DNA of 64,000 nt, from contig LCHW01000001.1 of assembly GCA_001000675.1 (NCBI GenBank), positions 289,424-353,423 of the forward strand, read 5' to 3'. The notes beneath the pieces are model-generated. The model did no database searches. It was not told the DNA's origin and saw only the letters and a list, made by a program, of their open reading frames with translations. Positions 1 to 64,000 of the stretch are shown in pieces. The number at the start of each line of letters is the position of its first letter. The first letter of the stretch is position 1. This stretch comes from Candidatus Wolfebacteria bacterium GW2011_GWE2_44_13 (lineage in GTDB: Bacteria; Patescibacteriota; Minisyncoccia; UBA6257; UBA9933). The translations under genes and the position numbers were made by a program.

Positions 1-29
1 AGGGTTTTTTGTGATATATTTTCCACATT

Positions 30-1271
30 GTGAAAAAACACGCCAGACTTATTTTAACCGGTATTGTACTTGTAGCCGCTTTGGCTGCAGTGTTTGTTCT
101 CCCAATATCGAAAAAACCGTTTGATTTCGGAAAGCAGATCGCTCCATGGAGATTGGGGCTTGATCTTGTTGGTGGGTCGCATCTGGTCTATGAAGTAGAC
201 ATGTCTAATGTCACTGCAAGCGATCGTGATTCGGTCATGAGTGGATTAAAAGACGTTATTGAACGTCGCGTAAATTTATTCGGTGTTAGTGAGCCGCAGG
301 TTGTTACTGCACGAGAAGGAGATTCTTATCGCCTTATCGTTGAGCTTGCCGGTATTCCTGTTGATCAGGCTATTAAGCAAATCGGAGAAACTCCAATGCT
401 TGATTTCCGTGAAGTCATTGAAGTCGGTACATCGACCGCTTTCTTGCCGACACAGCTCACTGGGCGTTATCTAAAAAAGGCGCAAATGACTTTTGATCAA
501 ACAATTGGCACACCAAGCGTGAGCCTTGAGTTTAACGAAGAAGGTGCCGCATTGTTCGAAGAATTAACAGGGCGCAATGTTGGAAAACCGATTGCAATCT
601 TTTTGGACGGACAGCCAATTGAAGTTCCTACTGTAAGCGAAAAAATTTCCGGAGGAACCGCGCAGATTACGGGTAAGTTTACTACTGACGAAGCCCGTAA
701 GATGGTAGAGCGATTTAATGCGGGTGCACTATCTGCTCCTATGGAGTTAGTGAGTCAGCAAACTGTTGGTGCAAGTCTTGGACAAGAGTCATTAAAGAAA
801 GCAGTTAACGCGGGACTTCTTGGAACCATTATCATTATGTTGTTCATGCTCGCATATTATCGCGGGTTTGGATTATACGCATCAATTGCGTTGATTATTT
901 ACATCTTCCTATCATTGGCAATATTTAAGCTTGGTGTCACTATGACCCTTGCTGGTATTGCAGGATACATTCTTTCTATCGGTATGGCTGTTGATGCAAA
1001 CGTGCTTATCTTCGAGCGCACTAAGGAAGAATTGAAAAAAGGTATTTCGAAGTCTGCTGCAATTGAAGAAGGATTTCGCCGTGCATGGCCTTCAATTCGC
1101 GACTCAAACATCTCGACGGGCATTACCTGCGCAATCTTGTTTGTTACTACTTCGAGCTTTGTGAAAGGATTTGCATTGACGCTTGGTATCGGTGTGCTTG
1201 TGAGTATGTTCACGGCAATTACCGTAACTAGATTGCTCATGTACACAATCGCTTTAAAAGCAAAAAAGTAA
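30..1271 (+). CDS. secD: protein-export membrane protein SecD
   Basis: 413-aa ORF with an N-terminal TM segment, a periplasmic domain and a C-terminal six-TM SecD/SecF-type bundle (GLDLVGGSHLVYEV..., ...VDANVLIFER). It is followed immediately by secF. Confidence 0.9.
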   Translation: MKKHARLILTGIVLVAALAAVFVLPISKKPFDFGKQIAPWRLGLDLVGGSHLVYEVDMSNVTASDRDSVMSGLKDVIERRVNLFGVSEPQVVTAREGDSYRLIVELAGIPVDQAIKQIGETPMLDFREVIEVGTSTAFLPTQLTGRYLKKAQMTFDQTIGTPSVSLEFNEEGAALFEELTGRNVGKPIAIFLDGQPIEVPTVSEKISGGTAQITGKFTTDEARKMVERFNAGALSAPMELVSQQTVGASLGQESLKKAVNAGLLGTIIIMLFMLAYYRGFGLYASIALIIYIFLSLAIFKLGVTMTLAGIAGYILSIGMAVDANVLIFERTKEELKKGISKSAAIEEGFRRAWPSIRDSNISTGITCAILFVTTSSFVKGFALTLGIGVLVSMFTAITVTRLLMYTIALKAKK

Positions 1272-1295
1272 CCTTAGTCACTATTTAATCGGTCT

Positions 1296-2183
1296 ATGAA
1301 TATCATAAAAAACAAAGCATGGTTTCTCGGATTTTCCGGCCTATTGATTGTAGCGAGCATTGCTGCACTAGCGCTGTTTGGGCTGAAGACGGGCATCGAT
1401 TTCCGAGGAGGAGCGATGTGGCAAGTTAAGCAGGTTTCTGGAGAGGTTATTATGGATGATGTGGCGTTGAAGAATTTTCTTACCACAAATCTTGAAGATA
1501 AGAATTTTGTGCTGTTTCCTGTTGCAGAAGGGGGATACCTTATCCGCATGGCCGCCGTTTCTGAGGAAATGCACCAACAGTATTTGAGTGATTTGCGAAC
1601 CACGTTTGGCACTATCGAAGAAGGACAATTTCAATCAATTGGTTCTACGATTGGTCAGGAGCTGAAGAACAAGTCACTTTGGGCTATCGTGTACGTTGTT
1701 TTGGGTATTTCTTTGTATGTCACGTATGCATTTCGAAAAGTTTCCTATCCGGTTAAGTCTTGGAAGTACGGTGTCATTACCTTGATAACGCTGTTACATG
1801 ACGTAATTGTGCCGGCAGGAGTATTCGCAGTTCTTGGGTGGAAGTTTGGCATTGAAATAGACACCAATTTTATTGTCGCGTTGCTCGTGGTTATGGGCTT
1901 TTCTGTGCACGATACTATCGTTGTGTTTGACCGAGTTCGTGAAAATGTGCTCAATCACAGTGCGAATACTTCATTTGCCGAGGTTGTAAACAAGAGTATT
2001 AACCAGACATTTGCACGTTCTATCAATACGTCGTTGACCGTTTTGGTTGTACTTGTCGCTCTGTATTTCTTTGGCCCAGCTACTTTACAGTACTTTGTTC
2101 TTACCTTGCTTATCGGTATTGCAATGGGAACATACTCGTCAATATTCGTTGCGAGCCCGCTCTTGACAATATTTCGTAAATGA
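1296..2183 (+). CDS. secF: protein-export membrane protein SecF
   Basis: 295-aa ORF directly downstream of secD with SecF-type TM topology (GIDFRGG..., HDTIVVFDRVREN). Confidence 0.9.
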   Translation: MNIIKNKAWFLGFSGLLIVASIAALALFGLKTGIDFRGGAMWQVKQVSGEVIMDDVALKNFLTTNLEDKNFVLFPVAEGGYLIRMAAVSEEMHQQYLSDLRTTFGTIEEGQFQSIGSTIGQELKNKSLWAIVYVVLGISLYVTYAFRKVSYPVKSWKYGVITLITLLHDVIVPAGVFAVLGWKFGIEIDTNFIVALLVVMGFSVHDTIVVFDRVRENVLNHSANTSFAEVVNKSINQTFARSINTSLTVLVVLVALYFFGPATLQYFVLTLLIGIAMGTYSSIFVASPLLTIFRK

Positions 2184-2223
2184 AGTAGAGTTTAATCACA
2201 CTAAATTGGTAGGTTAAAACACT

Positions 2224-3252
2224 ATGAAGAACGTAGGAAACATAATCGAACACGTAACACACACCCTCTCTGCCCGACAACGAGAAATCGTTGAGGAGCG
2301 GTTTGGGCTTCGGGATAACCAGGAAAAGACCTTACAGGAGCTTGGCGAGCGCAACGGGATTACCCGAGAGCGCGTTCGTCAAATCGAAGCTGAAGGGCTT
2401 CGTTTGGCACGGGAGCATTTTAAGGATAGTGATGGCGACCAGTTGGTTGCTATTGCGAAAGCACACTTAACATCATTAGGTGGCATCCGTAAGGAAAACG
2501 ATTTTGTAAAGGATATGCAGACCATCCTTAAGGATGATTCTGTAAATCAGTGTCAACTTCGCTTCTTGTTCAAGATTGCTGGTGAGCCAATGCACTACAA
2601 CGAAGACGATAGTTTCTATAGCTTCTGGTGCTTAGACAAAGCAATCATCAAGAAAGCAGAAACATTTATCGAAAAGGCAGTAAAGTTTTTTGGAGGGAAA
2701 AAGGAAGAGCTTGTATTTAAAGGCCAGTTCGATCCTCACTTTAAACAGCTTGCGACAGCCTCGAATGTTGATCTCGTTGCGGGTATGGATTACCTGAGCA
2801 TTTCTAAGAAGTTTGCTACCAATCCTTATTCTGATTTTGGACTTTCCCATTGGGAAGAAATAACTCCAAAGACGGCACGCGCAAAGGCATATTTGATCTT
2901 GCGAAAGCATGGCAAGCCAATGCACTTCCGTGACATTGCAGGGACTATTAATACCACTGGATTTGATAAAAAGCCGGTATACGCACAAACAATTCATAAC
3001 GAATTAATCAAGGACAATCGTTTTGTCTTGGTTGGACGAGGTATGTATGGTTTGACTGAACATGGATTTTTCCCAGGAACTGCGAAGGATGTTATCCGAC
3101 AAGTTCTTATTGATAACGGACCGCTTGCACAGCAAAATGTTGTACAGATGGTTTCATCACAGCGATTTCTTAAAGAAAATACTATTTTGCTTAACTTGCA
3201 AAACAAGAAACACTTCAAGCGCTTAGAAGACGGAACATATCACGTTGCATAA
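2224..3252 (+). CDS. sigma-70 region-4-like HTH domain protein with a ~270-aa C-terminal domain of unknown function
   Basis: N-terminal LSARQREIVEERFGL...TLQELGERNGITRERVRQIEAEGLRLAR is a classic sigma-70 region 4.2 helix-turn-helix. No region 2 is visible. A rho-independent terminator follows. Confidence 0.55.
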   Translation: MKNVGNIIEHVTHTLSARQREIVEERFGLRDNQEKTLQELGERNGITRERVRQIEAEGLRLAREHFKDSDGDQLVAIAKAHLTSLGGIRKENDFVKDMQTILKDDSVNQCQLRFLFKIAGEPMHYNEDDSFYSFWCLDKAIIKKAETFIEKAVKFFGGKKEELVFKGQFDPHFKQLATASNVDLVAGMDYLSISKKFATNPYSDFGLSHWEEITPKTARAKAYLILRKHGKPMHFRDIAGTINTTGFDKKPVYAQTIHNELIKDNRFVLVGRGMYGLTEHGFFPGTAKDVIRQVLIDNGPLAQQNVVQMVSSQRFLKENTILLNLQNKKHFKRLEDGTYHVA

Positions 3253-3255
3253 TAA

Positions 3256-3291
3256 AAAAGAAGCACTAACTGTGCTTCTTTTTTTAAACTA
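3256..3291 (+). terminator. rho-independent terminator
   Basis: Hairpin gaagcac-taact-gtgcttc followed by a T-run. Confidence 0.5.
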
Positions 3292-3361
3292 TGTATTAGC
3301 ATGCTAGTTGGCATACGGTTGGTAAAACGGTATACTAGAAAGAGTAAATCATCGAGAGGAT

Positions 3362-4705
3362 ATGCAAGAAATTTTTAATTATTTATTTGGCGGGTTGCCT
3401 ATACCTGCGATTGTGAGTGAGATTGGACTCGGCATCTTGCAGAGTATCTTTGAGGTTTTTTCGTATGTATGGTGGATTGTGCTCCCCGTGTTTCTTTCCT
3501 TTTACTTATGGGATCTGTATGTTGCTGCAAATAAAAAAGCAGCGGGGAAGGCGGCAAAATCTGTCGTACTTGAACTTCGTATTCCAAAAGAGAATCTTCG
3601 CAGCCCAAAGGCTATGGAGCAGGTATTTGCCACACTCCACGGTACGTACGAGGGCGAGATTGGCTGGTGGGATAAAAACATCAAGGGCAAGTCGCAAAGT
3701 TCAATGTCGTTTGAAATGGTTGGACGCAGTGGCGGGGTCTATTTCTATATTCGCGTTCCCGATGGACAACGCAACTTAGTGGAGTCTGCTCTTTTTGCTC
3801 AATATCCGAACGCAGAAATTTCCATTGTCGATGACTATGTTGATTATTTGCCGGCGTCGCTTCCAAACCCCGTGTATGATGTGTGGGGCGCTGACCTGGT
3901 TCTTGATAAAGAGAGTGCATATCCGATAAAGACATACCTCTATTTTGAAGAAAAAGAAGAAGAGCAGCGTCTTGATCCGCTTACGGTTATTTTGGAAACC
4001 ATGTCAAAGTTGCGCGAGAATGAAATGATTTTCTTGCAATACGTTATCAAGGCAACGGGAGAAAAGACAAATGATTACAAAAAGAAAGGACAAGCAATCG
4101 TTGATAAGATGCTTGGCAGGGAAGTAAAGGAAGTTGTGGAGCTGGGTGTGTTTGAGCACTTGTTGTTGTGGGTGCAAAATTTCTTGACCGCGTTTATCGC
4201 TGAGCCGAAGTGGCCAGAACCACCTAAAAAGTCAGAAGCCGCTCCTAAGTCTATCGCATCCCTAAGCTTTACCGAAAAGGAAGTACTTGAAGGAATAGAA
4301 GGGAAAATTTCAAAGTTGTGTTTTGAAGTAAATGTACGTGCGGTGTATATCGACCGACAAGAGTCTTTTCATAAGGCGTATATTAGTGGTATTACAAGTG
4401 CGTTTAAGCAATTTGGATCACATCACATCAATTCATTTAAAACAAACAAAGATACATCAGTAAGCCCACCGAAAGGATTTAAGGCATGGGTATTCTCTGA
4501 TTGGAAAAAACAGCAGGAATATTTGAAAAAGCGTGCGATGTTTACTGCATATAAGGAGCGATCGATGATTAAAAAACCGCCCGTTTTCTCTATTGAAGAA
4601 TTAGCAACACTCTATCACGTACCGACATCGTTGGTGGGTGCTCCAAGTATGCGACGTATTGAGGCAAAGAAAGGCGAGCCACCAGAGAATTTACCTATTG
4701 GATAA
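3362..4705 (+). CDS. membrane protein (two N-terminal TM helices plus ~380-aa soluble domain), partner of the downstream ATPase
   Basis: 447-aa ORF with hydrophobic segments IPAIVSEIGLGILQSIFEVF and WWIVLPVFLSFYLW. It sits 17 nt upstream of the ATPase gene on the same strand. Confidence 0.5.
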   Translation: MQEIFNYLFGGLPIPAIVSEIGLGILQSIFEVFSYVWWIVLPVFLSFYLWDLYVAANKKAAGKAAKSVVLELRIPKENLRSPKAMEQVFATLHGTYEGEIGWWDKNIKGKSQSSMSFEMVGRSGGVYFYIRVPDGQRNLVESALFAQYPNAEISIVDDYVDYLPASLPNPVYDVWGADLVLDKESAYPIKTYLYFEEKEEEQRLDPLTVILETMSKLRENEMIFLQYVIKATGEKTNDYKKKGQAIVDKMLGREVKEVVELGVFEHLLLWVQNFLTAFIAEPKWPEPPKKSEAAPKSIASLSFTEKEVLEGIEGKISKLCFEVNVRAVYIDRQESFHKAYISGITSAFKQFGSHHINSFKTNKDTSVSPPKGFKAWVFSDWKKQQEYLKKRAMFTAYKERSMIKKPPVFSIEELATLYHVPTSLVGAPSMRRIEAKKGEPPENLPIG

Positions 4706-4721
4706 TTGTTCCTAAATACCC

Positions 4722-6593
4722 ATGAGTAACAAAGAAGTTTCAATTTTTGCAAAAACAAATTTTCGCAACCAAAGCGTTAATTTTGGTATCAAGGCGAATG
4801 ACCGATTGCGTCATATGTATCTTATTGGGAAGAGTGGTACGGGAAAAACGACGCTGATGAAAAACTTGATGATCAATGATATCAAGAACGGTTTCGGCGT
4901 TGCGGTGCTTGACCCACATGGAGAATTCGTGGAAGAGCTTTTGAAGCACGTGCCCGAAGACCGTATTAAGGATGTTATCTATGTGAATCCGTCTGATATT
5001 GAAAATCCGGTTGGCTTTAATCCGCTCGAGCGTGTTGGGGAAGAACACGCGCACCTTGTCGCTTCGGCCGTCATGGGCGTATTTCAAAAGATTTGGGTGG
5101 ATGCATGGTCCGCGCGTATGGAATACATTTTAAACAATACATTGTTGGCGTTGCTGGAATATCCAGGCACAACGCTCTTGAGTATTATGCGTATGCTTGC
5201 GGAGAAGGAATATCGTTTGAAGGTTGTGTCTAATTTGAAAGATCCGGTCATTAAATCGTTTTGGGAAAACGAGTTTGCAAAATATACCGACAAATTTATG
5301 ACCGAGGCCATCGCGCCGTTGCAAAACAAGGTTGGGCAATTTAGTTCCAACCCGGTCATCCGTAATATTATCGGGCAGCCAAAATCGACCATCAATATGC
5401 GCAAGGCAATGGATGAAGGAAAGATTCTTATCTGCAATCTTTCGCAGGGAAGATTGGGTGAGGACAATTCCGCACTGCTTGGCGCTATGATCATCACAAA
5501 GATTCAGCTTGCGGCAATGAGTCGTATTGATATGCCCGAGGCAGAACGAAGGCCATTCTTTCTATACATCGATGAGTTCCAAAACTTTTCGACGGGTGCG
5601 TTTACAAAGATTTTTGCTGAAGCCCGCAAGTATGGCCTTGGCCTGGTGCTCGCCCACCAGTACGTCGATCAGCTCAAACAGGAAGAAGGTCTTGCGGAAG
5701 CGATCGTCGGAAACGTCGGTACGTTGGCGATGTTCCGGGTTGGCTCAATTGACGCCATGTTCTTTGAACATGAGTTTGAACCCGAATTCACTCCGCAGGA
5801 TATGATTGGCTTATCAAATCGACATATTTATCTTAAATTATTGGTTGACGGTCAGGCATCTCGACCGTTTTCCGCCGAGACGCTGCCGCCGTATCCAATC
5901 CCACAGCCCAATTACGAGGACGTCATTATTGAAAATTCTCGGAGAAATTACTCAATGCCCAAGGCATTGGTTGATGAAATGATATCCAAAGAATACATGG
6001 GGTCGGGAAAAGCATCGATGGACGACAAGGTTATGCGCCGCGATGAAAAATCACTGGGGTCAATGCTAACTCCTCGCGAACATTCGGCGAAGCGTGACTA
6101 TCCAAGGCAAGATAACAACAATCGCTCTTCAGAGCGACCGAGACCGGCTACATCAAATACTTCTCCTGCAAAACCCGCTTTTGGTGGAGATAGGCGCGTT
6201 GATTCCAATCAGCAGCGACCCTTCGTCCGTCAGGTGACGGATCAGGGTAAGTCCATTGTTCGTCCGCCGATGCACCACGATAAAACGCCTAACCCTGATT
6301 CTGCGTTTGCTAAGATAGTTTCTGGGGAACCTATGTCTCGCCCTGTAACGAACCATGATCGGCCAAAGCATGTGTATGAAAAAAAGCCGGTCAATATTGA
6401 TGACTTGAAAAAGGCAATCGAAGAATCGTTGCAAAAAAGAAAGGAAATTAAGCCCTTCGACTCCGCTCCCTCCTTCGCTAAAGCTGCGGAAGGCAAGCAG
6501 AACAAGCCCCTCGGCGCTGCTCAGGACAAGCAGCCTGAAGAAAAGACTGTGCAACCACCAAAGGATATTGAGGGAAATAGCTCTACCCTTTGA
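4722..6593 (+). CDS. VirD4/TraD/HerA-like P-loop NTPase (coupling-protein-like) with a long disordered C-terminal tail
   Basis: Walker A LIGKSGTGKTTL near the N-terminus, Walker B FFLYIDEFQNF, and LVLAHQY. There is no N-terminal TM segment. The last ~250 aa are low-complexity and rich in P/K/Q/S. Confidence 0.6.
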   Translation: MSNKEVSIFAKTNFRNQSVNFGIKANDRLRHMYLIGKSGTGKTTLMKNLMINDIKNGFGVAVLDPHGEFVEELLKHVPEDRIKDVIYVNPSDIENPVGFNPLERVGEEHAHLVASAVMGVFQKIWVDAWSARMEYILNNTLLALLEYPGTTLLSIMRMLAEKEYRLKVVSNLKDPVIKSFWENEFAKYTDKFMTEAIAPLQNKVGQFSSNPVIRNIIGQPKSTINMRKAMDEGKILICNLSQGRLGEDNSALLGAMIITKIQLAAMSRIDMPEAERRPFFLYIDEFQNFSTGAFTKIFAEARKYGLGLVLAHQYVDQLKQEEGLAEAIVGNVGTLAMFRVGSIDAMFFEHEFEPEFTPQDMIGLSNRHIYLKLLVDGQASRPFSAETLPPYPIPQPNYEDVIIENSRRNYSMPKALVDEMISKEYMGSGKASMDDKVMRRDEKSLGSMLTPREHSAKRDYPRQDNNNRSSERPRPATSNTSPAKPAFGGDRRVDSNQQRPFVRQVTDQGKSIVRPPMHHDKTPNPDSAFAKIVSGEPMSRPVTNHDRPKHVYEKKPVNIDDLKKAIEESLQKRKEIKPFDSAPSFAKAAEGKQNKPLGAAQDKQPEEKTVQPPKDIEGNSSTL

Positions 6594-6699
6594 TTTTTGA
6601 GGAAAATTTGGTACAACAGTATACAAACGTAATTATTAATTATCTTCGGTGAGGCACTTAGCTACTTAGTACGGCGCCTTGCTCTGAGGAAAAATTCGC

Positions 6700-7272
6700 A
6701 TGTTAGATATTAACGATTTAGAAAAAGGAAGTTCTATTATTATGGATGGGGACCCGTTTACTGTCCTTGAAATTTCGCACCAACACGTAGGGCGTGGCGG
6801 TTCTTCTATACAGACAAAATTGAAGAATTTACGCACAGGGCAAGTGTTGTCGCGTAACTTTAAGCCAGCGGATGAATTTGAAGAAGCTGAAGTTGAGGAA
6901 TTAAAAGCAAAATATTTATATGTAGCGAAAGGGGAGTATTGGTTTTCTGAACTCGCAAATCCAGGTAAGCGCTTTAGCTTGACCGAAGAAACGATTGGCG
7001 ACCAAAAAGATTTTCTTAAGCCAGAAATGGAGCTTGTTGCACTTATTTTTAGCGAAAAGATTTTTGCTGTACGATTGCCAATTAAGATTGAATATCTTGT
7101 TGTTGAAGCTCCACCGGCGATTAAAGGGAACACTGCACAAGGGGGAACGAAGGTTGTTGTTATTGAATCCGGCGCAAAGGTAAACGTTCCGATGTTTATT
7201 GGTGAAAACGATATCATCCGCGTCAATACACAGACAGGTGAATATGCAGAACGTGTAGAAAAAGGGAAATAA
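6700..7272 (+). CDS. efp: translation elongation factor P
   Basis: 190-aa ORF with KPGKG-type loop region (HQHVGRGGSSIQTKLKNLRTGQ) and the typical three-domain length. Confidence 0.9.
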   Translation: MLDINDLEKGSSIIMDGDPFTVLEISHQHVGRGGSSIQTKLKNLRTGQVLSRNFKPADEFEEAEVEELKAKYLYVAKGEYWFSELANPGKRFSLTEETIGDQKDFLKPEMELVALIFSEKIFAVRLPIKIEYLVVEAPPAIKGNTAQGGTKVVVIESGAKVNVPMFIGENDIIRVNTQTGEYAERVEKGK

Positions 7273-7286
7273 CAAAATTTGTAGGC

Positions 7287-7910
7287 ATGAATTTCTCTTC
7301 ACTACAAGCATTACTTTCTTCAGGCATTGATTTGATACCGTTCGCATTCTTTGTGGTAATGGTTATTAGTGCTGGATACGTATATCTTCGCTCTCCGTTG
7401 TTAGGCGGGCAGCGTTTAGCTGTATTTACCCGACTTATTGTTGCCGTGGTTAGTTTTCGCATTGCATTTGCTGCTGCAAAAAGCGGTTTACAATATTATG
7501 CTTGGGTGCAAGACGAGTTAGGAAAGTTACTGCTTCCGCCAACGCAACCTATCACGTATTTTTTTCAGTACATATGGACGCATTTTTGGGCCAATGTCGT
7601 TCTTTCGCTTGGGGTTGGATTACTTACGTTTATTGTCTTGCGTACTTTACAAAAAAAGAATCAACGATTCTTTGATGTGGGTGAAGTTGAGCTAGGCACA
7701 TTACTTGCGCTTGTTGTTGGGTGGCCCCATTTTGTTGTGTTTGTTCCGCTCGTTTTTGTACTTGTGGTGCTTATTAGCATTATTCGTGGCATCGTAGTAA
7801 AGGAACCGTTTACCACCCTTGGGTTACCCTTTATTGTCGCAGCATGTATTGCGTTATTTACTGCAGTGCCCGTACTTACGTTTCTGCACCTTGAGGAGTG
7901 GATTATGTAA
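7287..7910 (+). CDS. polytopic membrane protein (possibly prepilin-peptidase-like)
   Basis: 207-aa ORF that is almost entirely hydrophobic helices. No diagnostic catalytic motif was confirmed. Confidence 0.4.
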   Translation: MNFSSLQALLSSGIDLIPFAFFVVMVISAGYVYLRSPLLGGQRLAVFTRLIVAVVSFRIAFAAAKSGLQYYAWVQDELGKLLLPPTQPITYFFQYIWTHFWANVVLSLGVGLLTFIVLRTLQKKNQRFFDVGEVELGTLLALVVGWPHFVVFVPLVFVLVVLISIIRGIVVKEPFTTLGLPFIVAACIALFTAVPVLTFLHLEEWIM

Positions 7911-7959
7911 GAGTGCTTGGGGTTTACATTCTGTTGAATTTTGGTAGGCTATCGGGACT

Positions 7960-9048
7960 ATGGGTGCGCAAAAGAAAAAAGTTTTTGTCATGATGTCGGG
8001 TGGCGTTGATTCAAGCGTCGCCGCTTTTTTGTTGCGCGAGCAGGGAGCGTATGAAGTTATTGGCGTTTTTATTAAAGGCTATAACGTCGATGGCTGCCAA
8101 GACCGAGAAGCGGAGGATGCGCGAAGAGTTGCAGAGCACTTAAGAATTTCTTTTTATGTAATTGATCTTGAGGAAGAATACAAACATTTCGTAGTGGAGT
8201 ATTTGGTAAACGGGTATCGTAATGGTATTACGCCAAACCCAGATGTGATGTGCAATAAAGAAATAAAGTTTGGTGTATTTTTAGAAAAGGCGCTTGCGCT
8301 GGGTGCTGATTTTGTGGCTACGGGACACTACGTTCAAATTACAAGCACCAAGGTACAAGATGCAAACGGAGACACACAGGTTGTGCATGCATTACAACAG
8401 GGGGTTGATGAAAATAAAGACCAGAGCTATTTCTTATGGACGCTTACGCAAGATCAGCTACAGTACTGCTTGTTTCCAATAGGCGAGTATACTAAGCCTG
8501 AAATTCGGGTGATAGCCACTAACGCGGGTTTGCCGACGGCACAGAAAAAGGATTCTCAAGGAATTTGTTTTTTGGGAAATATTTCATTACGTGGATTTTT
8601 GGAACAGTACTTACCCAAAAAGCGCGGGGATATTATTACGATGGATGGCGTGAAAGTGGGTGAACATGACGGTGCATGGTTCTACACTATTGGCCAGCGA
8701 CACGGGCTCCATATTGGTGGAGGGCCAGCCTACTTTGTTATCAAAAAAGATGTATTAGATAATATCGTTACCGTTGCTCATGATGACCGATTACTCGCAC
8801 AGGTAATCAATTGTGTTGAGCTTGTTGATATGAATTTTATGGGCGCGCATGCTATCGATTGCCCGAAATCTATCCCCGTTATGGCACGTATTCGCTATCG
8901 CCAACCGTTGTTTTCTGCGACACTCATTGTAGAAGATGAACGGTATCAATTGCAATTTGATGCACCGCAGAAATTTGTTGCTTCGGGACAATCGGCTGTA
9001 CTGTATACTCCCGATGGAGTTGTCGTTGGCGGAGGGATTATCGCATAA
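7960..9048 (+). CDS. mnmA: tRNA-specific 2-thiouridylase MnmA
   Basis: PP-loop motif MMSGGVDSSVAA. Matching length and motifs throughout (CNKEIKF, GHY). Confidence 0.9.
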   Translation: MGAQKKKVFVMMSGGVDSSVAAFLLREQGAYEVIGVFIKGYNVDGCQDREAEDARRVAEHLRISFYVIDLEEEYKHFVVEYLVNGYRNGITPNPDVMCNKEIKFGVFLEKALALGADFVATGHYVQITSTKVQDANGDTQVVHALQQGVDENKDQSYFLWTLTQDQLQYCLFPIGEYTKPEIRVIATNAGLPTAQKKDSQGICFLGNISLRGFLEQYLPKKRGDIITMDGVKVGEHDGAWFYTIGQRHGLHIGGGPAYFVIKKDVLDNIVTVAHDDRLLAQVINCVELVDMNFMGAHAIDCPKSIPVMARIRYRQPLFSATLIVEDERYQLQFDAPQKFVASGQSAVLYTPDGVVVGGGIIA

Positions 9049-9105
9049 CAATTTTATTTTTTACGACAAAAAAATCGACGATTGCCGATTTTTTTGTAGC
9101 GCTCT

Positions 9106-9585
9106 TTATGGGCGAGCGATAAACCAAATGTTATTTACGCCGTGGCCTGTAGTGTCGCCGACGTTCACGTCTTTAATCCAAAAATAGAGCGGCATACCAT
9201 TATAGGTAAGCTGTATTGACCCATCCGCTCTTTGTACTGTTCCGACCTGCCCTGTGATCGTTGAGTCAGCTGCACGCGCTCCTTCTGCGGGGACGATATA
9301 GGGTGGCCAATTTGTGGCGCATGCCCCTGTGCAATTACTTATGCCGATTTTATCATTTGCAAATGTGTAGAGAGAAAAACCGTTTGCTCCAACGATATAG
9401 TTGCCAAGTGTTGCACTGGCCCCTATTTTTAGAACAGCTTCTGTTGCTGTGGCGGGCTGCTGGCGTTCGAGCGAAGTTGGTTCCTGAACCGATTGTGTTG
9501 GAAAGGTCGCCTGATAAGACATTATGTAATAAATGCCTCCAATGATAATAATTCCAACAATCACCCCAATAATTTTCTTATTCAT
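9106..9585 (-). CDS. secreted/lipoprotein with two Yx(FWY)xxD-type repeats (COG4315-like)
   Basis: Likely start is MNKKIIGVIVG..., a signal/TM segment. Two repeats (GFSLYTFANDKIGISNCTGACATNWPPY and GMPLYFWIKDVNVGDTTGHGVNNIWFIA) are characteristic of the 'secreted repeat of unknown function' family. Confidence 0.6.
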   Translation of the reverse strand: MNKKIIGVIVGIIIIGGIYYIMSYQATFPTQSVQEPTSLERQQPATATEAVLKIGASATLGNYIVGANGFSLYTFANDKIGISNCTGACATNWPPYIVPAEGARAADSTITGQVGTVQRADGSIQLTYNGMPLYFWIKDVNVGDTTGHGVNNIWFIARP

Positions 9586-9739
9586 ATTGTGTTTTTGAAA
9601 CAAATGAATTCGACCTTTATGGAAATGTCTTATAAGTAGTATAACAAAATATACCAACGCAATCTATCTTGATAGGTTTGATAAGTTAGTGTATAAAGAA
9701 CTTAGAATAGGGAAAATAAAAAGCAAGGAGGAAAAGCAG

Positions 9740-10078
9740 ATGGCGACGAGAATTTTTGATGAGAAAGCATTAGCAAAAGGCTATCCCATTCAGCCAAGGG
9801 ATATTGACTGGGAAAAAGATTTTTTGAGCATCTTTAGTCCTACTCCTACGGCCAATGCAGCCCGCACTCTTGGCAAGCTCGCACTTGAAAAAGGGGGTTG
9901 GGACCCGTTTACGAGAGAAGAAATTCGCAAGTTTTCTGGCAGCCTTCTCTTTTGCGGACTTTCGGGCGGAGATACATCATCCGCGGAAAAGCTCATTGTC
10001 CTTGGAAAGGATGGCAAGTACAGATATACGGAAGAATTTATCCGTCTCTGCCACTTGGCTTCTTTAACGGTTAAATAG
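9740..10078 (+). CDS. hypothetical protein
   Basis: ATG at 9740 is preceded by aaggagg (9725-9731). 112-aa product. A terminator hairpin follows at ~10097-10130. Confidence 0.4.
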   Translation: MATRIFDEKALAKGYPIQPRDIDWEKDFLSIFSPTPTANAARTLGKLALEKGGWDPFTREEIRKFSGSLLFCGLSGGDTSSAEKLIVLGKDGKYRYTEEFIRLCHLASLTVK

Positions 10079-10206
10079 GTCTGTAGAGGTACTATCGAAG
10101 CCCTGCATTGCGTGGGGCTTCTTTTTTTATTGTAGACTCTTGCGGAATGGCGTATAAGAGGGGATCGGTTTAAACAATACAGTTAATAGCGTATAATAAG
10201 ACCATT

Positions 10207-12381
10207 ATGGTCCATGATTTATTGAAAGATACAACGGTTACCTACACCTGTTCGATGCACCCCGAAATTACATCGGAAACTCCAGGAAACTGCCCTAAGT
10301 GTGGCATGGGGCTTGTTTTGCAAGGTTCAACCGATGTTGCACTTCCGGGAGCTATTCCTCATGCATCTGATAAGCATGCGGGTCATACGGCAGCGTCTTT
10401 TTTGCGTAAATTTTGGATTGGACTATTGTTAAGTATTCCCGTTGTGTTGTACTCGGAGCTTCCTGAGGTACTACTAGGTGTGCGCATGCCTACATTCCCT
10501 GGGATGCAGTATCTTGGACCATTATTAGGCTCAATCATTTTTTTCTATGGCGGGTGGATTTTTCTTATTGGCGCGGTTAATGAAATTCGTGCAAAGTTGC
10601 CGGGGATGATGACACTTATTTCGCTTGCTATTGTGAGTGCGTATACCTATAGCATGTATGTTTTTGCTATAGGAGCTACGCATGCATTGTTCTGGGAGCT
10701 CGCAACGCTTATCACAATTATGTTATTGGGACATTATTTGGAAATGCGTTCGATTGATACGGCTCAGCACGCTTTGCGTGAGCTTGCTGCCTTATTGCCT
10801 GATACCGCCGAGATAATGGTTGGGCAAGTTACCCGCGGCGTTACGTTAGCAGAGCTAAATGTAAACGATCTTGTTATTGTAAAGCCAGGAGGAAAAATTC
10901 CAGCCGATGGTGTTGTTATTGAGGGAGAGTCTCAGGTGAATGAATCAATGATGACTGGCGAATCGAAACCGGTTGAGAAGAAGGTTAATAGCACTGTTGT
11001 GGCTGGAACAATTAATGGAGATGGACGATTAGTTGTTGCAATTACAAGAATTGGCGAAGGCACTTTTTTGGCGGGGGTTATGCGACTTGTTGCCGGTGCA
11101 CAAACGTCAAAGTCGCGATTACAGGTACTTGCCGACAAGACTGCTTTTTATTTAACAGGTATTGCAATTGTAACCGCGCTAAGTACGCTATTTATTTGGC
11201 TTTCGCTGGATAAGGGGACTGCTTTTGCGATGGAGCGTTTTATCGCCGTATTAGTTGTCGCATGTCCGCATGCACTGGGGCTCGCAGTGCCGCTTGTTGT
11301 TGCGATTTCAACCTCGATCGCTTCGCGTAATGGACTATTTATTAAAGATCGCCTTGCGCTTGAAGCAGCACGAACAATTGATATCGTATTGTTTGATAAA
11401 ACAGGCACGTTAACCGAGGGAGCGTATGGAGTGAATGCAATTATCCCCCTTACTAACACAACCACCGACGCAGATAAACAGGCTACTGTTGCGGCTCGTG
11501 AACAGGAGAATATTTTACGACTCGCTGCTTCGCTTGATTTTGCATCTGAACACCCTGTTTCACGTGCTATTGCAGGAGAGGCGATGAAGCGGGGTATTGA
11601 ACTCTTTCCCGTGACGCACTTTGTTCGAGTGCCTGGGAAAGGGGTAAGAGGGATTGTTCGCGGTATGCGTGTTGAAATTGGCGGTGAATCGCTAGTCGGA
11701 TCTAAAATGATAGATGGACTAGTGCAGGATGTGCATAGGGAGATAGCGCTTCTCGCAGGTAAGGGGCAGACAATCGTGTATGTTATGGCTGATGATAATC
11801 CGATTGGTGTTATTGCACTTGCCGACATTATTCGTCCTGAGGCAAAAGAGGCGATTGTTGCTTTGAAACGCCTCGGCATAAAGCCAGTTATGGTTACGGG
11901 AGATGCTGAGGAAGTTGCTGAATGGGTTGCACAGGATGTGGGTATTGCTGAATATTTCTTCCGCGTATCACCTCATGATAAAGTAGAAAAAATAAAAGCA
12001 TATCAAGAAAAAGGACTACGGGTTGCGATGGTTGGTGATGGTGTTAATGATGCTGCTGCATTGATGCAGGCAAATGTAGGTATTGCAATTGGTGCGGGAA
12101 CAAACGTCGCAATTGAATCAGCGGGTATTGTGTTGGCCAAAAACGATCCACGTGATGTTGTTAAAATAATTCGATTGGCGCGATTAACCTATCGCAAGAT
12201 GGTACAGAATTTATTCTGGGCTGCTGGCTATAATGTTATTGCCATTCCACTTGCTGCAGGAGCTTTGTATGCATGGGGTATTGTATTATCGCCCGCGATT
12301 TCTGCCATATTTATGTCAGTGAGTACGATTATCGTTGCTGCAAACGCATTGTTATTACGTCGAAATGGGCAGGTACTATAG
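10207..12381 (+). CDS. copper-translocating P1B-type ATPase (CopB-like, CPH motif)
   Basis: Motifs DKTGTLT, GDGVNDAAAL, TGES and transmembrane CPH (VVACPHALG). The N-terminal CxxC...CxxC metal-binding module (CSMHPE...CPKCGM) is followed by a His-rich stretch. Confidence 0.85.
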   Translation: MVHDLLKDTTVTYTCSMHPEITSETPGNCPKCGMGLVLQGSTDVALPGAIPHASDKHAGHTAASFLRKFWIGLLLSIPVVLYSELPEVLLGVRMPTFPGMQYLGPLLGSIIFFYGGWIFLIGAVNEIRAKLPGMMTLISLAIVSAYTYSMYVFAIGATHALFWELATLITIMLLGHYLEMRSIDTAQHALRELAALLPDTAEIMVGQVTRGVTLAELNVNDLVIVKPGGKIPADGVVIEGESQVNESMMTGESKPVEKKVNSTVVAGTINGDGRLVVAITRIGEGTFLAGVMRLVAGAQTSKSRLQVLADKTAFYLTGIAIVTALSTLFIWLSLDKGTAFAMERFIAVLVVACPHALGLAVPLVVAISTSIASRNGLFIKDRLALEAARTIDIVLFDKTGTLTEGAYGVNAIIPLTNTTTDADKQATVAAREQENILRLAASLDFASEHPVSRAIAGEAMKRGIELFPVTHFVRVPGKGVRGIVRGMRVEIGGESLVGSKMIDGLVQDVHREIALLAGKGQTIVYVMADDNPIGVIALADIIRPEAKEAIVALKRLGIKPVMVTGDAEEVAEWVAQDVGIAEYFFRVSPHDKVEKIKAYQEKGLRVAMVGDGVNDAAALMQANVGIAIGAGTNVAIESAGIVLAKNDPRDVVKIIRLARLTYRKMVQNLFWAAGYNVIAIPLAAGALYAWGIVLSPAISAIFMSVSTIIVAANALLLRRNGQVL

Positions 12382-12396
12382 CCCTATTTCACAAAA

Positions 12397-13692
12397 TTGG
12401 CTTTTTATATACAATACAAACATATGCATATTTTGGATGAATTAAAGGAACGGGGGCTTGTCTATCAGGTTTCCAATGAAGCAGCGGTGCGTGAATTAAT
12501 CGATCAAAAAGGTGGGTTATTTTATATTGGTTTTGACCCAACAGCATCGAGCTTGCATGTGGGGGGATTGTTGGGGATTGTATTTTCAAAGCGACTTGAA
12601 CTTGCGGGGATGATTCCGGTCATGCTTGTAGGGGGCGCAACAGGGCGTATTGGTGATCCGAGTGGACGCTCACAGGAGCGAACGCTGAATACCTACGACG
12701 CTGTTGAGTCAATGACCTCAGGCCTTGAGAAGCAAATTGGTCAATTCAATTTTGAACATGCTCATTTTGTAAATAATTATGATTGGCTTGGCATGATGCC
12801 ACTTGTTGATTTTTTGCGTGATGCAGGAAAATATTTTACCGTCAATGAAATGCTTGCAAAAGATTCGGTAAAAACGCGCATGGAAGATGGTATTTCATTT
12901 ACCGAATTTAGCTACCAACTATTACAAGCGTATGATTTTTTGAAGTTGTATGAATCGCGTAATGTTACCTTGCAACTTGGCGGTTCCGATCAGTGGGGAA
13001 ATATTACTGCCGGCATCGAGTTGGTCCGCAAGGTGAAGCATGTTGAAGTGCTTGGCATGACGATGCCATTGGTTACGCGTGCCGATGGAAAGAAAATGGG
13101 AAAGAGCGAGAGTGGCGCTGTGTGGCTTGATCCGACGATGACATCACCGTACCACCTGTATCAGTTTTGGCTTAATGTTGATGACGCTGATGTTGTTAAG
13201 TTTTTAAAATATTATACGTTTTTGGCGCTGGAAGAAATCGCCGTACTTGAACAGTCATTACAGACTGAGCCTGAAAAGCGTGAGGCACACAAGGCGCTTG
13301 CGGATGCGGTAACTGAATTTGTACATGGCAAGGAGGCGTTGGAGCAGGCAAAGAAAATGTCCGAAGTGTTGTTCGGAGGCGATATATTCGAAATCGTTTC
13401 GGATAAAAAGAAGTGCGAAGCATTGTTTGTCGGAAATATTGCTGTGCAGCAAATTAAAACGCTTAATACAATGACAATTGTAGATTTTCTTGCGTCGCTT
13501 GCGTGGAAGGCGCCGTTATCAAAGCGACAGGCAAAGGAAGATATCGAGGCTGGAGCAATTGAAATAAATGGAAAGAAAGTGAGTGATGGGGAGCAGGTAT
13601 TGGGCGTAGGGGAAAACGATGTATTATTTAACCGATATATTATCGTAAAAAGAGGCAAGAAAAATTACCATTTTGTAGAGGTTGTGCAATAA
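12397..13692 (+). CDS. tyrS: tyrosyl-tRNA synthetase
   Basis: Class I motifs HVGG (HIGH-like) and KMGKS, and a C-terminal S4-like domain. An alternative in-frame start MHILDE lies at 12424. Confidence 0.9.
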   Translation: MAFYIQYKHMHILDELKERGLVYQVSNEAAVRELIDQKGGLFYIGFDPTASSLHVGGLLGIVFSKRLELAGMIPVMLVGGATGRIGDPSGRSQERTLNTYDAVESMTSGLEKQIGQFNFEHAHFVNNYDWLGMMPLVDFLRDAGKYFTVNEMLAKDSVKTRMEDGISFTEFSYQLLQAYDFLKLYESRNVTLQLGGSDQWGNITAGIELVRKVKHVEVLGMTMPLVTRADGKKMGKSESGAVWLDPTMTSPYHLYQFWLNVDDADVVKFLKYYTFLALEEIAVLEQSLQTEPEKREAHKALADAVTEFVHGKEALEQAKKMSEVLFGGDIFEIVSDKKKCEALFVGNIAVQQIKTLNTMTIVDFLASLAWKAPLSKRQAKEDIEAGAIEINGKKVSDGEQVLGVGENDVLFNRYIIVKRGKKNYHFVEVVQ

Positions 13693-13693
13693 A

Positions 13694-13725
13694 TTAAAAT
13701 CCGCCTTTAAGGCGGATTTTTATTT
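13694..13725 (+). terminator. rho-independent terminator
   Basis: aaatccgcc-tttaa-ggcggattt followed by a T-run. Confidence 0.5.
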
Positions 13726-13770
13726 GGTTGATTTTTCGCTCAGTATCCCTATAATAAATAGGCTAATAAT

Positions 13771-13841
13771 GGGCCTGTAGTCTAGTGGTAGAACACGGCA
13801 TTCGCATTGCTGAGACGCGAGTTCGATTCTCGCCAGGTCCA
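13771..13841 (+). tRNA. tRNA-Ala (anticodon CGC)
   Basis: Manual fold: acceptor GGGCCUG/CAGGUCC with the G3:U70 Ala identity pair. Anticodon loop UUCGCAU. T-loop GTTCGATTC. CCA is not encoded. Confidence 0.8.
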
Positions 13842-14029
13842 CCCATATGCAAAAAGAACTCCGGAATGATTCTTTTTGCTACTTTTCTTGCTTTGTATGG
13901 GATATAATTAAGGGGAAATAGTCGTTGGCTCTTTATTATGCTCGGATCGGCGTGGAGTTTTGTGTTACTACGATTCCATGCTGACCTGACCGTTTGGAAA
14001 ATCAAATTAATAGTCGCTCAATCAAAACC

Positions 14030-14824
14030 ATGGAAGATATAAACGAAAAGCAAAAAGAAGTTGCAGAAACAAAGGTGTGCCCATTCTGCAGGAAAGAAAT
14101 ATCCATAGAGGCTACGAAGTGCCCCTATTGTCAATCAACCTTAATAACAGATAAAAATGCAAAATTAATTTTGATGTCGTCGTTAGGTTTATTTTTGATT
14201 TCATTTGGGGCCTTTATATTTTTCATTTCCATATTTTCTGCAGTCTTTGGAATAAATGTTACGCAGTATGTATGGTGGCTTATTATTCCATTTGCGCTAG
14301 GATTTATTTGGAAAAAACAAAAAATGGGTCAACAGAAGAAAATAGAATCCTCGCCAAGTCTTAAAAAAATTCCACTTCTAATATGGGCGCTCATTCTGTT
14401 GGTGGCGCCAATAGTAATAGTGGGGGTAATTTTTTTAGGAATTGTAATTATGGCCCCTGCGCCTTCTAATAGAAATAGTGCTCCCGTAATAAATACTCCT
14501 GCTCAACAAAAGGGTATCCAAGTGACAGCGATTCAGCTCGCAACAGATTATGAAGCGAATGAAATAGCCGCAGATACGAAGTATAAAGACCAGATTGTTG
14601 AGGTGACAGGAACGATTAAAGATATTAGTAAGGACATACTCGGTGCACCCTATATTATTTTAAGTGGGGACCCAAACTCGATTACAGATGTGCAGTGTAC
14701 CTTTGATAAGAGTAAACAAAACCAGCTTATACCGCTTACTAAAGATACAAAGATCACGCTACTTGGGAAAGTAAGCAGAAAACTTCTTAATGTACGTGTT
14801 GATGAGTGTTCTATAATTCAATAA
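14030..14824 (+). CDS. zinc-ribbon membrane protein, hypothetical
   Basis: Start MEDINEKQ. N-terminal CPFC...CPYC zinc ribbon, multiple TM helices and a ~150-aa C-terminal domain. AT-rich codon usage. Confidence 0.5.
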   Translation: MEDINEKQKEVAETKVCPFCRKEISIEATKCPYCQSTLITDKNAKLILMSSLGLFLISFGAFIFFISIFSAVFGINVTQYVWWLIIPFALGFIWKKQKMGQQKKIESSPSLKKIPLLIWALILLVAPIVIVGVIFLGIVIMAPAPSNRNSAPVINTPAQQKGIQVTAIQLATDYEANEIAADTKYKDQIVEVTGTIKDISKDILGAPYIILSGDPNSITDVQCTFDKSKQNQLIPLTKDTKITLLGKVSRKLLNVRVDECSIIQ

Positions 14825-15054
14825 ATTGTGTAATGCAAAAGAGCCTTAAATGGCTCTTTTTTATCCTATATTTAGGCTCCATGGCCTATTTCTGGGTTGG
14901 TAGAGTGACGCTGGGGAAACCTTTATTAAAGAGATATATAAACTACCATCTTTAGATTTGGAAGGGTTTCTGCGTCACGATTCTTGATATGTGAGAAGTT
15001 GGTTTGATTTATGCTCTGATTAAGGCAGGGCCTATATATGGAAAATCTAAAAAA

Positions 15055-15084
15055 TTGACAATAGGGTCTTGTTTTCGGGATAAT
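15055..15084 (+). promoter_or_regulatory. sigma70-like promoter (TTGACA-18 nt-GATAAT) upstream of the PHP-ATPase gene
   Basis: ttgaca at 15055-15060 and gataat at 15079-15084. RBS aaagggga lies before the ATG at 15113. Confidence 0.4.
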
Positions 15085-15112
15085 AGGTGCACAAAGGGGA
15101 ACATCTAATTAA

Positions 15113-17887
15113 ATGCCTAATAATAATCAATTTTTAAATGGTTCTGAGTGGCGCAAATGGGATTTACACGTCCATGCCCCTGGATCAAAACAACAGGAGT
15201 TGTATGTAACGGAGGATGGGAGCAATCCATTGGATGTTTTTTGTGACATTATAGAGCAATCTGATACCGATGTTTTTGGAATAACAGATTATTTTTCCGT
15301 AGAGAACTACTTTATTTTTCTTGAGTGGTTTAAGACAAAATTCCCTGATTCAAAGAAGGCGTTTTTCCCAAATATTGAATTTCGATTGGATGATAAAAAT
15401 AAAGAAAGTGACTATGTAAATTTTCATGTTATTTTTTCTGATGAAGTTGCGCAGGACGATATACAGAAATTTTTATGTGATATTGAACTTAAAAATTTGC
15501 ATCCTGATGGAGGGGGTTCAACTTTAAAGTGTAATCCAATTGATCTTGGAATGATTGGGTATGATAAAGCACTTGTGACCATCGATGCTATATTAGAGTC
15601 TCATAAAAAAACTTTTGGCAAGAGGGATATTTCCTTTATGTGTGGAGTTGCAAACGGATATGGTGGTATCAGGCCACCCCAGCAACAGGGGCGCCATACG
15701 GAATATGCAAAAATTGTTGACGATGTGTGCCAAATTTTTTTTGGGAGAGCTCAAGATAAAGACTTCTTTTTAGGCACTACTCGTTATGAGGGGTCAATAA
15801 GTAAGCCAGTAATATGCGGGTGTGATGCGCATTCATTTGATCAACTTAACGCATGGTTGGGGAAGCAAGTAATTAGTAATAACGAAAAGGGAGAAAGTTA
15901 TATTGAAAAGGATGTTACTTGGATTAAAGCTGACCAGACCTTTGAAGGTTTGCGCCAAATTCTTTATGAGCCAAGTGATAGGGTAAAAATTCAAGAGCAT
16001 TCTCCTTATGCAGATAATAGCAAAATATATTTTAAATCCCTTGATTTATCGGGCAGTGTAAATTTTATTTTGCCCGATATTGAACTACCGATAAATAGGG
16101 AGCTTGTAGCTATAATTGGTGGGAGAGGTAGTGGGAAAAGCGCCCTTTTGGATACTTTTGCTTTTTTAAATGAAGAGCATCTTAAAAAAGATCAGAATGG
16201 TAAAAAGAAAATAATCGAATATTATCGAGATAATGAGGGGTATGTAGAACCACGCCCTTCTTTTATGCTTACTACGACCCTAGTTGATAAGGATGGAGTT
16301 GAGCAGGATTTTGAAAAAACGCTTATTGATAGAGATGATATAGAGCTGCCCTTTTTATATCTCGGGCAGGAACAGTTAAGTGGTATTGCAACGAATGATT
16401 CTGAGCTTACGCGTACCGTTTGCCAATTGATTGGTATTGATATAAATGAAATTGGTACGGAAAGTCTTATTGCGCGTGCACGCACGACTCTTAGCGACAT
16501 TAATAATACTCGGAAATCACTTAGTGATATTTATGAAAGGTGTGCTTTAGTTGGGTATGTTCTTGGAACTGATATTACAGTTTGGTTAAGAGAGTATTGT
16601 AACAAGTTAAAAGAGCAGCAAAAAAGACTTTCTTCTAGGGAGACAAGGGATGTTCTAGAAGATATAAGTACTAAAACAAAGCGAGGTTTGAGGCTTAAAG
16701 ATTTAAATGAAAAAGTAGCCGTTCTCCTATCGACTCTAAAGGACATACCACTTAATGTCGAAATTAGTGCATTCAATCTTCAATTGAGAGAAATTTATAC
16801 CGACTGCCCAGAGCTTGCGCCTTTAAGCTCATCTTCTCAGATAGCAGCAGTTATAGCTCTCCAAAATAGAATAACAGCAGAAATGGATAAGTTGCGAACG
16901 GAAATTGCAACAAAGAAAATCGAGTTGATTAAGCAAGATATTAAGGAAGATGTAAATAGTCTTTTGCAGGCAAGCGAATCGCTTGAGCGTGAGATTGGCG
17001 TGGTTGAAAAAGATCAAAAAAACTGCGCTGATGCCGTTCTTAGGCTTGAAAATTTACATATTCAGCGTGGTAAAATTTTAGAGGATATTCAAACTTCTCT
17101 TAAATCGCTTGGCGAATCTATCTCTTCTGCCTTCAATTCTTTTCAGGGGTCTCGCTCTGATTCGATTACTATTGAGAAAGAATTGTTTGAGAAGATGATT
17201 AAAGGGATTAGTATAGAAGGGGCTATCGAGTTTAATCAAAGGGTATTTGCTAATAAGGTATTGACTGAGTTTGTGGATAGACGAACAGTCCCGAATGAAA
17301 TTACTCTGAGAGAATTAATAGCTGGTAAAAATACAGATGGCACAATAAAAGAGATTACACTTGAGAACCTTTTTTTGTGGGCACAATCTGATTTAGGTTC
17401 GCAAAAATGCTTCAGCCGTGGCGGGCTAGATAATTTAGTTGAGTACATTTTTACAGAATGGCCCGATTTTTTGAAAGTAAGGGCGGTGGCAAAACTTAAT
17501 GGAAAATCTACTGAAGTTCTATCTATCGGACAGCGAGGCACCTTGCTTTTGAAAGTGTATCTTGCGACAGCATCAGCAAAACAAGTTTTTGTAATCGACC
17601 AACCAGAGGATAATCTTGATAATAATTTTATAATGAATGAGCTTGTTCCGTTGATTCGAAATGCGAAACGCTCTAGGCAAATCATAATGTCTACCCATAA
17701 TGCAAACTTGGTTGTTAATGCAGATGCGGAGCAGGTGATTATAGCCCAGCTAGATCATCATCCGGCTGGCAGCTATTTAACTGGCAGTATTGAAGCCCCC
17801 GAAATAAATAAAAATATTAGGGATATTCTTGAGGGTGGCGAAGAAGCTTTTAGACAACGCGAGCGTAAATATTTTTTTAAGAGCTAA
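15113..17887 (+). CDS. PHP-domain phosphoesterase fused to Rad50/SbcC-like split ABC ATPase with a coiled-coil insert
   Basis: N-terminal PHP motif WRKWDLHVHAPGS. Rad50/RecF-type N-terminal head with Walker A (VAIIGGRGSGKSALLD). ~350-aa heptad-rich coiled-coil region. C-terminal ABC signature LSIGQRGTLLLK, Walker B/D-loop QVFVIDQPEDNLD and H-loop MSTHNANLV. Confidence 0.75.
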   Translation: MPNNNQFLNGSEWRKWDLHVHAPGSKQQELYVTEDGSNPLDVFCDIIEQSDTDVFGITDYFSVENYFIFLEWFKTKFPDSKKAFFPNIEFRLDDKNKESDYVNFHVIFSDEVAQDDIQKFLCDIELKNLHPDGGGSTLKCNPIDLGMIGYDKALVTIDAILESHKKTFGKRDISFMCGVANGYGGIRPPQQQGRHTEYAKIVDDVCQIFFGRAQDKDFFLGTTRYEGSISKPVICGCDAHSFDQLNAWLGKQVISNNEKGESYIEKDVTWIKADQTFEGLRQILYEPSDRVKIQEHSPYADNSKIYFKSLDLSGSVNFILPDIELPINRELVAIIGGRGSGKSALLDTFAFLNEEHLKKDQNGKKKIIEYYRDNEGYVEPRPSFMLTTTLVDKDGVEQDFEKTLIDRDDIELPFLYLGQEQLSGIATNDSELTRTVCQLIGIDINEIGTESLIARARTTLSDINNTRKSLSDIYERCALVGYVLGTDITVWLREYCNKLKEQQKRLSSRETRDVLEDISTKTKRGLRLKDLNEKVAVLLSTLKDIPLNVEISAFNLQLREIYTDCPELAPLSSSSQIAAVIALQNRITAEMDKLRTEIATKKIELIKQDIKEDVNSLLQASESLEREIGVVEKDQKNCADAVLRLENLHIQRGKILEDIQTSLKSLGESISSAFNSFQGSRSDSITIEKELFEKMIKGISIEGAIEFNQRVFANKVLTEFVDRRTVPNEITLRELIAGKNTDGTIKEITLENLFLWAQSDLGSQKCFSRGGLDNLVEYIFTEWPDFLKVRAVAKLNGKSTEVLSIGQRGTLLLKVYLATASAKQVFVIDQPEDNLDNNFIMNELVPLIRNAKRSRQIIMSTHNANLVVNADAEQVIIAQLDHHPAGSYLTGSIEAPEINKNIRDILEGGEEAFRQRERKYFFKS

Positions 17888-17962
17888 TTAAGATAAGGCG
17901 TTTTATCTGCTGGCAGAATTTTTTGAACCATGGTATTATTTTGAATAAATGTCTACACAAAT

Positions 17963-18910
17963 ATGGAAATAGAAATTTTTGAAGAAGATGGTAGCAATAC
18001 ACTTTCTCTTAGCGATAAAGACGTTGATTTTACTATTAACGTAGACACGGAGTCAAAAACTTATAGGTCAAGAATGAGTTTAAATGATGATGTCTATTAT
18101 CGCACGGAAAATTTTCAATATAGAATTTCTGTAGACCCTATTCGCCTTGAAGTTCGATTAGTTGCGCGACTCGATGAACCGCCACCTGACAAATACTCAG
18201 TCAAAGATGGGGTAGTTTTGGAGTCTGAAATTCTTGCAGACCGAGGTGAACTTATGGCTTCAATGACTAAGGAATTTATTAATGGCCTCAAAAAAGAAGT
18301 TGAATGGCATGAGGAGTGGGTTGGCGACCCTGTTTCCATGTACCTCCTTTTAAAGCACCCTGAAATAATTTCCCCCGATGATTACCGACGTCACTTGCGA
18401 CAGTTAGCAGAAAAAATAAAGTCAGCAACTCTTAAAGTTAGGAAAGCACTTGAACTAGATAAAACGGGTTTGCAAATAACCGATGAGTACGAAGGTTCAG
18501 GGCGTGCAATTTGGTATTCGAAATCAAAACAGGACGGAATGTCCGAAGAGGAAATCAATGACGCCATAAAGCACCAGAAAAAAGTTCAAGAGAGATTGTT
18601 TGATGAGAAATCAAATGAATATGTCGGCATTTCCGAAAGTGAGTTTAGGTCGAGCGACCAAATACTAAAATATATTGATGTGTTTCTGAGTAAGAAGTCC
18701 GCGCCTACCAAAAAAGAAGAAAAGAACAAGGCATCTTTTGGTATTAACTTTGGAGCTTTTATTATTAAATGGATTTGGCTATTTGTTGTTGTGTCTGTAG
18801 CCCTCGGGCTACTTTCTTTGATTGTTAACATCCTTCAATACGATTTTACCTTTGCGTTTGTTACTTCGGGCATCTTGGCGTTTTCCCTAATTCTTCGACA
18901 GAATAAGTGA
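17963..18910 (+). CDS. hypothetical protein with a C-terminal two-TM membrane anchor, partner of the PHP-ATPase
   Basis: 315-aa ORF 75 nt downstream on the same strand. Soluble ~250-aa N-terminal domain, then FGINFGAFIIKWIWLFVVVSVALGLLSLIV and FAFVTSGILAFSLIL. Confidence 0.55.
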   Translation: MEIEIFEEDGSNTLSLSDKDVDFTINVDTESKTYRSRMSLNDDVYYRTENFQYRISVDPIRLEVRLVARLDEPPPDKYSVKDGVVLESEILADRGELMASMTKEFINGLKKEVEWHEEWVGDPVSMYLLLKHPEIISPDDYRRHLRQLAEKIKSATLKVRKALELDKTGLQITDEYEGSGRAIWYSKSKQDGMSEEEINDAIKHQKKVQERLFDEKSNEYVGISESEFRSSDQILKYIDVFLSKKSAPTKKEEKNKASFGINFGAFIIKWIWLFVVVSVALGLLSLIVNILQYDFTFAFVTSGILAFSLILRQNK

Positions 18911-19118
18911 AGTGGGTTTGTGTGAAATTAGGGTCGTTTTTGCTTGCCTAAGCAATTCCGGCAACTTCTTGATATATTCCGATAGTTCCAATAAGTGGTC
19001 CCCATTTCCACAATTTGTAATTTTAATAAGAAATTGACATATTATTTAAAATATGTCACTGTATTTTTAGTGCGTACGTTCTTTTTTAACCTCATAACAG
19101 ATAGAAAGGAGTCTTCCT

Positions 19119-20372
19119 ATGTGGGATCCATATTCGGAATTTCAGTCGGCAATATTGCCAAATGGTCTGACGGTGCACGCGGCTTATTGGCCAGGACGTC
19201 CATGGGAATCTATAGGATTCCTTGTTCACAGTGGAGCTGAACATGATCCGATTGGACTCGAAGGGTTGGCGCATTTTGTTGAGCATTTGGTTTCTGATAA
19301 TGCAAACGTCCCCAATAAAGAAATACACGCGTTTTTTGAAGACTGCGGCGGTAGAGTTAATCTTGGAATAACTGATTATCCGGACACGCGTTATAATTTT
19401 TTTGTGCCGACGGGTAAGGCAGTTCTTGCAAGAGCTTTCTCAGTATTTGGCCACATGTTGTTTTCGGCCAAGTTTGAAAAATGCATCGAACGAGAGCGCC
19501 AAGTTGTTCTCGAGGAGTTTAATCGTCGCTACACAAACAATCTTAAGTTTGACCTGGATACTCGCGAACGCAAGGCGCTTTATACTGATTGTTGGCTCGG
19601 ACGATTTGTTCGTCCGCTTGGCAATCCCGAATCGGTTAAACGAATAACGCAAGCTGACTTGCAGTCGTATTACAACACGCATTACGTACCCGCAAACATG
19701 AGTATTGTGGCGGTTGGTGGTATGCAACTTTCGGAACTCGTCGAACTTCTCTCAGAAAGTCCTTTTGCGATGAGCAAGAACGGGGCGCGAACGTCGCTGC
19801 CAATTCCAGTAACTAATATTTCTTTACCCTTGGAGGCTTGTTATGTGGTCGAAGCTTCTAAGTACGTTTCCATCCCAATCAACGTCGGTTCCTACCGAAG
19901 TGTTGCTAAGGTGCCAGGTAATATCAATGGACAGGCGCTTTACATTCTGAAGAAGATGCTTGATGAAATATTGAACGAAGAAGTACGAGAGCGGCGCGCT
20001 TGGGCGTATGCCATTGATAGCTCTCGCCGTAGCTTTCGACATTTCTATGAATTTTCAATCAACTGTAGCGCGCTCGCGCTCAAGGCGATTGATAATCTCG
20101 AGAAAGTTGTCGAGACTTGTATTGCTACAGCGGGAAGCAGCGAGGGCTTATTTGCTCAAATCAAGCGTCAGTCTCTCGCGAATCATTTCATGATTGACCC
20201 GACGGGCAGAGGTGTCTGCGATGGCGCACTTGATGATCTTACTCACGCACACCGAATCATCTCTCTTTCAGAAAACGCTCATGATCTTGAATGCGTGACG
20301 ATGGACGATGTTCGTGATGCACTTCAGTGGCTTCGACCAGAACAACGGTGGACGCTTATCACGAAGCCCTGA
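19119..20372 (+). CDS. M16-family (insulinase-like) zinc peptidase
   Basis: Inverted zinc-binding motif HFVEH (HxxEH) near the N-terminus. RBS aaggag precedes the ATG. Confidence 0.75.
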   Translation: MWDPYSEFQSAILPNGLTVHAAYWPGRPWESIGFLVHSGAEHDPIGLEGLAHFVEHLVSDNANVPNKEIHAFFEDCGGRVNLGITDYPDTRYNFFVPTGKAVLARAFSVFGHMLFSAKFEKCIERERQVVLEEFNRRYTNNLKFDLDTRERKALYTDCWLGRFVRPLGNPESVKRITQADLQSYYNTHYVPANMSIVAVGGMQLSELVELLSESPFAMSKNGARTSLPIPVTNISLPLEACYVVEASKYVSIPINVGSYRSVAKVPGNINGQALYILKKMLDEILNEEVRERRAWAYAIDSSRRSFRHFYEFSINCSALALKAIDNLEKVVETCIATAGSSEGLFAQIKRQSLANHFMIDPTGRGVCDGALDDLTHAHRIISLSENAHDLECVTMDDVRDALQWLRPEQRWTLITKP

Positions 20373-20502
20373 CTTTTGTCGAATAGCACGGCGGCTAAAT
20401 ATTCATCTTAGGATGATTGATTTAGCCGCTTTTTTTATATTACTTTTGTTTTATTGGGTGGATTTGGCTATACTTAGAAAATAGATTTATCGAGATTAAC
20501 GT

Positions 20503-22281
20503 ATGATACACCAAGCACTTATCGATGTAGTAAAAAGCCAATTAGGCGGAGGCGTAAGTGAAACGGAGGTAAGAGAATTTTTGCTAAGACGGGGGACAAG
20601 TGATGAGGAAATACAGGAGATTTTTGAACTTATTTCTCCCGACGCTCCGACATTACGCGAAATTCCTCTTGAGCCGGTTGAGCAGACTATCCCGACACTC
20701 GATCCAATAATAGAGCCTGTTGTTGCGGAGATTCCTACCCCTGAGCCAGTAGTAGCGGCTCCTATTGTTGCCGACATCCCTGCTCAGTCTGTAGCGCATG
20801 GCGTAGTCCGCGATATTCCCCCTATTTCTCCTAGTGTTCCTTTTGCTATGACAAATGGCACACAGCCGCTTGTAGCGTCGATTCCGGCCTCAATGACAGA
20901 ATCTTTGACTGTTGCCACCTCGGAAGCTCAGCCAATTGAAGAAAAAAGTAAAAAGAAGCGGATTGCGCTTATCACAGGCCTTATTGGTGGTATCGTTATT
21001 CTCGGTGCGAGTGGGTGGTTTGCCTATTCTGTCTTTCTCGCTTCGCCCGAAAAGGTTTTAGACGTAATGATGTTGAATCTTCGCGATGTCCGTTCGGGTG
21101 CATTTTCTGGTGAAGTAACACTACAGACAAACGCATTACTCGATTCGCTTACTTCGGCAACATCCACACGCGATAGTCAGTTTGCACCCTTATTTGCGAT
21201 TGACGGAGCGGTGACCATTCGTGCGAAAGCATCGGGTGCTATTGATATGATCGATAGCACAAATAAAAAATCTTATTTTATCAGCGAGTTATCAATGGAT
21301 AAATGGCCGATGGGAGATTTTATCCTGGGTGCCGAATATCGCAATGTTGCTCAACGAACATACGTACAGATCAAAGACGTTCCCGATCTTGGATTCTTTA
21401 GCCTAAGCTTTTTAAAGAACAGCTGGTTTATGCTTGAAAATACAGATGTTGCTGCTCAGCTTGGAACAGAAGAGCGCGCGGCGTTAACGGAGGAACAACG
21501 AGGTCAATTGATTGATGCATGGAGAGAAAATCGTTTTCTATTGGTTAACGCAACGCTTCCCGCAGAAGATATTGAAGGGGTTGCCACTCGGCACTACGCG
21601 CTAACACTTGATAAAGAAGCTTTTGTGTCATGGATTATTACCGCTAACGCTATTATGCAGAATCCGCCTACCGATCAAGGTTCGCTTGCTAAGCAGCTTG
21701 ATTCGTTGACGATTAATACATTTGAACTATGGGTTGGACGTCGCGATAGGTTGCCGCACAAATTGCTTTTAGAGGCAACAATGCGCGATACAAGTGACGC
21801 AAGTAAAACATCCGCGATTTCGATTGCTCTTACGGGAAAAGATTTTAATAAGCCCGTGGACGTGATTGTGCCGGAAGATGCAAAATCATTTGAAGAAGTG
21901 CTGCAGGGTATCTTTGGACAAATGTTAGGAGGACAAGAGGCTAAGGTTTCGTCTTCGACAACGCCACAAGTGCGCAATACGCAACGAAAGAAAGACGTTA
22001 CGATAATTGCCGATGCAATTAAGAAAAATATAGCACAAAATAATGGAACGTTTGTGTGTGCTACGGGTGTGCTTCCGCAAAAAGCAACCTTTATTGGGAA
22101 AGATGGATATGATGTTGAGCCATGTATTCGCTCGATTACATTGCCGACTTTGCCCAAAGATCCTACGAAAGGAACGGCTACTATAACTGGATATTCATTG
22201 TTTTATGATGCAAAAACGAATAAGTTAACGGTGCGTGCTCCGTATGCGGAGTTAGGGGTAAAAATCAGTATTACTAAGTAA
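20503..22281 (+). CDS. hypothetical single-pass membrane protein (cytoplasmic N-domain, Pro-rich linker, TM, ~420-aa extracytoplasmic domain)
   Basis: 592-aa ORF. The N-terminal ~45 aa are shared with the next gene. TM segment IALITGLIGGIVILGASGWFAYSVFL. Confidence 0.55.
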   Translation: MIHQALIDVVKSQLGGGVSETEVREFLLRRGTSDEEIQEIFELISPDAPTLREIPLEPVEQTIPTLDPIIEPVVAEIPTPEPVVAAPIVADIPAQSVAHGVVRDIPPISPSVPFAMTNGTQPLVASIPASMTESLTVATSEAQPIEEKSKKKRIALITGLIGGIVILGASGWFAYSVFLASPEKVLDVMMLNLRDVRSGAFSGEVTLQTNALLDSLTSATSTRDSQFAPLFAIDGAVTIRAKASGAIDMIDSTNKKSYFISELSMDKWPMGDFILGAEYRNVAQRTYVQIKDVPDLGFFSLSFLKNSWFMLENTDVAAQLGTEERAALTEEQRGQLIDAWRENRFLLVNATLPAEDIEGVATRHYALTLDKEAFVSWIITANAIMQNPPTDQGSLAKQLDSLTINTFELWVGRRDRLPHKLLLEATMRDTSDASKTSAISIALTGKDFNKPVDVIVPEDAKSFEEVLQGIFGQMLGGQEAKVSSSTTPQVRNTQRKKDVTIIADAIKKNIAQNNGTFVCATGVLPQKATFIGKDGYDVEPCIRSITLPTLPKDPTKGTATITGYSLFYDAKTNKLTVRAPYAELGVKISITK

Positions 22282-22285
22282 AACT

Positions 22286-22621
22286 ATGGATAAACAAAAA
22301 CTAGTTGCAATAGGGAAAGATCAATTAAAAGGCGGGATTGCAATCGACCAAGTGCGCGAGTTGCTAACATATCGCGGTGTGGAAGAAAAGGACGTTGAAG
22401 AGATTATGCAGGAAGTGCTTGCTGACGAGAGCGCGCGTCCAGAGCAGATAAGTGGCAGCGCTGTGGTTGATAAAACAGACGCCGCATTGCTCGATGTTTC
22501 GGCGGACGCACCGCTTAATCCAGTGGCTGCAAAGCAGGAACGTACGATTATTTTACTTGCAACGATTGGGGCGGTTATCGTTGCTATCGCAGGATCGGTT
22601 GTCTATTTTCTGTATTTTTGA
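22286..22621 (+). CDS. hypothetical tail-anchored protein sharing its N-terminal domain with the upstream gene
   Basis: 111-aa ORF. Its N-terminus (QLKGGIAIDQVRELLTYRGVEEKDVEEI) is paralogous to the N-terminus of the 20503 gene (QLGGGVSETEVREFLLRRGTSDEEIQEI). C-terminal TM. Confidence 0.5.
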   Translation: MDKQKLVAIGKDQLKGGIAIDQVRELLTYRGVEEKDVEEIMQEVLADESARPEQISGSAVVDKTDAALLDVSADAPLNPVAAKQERTIILLATIGAVIVAIAGSVVYFLYF

Positions 22622-22717
22622 GGCCTAATAAGGCGTTTTTCGGAGAAATATAAGATACACTCCTGCAGAGCGCAGGTTTGTTGACATTTTAATGGTCTTC
22701 AGGTATCTTTAAGTGAT

Positions 22718-23041
22718 ATGAAATTCGCAGTAATCGAAACAGGGGGAAAGCAATATAAGGTTTCCGCCGGACAAAAACTGAAGGTGGAGAAAATGGACGT
22801 CGAAATTGGCGCACAGTTTTCTTTTGACAAGGTTTTACTTGTTGCAGATGAGCAAAAGGATGGCGCCGATACCACTATTGGAACCCCATACGTTGCCGAT
22901 GTTAAAGTTGGTGCAACCGTACTAAGCAAGGATCGCGATGATAAAAAAATCGTATTCCGCTATCACAACAAGAACCGCTATCGAAAGTTTAAGACACACC
23001 GACAGCACTATATAGAGGTGGAGATTAACACCATCGGTTAA
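22718..23041 (+). CDS. rplU: 50S ribosomal protein L21
   Basis: MKFAVIETGGKQYKV... is a canonical L21 N-terminus. 107 aa. Confidence 0.9.
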   Translation: MKFAVIETGGKQYKVSAGQKLKVEKMDVEIGAQFSFDKVLLVADEQKDGADTTIGTPYVADVKVGATVLSKDRDDKKIVFRYHNKNRYRKFKTHRQHYIEVEINTIG

Positions 23042-23064
23042 ATTGCTCGCTCTTTTGTGGCCTA

Positions 23065-23157
23065 CTGTGTTACGGGGCCCCATCGATTCGGTCGCAGTAC
23101 TTCTGTACAGCTCTCTCGTCGATTTCCCCGTGCCTTGTATTCCATCAAAATATCAAG
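23065..23157 (+). repeat. conserved structured intergenic element, copy A (downstream of rplU)
   Basis: ~74% gapless identity to 53020-53111. Hairpin gtacTTCTgtac here corresponds to gtgcTACTgcac in copy B, a compensatory change. Confidence 0.45.
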
Positions 23158-23247
23158 CAATTTGATAAAAAATCGTCAGCTCACTAGGCTGGCGATTTTT
23201 TGTAATGAAAGAAAATTATAGGCAAAAACGTAGTATACTGTATCTAT

Positions 23248-23838
23248 ATGATTGACCACGATTCATACGAGGAAAAATCCGATACAGAGTTGGTCGCATT
23301 AACCTTGCAAGACCGCAATGTATACGCGTATTTAATCCGTCGATATGAGATTCCGCTTGTGCGTTATGTGCGTCGGATCTCGGGATATTCTGATGACGAT
23401 ATCGCGGATATTCTGCAAGACGCATTTATTGGGGCGTATCGTAATTTAAATGATTTCGACACTTCGTTGAAATTTTCCTCGTGGATATATCGAATTGTGC
23501 ATAATGAAACAATATCGCACCACCGAAAGAGGCAAACACGACCACAAACCGTTTTTGTGGAAGAGGGAAGTGATTTGTTTGAATCGCTTGCATCGGAAGT
23601 GGATGTACCTCGGGACGTAGATCAAGCGTTAGTTGCGCAGCGTATCCGAGCAATTCTCGACACTATGGATGCAAAGTATCGAGATGTGCTGGTGCTTAAA
23701 TTTCTCGAGGATAAAGATTATCGAGAAATATCCGATATTTTGCAAAAGCCTATGGGGACAGTTGCTACATTAATTAATCGTGCGAAGAAACAGTTCAAGG
23801 AAAAGGTTGAGCATGATGTCGCGATATCGTCGACATAA
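23248..23838 (+). CDS. ECF-type RNA polymerase sigma factor (sigma-70 family)
   Basis: Region 2 (DAFIGAYRNLNDFD...FSSWIYRIVHN) and region 4 (YRDVLVLKFLEDKDYREISDILQKPMGTVATLINRAKK). Confidence 0.8.
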   Translation: MIDHDSYEEKSDTELVALTLQDRNVYAYLIRRYEIPLVRYVRRISGYSDDDIADILQDAFIGAYRNLNDFDTSLKFSSWIYRIVHNETISHHRKRQTRPQTVFVEEGSDLFESLASEVDVPRDVDQALVAQRIRAILDTMDAKYRDVLVLKFLEDKDYREISDILQKPMGTVATLINRAKKQFKEKVEHDVAISST

Positions 23839-23845
23839 CACTACT

Positions 23846-24634
23846 ATGAAAGATTATTCAAAAGATATTTTGCAAACATTACAAAACAAGCAGATTGAAC
23901 CGCTTCCACGGTGGGTGTTTTTAGCTCGTCAAATTGCAATCATTAGCGCCTTCGTACTCTCTGTGGTTATTGGAGGTATTTCTGTTTCCGTCATCCTTTC
24001 TTCATTGTCTGAGGTTGCCGATTTTGGTATGGGGCGGATAATGCGTATGCATCCGGGGCCATTCTTATTTACCTATTTGCCCTACATTTGGGTTGTTGTC
24101 ATGGGGCTGTTTAGTATTTCCGCATACATGGAGATGCGACACACAAAAGGCGGATATCGATATCAATCCATTACTATCGTAGGCGCAAGTATTTTAGCGA
24201 GCTTGCTACTCGGAGTGGCGTTTCATACTGTTGGCATGGGGCGATTTGTTGATCGTCGGGTTTCAGAAGCAATCCCACAGTATCGCGGGCTTGATGCACG
24301 GAAGATGCACTTATGGATGCAACCGCAGATGGGCATGCTCGCAGGACGTATTGTTTCAGGGAATGCCACGACGACATTTGTTCTCGAAGATTTTTCCGGC
24401 ACACAATGGATTGTAGAAAGTGCTGATGCGGTGGTGCGTGGATCAATTGAAGGGACTTCTGGAGAACGTATTCGCGCGGCCGGTACTATTATCCGAGCGG
24501 GTGTTTTTCGCGCAACCGAACTATTTCCTTGGGAGCGAAACGGAATGATGCAGGGGGGTATGCGACCCGTAACTGACATTGAACAACGAGGCATGTTATT
24601 GCGTGAAAGAAATATGCGCGGTATGCCGTATTAA
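23846..24634 (+). CDS. putative anti-sigma factor / membrane protein downstream of the ECF sigma
   Basis: ATG 8 nt after the sigma-factor stop. Cytoplasmic N-terminus, then several TM helices. Assigned by position only. Confidence 0.45.
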   Translation: MKDYSKDILQTLQNKQIEPLPRWVFLARQIAIISAFVLSVVIGGISVSVILSSLSEVADFGMGRIMRMHPGPFLFTYLPYIWVVVMGLFSISAYMEMRHTKGGYRYQSITIVGASILASLLLGVAFHTVGMGRFVDRRVSEAIPQYRGLDARKMHLWMQPQMGMLAGRIVSGNATTTFVLEDFSGTQWIVESADAVVRGSIEGTSGERIRAAGTIIRAGVFRATELFPWERNGMMQGGMRPVTDIEQRGMLLRERNMRGMPY

Positions 24635-24718
24635 TAAATAAGAACAACGGTCAAGAACTACAACGTGCACATTGTGGAATCGTGCGACCGTGTTCGATAT
24701 TCATTTTTACTTTTTATT

Positions 24719-25159
24719 ATGAACAAGAAACTTATATTAGGAGTTGCGGGGCTGGCGATTGTTGCAGGCGTTGTTGGTATCGCAACAAGCACGACCTACG
24801 CTGCTCGCGGTGGTAGAATGATGGGAGGAAATAATGCTACTTCGACGGTTGCTATTGCAGCACAGCGAGACGCTATGACAGCCCATCGTGATGCAGTTAG
24901 CAAAGCAATTGCTGCAGGGGATTATACCGCATGGAAAACAGCCATGAGTACACTTCCAGGTAACGGACGTGGAATCGATATGATGAGTGGTATTACCGAG
25001 GCAAATTTCTCTCGATTCGTTGAGATGCATAACCTTATGACGCAGGCAGACGCTATTCGCACTGAGCTTGGCCTCGGAGAACGAGGAAATATGCAGGGTG
25101 GTATGCATGGACGTGGGCAAGGCATGGGTATGCAGATGCGGACGGCTGTCAATCAATAA
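24719..25159 (+). CDS. hypothetical secreted protein (signal peptide; Gly/Met-rich C-terminus)
   Basis: MNKKLILGVAGLAIVAGVVGIA is a signal-like start. The start codon is uncertain; the ORF extends upstream to 24665. Confidence 0.4.
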   Translation: MNKKLILGVAGLAIVAGVVGIATSTTYAARGGRMMGGNNATSTVAIAAQRDAMTAHRDAVSKAIAAGDYTAWKTAMSTLPGNGRGIDMMSGITEANFSRFVEMHNLMTQADAIRTELGLGERGNMQGGMHGRGQGMGMQMRTAVNQ

Positions 25160-25187
25160 GAAAAATAAATAATAAAAAATACGAAGC

Positions 25188-25808
25188 GTGGGGCTTCGTA
25201 TTTTTATGTTGGAGGAAGTGGCATACTCTTATATTATGAATAATTATAAAAATGGGTTTGCTCCAATTTTTGTTATCTTACTGATTGTTGTTGCGGTTTT
25301 GGCTATCGGTAGCGGTGCATATTATATAGGGAGTAAGAAAAACAGTAAAGGAGGAGAATCTCCTGAGATTATTATTCCGACCACTCAAATAAACGAACAA
25401 ACGAATCTTGTAGATGTGCCTATAAATCAACAAAACACAACAACTCAGCAAGATGCTTCGATAGGTCAAGAAACCGCAACCCCAATAATTCCCAGTTTTT
25501 CCCCAGTCTCCGTTAATTCAAAAATATATACGGGACCATATCATGATTCCAGTGGTCCAGTTTCAGTAGCATACAACACAAAGGTTTCGATTAGCTGGAC
25601 TTCATCTACTTCGTCTGGAGATAAAAGTCAAAAATGCTATGCAGCATATGATAATGGTGGCGCAAATAAAGAGAAAATAACTCTTGACGGGCGTTATGGA
25701 GTCTTCTCAACCAAACCACTCATAAAGGATACGGAAGTCACTATTGCTTGCATTGATCAAAATGGAAATATTGGAAGCGACATCATTGTTATCAACATTA
25801 CGCGTTAA
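25188..25808 (+). CDS. hypothetical membrane-anchored secreted protein
   Basis: TM/signal segment FAPIFVILLIVVAVLAIGSGAYYI. Likely start at 25206 or 25236. AT-rich. Confidence 0.4.
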   Translation: MGLRIFMLEEVAYSYIMNNYKNGFAPIFVILLIVVAVLAIGSGAYYIGSKKNSKGGESPEIIIPTTQINEQTNLVDVPINQQNTTTQQDASIGQETATPIIPSFSPVSVNSKIYTGPYHDSSGPVSVAYNTKVSISWTSSTSSGDKSQKCYAAYDNGGANKEKITLDGRYGVFSTKPLIKDTEVTIACIDQNGNIGSDIIVINITR

Positions 25809-26012
25809 TTGGTGAGGTAAATAAGATAAAAAGCAATTTATTTAAAAGTTTAAAGTGGATAAGTACCTTTAGCGCGACAACATAGAACAAGTTATCTAAA
25901 AGGTGACTTTGTTTTCTGCTATTTTACGTGACTGGTGCTAGGGGGCCATGTGGGAACTTTTTTAAAATACTAATATTATACAAAAACATAATTTTCGTAT
26001 ATAGTATTAAAA

Positions 26013-26714
26013 ATGGAAAAAGACGTAACTCAAAATTTTACGTGGAAAGCCGCGTTCCGAAAATTATTTTTGGCAATAGTATGGTTTATAATGTTGTCGA
26101 TCATTGGGCTTGTGATCCTCGGGGTTATAATGGGCGGCTCTAAAGATGGCGGTGAAAACTGGGGACCGGGTCTCGGACTTGCTTTAATATTTGTTGCGGT
26201 TGTCCTTCCAATATCGGCCCTTATTGCTATTTTAGTAGTTTCTGTTAAATCCCCAAAGGGAACTCGGCTGAAATATTTTTTTGCACTAGCCCTATTTATA
26301 GGGGCATTGGCTGCGCTATGGGGGGCTGGGATGGTGGCAATAGTAAAAACTAAGGATATTCTTGGTTCTTCATCAACGATGTGTAAGCTCGAGCCATCTC
26401 AAGAGAAAAAGGATTACTGCTATAAAGAGCAGGCAAGAATTAATAAAGATCTGACTATATGCGAACAATCATCTACTCAAGATAGTTGTATCGATGCTTA
26501 TTATTTTGACTTATCTCGGGCGGGAAATAATATTGATTTTTGTAAACAATCACCAAGGCCAGATAAATGCTTCTACGACAATATCAAATTCAGGGCAGAC
26601 TATAACTTGTTTCTAGATAAAAATATCGAAACATATAAGTCAATATGTAATTCTATTGGCGGAGTACAGCTGAAGAATGGCTGTATAGAGTTGTTAAATG
26701 AAAACTTCAAGTAA
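26013..26714 (+). CDS. hypothetical membrane protein with a Cys-rich C-terminal domain
   Basis: Four hydrophobic helices followed by a soluble domain with at least 10 Cys residues. A bidirectional terminator follows at 26716-26748. Confidence 0.45.
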   Translation: MEKDVTQNFTWKAAFRKLFLAIVWFIMLSIIGLVILGVIMGGSKDGGENWGPGLGLALIFVAVVLPISALIAILVVSVKSPKGTRLKYFFALALFIGALAALWGAGMVAIVKTKDILGSSSTMCKLEPSQEKKDYCYKEQARINKDLTICEQSSTQDSCIDAYYFDLSRAGNNIDFCKQSPRPDKCFYDNIKFRADYNLFLDKNIETYKSICNSIGGVQLKNGCIELLNENFK

Positions 26715-26775
26715 GCAAAGAAAAATCGCCTTATTGGCGATTTTTCTTAATGGGCTGGCGGTCATGGATTCGAAC

Positions 26776-27375
26776 CTAAATTCTTCGTTCTAGCGCTTGC
26801 TCAAGGGTGTCTTCATCGGCGAATTCTATTTCTCCACCGGTTGGAATGCCTCGGCCGAGGCGAGTGAACTTTTTCGCATACCCTTCGAGCTCATTTTTGA
26901 TAACCATGGCGTTTAGGTCGCCATATGTTGTTGGGTTGGTTGCGATAATTATTTCTTCTGCCTGTCCGTCTAGCTTCTTCTGAATAACACTTTTTAAATG
27001 TCCCATGCGTAATCGTTGTGTTGCGTCGAGAATACCTCCTTTGGTGAGCTCGCCGATAATAAGATAGCGCCCTGTAAACTTTCGTGTGCGTTCAATGGAC
27101 ATCAAGTCCGTCTCTTTTTCGACGATCATAATTGTTTCTTGTGCGCGATTTGGATTTTCACAAATAGTGCAAAGATTTTCTTCGTTGGAATGGATAAAAA
27201 AACAATTTGTGCATACTTTTATTGAGCTGAGATCTACGATTGCGCGTGCCATTTCGTTTATCTTACTCTTGCCGCTACTGATAAGAAAAAAAGCAAGCCG
27301 TGTTGCTTGGCGGGGTCCTATGGCAGGTAGTTTTGCAAATACGTCGATGAAGTTGCGAATTTGTTGGGGAAGCAT
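26776..27375 (-). CDS. recR: recombination protein RecR
   Basis: N-terminal HhH (FAKLPAIGPRQATRLAFFLI), C4 zinc finger (CTNC...CTIC) and Toprim domain. Confidence 0.9.
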   Translation of the reverse strand: MLPQQIRNFIDVFAKLPAIGPRQATRLAFFLISSGKSKINEMARAIVDLSSIKVCTNCFFIHSNEENLCTICENPNRAQETIMIVEKETDLMSIERTRKFTGRYLIIGELTKGGILDATQRLRMGHLKSVIQKKLDGQAEEIIIATNPTTYGDLNAMVIKNELEGYAKKFTRLGRGIPTGGEIEFADEDTLEQALERRI

Positions 27376-27425
27376 GGGGGATAGCTCGTTAGAAGGGAAG
27401 CTTATTAGCGAATACGCTCGAGAGT

Positions 27426-27497
27426 GTCACCCCGGCGGAGACCGGGGTCCAGTTTTTTAAACCTATACTTCTAGATTCCGGCCTCCGCCGGAATGAC
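27426..27497. repeat. REP-like palindromic element (GTCACCCCGGCGGAGACCGGGGTCCAG ... GATTCCGGCCTCCGCCGGAATGAC)
   Basis: Two GC-stem hairpins in inverted orientation. A covarying variant of the GTCATTCCCGCG...GCGGGAAT family. Lies between recR and dnaB. Confidence 0.5.
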
Positions 27498-27518
27498 ACC
27501 CTCTTGGGTTTATATTTT

Positions 27519-28904
27519 TTAAATCGTATGTACGGTATCTACCTCGGTAAAAGAAACCTTTTCTGGATTCCACAAAAGAGGAACATCTCCGAGCGGACCG
27601 TTACGATGTTTAGATACAATAATGGCTGCCTTATTTTTTTCTTCTGCGGACATAAGATCTTTGTTATCTCGATTGTATCGATGGATAAACATAACGATGT
27701 CCGCGTCTTGTTCCCATGATCCTGTTTCACGAAGGTCGGAAAGTTTTGGCTCGCCACCGCGAGATTCGATATTACGGCTGAGCTGTGATAGTGCAAGCAC
27801 GGGAACGTTTAATTCACGAGCAAGGCCTTTGATGCCATGACTGATTTCGGTAAATTGCTGTACGCTGTTTTCGTTGTGTCTTCCTGGCTGAATAAGCTGG
27901 ACGTAGTCTATGACAATCATGTCGAGGTCATGTTCCATCTTTAACTTTCGCGCCATGGAGCGGATTTGTAATACAGTTGGCGACGGGGTGTCGTCGATGT
28001 ATATCTTCATGCGTGATAGACGGTCGAGCGCCGCTTGTATCATCTGGAAATCCATTTCGTCGGTTATGCGGCCTGAACGAAGGTTCCACAACGGAACGCC
28101 AGATTCTGTAGAAATGAGACGATCGATAAGTTGCTCCTTGGACATTTCGAGCGAGAACACGGCAACTGAAGCGCCTGTCTTTGCGGCACCGCGAACCATG
28201 TCGAGCGTTACTGCAGTTTTACCCATGGATGGACGAGCGCCGAGGATGACCATGTCTGATTTTTGAAACCCTGAAAGGAGGTCATCAAGCCCCTTGAAGC
28301 CCGAGCTTGTGCCTGAAAGGCCTTGCATGCCCAAATTCTTTTCCATGCGCTCGTAGGCCGCTTTAAGGTGGTCAGAGATTGGGGTGAATGCGTATGTCTT
28401 TGATTTTTGATTGATTGCAAAAATTTTCTGCTCAATCATATCGAGCATTTCCTCGGGCTCTTCTTGGTTCTGGAATACGTCTTCGCTAATACGGGCTGCG
28501 GTGGTTAATAGCTCTCGCAACACTTTCTTTTGACGCACAATGCCTCCGTAGTGGTCTACGTGCGCGGCAGAAGGGACGGTGTTAATAAGTTCAGTTAAAT
28601 AGGACGTACCACCCACGGTGTCCATCTGATTTTTGTCCTTTAGCTTAGTGCTAACGGTTAAAATATCGATGGGCTGATTTTTTTCGAACAATTCAACGAT
28701 TGATTGATAGATCTTTTGGTGTGCAGGAACATAAAAATCCTTCTCTTCAAGGAAGTCTACGACGCGTAAGACAGCGTTTTTGTCCAACATTAATGAGCCG
28801 AGAACAGATTTTTCGGCGTCGAGATCTTGCGGCGGTAATTTTGGATTTAAGCCTTCTTTCATAGTTTGGGTAGACACTTCCGTAATGTTTCTATTGTAGG
28901 GCAA
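27519..28904 (-). CDS. dnaB: replicative DNA helicase DnaB
   Basis: N-terminal DnaB domain (PPQDLDAEKSVLGSLM) and RecA-like domain with Walker A GARPSMGKTA and Walker B MIVIDYVQL. Confidence 0.9.
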   Translation of the reverse strand: MPYNRNITEVSTQTMKEGLNPKLPPQDLDAEKSVLGSLMLDKNAVLRVVDFLEEKDFYVPAHQKIYQSIVELFEKNQPIDILTVSTKLKDKNQMDTVGGTSYLTELINTVPSAAHVDHYGGIVRQKKVLRELLTTAARISEDVFQNQEEPEEMLDMIEQKIFAINQKSKTYAFTPISDHLKAAYERMEKNLGMQGLSGTSSGFKGLDDLLSGFQKSDMVILGARPSMGKTAVTLDMVRGAAKTGASVAVFSLEMSKEQLIDRLISTESGVPLWNLRSGRITDEMDFQMIQAALDRLSRMKIYIDDTPSPTVLQIRSMARKLKMEHDLDMIVIDYVQLIQPGRHNENSVQQFTEISHGIKGLARELNVPVLALSQLSRNIESRGGEPKLSDLRETGSWEQDADIVMFIHRYNRDNKDLMSAEEKNKAAIIVSKHRNGPLGDVPLLWNPEKVSFTEVDTVHTI

Positions 28905-28976
28905 GAGTTGCCCAGGGGCAAGGGTAAATGAATATGCACAGGCTGTGAGCGGGCTATTTGCCGCTCGTTTTATGTA

Positions 28977-29624
28977 TTGCTTTTTAGGTGTAAATGTTCT
29001 TTAATATCCCTAATGATGAGTAAATTATATCTCAAAGTTCCTCGGCAGGTTCGTCTGTTCGTATTGCTACTCATAGCAATGTTTTTGGTATATTTTGTTG
29101 GGCGATTTTTACTTGCCCAAACAGCTACTGTTCCGGAGAGTTTTACGCAAGCACGACAGCAAGCTTCGCTTATTGCGCAAGATATTGTAGGAATGTCTAA
29201 AGACTCCGCAATGCGTGTTAGCGCTATTTCTACACTTAATAATGATGGAAAATATGCTGAGGCACTTGCGTTGGTTACGCAAGAGCTTGAGCGAAATAGA
29301 CAGATTCGCGATAAGGCAATCGCATTGTCTGAGCAGTTGCAGGCCATGACATTAAACGTTTCTGCTATTGAACCAAAAACGTCTGCTCAGGCCGCGCTCG
29401 GGGCGGTGAGTACAGAAGTAACGCTTATTGGGCACTTGCTTACGTATAACGACTACCTTAATCAGCTCCTCGGGATCATCAAAGGAAAAATCGTGCGAGA
29501 CCCAGAAGCGTTATCATCTGATGTCTCTGAGTTGGTAAAAAAGATTAACGATGAGTCAATCGTTGTAAATGAGCTGAACGAAACGTTCAATGATCAGCTC
29601 GATACATTTGATCGAGGGTTTTAA
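28977..29624 (+). CDS. hypothetical membrane-anchored coiled-coil protein
   Basis: TM segment LFVLLLIAMFLVYFVGRFLLA followed by an alpha-helical soluble region. The start may be at MMSK (29013). A terminator follows at ~29640-29665. Confidence 0.4.
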   Translation: MLFRCKCSLISLMMSKLYLKVPRQVRLFVLLLIAMFLVYFVGRFLLAQTATVPESFTQARQQASLIAQDIVGMSKDSAMRVSAISTLNNDGKYAEALALVTQELERNRQIRDKAIALSEQLQAMTLNVSAIEPKTSAQAALGAVSTEVTLIGHLLTYNDYLNQLLGIIKGKIVRDPEALSSDVSELVKKINDESIVVNELNETFNDQLDTFDRGF

Positions 29625-29801
29625 TATGTGTAAATAAAACTCGCTCGCATGAGCGGGTTTTATTTTTGCGTAAATGCTCCTTTTAAAAAGGTAACTGTGA
29701 TATACTATATATTATTCATAAAAAATTCCGTTGCGTATAGTATATGGTAACCTATGCGAAGGTAGGCGATAGTGGTTGGAGCGGTTCACTAGCGTATAAT
29801 T

Positions 29802-30356
29802 ATGAACAACATAAATGAAAAATTAGCGCAGATGTCAGGCGGGGAGGTGATTGCAATTGACGTGCCGGCAGATGGCATCATGCGTGCTAATGTGGAAATC
29901 ATAAAGAATCTACATGCGCAAGGGTATGTAGGTGTGTACATTGCATTGTCTAAGAATTATCAAGAGCTTGCGCAAATATTTGATTACGCAGGCATTGACA
30001 AGACGAAGCTCTACATTGTCGACGGTATTTCGAATGTATATGGAAGTGCTCTATCAAAGTTGCCAAATGTGAAATACGTCGATAGCCCATCTGCAATCAA
30101 GACTATTGATGGCGCAGTTAAAGATTTTCTCGATACAATACAAGGAGATAAAAAGTTTGTTTTGCTGGATTCTGCTACGGTACTATTACTGTACAATTCT
30201 TTTGAGCAGGTAGTGTCTTTGTGCGGCATGTTGTCGGAGAGAGCTAAAAAAGATCGGAGTGTTTGCATTATCATGTCTCTTTTCTTAGGGGTGCCAAATA
30301 AGAAAATGAGTGAAGGCCTAGTAGCCGTCGTTGATGAATTTGTTAGTTTCTCATAA
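29802..30356 (+). CDS. KaiC/RecA-fold domain protein with a degenerate P-loop
   Basis: 184-aa ORF with RecA-like strand/helix pattern (VIAIDVPADG, GVYIALSKNY, KFVLLDSATVLL) but no intact GKS/T Walker A. Immediately upstream of a PAS histidine kinase. Confidence 0.4.
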   Translation: MNNINEKLAQMSGGEVIAIDVPADGIMRANVEIIKNLHAQGYVGVYIALSKNYQELAQIFDYAGIDKTKLYIVDGISNVYGSALSKLPNVKYVDSPSAIKTIDGAVKDFLDTIQGDKKFVLLDSATVLLLYNSFEQVVSLCGMLSERAKKDRSVCIIMSLFLGVPNKKMSEGLVAVVDEFVSFS

Positions 30357-30374
30357 ATCGGCTAACTCATAATC

Positions 30375-32651
30375 GTGGAAGAATATTTATATATACGAGT
30401 TATGGAAAAAGAAGAAAAAATTATCAGTGGCATTACACTGGATGAAATGCGGAGCGTCATCGACGGTCTTGATATGGTGGTTTTTATGACAGATCTTGTT
30501 TCCCGCAAGATGCTTTTTATGTCCGCTGGTTGTGAAAAGATCTATGGCGTTCCGGCTCAAGCATTTTACGATAACCCTGATCTATGGTTGACGTTTTTCC
30601 CGTCCGATGAAAAGGAGGCTATTGCGAATGTGATGCAAGAATGGAGCAAAGGAAAATCTGCTACCGCAACGCATCGCATCGTCCGCGCCGATGGAGGCGT
30701 GAGATGGGTGGAAGCTCGAACGATGCCTATCGTTGATGCGCATGGTACAGTGATACGCATTACTGGTTTTTTGACCGATATCACAAAGCGAAAAATAGAA
30801 GAAGCGGATTCTGTTAAAATGCGGCAAGCAATTCAAACATCTTTTGACGCCGTATTGGAAACTGACGTGCAAGGCATCATTACATATGTCAATGATGCAT
30901 TTGTAACATTATATGGTTATCAGCCGGAAGAGGTGATAGGGAAGGTGACGCCGCGTATTTTAAATAGTGGCACAAAAACAAAAGAACAATTTAAAGAATT
31001 CTGGGATACCCTGTTGCGAAAACAAAACATGCAATGGGAGATTGTCAATAAAACAAAGGAGGGTAAATTAGTGGTCATTGATGCAAATGCTAATTCAATT
31101 CTAGATAGTAGTGGTAATATCGCGGGCTTTATTGAATTTCAAAAGAATATTACCGATCAAAAATCTGCTGAGAATGCATTAATTTCTAGCAAAAAGGAGC
31201 TTTCATTGGCGGTCGAGTTGGCAAAAATTGCTCCGTGGCGGTATGATTCGCAGAAGAACGTTTTTGTATTTGGGGATGAGTTTTATGCGCTTTATGGCAC
31301 CAGTGTTGAAAAAGAAGGAGCCACTATGACCCCCGAAGCATATACCAAAAAATTCGTGCACCCCGATGATGCTTCAATTATGAATACGGAAATCGGCAAG
31401 GCGATGCAATCACCGGAGCGTGAACAAATAATACAGCTTGAATCGCGGATTATTCGGTTAGATGGAGAGGTTCGTGATGTTTCCGTGTTGCTTAAGATTA
31501 CAAAAGATGATAATGGAGAGATTATTGATTGGTATGGAGTGAATCAAGATATTACCGAACAAAAAACGAGGGAATTCGAACTCACTATATTTAGGGAGTC
31601 AATGAAACAAACGCTCGATATCGTGTATATCATGGATACGCATGAAATAATAACTGAGGTAAACGATGCGTTTTTGGAGGCATATGGATATCAACGTGAT
31701 GAAGTTGTCGGGAAAATGAACGGGCGCACATTGAGTGGCATGTCTGAGTCCGATTTTGACCCTCTTGCAAAGGAATTTTATGCAAAAGGAAAATTGCATA
31801 CGCAAGTGGTGGGGAAATTAAAAGACGGAAAATCGATCCTCCTCGATACGGCCATAACCCTTGTTGTAGATGGGCGTGGCGCTCCAATTGCCATATTGGT
31901 GGCTCAGCGTGATGTGAGTGAACGCGAGAGACAAATAACTCGGATTAAGGAGCTGAATGATTTGCGTATGAAATTTATTCAGATCGTATCTCATCAGTTG
32001 CGCACACCACTTGGATCGATCCGGTGGAATCTCGAAGTGTTGATGGATGGCAGTATGGGGGTGCTTACTGATGCACAAAAACAATTTTTGCGCGTAACAT
32101 ACAATGCGGATGTCGAGGTACTCGATCGCATTAATGATCTCTTAGTTGTTATAGATATTGAAGAGAATCGCGTTGCGTTTATGAAAGAAAATATCTCGAT
32201 TGAGAGCTTGCTTAATTCTGTCGTAGGAGAGCTAAAGCCGCGCTGCATGGCAAAAGAGCTTACGTGTAATTTTCATATACCGGAAGTGCCACTTGATCCG
32301 GTATCTGTTGATCCGCAGAAAATGCGGCAAGTGTTCGTAAAATTGATAGAAAATGCCATAACATATACGCTAGAGAAAGGGAGTATCGAAGGTGCGCTGA
32401 CGAAGATTGGTGATCGGATTCGGTTTGAACTTACTGATACGGGTATCGGCATTCCCGTTGCAGAGCAGAAAAATATATTCCTGAGTTTTGTACGAGGCAC
32501 GAATGCATTTTTAGCAAAGCCCGATTCGACAGGTGTGGGGCTTACTATTGCAAAATATTTTGTGGAGCAACACGGTGGAACGATAGGGTTTACTTCAGAG
32601 GAAGGAAAGGGAAGTACGTTTTGGTTTGAAATACCGATTGTTAATAAATAA
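30375..32651 (+). CDS. multi-PAS sensor histidine kinase
   Basis: Four PAS/PAC-like modules (e.g. ATHRIVRADGGVRWVEARTMPI and RIIRLDGEVRDVSVL). HisKA H-box SHQLRTPLGSI. HATPase_c G-boxes DTGIGIP and GVGLTI. Confidence 0.8.
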   Translation: MEEYLYIRVMEKEEKIISGITLDEMRSVIDGLDMVVFMTDLVSRKMLFMSAGCEKIYGVPAQAFYDNPDLWLTFFPSDEKEAIANVMQEWSKGKSATATHRIVRADGGVRWVEARTMPIVDAHGTVIRITGFLTDITKRKIEEADSVKMRQAIQTSFDAVLETDVQGIITYVNDAFVTLYGYQPEEVIGKVTPRILNSGTKTKEQFKEFWDTLLRKQNMQWEIVNKTKEGKLVVIDANANSILDSSGNIAGFIEFQKNITDQKSAENALISSKKELSLAVELAKIAPWRYDSQKNVFVFGDEFYALYGTSVEKEGATMTPEAYTKKFVHPDDASIMNTEIGKAMQSPEREQIIQLESRIIRLDGEVRDVSVLLKITKDDNGEIIDWYGVNQDITEQKTREFELTIFRESMKQTLDIVYIMDTHEIITEVNDAFLEAYGYQRDEVVGKMNGRTLSGMSESDFDPLAKEFYAKGKLHTQVVGKLKDGKSILLDTAITLVVDGRGAPIAILVAQRDVSERERQITRIKELNDLRMKFIQIVSHQLRTPLGSIRWNLEVLMDGSMGVLTDAQKQFLRVTYNADVEVLDRINDLLVVIDIEENRVAFMKENISIESLLNSVVGELKPRCMAKELTCNFHIPEVPLDPVSVDPQKMRQVFVKLIENAITYTLEKGSIEGALTKIGDRIRFELTDTGIGIPVAEQKNIFLSFVRGTNAFLAKPDSTGVGLTIAKYFVEQHGGTIGFTSEEGKGSTFWFEIPIVNK

Positions 32652-32762
32652 TTAATCGGACTTTTGCATAGAAAAACCCGTTCCTTGTGGACGGGTTTTT
32701 TGGTATACTAGTCGTAACGTAATGGAATATTCATTTTCGCCTCAATGAGTATTGTATAATTT

Positions 32763-33944
32763 ATGGAACAAGAATCAATTAAACAGAGTACGGTAATCAA
32801 GGATTTTCTAGAGAAGGGGGTAGTGGCAAAACAATATCTTGATGTTGTCAGGGTAATGATCTGCGTTATCGACCCTGCGGGGATAGTTCTTTCAATTAAT
32901 AAAAGAGGGTTCGATATTTTGGGATATCCTGAAGAAGCTGTTTTGGGAGTTAATTGGATCGACAATTTTGTTACCAAAGAGCACCAAGAAAAGGTGCGAG
33001 AGGTTGTGGCTCAATTAGCAGTGGGTAATATCGCACCGTTTCAGTATTATGAAAATGATATTATTGATGCGCAGGGCATTGTGCATAATATCGCTTTCCA
33101 TAACGAAGTGCTACGTGATGACGGTGGACTAGTTGTTGGTATTCTTTTTGCGGGTGAAGATATTACGCACCATAAAAAGCTCGAAAAAAAGTTGAGCGAG
33201 CAGGCGAACATACTTGAAGCAATCGGAGAACATTTGCCTATCGGATATGCTGTTAACACGATTTCAGATGGAAAGATTGTCGTAATGAATAAAAAATTTG
33301 AAGATATTTATGGATGGCCATTGAGTGTTATTTCTAACGTTGATCTGTTTTTCGAAAATGTATATCCAGACCCAGAGTTTCGTAAAAAGATATCAGAACA
33401 AGTGCGTGCTGATATGATGAGCGCAGATCCTCGACGTATGATTTGGGAACATATACCCATCACTCGCCAATCAGGTGAAACCGCTATTATTACTGCGCAA
33501 AACATTCCGCTATACGAGAACAATCTTATGATTTCAACTGTCTGGGATGTGACGCGACAAGTGCATATTGAAAAAGCACTTCGTGAAAGTGAACAGCTAA
33601 AGCGTTCCATTCTGGATAATTTAACAGAGCTTGTGTTTGTAAAGGATAATGACGGGCGATTCGTTGCTGCAAACGAAGCATTCCTTGTATTTACTGGAAG
33701 GACACTCGAAGGACTTGTTGGGAAAAATGATTTTGATTTATTTGATAAAGAGAATGCTGGGAAATATATACGAGATGATAAAGAGGTTATGGAAACTCGA
33801 AAAAATAAAGCAATTAACGAAACGAGCGTTAACGCCGCAGGGGAGGTTGTGCAATGCGAAACGACAAAAGTTCCATTTTTGATTAACGGAGAGGTTAACG
33901 GAATTATTGGGGTTGTGCGTATTGTTAGCTCGCTTTCAAAATAA
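32763..33944 (+). CDS. PAS-domain-only signalling protein (three PAS modules, no output domain)
   Basis: Repeated PAS cores (VIDPAGIVLSINKRGFDILGY, LVFVKDNDGRFVAANEAFLVFTG). The ORF ends at a bidirectional terminator shared with tRNA-Pro. Confidence 0.65.
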   Translation: MEQESIKQSTVIKDFLEKGVVAKQYLDVVRVMICVIDPAGIVLSINKRGFDILGYPEEAVLGVNWIDNFVTKEHQEKVREVVAQLAVGNIAPFQYYENDIIDAQGIVHNIAFHNEVLRDDGGLVVGILFAGEDITHHKKLEKKLSEQANILEAIGEHLPIGYAVNTISDGKIVVMNKKFEDIYGWPLSVISNVDLFFENVYPDPEFRKKISEQVRADMMSADPRRMIWEHIPITRQSGETAIITAQNIPLYENNLMISTVWDVTRQVHIEKALRESEQLKRSILDNLTELVFVKDNDGRFVAANEAFLVFTGRTLEGLVGKNDFDLFDKENAGKYIRDDKEVMETRKNKAINETSVNAAGEVVQCETTKVPFLINGEVNGIIGVVRIVSSLSK

Positions 33945-33989
33945 TACATATTCGATAACAAAAAACGGCGTAAGCCGTTTTTTGTTTGG

Positions 33990-34063
33990 TGGTCGGGATG
34001 CCGGGAATCGAACCCGGACCGTATGCTCCCAAAGCATATATACTACCACTATACTACATCCCG
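33990..34063 (-). tRNA. tRNA-Pro (anticodon UGG)
   Basis: Reverse complement folds as acceptor CGGGAUG/CAUCCCG, anticodon stem UAUGC/GCAUA with loop UUUGGGA, T-arm CCGGG-UUCGAUU-CCCGG, and encoded CCA. Confidence 0.8.
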
Positions 34064-34140
34064 CTGCTGTTGCAGTTTTCAGCCTTCTCATTATAATGAA
34101 ATAAGCGTAAAAGTAAACCTCGCGTCTATTTTTACCTATT

Positions 34141-34212
34141 GCCCTCGTAGTTCAATGGATAGAACTGGAGACTTCTAATCTCCCAATCTAGGTCCGATTC
34201 CTAGCGAGGGCA
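34141..34212 (+). tRNA. tRNA-Arg (anticodon UCU)
   Basis: Acceptor GCCCUCG/CGAGGGC, anticodon stem GGAGA/UCUCC with loop CUUCUAA, T-arm CUAGG-UCCGAUU-CCUAG, discriminator A. Confidence 0.8.
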
Positions 34213-34286
34213 CATAATGGCTTACAAGTAGGGGAATATTCAATAGGCTTAAAAGTGAACTTATGCTATACTATTAGTATTAAATA

Positions 34287-35009
34287 GTGCATAGGTTCAT
34301 TTTTATGCGTACTGATAAACAAAAAGCATTTGCATTGCGATTGAGCGGAAAGAGTTATAGGGATATTTCGGCCACATTGCATATTCCAAAATCGACTTTG
34401 TCGAGCTGGTTTTCGAACGTGCAACTTTCAGAAGACGTGAGAAATAAAATAAACGAAAAGGGTAGGAAAAAGTCGATACAGCTGCTTCTGGAAAGAAATA
34501 AGAAGCAAACTGAGCTTGCCGCAAAAAGAAATTACAAAATAAGAAAAGAGTCTTCTGAAGAAATTAGGGATATTTCTTCAGAAAATCTTTTACTTATAGG
34601 AGTTGCGCTGTATTGGGCCGAAGGCCATAAAAAAATGCTTGTAAGAAATGGGCAGGAGGTTACAAGCCATCCTGTTAGTCTGACAAATTCCGATCCAGTA
34701 TTAGTAAAAGTTTTTCTTAGGTTTATTCGAGAAATATGTAACGTTGATGAAGATAGAATAAAGGCGAGTGTTCGTATGTTTGACCATCAAAATGAACAGC
34801 ATGTTTCTGATTATTGGCGCGGGGTCACGGGGATAAAAAAAGAAAATTTTTGTAAAACATATACAGGGATAAGCAAATCAAGCCAAGGAAAGCGTCCATA
34901 TAATCGATTGCCGTATGGTACGATTCAAATAAGAGTTTCGGATACGAAGTTATTTCATCGAATTATTGGACTAATAGAGGGATTGAAAAAAAAATGTAGT
35001 TATGTATAA
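34287..35009 (+). CDS. HTH plus LAGLIDADG-like homing-endonuclease-family protein (freestanding)
   Basis: N-terminal HTH (SYRDISATLHIPKSTLSSWF). A single LAGLIDADG-like motif (LLLIGVALYWAEGHK) followed by the typical helix (DPVLVKVFLRFIREI). Lies immediately upstream of an intron-containing tRNA. Confidence 0.5.
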   Translation: MHRFIFMRTDKQKAFALRLSGKSYRDISATLHIPKSTLSSWFSNVQLSEDVRNKINEKGRKKSIQLLLERNKKQTELAAKRNYKIRKESSEEIRDISSENLLLIGVALYWAEGHKKMLVRNGQEVTSHPVSLTNSDPVLVKVFLRFIREICNVDEDRIKASVRMFDHQNEQHVSDYWRGVTGIKKENFCKTYTGISKSSQGKRPYNRLPYGTIQIRVSDTKLFHRIIGLIEGLKKKCSYV

Positions 35010-35036
35010 TGCATACATACCGTAAATAGGTATGTG

Positions 35037-35345
35037 GCCGCGGTAGCTCAGCGGTAGAGCGTAGCCCTGAATCTTCGGGGCCTTCTATAGTAATGTAGAT
35101 TGAATAACTGGGTGAATTCGGGGAAGGCTGTTGTGAAAGCAACGGATAATCCCGAGCCGAGCTCCATTGGGTTCGCCATCGGCGAAGTGGTGGAGAAGGT
35201 GTAGAGACTAGCGAGTGAGTCCCAACAATAATCTTGCAATAGCGCCCGGCTCCGTACCTTGCTTTTAGCAAGGCGGAGGTGAGATAGTCCAAATTAGCCT
35301 TGGAAGAGGCTAGCGTCGGGGGTTCAACTCCCTCCCGCGGCACCA
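35037..35345 (+). tRNA. tRNA-Phe (anticodon GAA) interrupted by a group I intron between positions 33 and 34
   Basis: Exons: GCCGCGG-UA-GCUC-AGCGGUA-GAGC-G-UAGCC-CU | GAAGA-GGCUA-GCGUC-GGGGG-UUCAACU-CCCUC-CCGCGGC-A-CCA. After splicing the anticodon loop is CUGAAGA; G37 is atypical for Phe. The D-arm and variable loop closely resemble bacterial tRNA-Phe. Confidence 0.75.
35069..35302 (+). ncRNA. group I self-splicing intron (234 nt, no ORF)
   Basis: P1: exon GCCCU pairs with internal guide GGGGC, with a U·G wobble at the splice site. P10: guide CUUC pairs with 3' exon GAAG. R-like (GUAGAGACUAG) and S-like (GAGAUAGUCC) core elements are present. The intron ends in G. Confidence 0.7.
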
Positions 35346-35358
35346 ATATGGGATTTGA
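35325..35358 (+). repeat. 34-bp direct repeat, copy 1 (tRNA-Phe T-loop/acceptor 3' end plus 13 nt)
   Basis: caactccctcccgcggcaccaatatgggatttga is identical to 35546-35579. Confidence 0.6.
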
Positions 35359-35545
35359 TTAACATAAAAAACAGTCTTGTGAGGAGGCTGTTTTTTATGT
35401 TAAGGAGGGCGCTTGGTGTCGTGGAGTGGGCAAACTGCTTTGCCCACGTGGGGAGTTTAAGACCGCAGCGATATACGTTCAGTAGGACGTATCGCGAGGG
35501 GCGGCCTGCGAGCTTGCTGAGCGACGGCGAAGCAAGACTTGTAGG

Positions 35546-35579
35546 CAACTCCCTCCCGCGGCACCAATATGGGATTTGA
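35546..35579 (+). repeat. 34-bp direct repeat, copy 2 (att-like partial duplicate of tRNA-Phe 3' end)
   Basis: Perfect copy ~190 bp downstream. The flanking terminator-like hairpins are also similar (cttgtgaggagg...). Confidence 0.6.
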
Positions 35580-35703
35580 AAAACTAGAAATGACCCTTGT
35601 GAGGAGGGTCATTTTTAGTTCCCGATATGCTTGACTTTTTAGTATGTTTGGGGCGAAGATGAAGACAGCTACATTTAATTCTGAAAAGAGAAGGAGTTAG
35701 GGC

Positions 35704-36351
35704 ATGAAGAGGAATCGTCTTATGGTTGAGGCTGCTGCAGTATTGCGAAGTGCTGCGAGTAAGGGGTTTTGCTGCGGCGAGATGTGCGAGCTTGAACGTC
35801 GGATGCGACATGCGTTTAGCGTGGCACTTTGCAATGGCATTGGGATTGTCCCTGAGCCCCTGCGAGAATATGCTGGTGGCGTATTACACACGGTGATTAC
35901 GCTGAACCAGGTGGGCGAAGAATCTGCGGTGGTTGGAGTCAGTATCACATGTTTTACGGATGGGGTGCTGACTACGCTTGATATTGACGCGGAAGAGAAC
36001 ATCATTTGTCGATATCAGGGTACGGGGAAGGTGTTCAAGTTTTTGTGGCATAACCCCACACAACTCATTGCAAAACCTCGAGATTTTTTTGGGGAAGGGT
36101 TTTTGTATGAGCCGAATCGGTTAGCGCTTTCTGCGGTGCACATGGGGACTGTCGCGTGTGTACGGGGAGCTGCGAATACTTCTTTCATGACGAGTGGCTT
36201 GTGCCTCGTTTCCGAGAGTCGTATCGAGGATATTCGCCACTATCCTGATCAGGGCAAGCTTGATTATGATCTCCGTGTTTTGTATGAAGAGATGACTTCG
36301 GGTGACGAAGAAGAGCGCGGACATGTGCTTTCCTTGCTCGCTTCTGCATAA
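35704..36351 (+). CDS. hypothetical protein (GC-richer orphan ORF)
   Basis: 215-aa ORF whose composition is visibly more GC-rich than its neighbours. Lies between the duplicated tRNA-Phe 3' repeat and tRNA-His. A terminator follows at 36358-36392. Confidence 0.4.
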   Translation: MKRNRLMVEAAAVLRSAASKGFCCGEMCELERRMRHAFSVALCNGIGIVPEPLREYAGGVLHTVITLNQVGEESAVVGVSITCFTDGVLTTLDIDAEENIICRYQGTGKVFKFLWHNPTQLIAKPRDFFGEGFLYEPNRLALSAVHMGTVACVRGAANTSFMTSGLCLVSESRIEDIRHYPDQGKLDYDLRVLYEEMTSGDEEERGHVLSLLASA

Positions 36352-36439
36352 CTTCTATTATGTGTCCGGCCCTTCGAGGCCGGACTTTTTTCACCTTGTA
36401 TTTTTTTAACAATCGGGTTATTATAGTAAACGTTTACAT

Positions 36440-36512
36440 GGTGCCCATAGTTCAGTGGTAGAATGTCTGTTTGTGGTACAGAAGGTCGAGGGTTCGATCC
36501 CCTCTGGGCACC
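36440..36512 (+). tRNA. tRNA-His (anticodon GUG) with genomically encoded G-1
   Basis: G-1 then acceptor GUGCCCA/UGGGCAC then C73. Anticodon stem UCUGU/ACAGA with loop UUGUGGU. T-arm GAGGG-UUCGAUC-CCCUC. Confidence 0.8.
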
Positions 36513-36577
36513 CATTTTTGAAGCAATAGTCTAGGGCAGGTCTAGTAAGGGCTGGTATTTTTGATATAATAAAATAT

Positions 36578-37021
36578 ATGAATAATAAAAAACTTCTCCT
36601 CTCGGTCATAAATATTTTTGTGCTCTGCACTATCGTATTTTTTGTGAGTATGTCCTTTGTGTATAACGAAAAGTTGATAGGACAGGTGCTTATTGTACTA
36701 GGCCTTCTTTGTCTTGTATCTCTAAAACTCTTCAAAATGGAAATCCGCCCAGTAGGACCAGATATTGTCTTTGGCATTATTGATAACGGTATTCTTGCGG
36801 CCATGGCGTTGCTCGGAGGGCAAGTTGCTGGAGTTGAGGGTGCAATCATCGGAGGAGTTGTTGGTAATGCGATTACCGATGGAATTGCGGGACTTTTTGA
36901 GGGATATTGGGCAGAATTGTTTGTTTCTGAGCAAAGAACTGTTTTGGGTTCGGCTGTCGGCAAGATGGCGGGCTGTTTGTTTGGTGCAGGAGTTGTTTTA
37001 GTTGTTGCAAGCTTTTTATAG
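36578..37021 (+). CDS. small membrane protein with glycine-zipper-rich helices
   Basis: 147-aa ORF with an N-terminal TM helix and GxxxG-rich segments (LLGGQVAGVEGAIIGGVVGNAITDGIAGL). Confidence 0.45.
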   Translation: MNNKKLLLSVINIFVLCTIVFFVSMSFVYNEKLIGQVLIVLGLLCLVSLKLFKMEIRPVGPDIVFGIIDNGILAAMALLGGQVAGVEGAIIGGVVGNAITDGIAGLFEGYWAELFVSEQRTVLGSAVGKMAGCLFGAGVVLVVASFL

Positions 37022-37096
37022 GCGATTATATGGTGAATGTGGTATGATTACTGAAAGACGTAATAATTATTTACCCTTTACATCACTTGCATTTAT

Positions 37097-37519
37097 ATGG
37101 ATACATTTATTTGGACTCCGGAATATAGCGTTGGCGTGCAATTAGTAGACGAACAGCATCAGCATTTTTTTACTATTGCGAATAAGCTCATCGTGCTTGC
37201 GCGTGAAGAACAGCCAGATCGGGATGCGTTATTCGCATTATTTGGCGAACTAGGGAATTATGCGCTGTATCATTTAAGTACTGAAGAAAGCTTTTTTAGG
37301 GAATTTGCGTATGTAGATGCGGAAGAACACATTGCTGCTCATAATGTATATCGTGAAATGGTTGCGAGCCGGTTTACAAATGCGATAAGCGATCCGAATG
37401 CCGATGTTAAAAAATTAGCCGAAGAAATGGCTTTGTATTCGGGTGAATGGCTGCAAAAACATATCTTGGTCATGGATAAGAAGTTTACTGTATTTTTTAA
37501 TACACATGGGTTTAATTAA
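37097..37519 (+). CDS. hemerythrin-like (HHE cation-binding) protein
   Basis: MDTFIWTPEYSVGVQLVDEQHQHFF is a canonical bacteriohemerythrin start (W..y..gi..iD.qH). Further His/Glu ligand positions (EEHIAAH, EWLQKHI) are present. Confidence 0.75.
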   Translation: MDTFIWTPEYSVGVQLVDEQHQHFFTIANKLIVLAREEQPDRDALFALFGELGNYALYHLSTEESFFREFAYVDAEEHIAAHNVYREMVASRFTNAISDPNADVKKLAEEMALYSGEWLQKHILVMDKKFTVFFNTHGFN

Positions 37520-37659
37520 AGAGCCGCTTCTTGTAAAAATCCGCTTAATAGCGGATTTTTTATTACTATCTGTATAAATTCTGTAACGGGGTGTATACTA
37601 TAAAGACTACGAATACTGATTCGTATTAAATACTCATCAATCAATTATTTTAGAACTGT

Positions 37660-37953
37660 ATGGATACCTTGCCACGATGGGAATGCCAAAAATGCGGCCA
37701 TATGCATAACGGCATGATAGCACCTGCGGAATGCCCGTATTGCGGAGAACCTCGAGAACAATTTAAACAAATAGAAAACGAGCCAGAAGGAAATGTGTTC
37801 GTTGCTGAAGAACATATTCCACGCCATAAGAAACGATGGGAGTGTGATGTCTGTGGACATATTGCACTTACCGATGAAGCACCTGCAGATTGTCCGAGTT
37901 GTGGATCATCGAACGAACATTTTAAACAACTAGAAGGGAACTCAATGGAATAA
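37660..37953 (+). CDS. tandem rubredoxin-like zinc-ribbon protein
   Basis: Two CxxC...CxxC knuckle pairs (WECQKCGH...CPYCGE and WECDVCGH...CPSCGS). Confidence 0.55.
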   Translation: MDTLPRWECQKCGHMHNGMIAPAECPYCGEPREQFKQIENEPEGNVFVAEEHIPRHKKRWECDVCGHIALTDEAPADCPSCGSSNEHFKQLEGNSME

Positions 37954-38031
37954 TATATACTAACGCACGTCTGATTGGTATTAGAGTGGGAAACCGACGA
38001 GAAATATGTTGTGACGTGCATATACACTACT

Positions 38032-38208
38032 ATGAAAAAATTCATTATGTGGAAATGTGATATGTGCGAAGCAGTATTTGAATTTGATGTCGAGGTTCCG
38101 CCGCTGCGATGCCCGGATTGTTTTTCCCCTAAAGATCACTTGCATTGTGTAGATGAAAATGTTTCGAAAAATAGCGATGCAAACGACGCGCATCAAAAAC
38201 AATCCTAA
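38032..38208 (+). CDS. small rubredoxin-like zinc-ribbon protein
   Basis: MKKFIMWKCDMCEAVFE...LRCPDCFSP is a single Cys4 ribbon. Start inferred at 38032. Confidence 0.4.
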   Translation: MKKFIMWKCDMCEAVFEFDVEVPPLRCPDCFSPKDHLHCVDENVSKNSDANDAHQKQS

Positions 38209-38229
38209 TACAGTAAAAATTTTATTTCT

Positions 38230-38523
38230 ATGATGTCACAATTACCAATTGACCTTACAAAAGTAAGTAAAGAGACTATTGATAAAAAAATATTGCGCAC
38301 TGGCATTATTGCCGAACTTGATGCAATTAGCTTATATGAGCAACTTGCTGCTATGGCAACGAGCGAAGATATTAAAAAGGTACTCCTTGATATCGCAAAA
38401 GAAGAAAAAACGCACGTGGGGGAGTTTCAAGAGATGTTATTGCGTCTTGATAGCGAACAGCTCGAGGAGCTTGGGCATGCACGTGAAGAAATAGACGAAT
38501 TAACGGGCACAAAAGAAGAATAG
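38230..38523 (+). CDS. ferritin-like/rubrerythrin diiron half-domain protein
   Basis: 97-aa helical protein with E...ExxH ligand pattern (IIAELDAISLYEQLA ... EEKTHVGEF). A terminator follows. Confidence 0.5.
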   Translation: MMSQLPIDLTKVSKETIDKKILRTGIIAELDAISLYEQLAAMATSEDIKKVLLDIAKEEKTHVGEFQEMLLRLDSEQLEELGHAREEIDELTGTKEE

Positions 38524-38726
38524 TTCGGCAAAATTCGGCAATCATGTAAATGGTTGCCGAATTTTTTATTGTATTTTTGTATGTGTTATTTTGTAATACA
38601 CATACACAGTTGCAATAGCAATTAAATAAAAAACAACTCGGCAAACAGGGTATTTTTTTGCTGGTATTTGTAGTATAATAAACGGCATACACCAATAAGA
38701 AATTTAATCATAAGAACCCGTATCGT

Positions 38727-41192
38727 ATGGAAAAAAAATATACCGTAAAAATGGACCAAGTCGGCATCAAGGATGTCGCCGAGGTTGGAGGTAAGAATGC
38801 ATCTCTTGGTGAGATGTTGCAGTTTTTGGTTCCGCAGGGCGTTAACATCCCTGGAGGTTTTGTTGTTACCGCAAGCGCGTACCGCTATTTCTTGGAAGAG
38901 ACTGGCTTAAAGGACTTGATTAAGACAACATTGACAGGTCTTAACTCAAAGAACATCCCCCAGTTGCAGAAAAAGTGTAAATTGATTCGCGAAGCGATTA
39001 AAAAAGCTGAATTTCCAGCTGATATGCAAAAGCAGGTTGAAGACGCATATCGTGCAATGGAAAAGCAGTATGGCAAGAATGTTGATGTTGCTGTGCGTTC
39101 TTCTGCTACTGCGGAAGATCTTCCAGGAGCTTCGTTTGCTGGTGAGCATGAAACGTTTTTGAATATTCGTGGCGCAAAAGATGTTGCTGTTGCAGTGCGC
39201 GCAGCAATGGCGTCGCTCTTTACTGATCGTGCAACCAGCTATCGCGTAGATAAAGGATTTGATCACTTCAAGGTGGCTTTGTCTGTTGGCGTACAAAAGA
39301 TGGTCCGCTCAGATATTGGTAGCTCGGGTGTTATGTTCTCAATCGATACCGAATCCGGTTTCAAGGACGTTGTTGTTGTGAACGCTGTTTGGGGATTGGG
39401 CGAAATGATTGTGCAGGGAGAAGTTACTCCTGATGAATTTTTGGTATTTAAGCCACGCTTGAAGGAAATGGTTGCGGGTAAGAATCTCGGCATGAACCCA
39501 ATTATCAATAAACACCTCGCATTGAAGGATGCAAAGATGTTGTATGATACGGGCGCGAAAGGTGTTCAACAGACGAAGATTGTCAAAACAACGCCAAAGG
39601 AGCGCGATTCATTCGTGTTAAATGATAAAGAAATTTTGCAGTTAGCAAAGTGGGGCGTATTGATTGAAGACCATTATACCAAGGTGCACAACAAATGGAC
39701 TCCGATGGATATGGAGTGGGCAAAAGATGGAAAGACGGGTGAGTTGTTCATCGTACAGGCTCGACCAGAAACCATTCACGCTGAGCGTGATATGACAAAG
39801 GTAAAGGAGTACGTCTTAGAAGGAGCTGCAAAGCCAATCGTCACCGGTATCTCTGTTGGAAGTAAAATTGCTACCGGTAAAGTGCACATGATTATGAGTG
39901 TGAAAAATATCACTCAGTTCAAAGCAGGTGAAGTGTTGGTTACTGACATGACTGACCCTGATTGGGAACCTATTATGAAAATTGCTTCGGCTATCGTTAC
40001 TGATAAAGGTGGCCGAACATCACACGCAGCTATTGTTTCGCGTGAGTTGGGTATTCCTTGTATTGTTGGAAGCCTTGATGCAACTAAGAAGTTGAAGAGC
40101 GGTAAAATCGTTACTGTTGATACGGCAGGCGCTGAGGGATATGTCTATGATGGTGCGGTGAAGTTTAGCGTGCGCGAACATGACGTTAAAAAGATTCCGA
40201 AAACGAAGACAAAGATTACGATGAACATTGCGACTCCGGATACGGCATTTGAGAAATCATTCTTGCCGAACGACGGTGTCGGATTGCTTCGCGAAGAATT
40301 TATTATTGCAGGATCAATTGGCATTCACCCGAATGCATTGTTGAATTATAAGAAGTTGCAGGCACAGGCAAAAAAGAAAGATGCTGTTGCGAAGAAGATT
40401 GTTGCAGCAATCGACCAGAAAACGATTGGCTATACCGACAAGACCCAGTTTTATGTTGATAAACTTGCCTATGGTATCGCAAAAATTGGCGCCGCATTTT
40501 ATCCAAAACAGGTCATTGTACGATTCTCAGATTTTAAGACGAACGAATATCGAACATTGGTTGGTGGAGAATTGTATGAGCCAAAGGAAGAAAACCCAAT
40601 GATCGGATGGCGCGGAGCATCTCGTTACTATCACCCTGATTTTTCTGATGCATTTATCCTTGAGCTAAAAGCAATCAAGAAGGTGCGCGAAGAGATGGGG
40701 CTCGATAACGTGCATGTTATGATTCCATTCTGTCGCACTACTGAAGAAGGTAAAAAGAACCTTGCCATTATGGAAAAGAACGGCCTTGGTAAAAAGACTG
40801 GAATTAAGACCTATGTAATGTGCGAAATTCCGGCAAACGTTATCTTGGCTGATAAGTTCCTCGATATCTTTGATGGTATGAGTATTGGGTCAAATGATCT
40901 TACTCAGCTTACCGTTGGTATTGATCGTGATGGAAACGAAAAGATTAAATACATCACCAACGAAAAGGACGAAGCAGTAACCACGCTTATCAAAGACGTT
41001 ATCGCTAAGTGCAAGGCACGCAATAAGTACATTGGTATTTGCGGACAGGCACCGAGTGATTATCCTGATTTTGCGCAATTCCTTGTTGAAGCAGGCATTG
41101 AAGCTATCTCGCTTAACCCCGATACAGTTGTGAAAACGACAATTGCTATTGCGGAGAAGGAAGCGGCGCTTGCTAAAAAGTCATCTAAATAA
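38727..41192 (+). CDS. ppsA: phosphoenolpyruvate synthase (pyruvate, water dikinase)
   Basis: 821 aa. Phosphohistidine domain GGRTSHAAIVSRELGIPCIVG. ATP-grasp N-terminal domain and PEP-utilizing C-terminal domain. Confidence 0.9.
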   Translation: MEKKYTVKMDQVGIKDVAEVGGKNASLGEMLQFLVPQGVNIPGGFVVTASAYRYFLEETGLKDLIKTTLTGLNSKNIPQLQKKCKLIREAIKKAEFPADMQKQVEDAYRAMEKQYGKNVDVAVRSSATAEDLPGASFAGEHETFLNIRGAKDVAVAVRAAMASLFTDRATSYRVDKGFDHFKVALSVGVQKMVRSDIGSSGVMFSIDTESGFKDVVVVNAVWGLGEMIVQGEVTPDEFLVFKPRLKEMVAGKNLGMNPIINKHLALKDAKMLYDTGAKGVQQTKIVKTTPKERDSFVLNDKEILQLAKWGVLIEDHYTKVHNKWTPMDMEWAKDGKTGELFIVQARPETIHAERDMTKVKEYVLEGAAKPIVTGISVGSKIATGKVHMIMSVKNITQFKAGEVLVTDMTDPDWEPIMKIASAIVTDKGGRTSHAAIVSRELGIPCIVGSLDATKKLKSGKIVTVDTAGAEGYVYDGAVKFSVREHDVKKIPKTKTKITMNIATPDTAFEKSFLPNDGVGLLREEFIIAGSIGIHPNALLNYKKLQAQAKKKDAVAKKIVAAIDQKTIGYTDKTQFYVDKLAYGIAKIGAAFYPKQVIVRFSDFKTNEYRTLVGGELYEPKEENPMIGWRGASRYYHPDFSDAFILELKAIKKVREEMGLDNVHVMIPFCRTTEEGKKNLAIMEKNGLGKKTGIKTYVMCEIPANVILADKFLDIFDGMSIGSNDLTQLTVGIDRDGNEKIKYITNEKDEAVTTLIKDVIAKCKARNKYIGICGQAPSDYPDFAQFLVEAGIEAISLNPDTVVKTTIAIAEKEAALAKKSSK

Positions 41193-41194
41193 AA

Positions 41195-41278
41195 AACAGT
41201 AATAAATGCCTATGTGGCATCAGGAGAAGAGCTCTTTGCATCCTCCTTCAGTCACATAGGCATTTACTGTTTTTATCT
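41195..41278 (+). terminator. long perfect hairpin (~23-bp stem) terminator after ppsA
   Basis: aaaaacagtaataaatgcctatgtg ... cacataggcatttactgtttttat. Confidence 0.45.
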
Positions 41279-41288
41279 CCTTTTGCAT

Positions 41289-41353
41289 TGTCATTCCCGC
41301 GAAGGCGGGAATCCAGAGTTATTAATTATAGATTCCCGCCTTTGCGGGAATGA
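41289..41353. repeat. REP-like palindromic element (canonical copy)
   Basis: gtcattcccgcgaaggcgggaatccag ... gattcccgcctttgcgggaatgac. Two 8-bp GC-rich hairpins arranged as terminal inverted repeats. Confidence 0.55.
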
Positions 41354-41362
41354 CAGAAGAAA

Positions 41363-41656
41363 ATGATCGATCTCACGCAACTACTTGCAGTACTCGCTGG
41401 CTTCATGGGGATACTCATGGGCTTTGCTAATATTCCGCAAGCGGTAAAAATTTATAAGAAGCGAAGCGCGAAAGATGTTTCGGAATTAACCTACGGTGTT
41501 TTGGCGGTGGGGTATTTTGTGCTTTTGCTCTATAGTATTTTGCTCGATAATGTTGCGCTTATTGTGACTAACTTGTTTGGGTTGCTTGGAGTGGTCTTAG
41601 TCCTTTCTGGTATTATCCGATACGAAAAAAAGGGGATTCGCCATCGAGGTATTTAA
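41363..41656 (+). CDS. SemiSWEET/PQ-loop family small transporter
   Basis: 97 aa, three TM helices, and the PQ motif (FANIPQAVKIYKKRSAKDVS) after TM1. Confidence 0.55.
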   Translation: MIDLTQLLAVLAGFMGILMGFANIPQAVKIYKKRSAKDVSELTYGVLAVGYFVLLLYSILLDNVALIVTNLFGLLGVVLVLSGIIRYEKKGIRHRGI

Positions 41657-41658
41657 AA

Positions 41659-42207
41659 ATGAATATGCAACTCTATAAGAAGGTTGAACAATTTGTCGTT
41701 GATGCATTTACTAAAGCAGAAAAATCGACTGATGTTTTTCATGCGCAGAGAACTGCGTATTGGATTACACAGTTAAAACCGGATGCGGATGAAGCGTTGC
41801 AAATCGCAGGATTTGCACATGATATTGAACGCGCATTCTATGGCGATTGGAAAAAGGGTTCTAGCGATGCTGATGCGTTGCGCAAGCATCAAGATATGTC
41901 TGCTGCCGAAATTACCAAATTCTTACGTGCTGAGCATGCTTCTGAAGAATTAATAGATCGCGTAAGTTATTTAGTAGCGCATCACGAAGAAGGGGGAGAT
42001 GTTGACCAAACTGTATTGTGCGATGCTGATTGTCTTGCATATTTTGAAGAAAAGGCAGTTCGTAATGCTAAAGAAAAGAAACAGCAAGGGAAAAATGCTG
42101 AAATGATAAAAAAGATAGACTATGTATTTAGTCGAATCGCCTCGTCAAAGGCGCGTGAAATTGCACGGCCATTTTATGATGAGGCGATGCATATATTACG
42201 CGATTGA
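41659..42207 (+). CDS. HD-domain phosphohydrolase
   Basis: H...HD motif (GFAHDIER) and a downstream His cluster (LVAHHEEGGDVD). Confidence 0.6.
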   Translation: MNMQLYKKVEQFVVDAFTKAEKSTDVFHAQRTAYWITQLKPDADEALQIAGFAHDIERAFYGDWKKGSSDADALRKHQDMSAAEITKFLRAEHASEELIDRVSYLVAHHEEGGDVDQTVLCDADCLAYFEEKAVRNAKEKKQQGKNAEMIKKIDYVFSRIASSKAREIARPFYDEAMHILRD

Positions 42208-42274
42208 TTGTGCGGTGTATAATTCCTTTTGCATTATTTAACGAGGTGCGATACGCTAGCAGTATACTGTTTTT

Positions 42275-43336
42275 ATGATCCTCGCTAATAAAGAAAAAGT
42301 GAATATATTATCCATTGAAACGAGCTGCGACGAGACAGCCCTTTCTTTTGTTACCGCAAGCGGGGGATTAAAAAAGCCGACTTTTGTCGTGCATGGCGAT
42401 GTGGTAGCTTCGCAGATCAAATTGCATCAGCCATTTGGTGGTGTTGTGCCGGCCCTTGCAAAGCGTGCGCATATAGAACATTTACCTCTTTTGTTTAAGG
42501 AAATTGTGGACGGAGGCATGCGCCCAGAAGAACTCGATTTTATTACGGTCACTGTTGGTCCGGGGCTTGAGCCTGCTTTGTGGACGGGGATTGAATTTGC
42601 AAAGCAACTTGCCGAGCAGTATAACAAGCCACTTATCGGAACGAACCATCTCGAAGGGCATTTATATAGTATCTTGGTATCAAAAGAAAAGCCCGATCCT
42701 AAAAAAATATTTCCTGCGATTGCGCTTATTGTAAGTGGTGGGCACACGCTTTTATTACAGATGGATGATTTGACGCATTTTAAAAAAATTGGAGAGACAG
42801 TAGATGATGCCGTTGGTGAAGCGTTTGATAAAGTTGCGCGCATGATCGACTTGCCGTATCCAGGGGGTCCTGAGATAGAACGCCTTGCAAAAGAGGGTAA
42901 TCCTATGGCGATTAATTTTCCGCGACCAATGGTCGGACATAAAAATTATAACTTTAGCTTTTCTGGATTAAAAACCTCAGTATTATATTATTTACGTGAT
43001 TCTGCTAAAGCTAAAAAAGATATTGTAAAAGCGGATATTGCAGCAAGCTTTCAACGAGCAGTTTCTGATGTGTTAATTAAAAAAACGTTACGTGCTGTAG
43101 AAGAGTTTGATGCGAAGTCGATTATGATTTCAGGAGGTGTTTCTGCAAATCGCACGTTACGTGCGGAGTTTGCCGCCTCCATTGAAAAACGATTTCCTAT
43201 TAAGAAGGATCGACCTGAACTCTTAGTGAGTGAGTTTTCGACTGATAATGCATTGATGATTGCCGCATCAGGATATATGGATTATTTACGAGGTAAGGAA
43301 TACAAAATAGAAGCGGATGGTAATCTTAACCTTTGA
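42275..43336 (+). CDS. tsaD: tRNA N6-adenosine threonylcarbamoyltransferase TsaD (Kae1/YgjD family)
   Basis: ILSIETSCDETALSF start and paired His metal site (GTNHLEGHLYS). Confidence 0.9.
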   Translation: MILANKEKVNILSIETSCDETALSFVTASGGLKKPTFVVHGDVVASQIKLHQPFGGVVPALAKRAHIEHLPLLFKEIVDGGMRPEELDFITVTVGPGLEPALWTGIEFAKQLAEQYNKPLIGTNHLEGHLYSILVSKEKPDPKKIFPAIALIVSGGHTLLLQMDDLTHFKKIGETVDDAVGEAFDKVARMIDLPYPGGPEIERLAKEGNPMAINFPRPMVGHKNYNFSFSGLKTSVLYYLRDSAKAKKDIVKADIAASFQRAVSDVLIKKTLRAVEEFDAKSIMISGGVSANRTLRAEFAASIEKRFPIKKDRPELLVSEFSTDNALMIAASGYMDYLRGKEYKIEADGNLNL

Positions 43337-43361
43337 CGTGATTTACTGACTTATATAATAT

Positions 43362-44432
43362 ATGCTTTCCTATTTACGACATTTTGATTGGAAGTTAAAC
43401 GCCGCGGTTGCGTTTCTTTCGTTTGTGAGTTTGGTTGAATTGGCGAGTATTAGCATGGATCTCTTTTGGAAGCAGTTACTTTTTGTGGGTATCGGGGTAT
43501 TGCTGATGCTCTTCGTGACCTATTTCGATTGGCGTTCATTTGTAAATTATCGTGGTGTTATTATGGGTATTTATGGAGGCGCGATTGCGCTTCTTGTGTT
43601 GACGCTTCTTATTGCCCCAGAAATTCGTGGAAATAAAGCATGGATTCCTATTGGTCCTTTTCAATTTCAAGCTTCGGTGTTTGCGAACCTCGCACTCATC
43701 GTGGTCTTGGCGAGCTTTTTCCGAAAAAGTCATCGCGCTATTGCGCGTCTCTCTACGCTTGCTAAATCGTTCATCTATTTCGCTATTCCTGCGGCGCTTA
43801 TTTATTTGCAGCCCGATTTAGGTTCTGTGTTGCTCATGCTTTCCGTCTGGTTTGGGTTTGTGCTGGTATCGGGAATTCGCTTACAACATTTAGTTGCGGC
43901 ACTTACGTTGTTTGCTGTGGTTGGCGCATTGGGATGGGCTGTATTTCTTGAGCCGTATCAGAAAAACCGTATTGTTGGGGTGTTTTTCCCAGATCAAGAT
44001 GTGCTGGGGGTCAACTATAACGTTATTCAAGCAAAAATCGCTATCGGATCGGCTGGCTTCTTAGGTAAGGGGTTTGGGCAGGGCACGCAAGTACAGCTCG
44101 GGTTTCTCCCTGAAGCACACACCGACTTTATATTTTCTGCGGTTACTGAAGAGTGGGGATTGATTGCCGGCTTCTTACTTATCGGGGCGTTTCTTGCTAT
44201 GATTGTGCGCATTGTCGCTATTGGACTTGAGGAGCGAAGTAATTTCGGTCAATTTATTTGTTTAGGTACTGCGATATTCTTTATTGCAAATTTTATATTT
44301 AACACCGGGTCTAACGTAGGGCTTTTGCCGGTTATCGGTGTTCCGTTCCCGTTTCTTAGCTATGGAGGATCTCATATTCTTGCAGAATTTATCTTGCTTG
44401 GCATGGTGCAGTCGATAAAGTTGAGAAAATAA
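43362..44432 (+). CDS. SEDS-family peptidoglycan glycosyltransferase (FtsW/RodA)
   Basis: Ten-TM topology with conserved PIGPFQFQASVFANLAL and SAVTEEWGLIAG motifs. Confidence 0.85.
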   Translation: MLSYLRHFDWKLNAAVAFLSFVSLVELASISMDLFWKQLLFVGIGVLLMLFVTYFDWRSFVNYRGVIMGIYGGAIALLVLTLLIAPEIRGNKAWIPIGPFQFQASVFANLALIVVLASFFRKSHRAIARLSTLAKSFIYFAIPAALIYLQPDLGSVLLMLSVWFGFVLVSGIRLQHLVAALTLFAVVGALGWAVFLEPYQKNRIVGVFFPDQDVLGVNYNVIQAKIAIGSAGFLGKGFGQGTQVQLGFLPEAHTDFIFSAVTEEWGLIAGFLLIGAFLAMIVRIVAIGLEERSNFGQFICLGTAIFFIANFIFNTGSNVGLLPVIGVPFPFLSYGGSHILAEFILLGMVQSIKLRK

Positions 44433-44437
44433 TAATT

Positions 44438-45469
44438 ATGCAATCTATATTTTCATTTTGTAAATCGTGTATTTCTGCGAGCCTGCTCTTTTTTGTCATT
44501 ATGGCGCTATTGTTGGGTGGAGCTGCTTTTGCCGATGCGTTGAAGCCAGTATCTGGTGGAGCAACTGTTCCCGAAGCGATAGAATTTTCAGTTCGCCCTG
44601 GTATGGGAGGAAAAGAAATTGCTCAGGAGCTTGAAGACAATCATATCATCAAATCAAAGACTGCATTTTGGACATATAGTATTCTTACTAGCAATGCAGG
44701 TGCGTTTCAGCCAGGAATTTATACCGTTGGTCCAGAACAATCAGTACGAGATATTATCTCACTTATGACCAAGGGTCCGCTTGAAGTTGAGGTGCTGGTT
44801 ACTCCTGGGATGACCATACTAGAGGCCGAAGATGTGCTTGTTGCGAGTAAAGTTCTTGCAGAAGGGGATATTGTTGAATTTCCTATTGATACGATTCGGG
44901 AGCAATATCCATTTTTAGGGGATGCGGAAATACTTGAAGGGTTCTTATTTCCTGATACATATCGATTTTACCCTCATTCTGACCCGAAATTGGTCGTGAG
45001 CAAGTTTTTGGACAATTTTGAGGCCAAACTGGCTCCGCTCTTGACAGACTTGCGCAATCCAGAAAATAATGATACTATTCATTGGCTTATTATTGCTTCA
45101 ATATTAGAGAAGGAAGTGACCAATAAAAAAGAGGATCAAACAGTCGCCGGTATCTTAGAGAAACGGTTGGCAATAGGCATGCCGCTGCAGGTCGACGCAT
45201 CGATTATCTATGCGAAATGCAAGCGTTTCATGAGCTGTCCCGCCCTAACCCGTGCCGATTTTCGTATTGATTCTCCGTATAATTCGTACCTTCATAAGGG
45301 GTTACCACCTACGCCAATTTCCAACCCCGGTATCGATGCAATAAGCGCAGCACGTTTACCTGTTCGCTCAAATTACCTGTACTACTTGTCTGATCCTCAG
45401 ACAGGGCAAACAATATTCTCAAAAACGTTTGAAGAACATAATGCGAACCGAACTAAATACCTACATTAA
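44438..45469 (+). CDS. mltG: endolytic murein transglycosylase MltG (YceG family)
   Basis: N-terminal TM segment and YceG-like domain (LQVDASIIYA ... YNSYLHKGLPPTPISNPG). Confidence 0.8.
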   Translation: MQSIFSFCKSCISASLLFFVIMALLLGGAAFADALKPVSGGATVPEAIEFSVRPGMGGKEIAQELEDNHIIKSKTAFWTYSILTSNAGAFQPGIYTVGPEQSVRDIISLMTKGPLEVEVLVTPGMTILEAEDVLVASKVLAEGDIVEFPIDTIREQYPFLGDAEILEGFLFPDTYRFYPHSDPKLVVSKFLDNFEAKLAPLLTDLRNPENNDTIHWLIIASILEKEVTNKKEDQTVAGILEKRLAIGMPLQVDASIIYAKCKRFMSCPALTRADFRIDSPYNSYLHKGLPPTPISNPGIDAISAARLPVRSNYLYYLSDPQTGQTIFSKTFEEHNANRTKYLH

Positions 45470-45509
45470 ATAAATCGTAAGGCCGTCGAATAACGGTTAT
45501 TTGTTTTTT

Positions 45510-48500
45510 ATGGCAAAGCAACTCCCAACAAAAGTTTTTTCAAAGCATCCCGGCGCGTTCATCGAACAGCCGTACCTTGCGACACTCCAGGCCGAGTCAT
45601 GGGACTGGTTTGTAAAGAAAGGTCTTCGAGAACTCTTCGACGAAATTTCTCCAATTAAGGATTACACCGGCAATGAAATAGAATTGCACTTCCTTGATTA
45701 TCACTTTGACGAACCGCGCTATGACGAGGACACAACCCGTTTGAAAGGGTTAACCTACGAAGCACCGTTGCGCGTTAACGTGAAACTTATTAATAAGGTA
45801 TTAAACGACGAAAAAGAACAGGAAGTATACCTGGGCGATTTTCCGATTATGACAAGCCGACACACATTCATTATGAATGGCGTTGAGCGTGTTATGGTTT
45901 CCCAACTTATCCGTTCGAGCGGTGTGTATTTCAGTGGAAATATGCTCCGAGGTAAAAAGGTATTTGGTGCGAAGATTATTCCAAACCGCGGAAGCTGGTT
46001 GGAATTTGAAACCGAGCTCGATGGCTTTATTGGCGTAAAGATCGATCGACATCGTAAAGCACCGGTAACAGAACTGCTGCGCGTCTTTGCTAATCACTTA
46101 GACATTACTCTTACCAATGAAAAGATCCTTGAGATGTTTGCGGACATCGATAAAGGTTCGGTTAAACACATTGAAGCAACATTAAAGAAGGATGCGGCAA
46201 AAACCGCTTCTGAATCGTATGTTGAAATTTACAAACGGCTTCGCCCGGGAGATTTGGCGACTCCGGAAAACGCACAGAGCTTAATTGATTCCATGTTCCA
46301 TCGTGATGACCGCTATAGCTTGTCCCGCGTAGGACGCTTTAAGGTTAATCAGCGATTGGAATTAAAAGATAAAGAATCAACATTACTTGATTTGGAAGAT
46401 ATCGTACAGATCGTACGCGAAATTATTCGTTTGAATAATGACAAGCATGCTGAGCCTGATGATATCGATCACTTGGGTAACCGACGCATTCGTGCGGTAG
46501 GTGAATTGTTGCAGGGCCGATTGTATGTCGGATTTGCACGTATGCGCCGCGCCATTCAGGATAAGATTTCAACTGCGGAAGCAGATGTTGTGTTGACCCC
46601 AGTACAACTTATTAACGGACGCCCATTGGTTGCCGTTATGAAGGAATTTTTAACCTCTTCCCAGTTGTCCCAGTTTATGGACCAGGTAAACCCATTGGCC
46701 GAAGTTGAGCACAAGCGACGCTTGTCGCTCCTTGGACCGGGTGGTTTAACTCGTGAGCACGCAGGGTTCGAAGTGCGTGACGTTCACCCATCTCACTACG
46801 GACGCATCTGTCCAATTGAAACTCCAGAAGGACAATCAATCGGTTTGGTAAACCACCTTTCAAACTATTCTCGTATTAACGAGTTTGGTTTCTTAGAAAC
46901 ACCGTATGCAAAGGTAAAGAATGGTAAGGTCACGAGCGAAATCGAGTGGATGAATGCATTGACCGAAACGAAGTTCAAGATCGCACACGGTGGAACCCGT
47001 CTCGATGGTAATAATAAAATTATTGATGAAGTGGTAGGTGCTCGTATTAAAGGTGAACCACGCACCTGTGATCGTGAAGAAGTTGATTTTATCGACGTTT
47101 CAAACGAACAGACCGTTGCTGCCGCAACCGCACTTATTCCTTTCTTGGAACATGACCCTGCAAACCGTGCACTCATGGGAGCGAACATGCAACGACAGGC
47201 TGTGCCGCCAGTAAAGACACAGGCTCCGTGGGTAGGAACCGGTATCGAAGATAAGATTGCTCGTGATTCAGCTCGCGCCATCGTTGCTCCAGAAGATGGA
47301 GAAATCATGGAAGTCGATTCAACACACATTGTGTTGAAGACCAAGAGCGAATTGAAGCACTTTGAATTCACAAAGTTCCAGCGCTCAAACAAATATACAA
47401 ACATTTCTCAGCGACCAATCGTCAACAAGGGCGATAAGGTAAAGAAGGGTGATGTGCTTGCCGATGGTCCGTCTATGGATCACGGAACACTCGCACTTGG
47501 ACAGAACATGCTCGTTGCATTTATGTCATGGGAAGGGCGCAACTTCGAGGATGCTATCATTTTGTCGGATCGCGTTGTAAAGCACGACGTGTTCTCATCT
47601 ATTCAGATTAAAGACTTTGTATGCGATGTTCGTGACACAAAGCTTGGACCTGAAATAACCACAAACGACATCCCGAACGTATCAGAAGAAAAACTCCGCA
47701 ACTTGGATGAAGAAGGTATTATCCGCATTGGCGCTGAAGTGCGCGCCGGAGATATCTTAGTAGGAAAGGTATCACCAAAAGGTGAAACTGAATTGACCGC
47801 AGAAGAAAAATTGCTCCGCGCAATCTTTGAAGAAAAGGCACGCGACGTAAAAGATACTTCGTTGTCCGTACCGCATGGAGAATCAGGACGCGTTATCGGT
47901 ATCAAGATCTTCTCCCGCGATCGTGGCGATAAGCTTGAACCAGGAGTTATCAAGCGCATCCAGATTGAACTTGCAGAACTTCGTAAGGTTCGCGCAGGTG
48001 ATAAACTTGCAGGACGACATGGAAACAAAGGTGTTATTTCACAGATTTGCGCAGCAGAGGACATGCCATACTTGGCGGACGGAACTCCTGTTGACGTTAT
48101 CTTGAACCCACTTGGTGTTACCTCTCGTATGAACCTCGGACAGGTATTGGAAGTGCACTTGGGGCTTGCAGCTCGCAAGCTTGGCTATCGCGCAGTAACG
48201 CCGGTATTCGCAAGTGCAACTGAAGAAGATATCCGTGGCGAATTGAAGAAAGCAGGATATCCAGAACATGGAAAATTGGAATTGTACGATGGACGATCAG
48301 GCGAAAAGTTTGTTGGTCCGGTGACTGTCGGTATCATGTATATGATCAAGCTCGACCACATGGTTGAAGATAAGATCCATATGCGTGCGACTGGTCCGTA
48401 CTCATTGATCACCCAGCAGCCGCTCGGAGGTAAGGCACAGTTTGGTGGACAGCGATTCGGAGAGATGGAAGTGTGGGCCTTGGAAGGATATGGCGCAGCT

Positions 48501-48728
48501 TACACCTTGCAAGAAATGCTCACCATCAAATCTGACGATGTCTTCGGACGCGCCGCAACGTATGAAAGTATTATTCGTGGAGAAAAGATTAAGAGCCCGA
48601 ATATCCCTTCAGCGTTCAACGTGCTCGTGAATGAAATTAAATCGCTCGGCATCTCTGTTGAAAAAGAAGAGATCGAACCGGAGGAAGGTGAAGAATTGCA
48701 TGAACGACCTTCTCGAATCGAGAGCTAA
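45510..48728 (+). CDS. rpoB: DNA-directed RNA polymerase subunit beta
   Basis: Conserved blocks throughout (PLMT-like GANMQRQAVP, NMGQ..., GQRFGEMEVWALE). Start chosen at MAKQLPT (45510) inside the ORF that begins at 45501. Confidence 0.95.
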   Translation: MAKQLPTKVFSKHPGAFIEQPYLATLQAESWDWFVKKGLRELFDEISPIKDYTGNEIELHFLDYHFDEPRYDEDTTRLKGLTYEAPLRVNVKLINKVLNDEKEQEVYLGDFPIMTSRHTFIMNGVERVMVSQLIRSSGVYFSGNMLRGKKVFGAKIIPNRGSWLEFETELDGFIGVKIDRHRKAPVTELLRVFANHLDITLTNEKILEMFADIDKGSVKHIEATLKKDAAKTASESYVEIYKRLRPGDLATPENAQSLIDSMFHRDDRYSLSRVGRFKVNQRLELKDKESTLLDLEDIVQIVREIIRLNNDKHAEPDDIDHLGNRRIRAVGELLQGRLYVGFARMRRAIQDKISTAEADVVLTPVQLINGRPLVAVMKEFLTSSQLSQFMDQVNPLAEVEHKRRLSLLGPGGLTREHAGFEVRDVHPSHYGRICPIETPEGQSIGLVNHLSNYSRINEFGFLETPYAKVKNGKVTSEIEWMNALTETKFKIAHGGTRLDGNNKIIDEVVGARIKGEPRTCDREEVDFIDVSNEQTVAAATALIPFLEHDPANRALMGANMQRQAVPPVKTQAPWVGTGIEDKIARDSARAIVAPEDGEIMEVDSTHIVLKTKSELKHFEFTKFQRSNKYTNISQRPIVNKGDKVKKGDVLADGPSMDHGTLALGQNMLVAFMSWEGRNFEDAIILSDRVVKHDVFSSIQIKDFVCDVRDTKLGPEITTNDIPNVSEEKLRNLDEEGIIRIGAEVRAGDILVGKVSPKGETELTAEEKLLRAIFEEKARDVKDTSLSVPHGESGRVIGIKIFSRDRGDKLEPGVIKRIQIELAELRKVRAGDKLAGRHGNKGVISQICAAEDMPYLADGTPVDVILNPLGVTSRMNLGQVLEVHLGLAARKLGYRAVTPVFASATEEDIRGELKKAGYPEHGKLELYDGRSGEKFVGPVTVGIMYMIKLDHMVEDKIHMRATGPYSLITQQPLGGKAQFGGQRFGEMEVWALEGYGAAYTLQEMLTIKSDDVFGRAATYESIIRGEKIKSPNIPSAFNVLVNEIKSLGISVEKEEIEPEEGEELHERPSRIES

Positions 48729-48869
48729 ACAATAACATAAAGAACGAGTAGTATTGCTTCGTCGTTTCATCGACAGGTCAGGATCACAGTATCCCTTGTC
48801 ATCGTGAACGACGAACGCAATGCATCGAGTTCTTCCCGTTCTCGAATTCATTTTCAAATTCTATTCCCT

Positions 48870-51800
48870 ATGAATTTTAACGCTATTAAATTGAAAGTCG
48901 CTTCGCCGGAGGACATTCTGAAATGGTCCCATGGTGAAGTTACCAAGCCGGAAACAATCAACTACCGAACCCAGCGTCCGGAAAAGGATGGTTTGTTTTC
49001 TGAGCGTATCTTTGGACCAACAAAAGATTACGAGTGCTATTGTGGAAAATACCGACGCGTTCGTTATAAAGGACTTACGTGTGATAAGTGTGGTGTAGAA
49101 GTAACGCACTCCAGTGTTCGACGAGAACGCATGGGGCATATTTCGCTTGCCGCTCCGGTTGCCCATATTTGGTTCTTGAAAGTTGTTCCATCTCGTTTGT
49201 CACTCTTTTTGGATATTCCAGTGCAGAAGCTTGAAAAGGTTGTGTACTATGCAGCGTATGTTATTACCCGCGTCAATGATGATGCTCGTAAGCGTGTGTT
49301 GAAAGAGCTTGAGGACGAGGTAAAAATGAAGAAGAAGGAGTACGAGGACGACAAGGATAAAGCCAAGATTGTCGAAGATCGCTCTGAGCAAATCAAGAAG
49401 CAATTGAAGTCCCTTAAAGAGGGTCAGATTCTTGCCGAAGCAGAATATTTTGAATTATCTCGAAAATACGGTGATGTGCTTGAGGCACTTTCTGGAGCAG
49501 GCGCTATGCGTCAGCTGTTGGAGAGAATCGACCTTAAGAAGTTGCTCACCCAGACCGAGCGTGAATTAGAAGAAACCGGTGACGAAGGGCAGAAAAAGAA
49601 GTTGCTCATGCGCTTGCGCTTGATCCATGCATTTACTCGACACAATATGCGTCCTGAGTGGATGATCATGACTCAGTTGCCAGTATTGCCGCCAGAAATC
49701 CGACCGATGGTCGCACTTGATGGAGGCCGTTATGCAACATCTGATTTGAACGATTTGTATCGTCGTGTTATCAACCGCAACAACCGTTTGAAGAAGCTCA
49801 TGGAGTTGCATGCGCCGGAGATCATTGTGGTCAACGAAAAGCGCATGTTGCAGGAAGCGGTGGATGCATTGATCGACAATGCGAGCCGTGGAGGAAGTGC
49901 TGTGCAGTTGTCTGCTCAAAAGCGACCATTGCGCTCACTTGCTGATATTTTGAAAGGTAAGCAGGGCCGTTTCCGACAGAACTTGCTTGGAAAGCGCGTA
50001 GATTATTCCGGACGTTCCGTTATTATCGTTGGACCTGAATTGCCGTTGAATTGCTGTGGATTGCCAAAGAAGATGGCACTTGAATTGTTCAAGCCATTTG
50101 TCATTAGCCGTATCATCAGCGACGGACTTGCACACACCATCAAGAATGCTACTCGTTTGATCGAGCAAGCACCTGCTGAAGTGTGGGCAATTCTCGAAGA
50201 CGTTATCAAGGACAAGAAGGTGTTGCTTAACCGTGCACCGACATTGCATCGTCTTGGTATCCAAGCCTTTAAGCCGATTTTGCATGAAGAGCTTGCTATT
50301 AAGATTCCGCCTATGGTTTGTTCTGCGTTTAACGCCGACTTCGACGGAGACCAAATGGCTGTTCACTTGCCACTCTCCGATGAAGCACAGAAAGAGGCAA
50401 CAGAGCTGATGCTCTCTAGCCGCAATATTTTGAAGCCAGCTGACGGTGCACCTGTTGCGTCGCCATCACTCGATATTGTTTTGGGTTGTTACTATTTGAC
50501 CAGTATCGTAGAAGGTGCGAAGGGAGAAGGAAAAGTATTTTCATCACCTGATGAAGCAAAAATCGCGCTTGAAGCCGGATACGTTGCTATCAACGCATCA
50601 GTGAAGATATTAATGGGTCGTGGCAATCTTGTTGAAACCAGCGTAGGCCGCATCATTTTCAATGAAGCGCTTCCTGAGAACTTTGGCTATGAGAATACCC
50701 TTATGAATAAGAAGGGACTCCAGCGCGTTGTTGCTACTGTTACTAGTGAGTACGGTATCGATAACACATGGATGATTCTTGATGCTATCAAAGATCTTGG
50801 ATTCAAATACGCAACTTTGTCTGCTACTACGTGGGCAATGGCCGATCTTATCATTCCAAAAGATAAGAAGGCGATTATCACCCAGGCAGAAAAGGAAGTC
50901 GAAGTTATTGAACAACAGTACGAAGAAGGATTCTTGACCGACGAAGAACGCCGAGAGCGCGTTGTCGAAACGTGGACAGGAACAATGGATAAGGTATCCA
51001 AAGTTACTCCGCTTGCGTTGAAAGAATCAGGACCAGGAAACTCAGCATATTCCATCATCGATTCTGGTGCTCGTGGATCATGGGCATCTGCTATGCAGAT
51101 GATCGGTATGAAAGGTTTGGTGCAGAACCCGCAAGGAGACATTATCGAACTTCCGGTAAAGTCATCCTTCAAGGAAGGACTTTCGGTATTGGAGTTCTTC
51201 ATCAACTCACACGGTGCGCGTAAAGGTTTGACTGATACTGCATTGAAAACTGCAGAGGCAGGATACCTTACTCGTAAGCTCGTGGATGTATCACAGAACT
51301 TAATCATTCGTGAAGATGATTGTAAGACGACCGAAGGGATTGAAATGTATCGCTCCGATGGAGATGAATATGGATATCCGTTTGGAACACGTTGCTTTAG
51401 CCGAACCGTCCTTGAGGATGTAAAGGTAGGTAACAAAGTTATCGTAAAGGCAGGGGAGAGCGTTACGCGCGAAGCTGCTGAAATCATTAACAACGAACCG
51501 AAGATTGAATCTATCAAGATGCGATCACCGCTCCGCTGTAAGACCCTCTATGGTGCTTGCTCGAAGTGTTATGGATACGATTTGGGACGTGGTGAATTGA
51601 TTAAGACCGGAGAAGCTGTTGGTGTTATCGCCGCACAGTCTATCGGTGAACCAGGAACGCAGCTCACGCTCCGTACTTTCCACAAGGGAGGTATCGCGGG
51701 AGTCGACATTACCCATGGTTTACCTCGTGTTCAAGAAATCTTTGAGTGCCGTTTGCCAAAGGGAAAGGCTATCCTTGCCGATGACGATGGTACGATTGAA

Positions 51801-52451
51801 GAAATTGAAGACAAGGACGCATTGAAAGCAGTTCGTTTGAAAATTATCAAGGCAAAGAAAACAAAGATTATTGAATACCTTGTACCACGCAGCATCCGCT
51901 TGTACGTAAAGGTAGGCGATGTCGTTGAACGAGGACAACAGTTGTGCGAAGGAAGCCTTGATTTGAAAGAATTGTTTGAATACCGTGGTATTGAAGCAGT
52001 TGAACGCTATGCAGTGAACGAAATCCAGCGCATTTATGTGCCGGAAGGTAACACGATTAACGATAAGCACATCGAAATCATCGTGAAGCAAATGTTCTCT
52101 CGCGTTATGATTAAGGAGGCGGGTGAGACAGAGTTCGTTACCGGAGAGGTAATCGAAAAGTCTCGTTTCCTTGAAATCAATCGTGAAATGCGAAAGGCAG
52201 GCAAAGCGCCAGCAAAAGCCAAACAGCTCTTACTGGGTATCGCACGGGTATCGCTTTCAACCGAAAGCTTCCTGTCGAGTGCATCCTTCCAGGAAACAAA
52301 CCGCGTACTCGTTGCCGCAGCCACTGAAGGTAAGGAAGATCGTCTCCGAGGACTTAAGGAAAACGTTATTATCGGTAAGCTCATTCCTGCGGGAACTGGC
52401 TATAATTTAACGGGAACCGAAGAGTTTCTTGAAGAGGAAGTGTTGGAATAA
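48870..52451 (+). CDS. rpoC: DNA-directed RNA polymerase subunit beta'
   Basis: Zinc finger [23 protein letters not shown], catalytic NADFDGDQM and a trigger-loop region. The ORF opens at GTG 48804, but [16 protein letters not shown] at 48870 matches the conserved N-terminus. Confidence 0.95.
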
Positions 52452-52486
52452 TCAACAATTAACTGAAAAGACTCCGCCTCCCCGTG

Positions 52487-52513
52487 TCATTCCCGCGGAG
52501 GCGGGAATCCAGT
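52487..52513. repeat. REP-like palindromic half-element
   Basis: gtcattcccgcggaggcgggaatccag lies between rpoC and rpsF. Confidence 0.45.
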
Positions 52514-52558
52514 ATTTCTGCTTTGACATTAAGCAAATAATCTAGTACAGTACACACC

Positions 52559-52993
52559 ATGGAACAGCAAGTAAAAAAATATGAAATCGGGTTTTTGGTA
52601 AGGGAAGAATCCGAAGTCGACGAAATCAAGAACGCACTCGCAGCCGCAAAGGCAGAAGTCGTTTCTGAAGGTCGATTGAAGAAGATTCGCTTATCCTATC
52701 CTATTAAAAAGGAAACAGTAGCCCATTTCGGTTATTACTGGTTCATGCTTGATACTCAGGCCGTAAAGGAAATGGACGCAAAATTGCGTCTCAATACCAA
52801 AGTTTTGCGACACATCATAATCGCGGAACCGCTTGAGCTCAACAATGAAGAACGAGTAGCCGGAGTACGTGGTGAAAAGACCGAGAAACCTCGAGAGCGT
52901 TCTGCTGAGAAGCCTGCAACAAAAAAACCAGCTGATTTTGATGCAGTCGACAATGCTGTGCTTGAGAAGACGTTAGAAGACATCCTAAAATAA
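52559..52993 (+). CDS. rpsF: 30S ribosomal protein S6
   Basis: MEQQVKKYEIGFLVRE...GRLKKIRLSYPIKKETVAHFGYYWF with an acidic/basic C-terminal tail. Confidence 0.9.
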   Translation: MEQQVKKYEIGFLVREESEVDEIKNALAAAKAEVVSEGRLKKIRLSYPIKKETVAHFGYYWFMLDTQAVKEMDAKLRLNTKVLRHIIIAEPLELNNEERVAGVRGEKTEKPRERSAEKPATKKPADFDAVDNAVLEKTLEDILK

Positions 52994-53019
52994 TCATACT
53001 TCATGTGTTTGGCGATCTG

Positions 53020-53111
53020 CTGTGTTGCGGGTCCTCGTTGTTTCGGTCGAAGTGCTACTGCACGTCTTCCTCGACAACGTTCCCGCGCCTTGCATCTCAT
53101 CCAAACACAAG
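53020..53111 (+). repeat. conserved structured intergenic element, copy B (downstream of rpsF)
   Basis: Paralog of 23065-23157 (see copy A). Starts 27 nt after the rpsF stop and ends 28 nt before ssb. Confidence 0.45.
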
Positions 53112-53138
53112 AACTATGAGCACAATTAATACTCATTT

Positions 53139-53618
53139 ATGGATCTAAACAAAGTATTCGTAGCCGGTCGTTTAACCGCAGATCCGATCCTGAAGACAAC
53201 ACCGCAAGGTCAGTCAGTAGCAACCTTCTCAATCGCAACTAACAGTTCGTGGATTGATAAGAGTGGTGCGAAAAAGGAAGAGGTCGAATATCACAACATT
53301 GTGGTATGGGGGCGACAGGCGGAAAATTCTGCAAAGTTTCTCACCAAGGGAGCAATCGCACTCGTCGAAGGACGAATGAAGACGCGCTCATGGCAAAACC
53401 AGCAAGGACAGACCGTAAAAACTACCGAGATCATCGCTGATCGTGTCCAGTTTGGACCACGAGCAGGCGGAGGAGGAGGTATGGCTGCGCACACAAATCA
53501 TGCTGATGCGCCAGCGCACGACGACTTTGGATCAGGCCCTTCTTCACTTGAAGAAGAAGCCCTTCCACAAATCGATATCGATGAAGAAGATATCAAGCCG
53601 GAGGACTTACCGTTCTAA
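53139..53618 (+). CDS. ssb: single-stranded DNA-binding protein
   Basis: OB-fold start MDLNKVFVAGRLTADP, a Gly-rich linker and an acidic C-terminal tip ...DIKPEDLPF. Confidence 0.9.
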   Translation: MDLNKVFVAGRLTADPILKTTPQGQSVATFSIATNSSWIDKSGAKKEEVEYHNIVVWGRQAENSAKFLTKGAIALVEGRMKTRSWQNQQGQTVKTTEIIADRVQFGPRAGGGGGMAAHTNHADAPAHDDFGSGPSSLEEEALPQIDIDEEDIKPEDLPF

Positions 53619-53706
53619 GGCAGCAGGAGTTGATACGTTAGCCGGTTCGTCGAACCGTGGCGACCGAACAACGTTCCACCAACCAATCAACTAATACAAC
53701 AAACAT

Positions 53707-53913
53707 ATGGTAACAAAGCAATGCTTTTTCTGTTCTCAAAACTTGAAGACACTCGACTATAAAGAAGTCGATTTACTGAAGCGTTTCGTTTCTGGTCAGG
53801 CTAAGATCATCGATCCTCGCCACACCGGAACATGCGCAAAGCACCAGCGTATGATTGCGAGTGCTGTAAAGCGTTCCCGATTCATGGCGCTGCTTCCGTT
53901 CGTAAAACGATAA
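53707..53913 (+). CDS. rpsR: 30S ribosomal protein S18
   Basis: 68 aa. CFFC...YKEVDLLKRFVSGQAKI...R is typical of S18. Confidence 0.9.
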   Translation: MVTKQCFFCSQNLKTLDYKEVDLLKRFVSGQAKIIDPRHTGTCAKHQRMIASAVKRSRFMALLPFVKR

Positions 53914-53998
53914 GAATTTTTTCGAAAATTCTTTACTCGGTTTGCTCGCCCAACATGCAAATGCATTTGCCCGTTGGCGCTCGCTGCCGAGCATGAAC

Positions 53999-54036
53999 AA
54001 CTAAAAATCCCCAGCCTTTGGCTGGGGATTTTTAGT
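53999..54036 (+). terminator. rho-independent terminator
   Basis: ctaaaaatccccagcc-tttg-gctggggatttttag. Confidence 0.55.
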
Positions 54037-54046
54037 TAAACAGCCT

Positions 54047-54110
54047 GTCATTCCCCGCGGAGCTTGCCGCGTGGTCCATCTCGGGTGGACTTTACGTGGG
54101 CGGGAATCCA
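54047..54110. repeat. REP-like element with internal insertion
   Basis: gtcattccccgcgga...[~35 nt]...gggcgggaatcca. Confidence 0.4.
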
Positions 54111-54589
54111 TCTTTTCGTACTTTTTCAAAAAAGTACATCCGTCGGATTCGTGTCGGAGTAATCGAATCCGACAGCCCGGCACGTTGCACGTTTACTTCG
54201 CTCACTAGCAACGCCAAGGGCAAAACTTCGAACCAGAAATATTTCGGGGTCGCCTCCAAAACGGCTGAAGCTCGGAACTCGTACGCCGAGGGTAGGCGCA
54301 CTCAAACACCGAGCTTCTTCCGATATTTTTCCAGCGCCCTTAATCCGAAATATTTCCATGTTCGTAAACTCAAAATCCGTCCCTTCCGTCATTCCTGCGA
54401 AAGCCCAAATTTGTGCGACGATTTTATTAGTTATAACTTTACGCTATAGCGTAAAGTTATGGCTAATATAAAAAGGGTGTGTTGCCCCCCTGAAAGCCAA
54501 GGGTGCTTCTGGGAAATTTGACAATTTTCTGCTATTCGTGTTAGATAAAGCCAGATCTAAAACAACTTTAAGGAATGGGAGATTGTGCG

Positions 54590-55351
54590 ATGAAGCAGAT
54601 TATTTGGTTGGTATTGGTAATGGCACTGTGTTCCTCCGCCGTACTTGCTGCTGATGTTGTGCAGCGAGAGGGAAAGGATGTGGTCCGGTATAGCATGGTT
54701 GAATTGGAACGGTACAAAGATGTTCCTTCGGCCGTGCCTAACGAAGAGGCGATCAAGATTGTGCAAAGTGGCAAAGGGGAGTATGTTCTGCCGGAGAAAA
54801 AATTAAAGCTTATACTCCGCGCAAGATTGCCAATCATGCACACGTATATTAGCGAAGAAACTGCTTGGCAATATCGTGATGGAGCTTGGGTTTCGTCTGC
54901 GACGCAGGAAAAGCCGCCTTTCAAGAACAGCACATGGGGCACTATTTTTCTATTAGTGTTCCCAACCGTGGCGCTGATGGTTATGAGTATCGGCAATCGA
55001 ATAACCTCAACAGGGGGTTCTCGCTTGCTCCTGCCGTATGGGTTTTTCGTGACTGCTCCGCTTGTAACGATGTGGTGGAGCAATTACCTAGGACCTTTCT
55101 TGGTTGCTGCGATAGTGCTTATATTTTTAGCAATATGCAGTGATGACTTCGAGTGGAAATTTTTTCCCGCTATCGCGAATATTTTAGGCCTTCTTCTTGT
55201 CTCTGCTGCGACGTATTTTCCGACATGGGAGTCGGAGATGGCATTTTCAATTATTTACCCCACGCTTCTCTCTGGGAGTTGCCTGGCTTCGTATGTAGTC
55301 AGTCGGCTGTTCTTTAAACGCCCCGTTCCCCCCGTTCCTTTGGAATCCTGA
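54590..55351 (+). CDS. hypothetical membrane protein with a signal peptide
   Basis: Start MKQIIWLVLVMALCSSAVLA is a cleavable signal peptide. Several TM helices lie in the C-terminal half. gggaga sits 7 nt before the ATG. Confidence 0.5.
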   Translation: MKQIIWLVLVMALCSSAVLAADVVQREGKDVVRYSMVELERYKDVPSAVPNEEAIKIVQSGKGEYVLPEKKLKLILRARLPIMHTYISEETAWQYRDGAWVSSATQEKPPFKNSTWGTIFLLVFPTVALMVMSIGNRITSTGGSRLLLPYGFFVTAPLVTMWWSNYLGPFLVAAIVLIFLAICSDDFEWKFFPAIANILGLLLVSAATYFPTWESEMAFSIIYPTLLSGSCLASYVVSRLFFKRPVPPVPLES

Positions 55352-55450
55352 TACCCCTTTGGGATCCAGGGCCGTTAGCTTGCTGACGGCCCTTTTTTGT
55401 GCCTCTATTTTTGTAGCCCCTGTGCTTATTTTTTGGTATACTTGCTTTGT

Positions 55451-55624
55451 ATGGCTAACTTTATATTATTGAAAGCCTTTGATTCAAAGGCAAAAGCAGA
55501 AGAATTTCGTTTTTTGTTTGAAATGATGGGTGTTGACGCCAAAACTGATAAAGGGAATCTATTAGTTTCTGAGGATCACTTACAAAAAGCAAAAGAATTG
55601 GCAGAAGATTATTTTAAGGAATAA
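55451..55624 (+). CDS. small hypothetical protein
   Basis: 57-aa helical acidic protein (MANFILLKAFDSKAKAEEF...). The ORF extends upstream to 55397. Weak call. Confidence 0.3.
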   Translation: MANFILLKAFDSKAKAEEFRFLFEMMGVDAKTDKGNLLVSEDHLQKAKELAEDYFKE

Positions 55625-55626
55625 GT

Positions 55627-56532
55627 ATGACATTATACACGCACAAGGATTCTAATATCCGAAAAACCTGGTTTTTATTTACCGCATTTCTCATTGTCGT
55701 TATTGGCATTGGATACCTTTTTTCGAGCATCTATCAGTCATCCGCTATTTTGTATGGCGTAATTGGCTTTGCATTTTTTATGAATTTCTTTTCGTATTGG
55801 TTCTCCGACAAAATTGTTTTGTCTATGGCACATGCGAAACAAATTGAGAAAAAGGACAATCCTGATTTGTATAACATTGTGGAAAATTTATGCATTACTG
55901 CGGGCTTGCCTATGCCGCGACTGTATATTGTACATGAATCGCAACCAAACGCATTTGCAACAGGGCGTGATCCAAAGCACGCAGTCGTCGCGGTTACGCA
56001 AGGGCTCCTTGATAAGCTCGATCGCGCTGAACTTGAAGGTGTTATTGCGCATGAATTGTCCCACGTTGGTAATCGAGATATGTTGATTGGTACGGTAGTT
56101 GTGGTTCTTGTAGGATTCATTTCTATTTTGGCAGATATTTTTATGCGCTCTGCGCTATGGGGAAGTTTTTCTGATCGAGATAATCGTGACAGTGGGCAGG
56201 CAGGGGCTATTATATTTGTTATCGGCATTGCTGTTTCAATCCTTGCGCCTATTTCTGCACAGTTGATGCATTTGGCTATTTCACGTAAGCGTGAATTTCT
56301 TGCGGATGCTTCGGGTGCATTATTGACCCGCTATCCAGAAGGCCTTGCGAGTGCGTTAGAAAAGATTTCCAGCGCTTCTGTGCCCATGAGCGTAGCAAAT
56401 AATACCACGGCTCACTTATGGCTCGATGACCCGTTCAAGGGCCGCCAGAAGACAAATTGGCTGCATAAGATGTTTATGACCCATCCACCTGCGGAGGAGC
56501 GAATAGCAGCGCTTCGCGGTATGAAAGTTTGA
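55627..56532 (+). CDS. htpX: M48-family zinc metalloprotease HtpX
   Basis: HELSH (HExxH) followed by a downstream Glu. Two N-terminal TM helices. Confidence 0.85.
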   Translation: MTLYTHKDSNIRKTWFLFTAFLIVVIGIGYLFSSIYQSSAILYGVIGFAFFMNFFSYWFSDKIVLSMAHAKQIEKKDNPDLYNIVENLCITAGLPMPRLYIVHESQPNAFATGRDPKHAVVAVTQGLLDKLDRAELEGVIAHELSHVGNRDMLIGTVVVVLVGFISILADIFMRSALWGSFSDRDNRDSGQAGAIIFVIGIAVSILAPISAQLMHLAISRKREFLADASGALLTRYPEGLASALEKISSASVPMSVANNTTAHLWLDDPFKGRQKTNWLHKMFMTHPPAEERIAALRGMKV

Positions 56533-56588
56533 AATTGAATTGGTCGATTTTCACATTCACTCACGTAATAATTTGACGATTTATCTAT

Positions 56589-57242
56589 ATGATACAACGT
56601 GTAGAACAACTTGAGGCAAAAGTGAAAGCGTTGAAGAAAGAAATTTCTGGGTGTAAAAAGGAATTAACAAGGCTGCAAAAAACTGCTGAGTTTGATTTTT
56701 TAACTGGCGTATATAATCGGCATGGATTTATGCGTGAGTCTGAGCGTTTTATCCGAGAAATGGAGGCTGAACGAAAACATCAAGGGAGACGACAAACCCC
56801 TCTTGTTTCGCGTATATCTATAATTTTTATCGACGTAGACAACCTCAAGCGCGTCAATGATACCTTAGGACATAAAGAGGGTGATCGATATTTGCTGCTT
56901 ATTGCTCGAGTGCTTACCCGTTCGGTACGAAGTACTATCGATATCGTTGGACGCTGGGGCGGAGATGAATTTGTCATTGCATTGATTAATGCAACCGATG
57001 CGGAAGCACTTCGCGTTGCAGAAAAGCTAAAGCGACGAATAGGAAAAATTCCGCTGTACAAAAAAATGGATTCCGATTTTGTTTGCAGCGCCAGCTTTGG
57101 GTTGATCTCTACCGACGGGACGCACCAGCATCCGAATTATGGTTTACACGAACTGATAGAGAAAGCGGATAAGGCCATGTATGAAGCAAAGACAACGGAA
57201 GGAAAAGGGGTCATTGTTTCCTTTTCAGAAATAACAGAGTAA
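56589..57242 (+). CDS. GGDEF-domain diguanylate cyclase with an N-terminal coiled coil
   Basis: RWGGDEFVIAL active-site motif. N-terminal heptad region (VEQLEAKVKALKKEISGCKKELTRLQK). Confidence 0.8.
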   Translation: MIQRVEQLEAKVKALKKEISGCKKELTRLQKTAEFDFLTGVYNRHGFMRESERFIREMEAERKHQGRRQTPLVSRISIIFIDVDNLKRVNDTLGHKEGDRYLLLIARVLTRSVRSTIDIVGRWGGDEFVIALINATDAEALRVAEKLKRRIGKIPLYKKMDSDFVCSASFGLISTDGTHQHPNYGLHELIEKADKAMYEAKTTEGKGVIVSFSEITE

Positions 57243-57253
57243 AATACTCATAT

Positions 57254-57511
57254 ATGGGATTTTCGCTATTTCGCGTTAAATATATTCCGGTGTATGTTGC
57301 CTTCAATGCAAATCTTGCGTGGATTGTGCAGGATTATTTATTGGCAAATGGCATTGATGCGAGTATTGAGGTTGAACCGTGTTCCCGAGAAGGTGTTTGC
57401 GAGACAAAAGACTCCTACGCCGTTTGTGTTCCTGGAAGCAAGGCTGAGGCTGCACAAAAATTTGTTGAGCAATGTGAAGCAACGAAGATAATTGGTTTTC
57501 TTGCTGCATAA
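57254..57511 (+). CDS. small DUF2007-like (PII-like fold) protein
   Basis: 85-aa ORF whose pattern (VKYIPVYVAFNANLAWIVQDYLLANGIDASIE) resembles the 'putative signal transducing protein' family. A bidirectional terminator follows. Confidence 0.35.
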   Translation: MGFSLFRVKYIPVYVAFNANLAWIVQDYLLANGIDASIEVEPCSREGVCETKDSYAVCVPGSKAEAAQKFVEQCEATKIIGFLAA

Positions 57512-57549
57512 ACAAAAAAACGCCCAAGGCGTTTTTTTGTTTATGCAAA

Positions 57550-57969
57550 TTAGTGCCACATCCCGAGAATAAGACCAAAAAGCACAAAGAGAACGAGTTG
57601 ATATCCTGCTTGAATCAAGAATCGTGCCCATGATACTTTTGCGGAGTCGTTATTCCACATAGCAGATCCTGCCACCGTTGGCATAATGAACGCCGCCCAA
57701 ATCCAAAGTGCATTTATTAATCCAGAGGCATCTGTCCATCCTGCAATATAGTAGGCAAGTACCCAGACTTGGAAAAGTGAAAGAATAAATTGAACGACAT
57801 AGAGTTTATTCGCGCGCTTCATCATTTCTCTTCTTACGATCTCGTCGAGCTTAGTTGCCCCGGTTATTTCCAGCCATTTTTTACCGAAGAGTGGTCCGTA
57901 CCAGATAAACCCCAAAACCATAGAAAGAATAGCACATACTAATACTGCCCAGTAGTTTATTGTAATCAT
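57550..57969 (-). CDS. DUF1761-like integral membrane protein
   Basis: MITINYWAVLVCAILSMVLGFIWYGPLFGKKW matches the DUF1761 N-terminal signature. Four TM helices. Confidence 0.5.
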   Translation of the reverse strand: MITINYWAVLVCAILSMVLGFIWYGPLFGKKWLEITGATKLDEIVRREMMKRANKLYVVQFILSLFQVWVLAYYIAGWTDASGLINALWIWAAFIMPTVAGSAMWNNDSAKVSWARFLIQAGYQLVLFVLFGLILGMWH

Positions 57970-58001
57970 AGTGTTATAAAAAATTATTCGACCTTTTGTT
58001 C

Positions 58002-58622
58002 TTAGTGGTTATGTTGCTTTATTGTAAAGACATGAGCATCTGCAGCTTTTGAATCTTCCGAGAGTAATAGTAGTTCTGAGTTTCCGAAGTGAAACATTGT
58101 GAGAATATCCTTCCAGTCAAGATTGTAATAGGCTGCGTAGAGCATCTTTCCTAAATCTCCGTGAGAAACGAGTAAGATATTTTCATCATCTGCGTGTGCA
58201 TCTTTTATTTCTTGTAGTGCGCGCTTTGCCCGTTCTAGAAGCTGGGGAAATGTTTCTGCGTTTTCAGCGGTAAGAAAATAGGTAACGATGTTCGTTTTGA
58301 TAATATTAGGGGCACAAAGTAATGCTATGTCCTTTACTAATTTACCAGTCATTACTCCAAAATCTCGCTCAATTAGCAGGGGCATTTTTTGGGGATCTAG
58401 TAATCCAAGTTTTTTCGTTACTATTTCTGCGGTAGCATATGCGCGACATAGGGGAGAGCTATATACGGCGTCAAAAGTAAGCCCAAGCTTTTCAATGTGT
58501 GTGGCTAATTGCTGCGCTTGTTCGATACCAATCGCAGTAAGTGGACGATCTCTGTGTCCGTTTAAAATACCCTCGGCATTATCTTCGTTTTGTCCGTGAC
58601 GCGAAAGGTATATGTGTAACAT
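58002..58622 (-). CDS. histidine phosphatase family protein (phosphoglycerate-mutase-like)
   Basis: LSRHGQNEDN... RHG catalytic motif and a second His in LLVSHGD. Confidence 0.75.
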   Translation of the reverse strand: MLHIYLSRHGQNEDNAEGILNGHRDRPLTAIGIEQAQQLATHIEKLGLTFDAVYSSPLCRAYATAEIVTKKLGLLDPQKMPLLIERDFGVMTGKLVKDIALLCAPNIIKTNIVTYFLTAENAETFPQLLERAKRALQEIKDAHADDENILLVSHGDLGKMLYAAYYNLDWKDILTMFHFGNSELLLLSEDSKAADAHVFTIKQHNH

Positions 58623-58768
58623 TAGTATAATCCTATCATATTTTGATCATAAGTTGCCAAAGGCCCTGTTTTCACTTACAATACCATGGTATTTACTACA
58701 TGGAGGGGTCGCATCCAGCCCAAGGCTGGTCCGCCCTGGGCGGAAGTGGTCGTCTACTTATTTTATAT

Positions 58769-59056
58769 ATGCATTACGTGTATATTATCAGGAGTGATAA
58801 AAATGGTAAGTTGTATAAAGGATCAACCTGTGATTTAAAAACGCGATTACGTGAACATAATAGCGGTGTGACGCAATCTACGAAGGCTTACGCTCCGTGG
58901 CGATTAGTGTATTATGCGGTATTTGCGGATAAGACAGACGCGTTGCGTGAGGAGTTGTTTTTAAAGAGTGGCAAAGGGAGAGAGCGTGTAAACTTTTTAC
59001 TTGCCAATACTCTTGTGAGATGCCAAAATACAAAGAATATTGGAGGGGTCGCATAG
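58769..59056 (+). CDS. GIY-YIG nuclease-superfamily protein
   Basis: MHYVYIIRSDKNGKLYKGSTCDLKTRLREHN carries the GIY-YIG catalytic motifs. 95 aa. The stop codon lies inside the first 15 nt of tRNA-Ser. Confidence 0.6.
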   Translation: MHYVYIIRSDKNGKLYKGSTCDLKTRLREHNSGVTQSTKAYAPWRLVYYAVFADKTDALREELFLKSGKGRERVNFLLANTLVRCQNTKNIGGVA

Positions 59057-59126
59057 TGGCCGATTGCGCTCGCTTGGAAAGCGGGTATACCGCAAGGTAT
59101 CAAGGGTTCGAATCCCTTCCCCTCCG
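59042..59126 (+). tRNA. tRNA-Ser (anticodon GGA), class II with long variable arm
   Basis: Acceptor GGAGGGG/CCCCUCC and discriminator G. Anticodon loop UUGGAAA. Variable-arm hairpin UAUACC-GCAA-GGUAUC. T-arm AAGGG-UUCGAAU-CCCUU. Confidence 0.8.
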
Positions 59127-59374
59127 CACATAGCAACATAAGCGCCTACTCTTTACGGGTAGGCGTTTATGTTGCTGCTATGAGTGGAGATAAAGAGGGA
59201 TTCGAAAACTACTTTTAAAAGCAAACTGCTTTGCTTTTAAAAGAGTCGGCGATGGAGGAGTTTCGAAGCTTGTTTCGAGTATTCGAGGAACGCTGAGTAA
59301 CGGGGGAAGAGGAATCCCTTCCCCTCCGCCATTTAGAATAGGTATTCCAATGAGATATTTGGCAAATTGATTCT

Positions 59375-59626
59375 ATGATCAAAAAAGAAATTGCTGGTGG
59401 TGTGGTGCATAAGCTACCGTTGGACTTACAAAGCGCCTTGTCGTCTAACCCTGATGCGTTAGCAGTGTGGGGAGATATTACGCCGCTCGCGCGCAACGAG
59501 TGGATTTGCTGGGTCACATCCGGCAAAAAAGAGGAGACGCGAAGCGTTCGAATCGAGAAGGCTATCTCAAAACTAAAAGGAGGAATGCGTAGACCTTGTT
59601 GTTGGGCTGGTTGCCTTCATCGGTAA
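59375..59626 (+). CDS. YdeI/OmpD-associated family protein
   Basis: LPLDLQSALSSNPDALAVWGDITPLARNEWICWVTSGKKEETRSVRIEKAISKL fits the family pattern (LPADL...A...F..L....R.EY..WI..AK..ETR..RI...I..L). Confidence 0.5.
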   Translation: MIKKEIAGGVVHKLPLDLQSALSSNPDALAVWGDITPLARNEWICWVTSGKKEETRSVRIEKAISKLKGGMRRPCCWAGCLHR

Positions 59627-59792
59627 AATAAAAAAATTAAAGATGCTTAGCCCTTTTAATCGGTGCTAAAACCTCAAAAAAGCCTTATACTAACTGTAGT
59701 GTATAGGGGCTTACCCTTGGTGTGTTGTGACGATTTTAATAGCAAGTATTTAATTGGTAAGAAATTAAATTAATTTTTAAAAGATTCGAACT

Positions 59793-60377
59793 ATGGGTAT
59801 AGAAAGCGAAAATAATTTCAAATCTCAATTCGAAAAGGCGCCGATAAAAATTGCGGAAATCGCTCCTATTGAGGAGTCGAGAAATACATGGGTACGAGAT
59901 AGGAAGCATCTTAAAGAGCTCGTCGAAGCACCACTTTTGAGTGCATGTGAAGTATTATGGGACAAAAACATTCGAACCTTAAGTACGAGCGCAAACACGA
60001 AGGATATTAAATATGGGTCAGCGCATCTTATAATTGATTTTGATAGCTTGTCCGATGAAAATAAAAAGATCGGAGAGAATCTCGGAGAAGTATTCTGGGG
60101 AGATAACATGAATCAGTTAAAAATCGAAATTCCAGTTACAGAAAGTAGTACGACTAATGATATTAAGAGTCTCGCCGATTCTATCGCTCATAAGTTTGGA
60201 AACCAAAAAATGACATGGGCCCCTTTCTATACGCTCGAACAAGTGAGACGAATTTACGGCATAGACCCAAATGATGAAGCGTATGGAGTAGATGACTTTA
60301 CTAGTCAATTTCATTATGATTCTGAACGAAAGCTATTCTTTTTGAGCGAAGAGCATGCTAGAAAATCAAAAGATTAA
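59793..60377 (+). CDS. hypothetical protein (AT-rich accessory gene)
   Basis: 194-aa ORF with no recognisable motifs. Its composition is visibly AT-richer than the core genes. Confidence 0.4.
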   Translation: MGIESENNFKSQFEKAPIKIAEIAPIEESRNTWVRDRKHLKELVEAPLLSACEVLWDKNIRTLSTSANTKDIKYGSAHLIIDFDSLSDENKKIGENLGEVFWGDNMNQLKIEIPVTESSTTNDIKSLADSIAHKFGNQKMTWAPFYTLEQVRRIYGIDPNDEAYGVDDFTSQFHYDSERKLFFLSEEHARKSKD

Positions 60378-60381
60378 GCTT

Positions 60382-60720
60382 ATGAAAAAGGAATTTGGAT
60401 TATTGTTTTGGATACATATTCTGCTTTTAATACCGGCATATCTTTCCCCTTTATTTATAGACTGGAAGCTTATCGTTATTGGGATAGTTATTTTGCAAAT
60501 TCAGTATTGGGTTATTGATGGATGCATCCTAACTCACCTAGAAATGGGGAAGGATAAGAATGAAACTTTTATTTGGTATTATCTTAGTAAAAGGTATCCG
60601 AATATTAATCCCAAAAGAACGAAATTTGTCATTAGGGTCATTGTCCCAGTTGCTCTTGTAATGGCAGGATTTTTTCTCCAGACTAAATTTGGATTAGAGC
60701 CTTTGATAAAAATATTTTAA
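60382..60720 (+). CDS. hypothetical small membrane protein (DUF2784-like)
   Basis: Start MKKEFGLLFW. Three or four TM helices. DGCILTHLE resembles the conserved Cys-containing loop of that family. Confidence 0.35.
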   Translation: MKKEFGLLFWIHILLLIPAYLSPLFIDWKLIVIGIVILQIQYWVIDGCILTHLEMGKDKNETFIWYYLSKRYPNINPKRTKFVIRVIVPVALVMAGFFLQTKFGLEPLIKIF

Positions 60721-60739
60721 CTTTAATATCCTTGAGTTT

Positions 60740-61105
60740 ATGAACGACCATACAGCAGATGAGCTACAGGAGATTCTTCGACCAATAGCGTCGCTTATTA
60801 GTAAATCTGAAAAAGCGCAGCAGAAGCTTACGCCAGGAACATGGCAACGCACGATGCTGCGAGATAACCTCAAGGCGTTGCACATTGCGTTTTCATTACT
60901 AAGTAAAGATATTAGTGATATGCATAATTTCACTCGGGGCGATTTCCCCGAAGCCCTTCAGGCACTTACTTCGATGATAAGCAAAGTTGAAAAAGCCCAG
61001 ACTAAATTTTTACCCGGTACTTCTCATTACACATTGCAAAAAAATAGGCTTAAGGCATTGCGCGTTGCGTCGTTTGTTATAGCTAAATCATTAAATTCTG
61101 CGTAA
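60740..61105 (+). CDS. hypothetical protein built from two ~45-aa tandem repeats
   Basis: ASLISKSEKAQQKLTPGTWQRTMLRDNLKALHIAFSLL aligns with TSMISKVEKAQTKFLPGTSHYTLQKNRLKALRVASFVI. Confidence 0.45.
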   Translation: MNDHTADELQEILRPIASLISKSEKAQQKLTPGTWQRTMLRDNLKALHIAFSLLSKDISDMHNFTRGDFPEALQALTSMISKVEKAQTKFLPGTSHYTLQKNRLKALRVASFVIAKSLNSA

Positions 61106-61122
61106 GTAAGAATATATACACC

Positions 61123-61431
61123 ATGGCAACCTACATTCTCGTAGCAAGTATTGCGGCAATTATACAAATTGGGACAATCTATTTTTTGCGGGCAAACTTT
61201 TTAGGAAGTTTTCTTTATGCAGTACCCTTTATTTTGATTTCTCAGTTCCTATTCCTATGGAGTTATGCAAGCGCGCCAAAATTTCTTACTATCTGGTTTA
61301 TTGTTACGGCATTAACAAACAGCCTCGCATTTTTACTTGGGTACTTTTTATGGCACGAACAAATATCTGCCGTAAACATCGTCGGGATGGTGCTAATTGT
61401 TGGAGGGGTTATTTTACTGCAAATAAAGTAA
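61123..61431 (+). CDS. SMR/DMT-like small four-TM membrane protein
   Basis: 102 aa with four hydrophobic helices, in the size class of small multidrug-resistance proteins. No diagnostic Glu in TM1 was confirmed. Confidence 0.4.
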   Translation: MATYILVASIAAIIQIGTIYFLRANFLGSFLYAVPFILISQFLFLWSYASAPKFLTIWFIVTALTNSLAFLLGYFLWHEQISAVNIVGMVLIVGGVILLQIK

Positions 61432-61440
61432 TATATAGTA

Positions 61441-62162
61441 TGTCTAAAAACAGATCCTCTTGTCCTCCAACACTAGAGAAAAAGCTTAATAGGGAGGTTC
61501 ATTATAGATGTCCAATTTGTGGTAACTTCCCCTTAGTTCGAGCTCATACGATCAAACTCTATGCCGAAGTTGGGTGGCATTACGATTACCTTTTAGCAAT
61601 ATGTATTGCATGTGAAAAAAAGGTAGAAAATGGTGAAATAGAAAGGAATACGTTACATACTATTAAGAATAGTATTAAAAAATCTTTTTCTGAGACTACT
61701 CGCAATAAGCCCTATCAAATCGCACCGATTATCGGAGGCGATGTATATGTGGGGAGCAACTACATATCTTCGGTTAATATAATTTTTGCATATCGCGGTC
61801 TGCCAATTTTATGGTTCGAAGATGAAGGAGGAGTAAAAACACTCAACGCTCGATTTTATGATGTAAGGGGTACTGTAATTACTGCAATTGATAAAAATAT
61901 GTGGACTGCGGATAGAAATCGATTTTATGACATTGAGGTTGATACTAGTAGTAGGGGAATGGATATGGAAATAATGGGCCGTAGTGATGATACGCATATT
62001 AAATTTACAATTTGTGATAAAGGTATCATTTTGGGGTGTTCCGAATTTTATATACCCGGCGAGAAAATTAAAATTTTAGAAGATGGCACATTAAATATTG
62101 GAACAAATAAGTTTTCCAACAACTCTATTTTAAATTGTGCTATTGCGTTCAATTTCGACTAG
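61441..62162 (+). CDS. HNH-endonuclease-domain protein with a C-terminal domain of unknown function
   Basis: Start at ATG 61441; the six-frame ORF from 61257 is an out-of-context extension. CPICGN ... RAHTIKL ... DYLLAICIACEKK is an HNH (ββα-Me) zinc-knuckle motif. AT-rich. Confidence 0.5.
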
Positions 62163-62308
62163 AATTTAACGATTGAATAGTTCTCTATTGTGCTATACCT
62201 AAAATATTGCTCTAAAGGAAAAAGATATTCATACTAGTATTGCGCTGATATAAAGCAAATATTAAGAAAGAGTATGTTTTAAAGCCAATAGCGGGTTCTA
62301 TTATTAAA

Positions 62309-62737
62309 ATGAAAAAATCAAAATTCTCACTTGCGCATAAGGATGAAGTATTAGTTTCTCTTGTGGGAGAAACTGATCAAAAAATATTGGCTCGTTGGGC
62401 GATTGATTGCGCAGAGCGCGTCATGCCGTATTTTGCAAAACAATATCCAAAAGATAGGCGTCCGCAACAAGCGCTTGCAACGCTTAAGGCATGGATAAAA
62501 ACGGGCGTATTTACAATGGCTGTTATCCGCAAAGCCTCTCTGGATTCCCATGCTGCTGCGCGCGAAATAGGAGAAGACAATGCGGCTCGCCATGCCTATG
62601 GCGCGGCTATTTATGCACAGCAAGCTATTTATCGAGCTGTGGGTGTTTCTGAAGCGAACTCCGCGGTTACTGCTGAGCGGAATTGGCAATATCAGCATCT
62701 TGTGGATTTGATTAGTAAAATGAGATCGAAAAAATAA
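62309..62737 (+). CDS. putative immunity-like all-alpha protein (Imm5-like pattern)
   Basis: WAIDCAERVMPYF and Ala-rich helices (AAREIGEDNAARHAYGAAIYAQQAIYRAV). Visibly more GC-rich than the flanking genes. Confidence 0.4.
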   Translation: MKKSKFSLAHKDEVLVSLVGETDQKILARWAIDCAERVMPYFAKQYPKDRRPQQALATLKAWIKTGVFTMAVIRKASLDSHAAAREIGEDNAARHAYGAAIYAQQAIYRAVGVSEANSAVTAERNWQYQHLVDLISKMRSKK

Positions 62738-62751
62738 TATAATTTATATCT

Positions 62752-63561
62752 ATGCTTTTTGCAAAATATAGAAAAGAATTACTCGCTATTGCGTCCATTC
62801 TTCTTTTAGTGGGTATCGGTATCTTTATTTGGGCGCAGTTTTTTGCTGCTGTACCTTGCACGCAAGAGGCGCGAGTTTGTCCCGATGGCAGGATAGTTGG
62901 GCGAACTGAACCGAATTGTACGTTTAGTTCTTGCCACCAAGTATTACAATCTTCCGGGTTTGGTAATAAGCAATTAGAGCAGGCTATTACAAATTATTTA
63001 GTAACACAAAACCGTTTTAGCTGGAAAACGCAGCCCGGCAGTTTTTCTTTGTGTGTGGTTGAAAATCTTGAGCCTCAAAATGAACTTTTCCCGTTAGCTG
63101 TTTGGGCTTATTGTGGAGAATATACTTTGCAAGAGGGTATACTCAAAACACTTAGTGGATCATCGGGCCCCGTGGCCATTAATTATCCTAACGAGCTGTC
63201 TTTTTACGATAGTAATAAATTTTCGTACGAAGCCCCTGGAGATGGTGCGCAGTATTCCGAAGATATAAAACGGATATTCTCCCAGCCTGTTCAGGAAGCT
63301 ATTTTAAACGGTAGCCGAGACGGGCTCATTGATCGCGCTAAGGCGGAGGCATTTGATACAGTGATGCGGTGGAATCGCATTGTTGAGGCTACTATGAATT
63401 GTGAAGTGGCTGAAATTTTTCAAGCCCATAGTTTGTTTGTGAGTGCAACGCTGAAAAACGGAGACAAACTGACCGCTGTTGAGCCGACCATAGACGATAT
63501 TATGGATGTAGCGAATGCGGCAAGTGCGCAATGTGGACGCATTATTATGGCAACGGAATAA
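62752..63561 (+). CDS. hypothetical membrane-anchored protein
   Basis: N-terminal TM segment LLAIASILLLVGIGIFIWAQFFAA followed by a ~230-aa extracytoplasmic domain containing Cys pairs. Confidence 0.45.
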   Translation: MLFAKYRKELLAIASILLLVGIGIFIWAQFFAAVPCTQEARVCPDGRIVGRTEPNCTFSSCHQVLQSSGFGNKQLEQAITNYLVTQNRFSWKTQPGSFSLCVVENLEPQNELFPLAVWAYCGEYTLQEGILKTLSGSSGPVAINYPNELSFYDSNKFSYEAPGDGAQYSEDIKRIFSQPVQEAILNGSRDGLIDRAKAEAFDTVMRWNRIVEATMNCEVAEIFQAHSLFVSATLKNGDKLTAVEPTIDDIMDVANAASAQCGRIIMATE

Positions 63562-63709
63562 GGCCTTCGTGCATTTGGATGTGACATACTGCACGAATTA
63601 GGCAGGCGCAATACCAATAGTACACAACATTTTTCTATTTGACTTGAATGGTTTTTTGTGGTATTTCTGGACTAGCTACCTTTATTAATTCTTAGAGAAG
63701 GAGGCGCCT

Positions 63710-64000
63710 ATGCGCAATCCCATTTGGCATGAAATCTGTTCTCAGGACAGGGAGTTGTATGGTGATATTTGTGCCATGTTTGATCTTATCCCAAACGACA
63801 TCAGTCTTGGATCGGATTGTAACAACAAGCGTGTGGAGCTTTCGTGCCATATCGTGGTGCGTGCGTTCGCGAACACGCTTCCGTCAACTCGGTGTGTGGA
63901 TGGCCTCTTTTCCGCAGGGTTTCAGCATTCGTGGTTAATGACTGAAAACTCTGCGCTGATCGATGTTTTTCCAGTGCAGGTCGTCTCGAGCCCGCTGTTG
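63710..64000 (+). CDS. hypothetical protein, 5' partial (runs off the window end)
   Basis: ATG at 63710 is preceded by gaaggagg (63697-63704). The frame stays open to the end of the window (MRNPIWHEICSQDRELYGDICAMFDLIP...). It is absent from the ORF track only because it has no stop codon. Confidence 0.4.
   Translation, partial: MRNPIWHEICSQDRELYGDICAMFDLIPNDISLGSDCNNKRVELSCHIVVRAFANTLPSTRCVDGLFSAGFQHSWLMTENSALIDVFPVQVVSSPLL

Follow-up and report, generated by a model that had tools for sequence, protein, structure and literature searches.

The DNA analysed here, hereafter the window, is a 64,000-nucleotide stretch from Candidatus Wolfebacteria bacterium GW2011_GWE2_44_13, and the locus under study opens on its + strand with a tRNA-Phe(GAA) gene interrupted by an intron. 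As read from the sequence, the 5' exon spans 35037-35068 (tRNA positions 1-33, ending at U33), followed by a group I intron without ORF at 35069-35302, located at 33/34 in the anticodon loop, and by the 3' exon at 35303-35345, with the anticodon GAA at 35303-35305, the T loop at 35323-35329 and CCA at 35343-35345. The intron was recognised through a low-threshold Rfam scan, in which Intron_gpI matched 35059-35312 with 46.2 bits (E 5.8e-10), just below the gathering score of 50. It displayed a match to the catalytic core from P3 to P9, a U at -1 (35068), a G at omega (35302) and exons splicing to a canonical tRNA, with ARAGORN calling tRNA-Phe(gaa) upon joining of 35068 to 35303. The unspliced gene, looked for at 35270-35345, was missed by ARAGORN and by the Rfam gathering scan because the 234-nt intron splits it after U33. 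Among related loci, here denoted by L numbers, homologous introns at the same site were found in L017, L037 and L049, and L010, L020 and L048 were intron-less. Group I introns at 33/34 of tRNA-Phe(GAA) have already been published for Patescibacteria (PMC13011429), and the present intron resembles these in host gene, insertion site and absence of an internal homing endonuclease. That description concerns 35069-35302 only, the repeat and tail element treated below being a separate feature; intron and tail element also occur independently, with L020 having only the element and L049 only the intron. A tmRNA reading of the gene's tail was rejected, as position 70 is a G, so that no G3:U70 pair can form, and as neither ARAGORN nor Rfam gave any tmRNA match in the window.

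The 3' end of the tRNA-Phe gene forms part of a perfect 34-nt direct repeat, CAACTCCCTCCCGCGGCACCAATATGGGATTTGA, with copy 1 at 35325-35358 (tRNA positions 56-76, starting at C56 in the T loop and ending with CCA, and 13 nt of the trailer) and copy 2, a displaced tRNA tail with trailer, at 35546-35579. Exactly two copies were present in the 64-kb window, identical and both on the + strand, with a chance expectation of 0 as judged from 100 shuffles, and no third copy with up to three mismatches was found in the same window. The copies are 221 nt apart from start to start, with 187 nt between them. Beyond both copies, 76% similarity persists across two hairpins followed by U-runs, of which the first (T1, 35359-35403, +) is terminator-like, having 19-bp arms, the loop TGTGAGG and a stem here called allele a, and the second (T2, 35582-35620, +) has a different stem, allele b, on the same loop, with TTGACT following at 35631. 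The repeat, as 21 nt of tRNA and 13 nt of flank, and the similar terminator-like hairpin behind each copy were thus as described in the original prediction, which had placed the second copy 190 bp downstream, close enough to the spacing determined here. Allele a was also found in the single hairpin of L049 and in L046, and in close relatives the hairpin alleles were reassorted between the two positions. Three contigs (L004, L005 and L046) end at the repeat, where assemblies break; since four independent public assemblies carry the same sequence, an assembly artefact could be excluded.

Copy 2 closes a structured element, here termed a 'W-type' tRNA-tail element, at 35411-35569 on the + strand (about 155 bases, 186 bits with the covariance model R1). 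The order from 5' to 3' is tRNA-Phe, trailer hairpin, P0 antisense strand, a hairpin, P1 antisense strand, two hairpins and the tail duplicate from C56, which is predicted to pair with both antisense strands, directed against the acceptor and against T loop plus T stem, respectively, thereby closing the fold around the three hairpins. The P0 5' strand TTGGTGTCGTGG (35413-35424) is antisense to the acceptor 3' strand, ACCA and one more nucleotide, pairs with 35556-35567 (P0 3' strand) and covaries with its target, reading GGTGCCGCGG in L047 and TGTGGAGAT in L021 behind a tmRNA gene. Hairpin P0.1 (35426-35447), with the loop CUGC and compensatory changes in six of nine pairs, holds the 14-mer GCAAACTGCTTTGC, which recurs exactly at 59221 in a second element of the same kind (59180-59332, +; anti-T at 59197-59206, tail copy at 59312-59329) located behind tRNA-Ser(GGA) (59042-59127). 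The following anti-T segment GGGGAGTTTA (35450-35459) includes the P1 5' strand (35450-35457), which pairs with the P1 3' strand at 35547-35554. In relatives it reads GGGAGTTGAA, complementary to T loop positions 54-60 plus 61-63, and it tracks the T loop of the adjacent gene, being GGGATTCGAA for Ser, GGGATTTGAA for Met, AGGAATCGGA for Arg and GGGACTCGAA for His. Hairpin A (35468-35495; four of 11 pairs compensatory) has the loop UCAGUAGG, CAGCAGG in relatives, and hairpin B (35504-35546) comprises 9 + 6 bp, a bulged A, the loop GAGCGACGGCGA and two invariant G.U pairs; its loop is also found in L014 behind tRNA-Leu, there on a different stem. All of these strands and hairpins lie on the + strand. 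The predicted fold pairs the T-loop bases and CCA, and at the second copy neither ARAGORN nor Rfam sees any tRNA, tmRNA or tRNA-like gene, with no cloverleaf or tRNA-like domain having a T arm and a free NCCA end.

The fold was evaluated using an alignment of five W-type copies (orthologues and paralogues), four behind tRNA-Phe and one behind tmRNA, in which 96.5% of the cells were paired. Seventeen pairs were changed on both sides, compared with 5.5±1.9 in shuffles, none of 500 reaching 17, and 1-5 in slid controls. The minimum free energy was -92.5 kcal/mol (z -9.5) for the + strand and -66.8 kcal/mol (z -4.0) for the - strand, i.e. 26 kcal/mol weaker, and the fold contains three invariant G.U pairs. 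Between lineages the element was about 88-90% identical, the 215-aa ORF following it 36-40% and PEP synthase ~90% (amino acids), and the downstream intergenic spacer was unalignable between the same lineages. With compensatory changes above controls, strand asymmetry and conservation above flanks, far exceeding that of neutral DNA, the element thus agrees with generic properties of structured non-coding RNA. The support for P1 comes entirely from cross-type covariation, as P1 is invariant inside the W-type alignment, and RNAalifold favours another partner for CUCCC, namely GAGGGG at 35497-35502; a P1 stem and two hairpins are also seen in two further subfamilies, in which 8 and 9 pairs are compensatory. 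Between T1, which resembles a good terminator, and the element no promoter-like site was found. Judging from the G.U pairs, the strand asymmetry and the orientation, the acting molecule is most likely RNA, although a folded single DNA strand would fit them too. The antisense strand fits the intact tRNA better than copy 2, covering the full T loop and in L021 also the copy-1 trailer, which hints that its real partner or template may be the tRNA gene itself.

Exact empty sites were found in L010 (Cand. Wolfebacteria CP011209), L048 and L049, with tRNA-Phe, one trailer with hairpin, a TTGACT promoter-like box and the ORF in succession, having one tail copy and nothing in between. The suspected signature of integration therefore held insofar as the repeats bound an insertion, but not as the scar of an island. 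Where an intact island with the same core had been anticipated in relatives, we found that relatives possess this same unit, non-coding and ~190-220 bp long, or else have the empty site, and the same arrangement without variable cargo was seen in four lineages. Nor could the 187-nt insert be regarded as a mostly deleted relic, as it is not decaying, being about 90% identical between lineages, showing compensatory changes and belonging to a family of equally small members.

This family was found by a metagenome pattern scan together with a tRNA-tail script, so that the fetched loci are biased by the search pattern. The same layout was present behind tRNA-Leu (CAG, CAA, GAG and UAA), tRNA-Ser (in this window), tRNA-Arg, tRNA-Met and one tmRNA gene (66 bits with Rfam), the W-type core itself occurring behind tRNA-Phe, tmRNA and partly tRNA-Leu, its P0 fitting the host gene in every case. 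Tandem arrays were seen in L014, L022, L024 and L033. The left edge of the repeat was C56 in 11 of 15 repeat pairs and the right edge was variable (16-38 nt exact), its right part taking in genome-specific trailer sequence. Every member with upstream sequence on its contig directly follows an intact tRNA or tmRNA gene, and none is the end of a larger island, the sizes being about 130-220 bp without any protein. In L016 an antisense strand follows tRNA-His without the core and without a second copy, showing that part of the pattern can arise alone. Among further matches of the metagenome pattern, L023, L026, L027, L029, L031, L034, L043 and L025/L036/L038 were rejected as chance or coding, and L019/L035 and L044 as CRISPR arrays with a repeat ending in GGGAGTTGAAAG. 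Judged by sequence comparison, the element is an intact, conserved and non-coding member of a family of tail elements that follow tRNA and tmRNA genes in bacteria of the candidate phyla.

Searches for proteins that could mobilise the element were negative. The small ORFs of 35324-35612 gave no signal with Pfam, PHROG or NCBIfam, and no integrase pseudogene fragment, as the original prediction had suggested looking for, was encountered in them. Neither did the scanned ORFs of the window, or the annotated genes within 10 kb on either side, give any signal for a recombinase, transposase or reverse transcriptase; no tnpB, iscB or IS110 effector/recombinase gene was found among the scanned window ORFs, and no protein neighbour common to the element loci was found. 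Scanning of 35346-35620 with Rfam 15 gave no match, with only noise at E<=10 (ctRNA_pND324 at 23.7 bits for the T1 hairpin and MIR7486 at 19.6 bits), and the L014 and L012 units had no Rfam match either. In IMG/VR neither the 21-mer core nor the W-type motif matched any viral contig, and a loose P1 pattern returned eight loci that by eye were coding sequence or, for L050/L053, iteron-like repeats. In the literature searched, the intron class was described and tail elements were not found; the tail elements thus match neither an Rfam family nor a description in that literature. Hammerhead, twister and HDV ribozymes, group II domain V, T-box, Y RNA and permuted tmRNA were considered by sequence and Rfam, and none fits. 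A serine-recombinase reading, with a 2-nt stagger at T54-T55, was rejected because the copy-2 junction lacks TT, and insertion into the T loop by an HUH nickase because the insert's right end does not finish in T-stem + TT.

The 215-aa ORF (35704-36351, +) is preceded at 8 nt by a GGAG ribosome-binding site and followed by a terminator (36364-36385), and it lies outside the insert. It had been proposed as an orphan left from foreign cargo, on account of being more GC-rich than its surroundings. Its GC content is indeed higher, 0.505 as compared with 0.427 over the whole window, but the raised GC covers 35000-36400 and thus also the intron and the inter-repeat element, and 7 of 8 homologues of the ORF likewise exceed their own locus. 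In each of the eight related loci a homologue occupies the interval from tRNA-Phe to tRNA-His, whether the repeat is present or not, the ORF hence being conserved in relatives as a fast-evolving, lineage-restricted and syntenic gene. A word-indexed protein search returned the ORF itself as the sole match and a full phmmer scan 12 relatives. Nothing meaningful was found with Pfam, PHROGs or NCBIfam, giving no sign of the phage or ICE affinity that had been suggested, and an AlphaFold model (pLDDT 86) had no significant match in the PDB. The ORF represents an unrelated resident gene family and is not cargo.

In our estimate it is somewhat more probable than its negation (roughly 0.55) that the repeat frames an intact member of a small, protein-less and target-duplicating family, acting as a single-stranded fold that is most likely RNA. 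Such an element would insert into a tRNA or tmRNA gene at its T loop, duplicating the target from there to a variable point past the tRNA end, which would leave the tRNA intact and let the displaced tail serve as the 3' strand of the element. Transcription would occur in the tRNA orientation, together with the tRNA or just after it, with the duplicated tail, trailer and terminator probably used for 3'-end formation, whereupon a stable folded RNA could accumulate. The antisense strands, which match the resident tRNA over its entire T loop and tail, may provide target recognition and/or a closing stem and would be re-templated at every new site. As to propagation, we offer a tentative scheme that is possible rather than probable, in which a folded single-strand intermediate would have the displaced tail as its 3' end and a 5' strand antisense to the target. 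Base pairing would then pick the target, with the antisense guide re-templated for each host gene, and the route would be either target-primed (retro)insertion, i.e. a bacterial analogue of SINE or R2, or a folded single-strand DNA att site.

Several other explanations have to be weighed against this one. A module working at the level of DNA, which we regard as rather unlikely, would be a miniature non-autonomous integrative element (attP-only/CIME-like, or a folded att site of the CTX phage or integron attC type) moved by a recombinase encoded elsewhere, with hairpins acting in DNA and the repeats being attL and attR. It would account for direct repeats of the tRNA or tmRNA tail from the T loop, reportedly pointed out by Williams in 2002 as a classic integrase target, for exact empty sites and tandem accretion, and for trailer hairpins reassorted between positions, as by excision and reintegration; folded antisense and sense target copies could also mimic a double-stranded attB. 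It is at odds with the failure to detect an integrase, either in the scanned ORFs of the 64-kb window or among genes annotated up to 10 kb away in both directions, with an IMG/VR lacking any counterpart for the 21-mer core or the W-type motif, and with bases left of copy 2 that lack the T-loop TT required by a shared crossover segment. The genome-specific trailer in the repeat, moreover, makes the 'element copy' look locally duplicated rather than imported, and the element has been kept vertically across a divergence where ORF identity is 36%. We consider it quite improbable that the locus is a mutational by-product without function, in which template switching at the terminator and T-arm hairpins added to the tail first an inverted copy and then a direct one (a miniature tandem-inversion duplication or palindrome extension), the rest being filler. 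Replication template switching can create hairpins, the order of tails is direct, inverted, direct, the tRNA tail, hairpin and reverse complement form one long palindrome in L021, L010 (Arg) and L016 (His), and L016 shows the first step alone. However, this leaves unexplained the 85-nt core that is homologous between tRNA-Phe, tmRNA and tRNA-Leu sites of different genomes, its loops being conserved and its stems covarying, the exact 14-mer common to the Phe and Ser elements and the strong conservation relative to flanks. A switch at the T arm also predicts anti-T joined straight to the T stem with no core between, and simple tandem-inversion duplication there was therefore rejected as the full explanation.

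About equally improbable, in our judgement, is a resident, non-mobile small RNA gene, e.g. for a tRNA-like processing or decoy RNA, whose 3' end and terminator became common to it and the neighbouring tRNA by local duplication and gene conversion. Vertical conservation, covariation, tails and trailers that stay identical in concert within a given genome and a loosely tRNA-like order, with an acceptor-like P0 followed by a D-arm-like hairpin, would agree with such a gene. It would be hard to reconcile with sporadic occurrence behind many tRNA genes and a tmRNA gene, exact presence or absence at orthologous sites, tandem arrays, and a core that stays nearly identical from host gene to host gene, with an antisense re-matched to each; since the T-loop bases and CCA are paired in the fold, the element is no tRNA mimic, in keeping with ARAGORN and Rfam seeing neither tRNA nor tmRNA there. 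As for the original prediction, i.e. the attL/attR scar of a nearly wholly lost tRNA-Phe island or prophage with the GC-rich 215-aa ORF as foreign leftover, a displaced tRNA tail fragment is present and the ORF is GC-richer and without homologue in the word-indexed search. Yet the ORF, situated beyond the repeats, keeps its syntenic position in eight related loci, some of them repeat-less, with GC excess as a family trait, no integrase remnants were found in an insert that is conserved and structured, and all family members with upstream sequence are equally small and directly behind an intact gene, making this the least credible of the explanations and a very improbable one. Of the two observations that the prediction had itself named as speaking against it, a conserved ORF was indeed encountered, and a repeat arrangement lacking variable cargo was encountered in four lineages.

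Turning back to the small, protein-less element that we favour, its properties may be compared with those of known systems. T loops of tRNA and tmRNA genes are classic integrase targets, and the ends of tyrosine-integrase islands and prophages, as catalogued with Islander/TIGER, share with the element a repeat of the tRNA or tmRNA 3' end from the T loop that keeps the gene intact, empty sites in relatives and possible tandem accretion (PMC4383910). Unlike such islands, the tail elements have 130-220 bp between the repeats and no integrase or cargo in any member, a repeat that enters the genome-specific trailer, an internal antisense copy of the target and a structured, covarying and conserved core. 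CIMEs, known from Streptococcus thermophilus, have attL and attR without a recombination module and are kilobase-scale deletion derivatives of identifiable ICEs; they likewise hold protein-less DNA between att-like repeats and could be moved in trans, whereas the tail elements have an interior that seems to be under selection for a single-strand fold, and the parent of which they might be derivatives was not found. Site-specific retroelements such as R2 in rDNA, and SINE/LINE pairs, use co-transcription with host RNA and target-primed reverse transcription and leave target-site duplications. They share with the tail elements one fixed and one variable duplication edge, a structured product (RNA in the reading preferred here) that encodes nothing, target sequence at the 3' end that could anneal where the target is nicked, and an RNA gene that is occupied without being destroyed; for the tail elements, in contrast, an RNA intermediate is hypothetical, and no reverse transcriptase was found among the scanned ORFs of the window. 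We know of no such site-specific retroelement in bacteria. Transposon guide RNAs include the TnpB reRNA, with its target-identical 3' part, the IscB omega RNA and the IS110 bridge RNA. The TnpB reRNA resembles the tail element in having a ~135-nt scaffold followed by ~20 nt identical to the flanking target, and target-complementary segments are a further feature in common with the group; unlike these guides, the element has no tnpB, iscB or IS110 gene nearby and no Rfam match, its target-like 3' end is base-paired inside the fold, and the target gene is restored by duplication. With the folded att sites of integron attC or CTX type there is a resemblance only, consisting of two inverted target copies ~90 nt apart.

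If the reading preferred here is correct, tRNA and tmRNA genes of candidate phyla carry conserved structured elements that are missed by ARAGORN, Rfam and protein-based island finders, and that are liable to be misread as att scars or tRNA pseudogene fragments. That the target is duplicated in a way that spares the tRNA, and is also present inside the element in antisense, points to base pairing as the guide for insertion or recognition, with no element-encoded protein involved. The tail elements could reveal a new insertion mechanism or a new tRNA-linked RNA function in organisms with very reduced genomes. With regards to annotation, the intron-split tRNA-Phe escapes standard tools, and the 215-aa 'orphan' belongs to a resident gene family. 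For a 240-aa ORF upstream of the locus, a LAGLIDADG assignment suggested by a motif was rejected, and sequence searches of Pfam, PHROG and PDB supported an N-terminal HTH as its only recognisable part.

The window contains exactly two copies of the 34-mer CAACTCCCTCCCGCGGCACCAATATGGGATTTGA (35325-35358 and 35546-35579), as the original prediction had stated, and no third copy was detected there at up to three mismatches, the chance expectation also being none. Copy 1 begins at C56, in the T loop of tRNA-Phe, and beyond the repeats a similarity of 76% runs on through two U-run hairpins, T1 (35359-35403) and T2 (35582-35620), which have different stems and the identical loop TGTGAGG. The repeat locus was identical across four independent public assemblies of the source organism. 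Three public contigs from the source and a related organism (L004, L005 and L046) break off inside the repeated tail and hairpin or directly behind them; the repeat thus splits assemblies, and the arrangement can go unseen.

Neither ARAGORN nor an Rfam gathering scan reported a tRNA at the tRNA-Phe locus, because a group I intron splits the gene. This intron was detected at 35059-35312 in a low-threshold Rfam scan (46.2 bits, E 5.8e-10), and reading of the sequence placed the 5' exon at 35037-35068, ending in U33, an ORF-less intron of 234 nt at 35069-35302, lying between U33 and G34 and ending in G, and the 3' exon at 35303-35345, beginning with the anticodon GAA. With 35068 joined to 35303, ARAGORN called tRNA-Phe(gaa), so that the gene had been named correctly from the outset, and the intron is of a type, Phe(GAA) 33/34, already published for Patescibacteria (PMC13011429). 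L017 (Cand. Yanofskybacteria), L037 and L049 have a homologous intron in this position, which was missing in L010 (Cand. Wolfebacteria CP011209), L020 and L048, its presence varying among close relatives independently of the element described below. Between tRNA-Arg and tRNA-Phe lies a 240-aa ORF (34287-35009, + strand) with an N-terminal HTH according to weak Pfam and PHROG hits, containing a stretch, LLLIGVALYWAEGHK, that may resemble a LAGLIDADG motif. As tblastn gave no counterpart of this ORF in seven related loci, it is a variable, and possibly mobile, gene beside an intron-bearing tRNA.

Between the two tails lies an insertion, bounded by the tRNA-tail duplication, that is intact, structured, strand-asymmetric and conserved. 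This unit (35411-35569) is made up of P0 (35413-35424 with 35556-35567), hairpin P0.1 (35426-35447), P1 (35450-35457 with 35547-35554), hairpin A (35468-35495) and hairpin B (35504-35546), with a folding energy of -92.5 kcal/mol on the + strand (z -9.5) and -66.8 kcal/mol on the - strand (z -4.0). When five units of its subfamily ('W-type': the window, L020, L037, L047 and the tmRNA-linked L021) were aligned, with RNAalifold also run, standard pairs filled 96.5% of the pair cells and 17 of the 57 pairs had changed on both sides, compared with 5.5±1.9 in shuffles (0/500 reaching 17) and 1-5 in slid controls; three G.U pairs were invariant. P1 is invariant within this set, where RNAalifold favours an internal GAGGGG as the partner of CUCCC, and the proposed P1 pairing rests on covariation across tRNA types. 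The same shape, P1 plus two hairpins, was seen in two further subfamilies, which had 8 and 9 compensatory pairs. Trained on the five W-type sequences, a covariance model recovered those five at 164-193 bits and part of a unit in L014, a metagenome-assembled genome, at 55 bits, and yielded no further units in the 225 kb searched.

The element belongs to a family found behind many tRNA and tmRNA genes, with exact empty sites. When the 21-nt tRNA tail was searched for in genomes, one for each species, L014 emerged: there, two units stand in tandem behind a tRNA-Leu that has the identical 21-mer end, and both finish in that tail; one has the same 12-nt hairpin loop (GAGCGACGGCGA) as window 35519-35530, on a different stem that is nevertheless complementary. 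A metagenome scan for GGGAGTTKAAR, 60-90 nt and CAAMTCCCTCC matched 27 loci, about 17 of which held real units, representing roughly ten distinct elements. In every contig that extends far enough upstream, an intact gene precedes the unit by 17-230 nt (L040 and L041 being truncated by the contig end): tRNA-Phe in L020 and L037/L039/L045, tRNA-Leu (four anticodons) in L022, L024/L028, L030, L032, L033 and L042, and a tmRNA gene, confirmed by Rfam at 66 bits, in L021. By scripting a search for downstream recurrence of the tail of every tRNA in all collected loci, we obtained cases not chosen by the metagenome pattern, namely behind tRNA-Arg (L010), tRNA-Met (L012), tRNA-His (L016, antisense segment only) and tRNA-Ser(GGA) of this window. 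The last gene (59042-59127) is followed by an element at 59180-59332 with an 18-nt tail copy at 59312-59329; it folds in the same manner (z -3.5), and its long hairpin carries at its tip the 14-mer GCAAACTGCTTTGC, exactly as at the hairpin tip of the Phe element.

The common order is tRNA, a spacer that is often a terminator-like hairpin, P0 (antisense to the 3' strand of the acceptor stem and present in some subfamilies), the antisense strand of P1, two or more hairpins, and a terminal tRNA-tail copy that pairs with the antisense strands. The 5' strand of P1 is antisense to the whole T loop and three T-stem bases, and tracks the T loop of the adjoining gene, reading GGGAGTTGAA for TTCAACTCCC, GGGATTCGAA for Ser, GGGATTTGAA for Met, AGGAATCGGA for Arg and GGGACTCGAA for His. 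The left edge of the repeat was C56 in 11 of 15 repeat pairs, the exceptions being Ser and Met (one base further in), Arg (C61) and one L024 unit (in the variable arm); the right edge varied from the discriminator base to 17 nt past the tRNA end, giving 16-38 nt of exact repeat in the 15 pairs. The antisense strand always reaches T54, covering two or three T-loop bases missing from the second copy, and in L021 its complementarity extends to seven trailer bases that belong to copy 1 and not to copy 2, so that the intact gene appears to be its template or its target.

In the alignment from tRNA to the 215-aa ORF (35704-36351, + strand) behind the second copy, the unit was nearly invariant except for compensated stem changes, and the spacer past T2 could not be aligned. 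The L047 unit was about 90% identical to that of the window, with a fully covaried P0.1 stem, at an ORF identity of only 38-40%. Exact empty sites were present in L010, L048 and L049, and on the ORF tree the unit-bearing genomes formed two clades (the window; L020/L037/L047), a distribution that fits an old element, passed on mostly by vertical descent and lost in places. Conserved features of the tRNA-Phe trailer are a box, GGGATTTGA, and the loop of a hairpin, (T/C)TGTGAGG(A/G) (window 35359-35403 and 35582-35620; L010, L020, L037 and L046-L049). The tail-plus-trailer repeat was the same within each genome and different between genomes (AATATGGGATTTGA, GAAAGGGATTTGAATAA, AATAGGGATTTGAT), and the two trailer hairpins occurred as five covarying stem alleles, reassorted among genomes and between both positions (first/second: window a/b, L037 c/b, L020 c/d, L047 d/c; empty sites d, a and e). 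This distribution, together with the within-genome identity, suggests that the locus has undergone gene conversion, or else excision and reinsertion.

The 215-aa ORF had been taken for cargo of a lost integrative element, but it is not cargo. It lies outside the repeats, and while a word-indexed protein search matched only the ORF itself, phmmer, run in full against 1.8 billion representatives, gave 12 relatives, the family being confined to 12 clusters and always adjoining tRNA-Phe. Among these is P0010, the very ORF that separates tRNA-Phe from tRNA-His in L010. As read from the fetched loci of its homologues, eight related genomes share the order PAS protein, tRNA-Arg, tRNA-Pro, tRNA-Phe, 215-aa ORF, tRNA-His, hemerythrin, rubredoxin and PEP synthase; among them PEP synthase is about 90% identical, whereas the ORF reaches only 29-51%. 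It is a fast-evolving resident gene, and since its GC exceeds that of the locus in 7/8 genomes, the high GC is a family property and not a mark of recent import. The ORF has no match in Pfam, PHROG or NCBIfam; its confident AlphaFold model (pLDDT 86), a predicted fold of two N-terminal helices, a long antiparallel sheet and two C-terminal helices, has no significant PDB neighbour.

We consider it somewhat better than an even bet (about 0.55) that this is a conserved, structured, target-duplicating element with RNA as its active form. It would act as a single-stranded fold, most simply as RNA in the tRNA orientation, with the duplicated tail and terminator serving as its 3' end; its spread would duplicate the target from a fixed T-loop point to a variable downstream point, and the antisense strand would be re-templated in the process. 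Candidate routes are target-primed insertion, in which the 3' tail of the RNA would anneal to the tRNA gene at a nick; an att site formed by folded single-strand DNA; and an attP-only minicircle moved by a recombinase. The antisense strand is probably made and corrected in part by template switching at hairpins, as in the tRNA-His case of L016.

A module recombining at the DNA level is a less probable, though not negligible, explanation; the scanned window ORFs of at least 110 aa gave no sign of a recombinase, transposase or reverse transcriptase (coverage of a few short ORFs and of 41659-52451 being incomplete). The Pfam-matched genes among them are housekeeping ones (SecDF, EF-P, MnmA, TyrRS, RpoB, S6, SSB and others), roughly a dozen lacked any Pfam match, and no protein was common to distant unit-bearing loci. 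That the unit is a resident, non-mobile RNA gene seems unlikely, as does, to the same degree, a mutational by-product without function; the presence behind many different genes and the exact empty sites speak against the former, and the compensated stems against the latter. No Rfam family (E<=10) or IMG/VR counterpart matched the unit, and the literature searched held no description of such tail elements. The relic island proposed originally is very improbable: the observation behind it was correct, but the insert is intact, structured and conserved and the ORF resident. The feature is of greater interest than a scar.

Downstream of tRNA-His in L016 (2675-2740), a terminator hairpin precedes CTGGTGACGGGACTCGAA, which reverse-complements the tRNA from the T loop through the T stem into the acceptor strand; the site is a long palindrome only, without core or second tail copy. 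L013 (1-345; Cand. Doudnabacteria JACQJK010000079), where ARAGORN called no tRNA, has a run of tRNA-Leu fragments with 30-nt and 57-nt inserts exactly at T-loop TT|CAACT and no duplication, possibly a distinct though related type of insertion into the T loop. The metagenome contigs L019/L035 and L044 carry CRISPR arrays whose repeat end, GGGAGTTGAAAG, equals anti-T strand bases plus AAAG, each array having a spacer containing CAACTCCCTCC; this likeness could be a coincidence forced by the search pattern or reflect spacers against tRNA-tail-bearing DNA. In L022, the first 20 nt of tRNA-Leu (to the D loop) are duplicated about 90 nt upstream of the gene, and in L033 four tandem 52-nt repeats separate tRNA-Leu from the unit, the L033 tail repeat being at least 37 nt long, with 16 nt of trailer included.

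Follow-up and report, generated by a model that had tools for sequence, protein, structure and literature searches.

The tRNA-Ser(GGA) gene of Candidatus Wolfebacteria bacterium GW2011_GWE2_44_13 is accompanied by partial copies of both of its own ends, and the locus raises the question of what has been inserted there and by which means. The DNA studied is a 64-kb window of contig LCHW01000001.1 (the window being the whole stretch analyzed), and the locus is labeled WIN wherever it is compared with others. All features described lie on the + strand, except the double hairpin, which is given without a strand. The complete tRNA-Ser(GGA) occupies 59042-59127, as located by ARAGORN and supported by 52.3 bits with the Rfam tRNA model. 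An initial annotation had reported that the 5' end of this gene is repeated at 58702-58714; the 13 nt are borne out and the T at position -1 extends them, such that the 5' repeat TGGAGGGGTCGCAT is exact over 14 nt (58701-58714 and 59041-59054). No third copy of it occurs in the 64-kb window with two mismatches allowed. The recurrence of the tRNA 3' end downstream is also real, although it had been placed about 2 nt too high, at 59314-59331: the 3' repeat GAATCCCTTCCCCTCCGC is exact over 18 nt (59110-59127 and 59312-59329), and 0.01 matches to it would be expected by chance, even with three mismatches permitted. A chance origin of the repeats is thus ruled out, since the copies are identical, occur nowhere else in the window and have counterparts in other genomes, where each locus matches its own tRNA. 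Judged against syntenic relatives with empty sites, the two repeats are best explained as the marks of two separate insertions into tRNA-Ser(GGA), and the intact gene, the sequence of which is almost identical to the tRNAs of empty orthologous loci, is taken to be the functional copy regenerated behind the 5' cassette.

Read from its 5' side, the locus consists of a promoter, tRNA nt 1-13, a 30-nt double hairpin, tRNA nt 14-18(21), a spacer of 16-19 nt, a 95-aa ORF and the complete tRNA, and the cassette measures approximately 340 nt when the duplicated tRNA nt 1-13 are counted with it. The sigma-70-like sequence TTGCCA-17 nt-TACAAT (58654-58682; 10/12 in a consensus scan) also appears 5' of the tRNA where the orthologous site is empty, at L085 and L134, and at L105, which has only the hairpin, while in L081 and L082 it stands 5' of the upstream tRNA copy; it is the putative native promoter of the tRNA, now located ahead of the cassette. 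The upstream copy of tRNA-Ser nt 1-13 (GGAGGGGTCGCAT, 58702-58714, an exact repeat termed a), which we regard as a displaced or duplicated tRNA 5' end, is followed at the start of the D-loop, after nt 13, by the double hairpin CCAGCC-CAA-GGCTGG then TCCGCC-CTG-GGCGGA (58715-58744), which folds into two hairpins and is the sole such pair within the window. Past the hairpin the tRNA sequence continues for 5-8 nt, AGTGGTCG as compared to AGTGGCCG in the tRNA itself; by sequence comparison this segment, termed d (58745-58752), corresponds to tRNA nt 14-21 with one mismatch. An AT-rich spacer (58753-58768), alignable with those of L081 and L082, leads to the start codon of the GIY-YIG nuclease ORF (95 aa, 58769-59056). 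The last 15 nt of the ORF, including its TAG stop, are tRNA nt 1-15, which confirms the earlier statement that the stop codon is built from tRNA positions 13-15. A promoter-like site lies at 59001-59029, near the 3' terminus of the ORF. The 327 nt between the two 5' copies had been described as essentially the ORF, yet they begin with the 30-nt double hairpin (58715-58744), the 5-8 nt of tRNA and the spacer. Neither the double hairpin nor the tRNA continuation that follows it had been mentioned in that description.

The search for other end structures of the WIN element yielded no terminal inverted repeats, and the double hairpin at one end is the only such structure. An inverted repeat of 11+8 nt around the whole unit (58641-58661 / 59358-59384) was considered and is treated as chance, because its left arm overlaps the -35 box of the promoter and its right arm the OmdA start codon, and because the flanks of the empty locus L085 contain no such repeat.

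The encoded protein matches Pfam PF01541 with E=4.5e-16, which exceeds the curated cut-off, and residues Y5, Y16, G18, R26, H30, N31, E61 and E62 are invariant or nearly invariant. A profile search of the PDB gave 1zg2 (5e-11), 1ywl (8e-7), SLX1 (~1e-3) and I-TevI (0.12). The AlphaFold model (pLDDT 86.5, element order E-E-H-E-H-H), a confident prediction of the GIY-YIG fold in which residues 87-95, those encoded by the tRNA overlap, are disordered, was matched by Foldseek to 1zg2, SLX1 (rmsd 2.1 Å over 72 columns), the catalytic domain of I-TevI and the N-terminal domain of UvrC, and both rankings place UPF0213/SLX1 closer than I-TevI. Pfam, AlphaFold and Foldseek reveal the catalytic domain alone, with no DNA-binding module for a long (14-40 bp) target, and a family search found no transposase match in the WIN element. 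By its sequence and predicted fold the protein is a member of the GIY-YIG superfamily, from the UPF0213/YhbQ-SLX1 branch, consisting of a bare catalytic domain. Its previous characterization as homing-endonuclease-like had missed that it is such a bare domain and not a homing endonuclease of the classical multi-domain kind. The ORF is under purifying selection: the dN/dS between WIN and L082 is 0.03, while four-fold degenerate sites are just ~50% identical. The hairpin, d and the spacer are, like the ORF, under strong purifying selection.

The same design recurs beside tRNA genes of other CPR (Patescibacteria) genomes, and it is apparently undescribed, as a full-text literature search found no published account of the arrangement. 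A set of 80 CPR genome loci with homologues of the protein (52-70% identical; some of the source records bear non-CPR taxonomic labels) exhibits the hairpin motif 5' of the ORF in every case (80/80), and a same-strand tRNA follows the ORF in 77, the remaining three being cut by contig ends. These 77 tRNAs comprise 72 tRNA-Ser (anticodons GCT, TGA, CGA and GGA), four tRNA-Tyr and one tRNA-Cys, and they start between -58 and +114 nt from the ORF stop, mostly between -22 and +17. Approximately 70 loci could be parsed, all according to the plan [tRNA 1..x][double hairpin][x+1..x+5/6][spacer][ORF][tRNA], where the entry point x is 8 in 8 loci, 12-14 in 43, 20-21 in 5 and 35-36 in 12; more distant GIY-YIG subfamilies follow the same plan at x ~24, 36/37 and in the T-loop. 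The length of the tRNA repeat varies from 8 to 57 nt, and the hairpin is inside the left copy. In most of these ~70 loci, those at tRNA-Tyr and tRNA-Cys included, the upstream piece is identical to the locus's own tRNA, and in about one quarter it bears uncompensated acceptor-stem mismatches. The identity of d to the own tRNA is highest next to the hairpin, being 1.0, 1.0, 0.93, 0.90, 0.84, 0.66 and 0.43 at post-hairpin positions 1-7 (69 loci). The tRNA-end repeat thus accompanies the cassette in ~70 other loci, whereas its absence elsewhere would have favored the chance similarity that the initial annotation had considered as an alternative.

The double hairpin was compared over 50 distinct versions, which give 600 cells. 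The stems are Watson-Crick paired in 99.7% of the cells, with changes on both sides in 95, and their covariation score of 0.405, compared to 0.135 for shuffles, was reached by none of 500 shuffles. Folding of the same segment as one long 30-nt hairpin was rejected, for it shows no covariation and scores below the shuffles. The strict covariation, together with the near absence of G-T pairs (3 of 600 cells), favors a hairpin that acts at the level of DNA, and the consensus reads identically on either strand. The hairpin enters the cloverleaf always at a linker or loop edge, at positions 8, 12-14, 20-21, 27 or 35/36, and in one variant in the T-loop. In a viral collection the hairpin-core pattern gave 44 matches, nearly all of which are ordinary single hairpins; three appear to be true double hairpins, none of them with a tRNA or GIY-YIG gene close by. 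A phage origin of the cassette was likewise rejected, as the viral collection contained one weak match to the protein, with no tRNA near it.

Filled and empty loci were compared by direct reading, the MAFFT alignment having mis-aligned the promoters. Among 68 related tRNA-Ser(GGA) loci whose upstream sequence was long enough, the cassette is missing from 63, including the syntenic loci L085/L158 and L134, in which the gene order HtpX-GGDEF-...-tRNA-Ser-OmdA is kept. It is present in WIN and its close relatives L082 and L081, and L105/L121 retain a decayed relic that lacks the ORF. The comparison across genomes proposed in the initial annotation therefore finds the GIY-YIG ORF to be polymorphic and not a housekeeping gene fixed at this site in all relatives, and the suggestion that a small mobile GIY-YIG cassette had targeted the tRNA gene is upheld by this presence and absence at syntenic sites and by the recurrent tRNA-end repeats. 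In WIN, L082 and L081 the upstream piece follows the acceptor-stem changes of its own tRNA in spite of near-saturated neutral divergence. Eight of the 80 loci contain more than one copy within ~6 kb, some before tRNA-Glu or tRNA-Trp, and units lacking the ORF precede tRNA-Arg. In L017 two cassettes are nested (a13-HP-ORF1-a36-HP-ORF2-tRNA), the outermost copy being equal to the functional tRNA and the middle copy different from it, and L002 and L033 carry tails of older ORFs upstream. A duplication of the leader was considered as a sign of long staggered cuts and was rejected, since most cases are such tails, left by serial insertions; L105, the second leader copy of which is 20% diverged from the first, is a possible true case.

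Behind the tRNA, the two copies of its 3' end enclose a structured non-coding insert of 184 nt, termed Y (59128-59311), which has a fold z-score of -7.4 and is absent in relatives, namely at L085/L158, L134 and L082. The second copy, z (59312-59329), is an exact 18-nt repeat running from the T-loop to the 3' end of the tRNA. Within Y there are a long hairpin at 59132-59176, the T-arm in an inverted copy (AGGGATTCGAA, 59196-59206) with which z pairs in predicted folds, a hairpin at 59212-59243 whose loop includes CAAACTGCTTTG, and a further hairpin. Related inserts of ~100-340 nt, with internal structure in common, are found behind 18 other tRNAs in unrelated CPR genomes; several share a conserved hairpin loop, and the consensus of the family is a three-way junction with 14 compensated pairs. 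A known RNA family (riboswitch, ribozyme, intron or tmRNA) was rejected, as Rfam gave nothing besides tRNAs, either in 57500-60500, with E up to 10, or when the Y inserts from seven further loci were searched. Y is thus most readily classified, from these comparisons and predicted structures, as a member of a second, independent and recurrent family of structured non-coding inserts, which would have entered the T-loop/3' end of the same tRNA by a mirror image of the logic of the 5' cassette.

The 3' repeat had previously been thought to mark an integrative element, and the AT-rich genes downstream had been mentioned along with it. A block of identity that begins in the T-loop and covers the tRNA 3' end, as do the 18 nt here, is the classical signature of integrase insertion, and the inverted T-arm copy within Y resembles the inverted core sites of att regions. 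The repeat might on these grounds represent the attL/attR of a tyrosine-integrase island that was inserted in the T-loop/3' end and later almost wholly deleted. We consider this rather unlikely, given that the 184 nt between the 3' repeats contain neither an integrase nor an ORF with a family match, and that inserts of similar size and structure stand behind 18 other tRNAs of unrelated CPR genomes; the conserved loop, the 14 compensated pairs and the low z-score are further points against it. This recurrence and shared structure argue for a small element in its own right rather than for random remnants of deletion. The AT-rich ORFs are located outside the repeats, beyond OmdA, and relative to L085 they constitute a separate insertion of ~2.7 kb between OmdA and an Imm5-like gene. 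An integrase island spanning them was therefore rejected, as the tRNA end has no third copy further downstream that would delimit them and OmdA lies in between.

For the 5' insertion, the most probable reading, to which we assign roughly two chances in three, is that WIN carries a member of a family of very small selfish cassettes that colonize tRNA genes of CPR/Patescibacteria with duplication of the target. Each cassette of the family is composed of a 30-nt double hairpin, a few tRNA-like nucleotides, a short spacer and a gene for a GIY-YIG nuclease of 80-95 aa. The evidence that carries this reading is the anatomy and its recurrence, the filled and empty orthologous sites, the relics devoid of an ORF, the nested and multiple copies, the selection on the ORF and the covariation of the hairpin. 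The cassette would enter a tRNA gene where the cloverleaf has a linker or the edge of a loop, here after nt 13, whereby the part of the tRNA between about +1 and the entry point would come to lie on both of its sides. The old 5' end would remain beside the native promoter, interrupted by the hairpin, and a complete tRNA would be rebuilt directly behind the ORF, so that the essential and probably single-copy tRNA survives and the nuclease gene is placed behind the tRNA promoter. The breaks may be made by the encoded nuclease, which would be guided by structure to place staggered nicks at a loop and at the foot of the extruded tRNA-like DNA; a simple staggered-cut duplication would be insufficient, since the hairpin is inside the left copy of the repeat. 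Spread between orthologous genes may also proceed through break repair (homing), the ORF would be co-transcribed with the tRNA, and the direct repeats would permit precise loss. The tracking of acceptor-stem changes in WIN, L082 and L081 could alternatively result from functional constraint at the RNA level or from gene conversion.

A bolder form of this reading, which we put forward as a tentative possibility, would view the cassette as a new class of minimal DNA transposon, the sole enzyme of which is a bare SLX1-like GIY-YIG nuclease that recognizes the shape of DNA. The nuclease would recognize the extruded hairpins or cloverleaf of the tRNA gene together with its own double-hairpin end and would nick at a loop and at the foot of the acceptor stem, such that the invaded gene is rebuilt automatically and the geometry of the tRNA sets the lengths of duplication (8, 13, 21, 36 or ~57 nt). 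Y would then be a second, non-coding element employing the mirror-image trick at the 3' end. As a point against the cassette reading, a catalytic domain of 80-95 aa devoid of a DNA-binding domain is not known as a site-specific homing enzyme or a transposase.

Among the alternatives to a selfish inserting cassette, the one that survives best, albeit as an improbable one, is that repair of double-strand breaks between homologous tRNA loci is the sole means by which the unit [tRNA 5' fragment-hairpin-d-ORF] moves, and that its upstream fragment is an ancient relic or is carried from the donor. SegB of phage T4 offers a precedent for such intronless homing, and a number of loci are consistent with it. 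In L031, L032 and L042 the 36-nt upstream piece originates in another tRNA-Ser that shares the anticodon (19-20 of 36 positions identical) and is conserved between genomes; a foreign tRNA-Arg fragment with a hairpin is located 5' of tRNA-Arg(CCG) in L078; the middle copy of L017 is unlike the local tRNA; and the divergence of the second leader copy in L105 appears as if it had been imported. Yet on Tyr, Cys and many different Ser genes the upstream fragment is an exact copy of local tRNA sequence, and in L078 an identical hairpin and d stand ahead of two different, paralogous tRNA-Ser genes with pieces that match their own tRNA at 27/27 (ORF-less unit) and 12/15 positions (ORF-bearing unit), which carriage from a donor cannot explain. 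The protein also lacks a DNA-binding domain for a long recognition site. With regard to the cassette reading, the foreign pieces of L031, L032 and L042 and the middle copy of L017 suggest that in some events the upstream piece may travel with the cassette or the tRNA may be replaced.

It is considerably less probable that the arrangement is an operon useful to the host, in which the nuclease, as a conserved factor of the cell, shares a transcript with class-II tRNAs and the fragment with its hairpin serves as an RNA leader for processing or stability; for example, the 5'-most copy might pair with the 3' acceptor strand of the tRNA and hold the mRNA in a tRNA-like fold until its release by RNase P. 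Such an operon would account for the strong purifying selection that acts on the hairpin, d and spacer as well as on the ORF, for the tracking of acceptor-stem changes in WIN, L082 and L081, for the functional sequence of the outermost copy in L017, for entry exactly at the insertion-tolerant spots of the tRNA fold, and for the stop codon inside the tRNA. It is contradicted by the lack of the cassette in 63 of the 68 related orthologous loci, syntenic ones included, by the occurrence of several copies per locus and of many tRNA species, by the ORF-less and decayed copies, and by the uncompensated acceptor-stem mismatches in the upstream piece of about a quarter of the loci; moreover, the hairpins are nearly free of G-U pairs, an unusual trait for structured RNA, and their consensus does not differ between the strands. 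A degenerate or unusual tRNA intron, whereby the stretch from the hairpin to the second 5' copy is spliced out and the upstream 13 nt are joined to the rest, would suit the linker or loop position of all entry points and the use of 35/36, a group I intron site of Patescibacteria tRNAs (PMC13011429), but it can be dismissed as highly improbable, as the region has no ribozyme or Rfam family match, the "intron" would hold just the 30-nt hairpin and the ORF, the downstream tRNA is complete without splicing, and the upstream copy stops 5-6 nt past the hairpin.

Several known systems share features with the cassette. The closest relatives of its protein by sequence and predicted fold are UPF0213/YhbQ and SLX1, structure-specific nucleases of the GIY-YIG/URI type, which are of the same size and have the same catalytic residues. 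SLX1 acts together with SLX4 on branched DNA, and we know of no YhbQ-type genes that are mobile or linked to tRNAs. The Seg family of T-even phages consists of free-standing GIY-YIG homing endonuclease genes, of which SegB is situated in the tRNA gene cluster of T4. As in Seg, the GIY-YIG ORF is found without an intron or intein beside tRNA genes, in a pattern of presence and absence, and spread by break repair is plausible. Seg proteins are of 200-250 aa with DNA-binding domains, whereas the CPR protein is a bare catalytic domain of 80-95 aa; to our knowledge, Seg genes are not inserted inside a tRNA gene and are accompanied by neither a double hairpin nor a duplicated tRNA fragment. The host also differs, being a CPR chromosome rather than a phage, with the one weak match in the viral collection. 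Elements of tyrosine integrases resemble the cassette in their insertion within a tRNA gene, where the displaced segment is duplicated, the gene is left intact and a direct repeat of the tRNA end is formed; they span kilobases, depend on an integrase and duplicate the 3' part, while the cassette duplicates the 5' part, is of ~0.3 kb and has a GIY-YIG nuclease as its sole enzyme. Paquin, Lang and co-workers reportedly described mitochondrial double-hairpin elements and, in Allomyces, a mobile endonuclease ORF with a duplicated atp6 segment. By analogy with that system, a G+C-rich double hairpin beside a mobile endonuclease ORF and a duplicated piece that keeps the host gene functional may be common to both, although the Allomyces system is mitochondrial, concerns the 3' end of a protein-coding gene and has unrelated sequences.

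Two reports concern the same phylum. GIY-YIG ORFs have been described by Tsurumaki et al. 2024 (PMC11270868) in insertions of CPR rRNA genes that are neither group I nor group II introns and lie at the tips or bases of rRNA stem-loops, with no hairpin end or duplication of the host gene reported. By this description they share with the cassette the CPR host, the GIY-YIG ORF and the non-intron insertion into a structural RNA gene, and they differ in residing in rRNA rather than tRNA. Nakagawa et al. 2026 (PMC13011429) described group I introns at 35/36 of Patescibacteria tRNA genes, with no mention of GIY-YIG, tRNA-Ser, hairpins or duplications; the phylum and the entry position 35/36 are in common with the cassette, which in contrast has no ribozyme and a tRNA that is complete without splicing.

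CPR genomes are very small, and each of their tRNAs is probably single-copy and essential, such that a parasite inside one must repair the damage that it causes. The cassette would be a compact solution for life in an essential gene, whereby the 5' part is duplicated and the promoter is taken over. If a bare nuclease of 80-95 aa and a 30-nt hairpin suffice for targeted insertion, they would be among the smallest autonomous mobile units known, as well as a candidate structure-directed DNA tool. The cassette may also explain part of the replacement and turnover of tRNA genes in CPR bacteria, because some of the upstream relics are from a different tRNA with the same anticodon, and it may be connected to the GIY-YIG insertions reported previously in CPR rRNA genes. 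Finally, its anatomy accounts for errors of annotation, namely tRNA fragments that are left unannotated and N-terminal extensions of ORFs that are translated hairpin. The public gene call at WIN (P0001, 118 aa) starts within the tRNA copy and continues across the hairpin, and the homologues of the protein begin at MxYVY.

The GIY-YIG gene that adjoins tRNA-Ser(GGA) in the window appears, from comparative sequence analysis, to be a selfish nuclease gene with a tRNA gene as its target. The complete tRNA (59042-59127, + strand) is recognized by both ARAGORN and the Rfam tRNA model. Its first 13 nt, together with the preceding T, recur exactly at 58701-58714, and its last 18 nt at 59312-59329. Each of these repeats has two copies and none further in the 64-kb window, where the chance expectation for the 18-mer is 0.01 with three mismatches permitted. 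The GIY-YIG ORF (58769-59056; Pfam E=4.5e-16) ends in a TAG stop codon formed by tRNA nt 13-15. The tRNA calls, the exact repeats and the Pfam match thus bear out the initial annotation, in which duplicated tRNA ends flanked this ORF. The second 3' copy exists as described there, but its coordinates were about 2 nt too high, and the 5' copy, although repeated over 13 nt, does not end at nt 13. Two adjacent 15-nt hairpins (CCAGCC-CAA-GGCTGG and TCCGCC-CTG-GGCGGA; 58715-58744), overlooked before, interrupt it at this position, whereupon the tRNA sequence continues (AGTGGTCG after the hairpin vs AGTGGCCG in the tRNA) and a spacer of 16-19 nt leads to the start codon.

The first clue to this arrangement came from the protein alignment. 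The public gene call P0001 (118 aa; aquifer 'ACD' uncultured bacterium) starts at the ATG at 58700, one base ahead of the tRNA copy, and its N-terminal part is the translated double hairpin (58700-58768). The same spurious N-terminal extension recurs in many database homologues, where it is read in three frames, such that extensions like WRRGCQPKAGPPWAE and GEVAASPRLVGLGPKW represent one nucleotide sequence, and a tRNA 5' end encodes several of their C-termini (GEVA*, IGGVA*).

The cassette recurs widely. A scan of one genome per species provided 80 loci with protein relatives of 52-70% identity. A few binned records bear other labels, as given, and all records with a named lineage belong to the Patescibacteria/CPR, including Uhr-, Giovannoni-, Buchanan-, Moran-, Taylor-, Nealson-, Colwell-, Magasanik-, Yanofsky-, Doudna-, Vogel-, Falkow-, Levy-, Beckwith- and Gottesmanbacteria, Microgenomates and others. 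A same-strand tRNA adjoins the ORF stop in 77 of the 80 loci, starting mostly from -22 to +17 nt, and the other three all run off the contig. These tRNAs comprise 72 Ser (anticodons GCT, TGA, CGA and GGA), 4 Tyr and 1 Cys, and the hairpin motif precedes the ORF in all 80 loci. About 70 automatically parsed loci show the same order, namely tRNA nt 1 to x, double hairpin, tRNA nt x+1 to x+5 or x+6, a spacer of 0-41 nt, the ORF and the complete tRNA. The value of x is 12-14 (D-loop start) in 43 loci, 35-36 (anticodon loop) in 12, 8 (linker after the acceptor stem) in 8 and 20-21 (D-loop end) in 5, with one locus each at 23 and 27. The same plan, with other hairpins, is found in more distant GIY-YIG subfamilies at tRNA-Ser(GGA) or tRNA-Arg, one T-loop entry among them, and every entry point is a cloverleaf linker, a loop or the edge of one. 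Beyond the hairpin, identity to the locus's own tRNA at positions 1-7 is 1.0, 1.0, 0.93, 0.90, 0.84, 0.66 and 0.43 and then falls to background, which places a sharp boundary 5-6 nt after the hairpin; this tRNA-like continuation is termed 'd'.

Mobility of the cassette, as proposed in the initial annotation, is well supported by comparison of empty and filled sites. Metagenome contigs were scanned with a 27-mer from the window's tRNA, and of the 80 loci found, 68 with at least 450 nt upstream were assessed. Neither ORF nor hairpin is present in 63 of them; two have a cassette of another subfamily on tRNA-Ser(GGA), one has a cassette on the neighbouring tRNA-Arg, and in two, identical in sequence, a hairpin stands with no ORF behind it. 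Synteny with the window (HtpX with 84-86% amino acid identity, GGDEF, ..., tRNA-Ser, OmdA) extends to several loci. Of these, L085/L158 and L134 are empty both 5' and 3' of the tRNA, while the window and the loci L082 and L081 are filled. L105/L121 represent a decayed relic, in which one nucleotide is missing from the upstream tRNA copy, the hairpin is almost that of the window except for a damaged second stem, and the continuation AGTTG is followed by a diverged second copy of the 34-nt leader. These two loci also contain a different, YhbQ-like GIY-YIG ORF (MHTVYILKCADGKPYTGCTENLEERLQRHNNG...) about 190 nt downstream of the tRNA-Ser(GGA) with the upstream relic, and GIY-YIG genes of several lineages seem to cluster near tRNA genes in such genomes.

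More than one cassette copy occurs within about 6 kb in 8 of the 80 genome loci, some copies lying before tRNA-Glu or tRNA-Trp. Locus L017 is nested, with a 13-nt upstream piece, hairpin and first ORF followed by a 36-nt piece, hairpin, second ORF and tRNA. In L002, L033 and L010 the tail of an older ORF (...SGKGRERIKYLL...) lies upstream of a relic tRNA copy, which indicates that new copies land beside the tRNA and push the older ones outward. ORF-less units stand before tRNA-Ser(TGA) and tRNA-Arg(CCG) in L078 and between ORF and tRNA in L073.

In most loci, among them those at Tyr and Cys, the upstream piece reproduces the local tRNA exactly. L078 is informative as to its origin: an identical hairpin and 'd' (GCGGC) precede two different tRNA-Ser genes, 90 nt apart, and the upstream piece matches the local tRNA at 27/27 positions in the ORF-less unit at tRNA-Ser(TGA) and its own tRNA at 12/15 in the ORF-bearing unit at tRNA-Ser(GCT). 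The hairpin and 'd' would therefore travel with the element, the left piece being made from the target by what appears to be a target duplication from about +1 to x. Foreign pieces also occur: in L031, L032 and L042 the 36-nt piece comes from a different tRNA-Ser with the same anticodon, the middle copy in L017 is unlike the functional tRNA, and one L078 unit has pieces of a foreign tRNA-Arg. These suggest that the piece sometimes moves with the cassette, or that the resident tRNA has been replaced, and both routes, insertion with duplication and homing by break repair, probably occur.

The 5' ends of the tRNAs differ among the window (GGAGGGG), L082 (GGAGGAG) and L081 (GGAGAAG), and at all three loci the upstream copy agrees fully with its own tRNA, although neutral sites of the ORF are near saturation. 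The continuation 'd' does not track the tRNA in this manner, reading AGTGGTC at all three loci but AGTGGCC in the window's tRNA. The matching of the upstream copies may reflect re-insertion with fresh duplication, or gene conversion may have maintained it. Selection may also have kept the 5'-most copy able to pair, within the transcript, with the 3' strand of the tRNA, but uncompensated mismatches, found in the upstream copy of about a quarter of loci, fit decay after insertion better than constraint.

The double hairpin was compared in 50 distinct versions, whereby 99.7% of cells are paired in the two-hairpin structure and changes on both sides are seen in 95 cells, at 1:15, 3:13, 16:30 and 18:28. 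The covariation score is 0.405 vs 0.135 in shuffles and was reached by none of 500 shuffles; a single long hairpin scored worse than the shuffles. The invariant core is GCC-CNA-GGC followed by GCC-TNG-GGC. This strict covariation, together with the near absence of G-T/U pairs (3 of 600 cells) and a consensus that is identical on either strand, favours a DNA hairpin or cruciform over an RNA structure. No other double hairpin of this type is present in the window, and the viral collection has essentially none of the cassette type. Three true double hairpins with the same consensus occur there (L209 1406-1435, L236 3343-3372 and L240 8291-8320), with no tRNA or GIY-YIG gene near them, and the other 41 pattern matches are ordinary single hairpins. 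Variants include 5-nt loops in L017 (2624-2680; TCAGCC-TCTAC-GGCTGA then TCCGCC-GAAGA-GGCGGA), another kind of double hairpin set into the T-loop of a tRNA-Arg copy in L126 (3659-3733 of the oriented copy), a single hairpin in L117 (479-528 of the oriented copy) and extra hairpins between the two units in L015, L065, L070 and L079.

The family profile of the protein matches the UPF0213 proteins BH0048 (1zg2, E=5e-11) and EF2693 (1ywl), then SLX1 nuclease domains and, weakly, I-TevI, which places it in the UPF0213/SLX1 branch of the GIY-YIG superfamily. The AlphaFold model is confident (pLDDT 86.5) and superposes on SLX1 with an rmsd of 2.1 A over 72 columns, the last nine residues, encoded by the tRNA overlap, being disordered. 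The invariant catalytic residues in the alignment, the confident fold and a dN/dS of 0.03 against the L082 relative (91% identical, with four-fold degenerate sites only ~50% identical) argue that the gene encodes a working protein.

In the most likely mechanism, a loop-coding position of a tRNA gene would be the point of entry for the cassette, leaving tRNA segment 1 to x on both sides and restoring the complete tRNA behind the ORF. Since the enzyme is SLX1-like and the geometry is that of loops and stem bases, structure-directed, staggered nicks on extruded tRNA-like DNA are proposed. The enzyme would grip the element by its hairpin end, and the 5-6-nt length of 'd' suggests that a cut or strand switch takes place at a set distance from the foot of the hairpin. 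Transcription of ORF and tRNA together would start from the native promoter (TTGCCA-17-TACAAT, 58654-58682), which is kept at empty sites. RNase P would then release the tRNA, which in the window would also remove the stop codon. The direct repeats would let the cassette be lost precisely or, through unequal exchange, be amplified in tandem. The 3' part of the ORF contains a second promoter-like site (TTGCCA-17-CAAAAT and a TG upstream of it, 59001-59029), 13 nt ahead of the tRNA. L082 retains this site and L081 retains it in part, and the cassette may bring its own promoter for the displaced tRNA. A simple scan also gave a weak terminator-like hairpin (58737-58756) that overlaps the 3' arm of the second hairpin, 'd' and the spacer and is followed by CTTATTTTAT. 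Other loci show no obvious conservation of this hairpin, and an attenuator role is conceivable.

Selfish nuclease genes on tRNA genes are already known as a broad type. The T4 Seg endonucleases are free-standing, SegB lying within a tRNA cluster, integrase islands regenerate the tRNA 3' end, and the double-hairpin elements of Allomyces mitochondria combine a mobile endonuclease ORF with a duplicated atp6 segment; these are the closest analogues. In behaviour the cassette resembles homing and transposable elements, yet it departs from a classical homing endonuclease in that its 95-aa protein has no DNA-binding domain, and from a classical transposon in that it has neither transposase nor inverted ends. 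Its design is unusual and, as far as found, undescribed, a full-text literature search having returned no GIY-YIG cassette that combines a double hairpin with duplication of the tRNA 5' part. The published findings that come nearest are GIY-YIG ORFs within insertions, other than introns, at the stem-loops of CPR rRNA genes (PMC11270868) and group I introns at positions 35/36 of Patescibacteria tRNAs (PMC13011429), the latter in a paper that does not mention the cassette arrangement.

The 3' repeat had been attributed to an integrative element, but no gene lies in the 184-nt segment (Y; 59128-59311) that separates the tRNA from the repeat of its 3' end, and an integrase-type island is therefore not indicated. 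Y is absent from L085/L158, L134 and even the close relative L082, and it folds far better than shuffles (z = -7.4). The predicted fold comprises a long hairpin, a helix of an internal inverted T-arm copy with the repeated 3' end, and two enclosed hairpins. Another 18 tRNAs (Ser, Tyr and Arg) are likewise followed by inserts with a repeated tRNA 3' end, with or without a GIY-YIG cassette. The recurrent family of structured non-coding inserts, of about 100-340 nt, is represented in the window and in L006, L007, L015, L045, L063, L064, L065, L077, L095, L097, L098, L112, L113 and L130, each insert ending in a copy of its own tRNA 3' end and containing an inverted copy of the T-arm. An inverted T-arm copy that follows the local tRNA is common to 13 inserts of 113-211 nt, including that of the window, the hairpin loop ...CAAACTGCTTTG... 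is common to several, and the five closer relatives share a consensus three-way junction with 14 compensated pairs. The inserts match no Rfam family. This recurrence, the shared structure and the lack of a gene suggest that Y, rather than an island remnant, is a small element in its own right, the second at this tRNA and independent of the cassette, situated at the T-loop/3' end. In the near-identical inserts of L095 (~1026-1055) and L130 (~1684-1713) the loop of the conserved hairpin is inverted (AAAGCAGTTT vs AAACTGCTTT), as would be expected from the flip of a DNA palindrome.

An imperfect inverted repeat (58641-58661 and 59358-59384; TTTTGATCATA...TTGCCAAA vs TTTGGCAA...TATGATCAAAA) brackets the cassette, tRNA and Y, its left arm lying over the -35 box and its right arm over the OmdA start codon. 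It has no counterpart at the flanks of the empty L085 and is probably due to chance.

The AT-rich genes further downstream (~59627-62308; ~2.7 kb, G+C 33-40%), which the initial annotation had linked to the tRNA-targeting element, lie beyond the tRNA repeats, and no such repeats bound them. They comprise five ORFs without family matches, situated between OmdA and an Imm5-like gene. In L085 the Imm5-like gene directly follows OmdA with a 32-nt gap, which indicates that the AT-rich ORFs are a third, separate accessory insertion.
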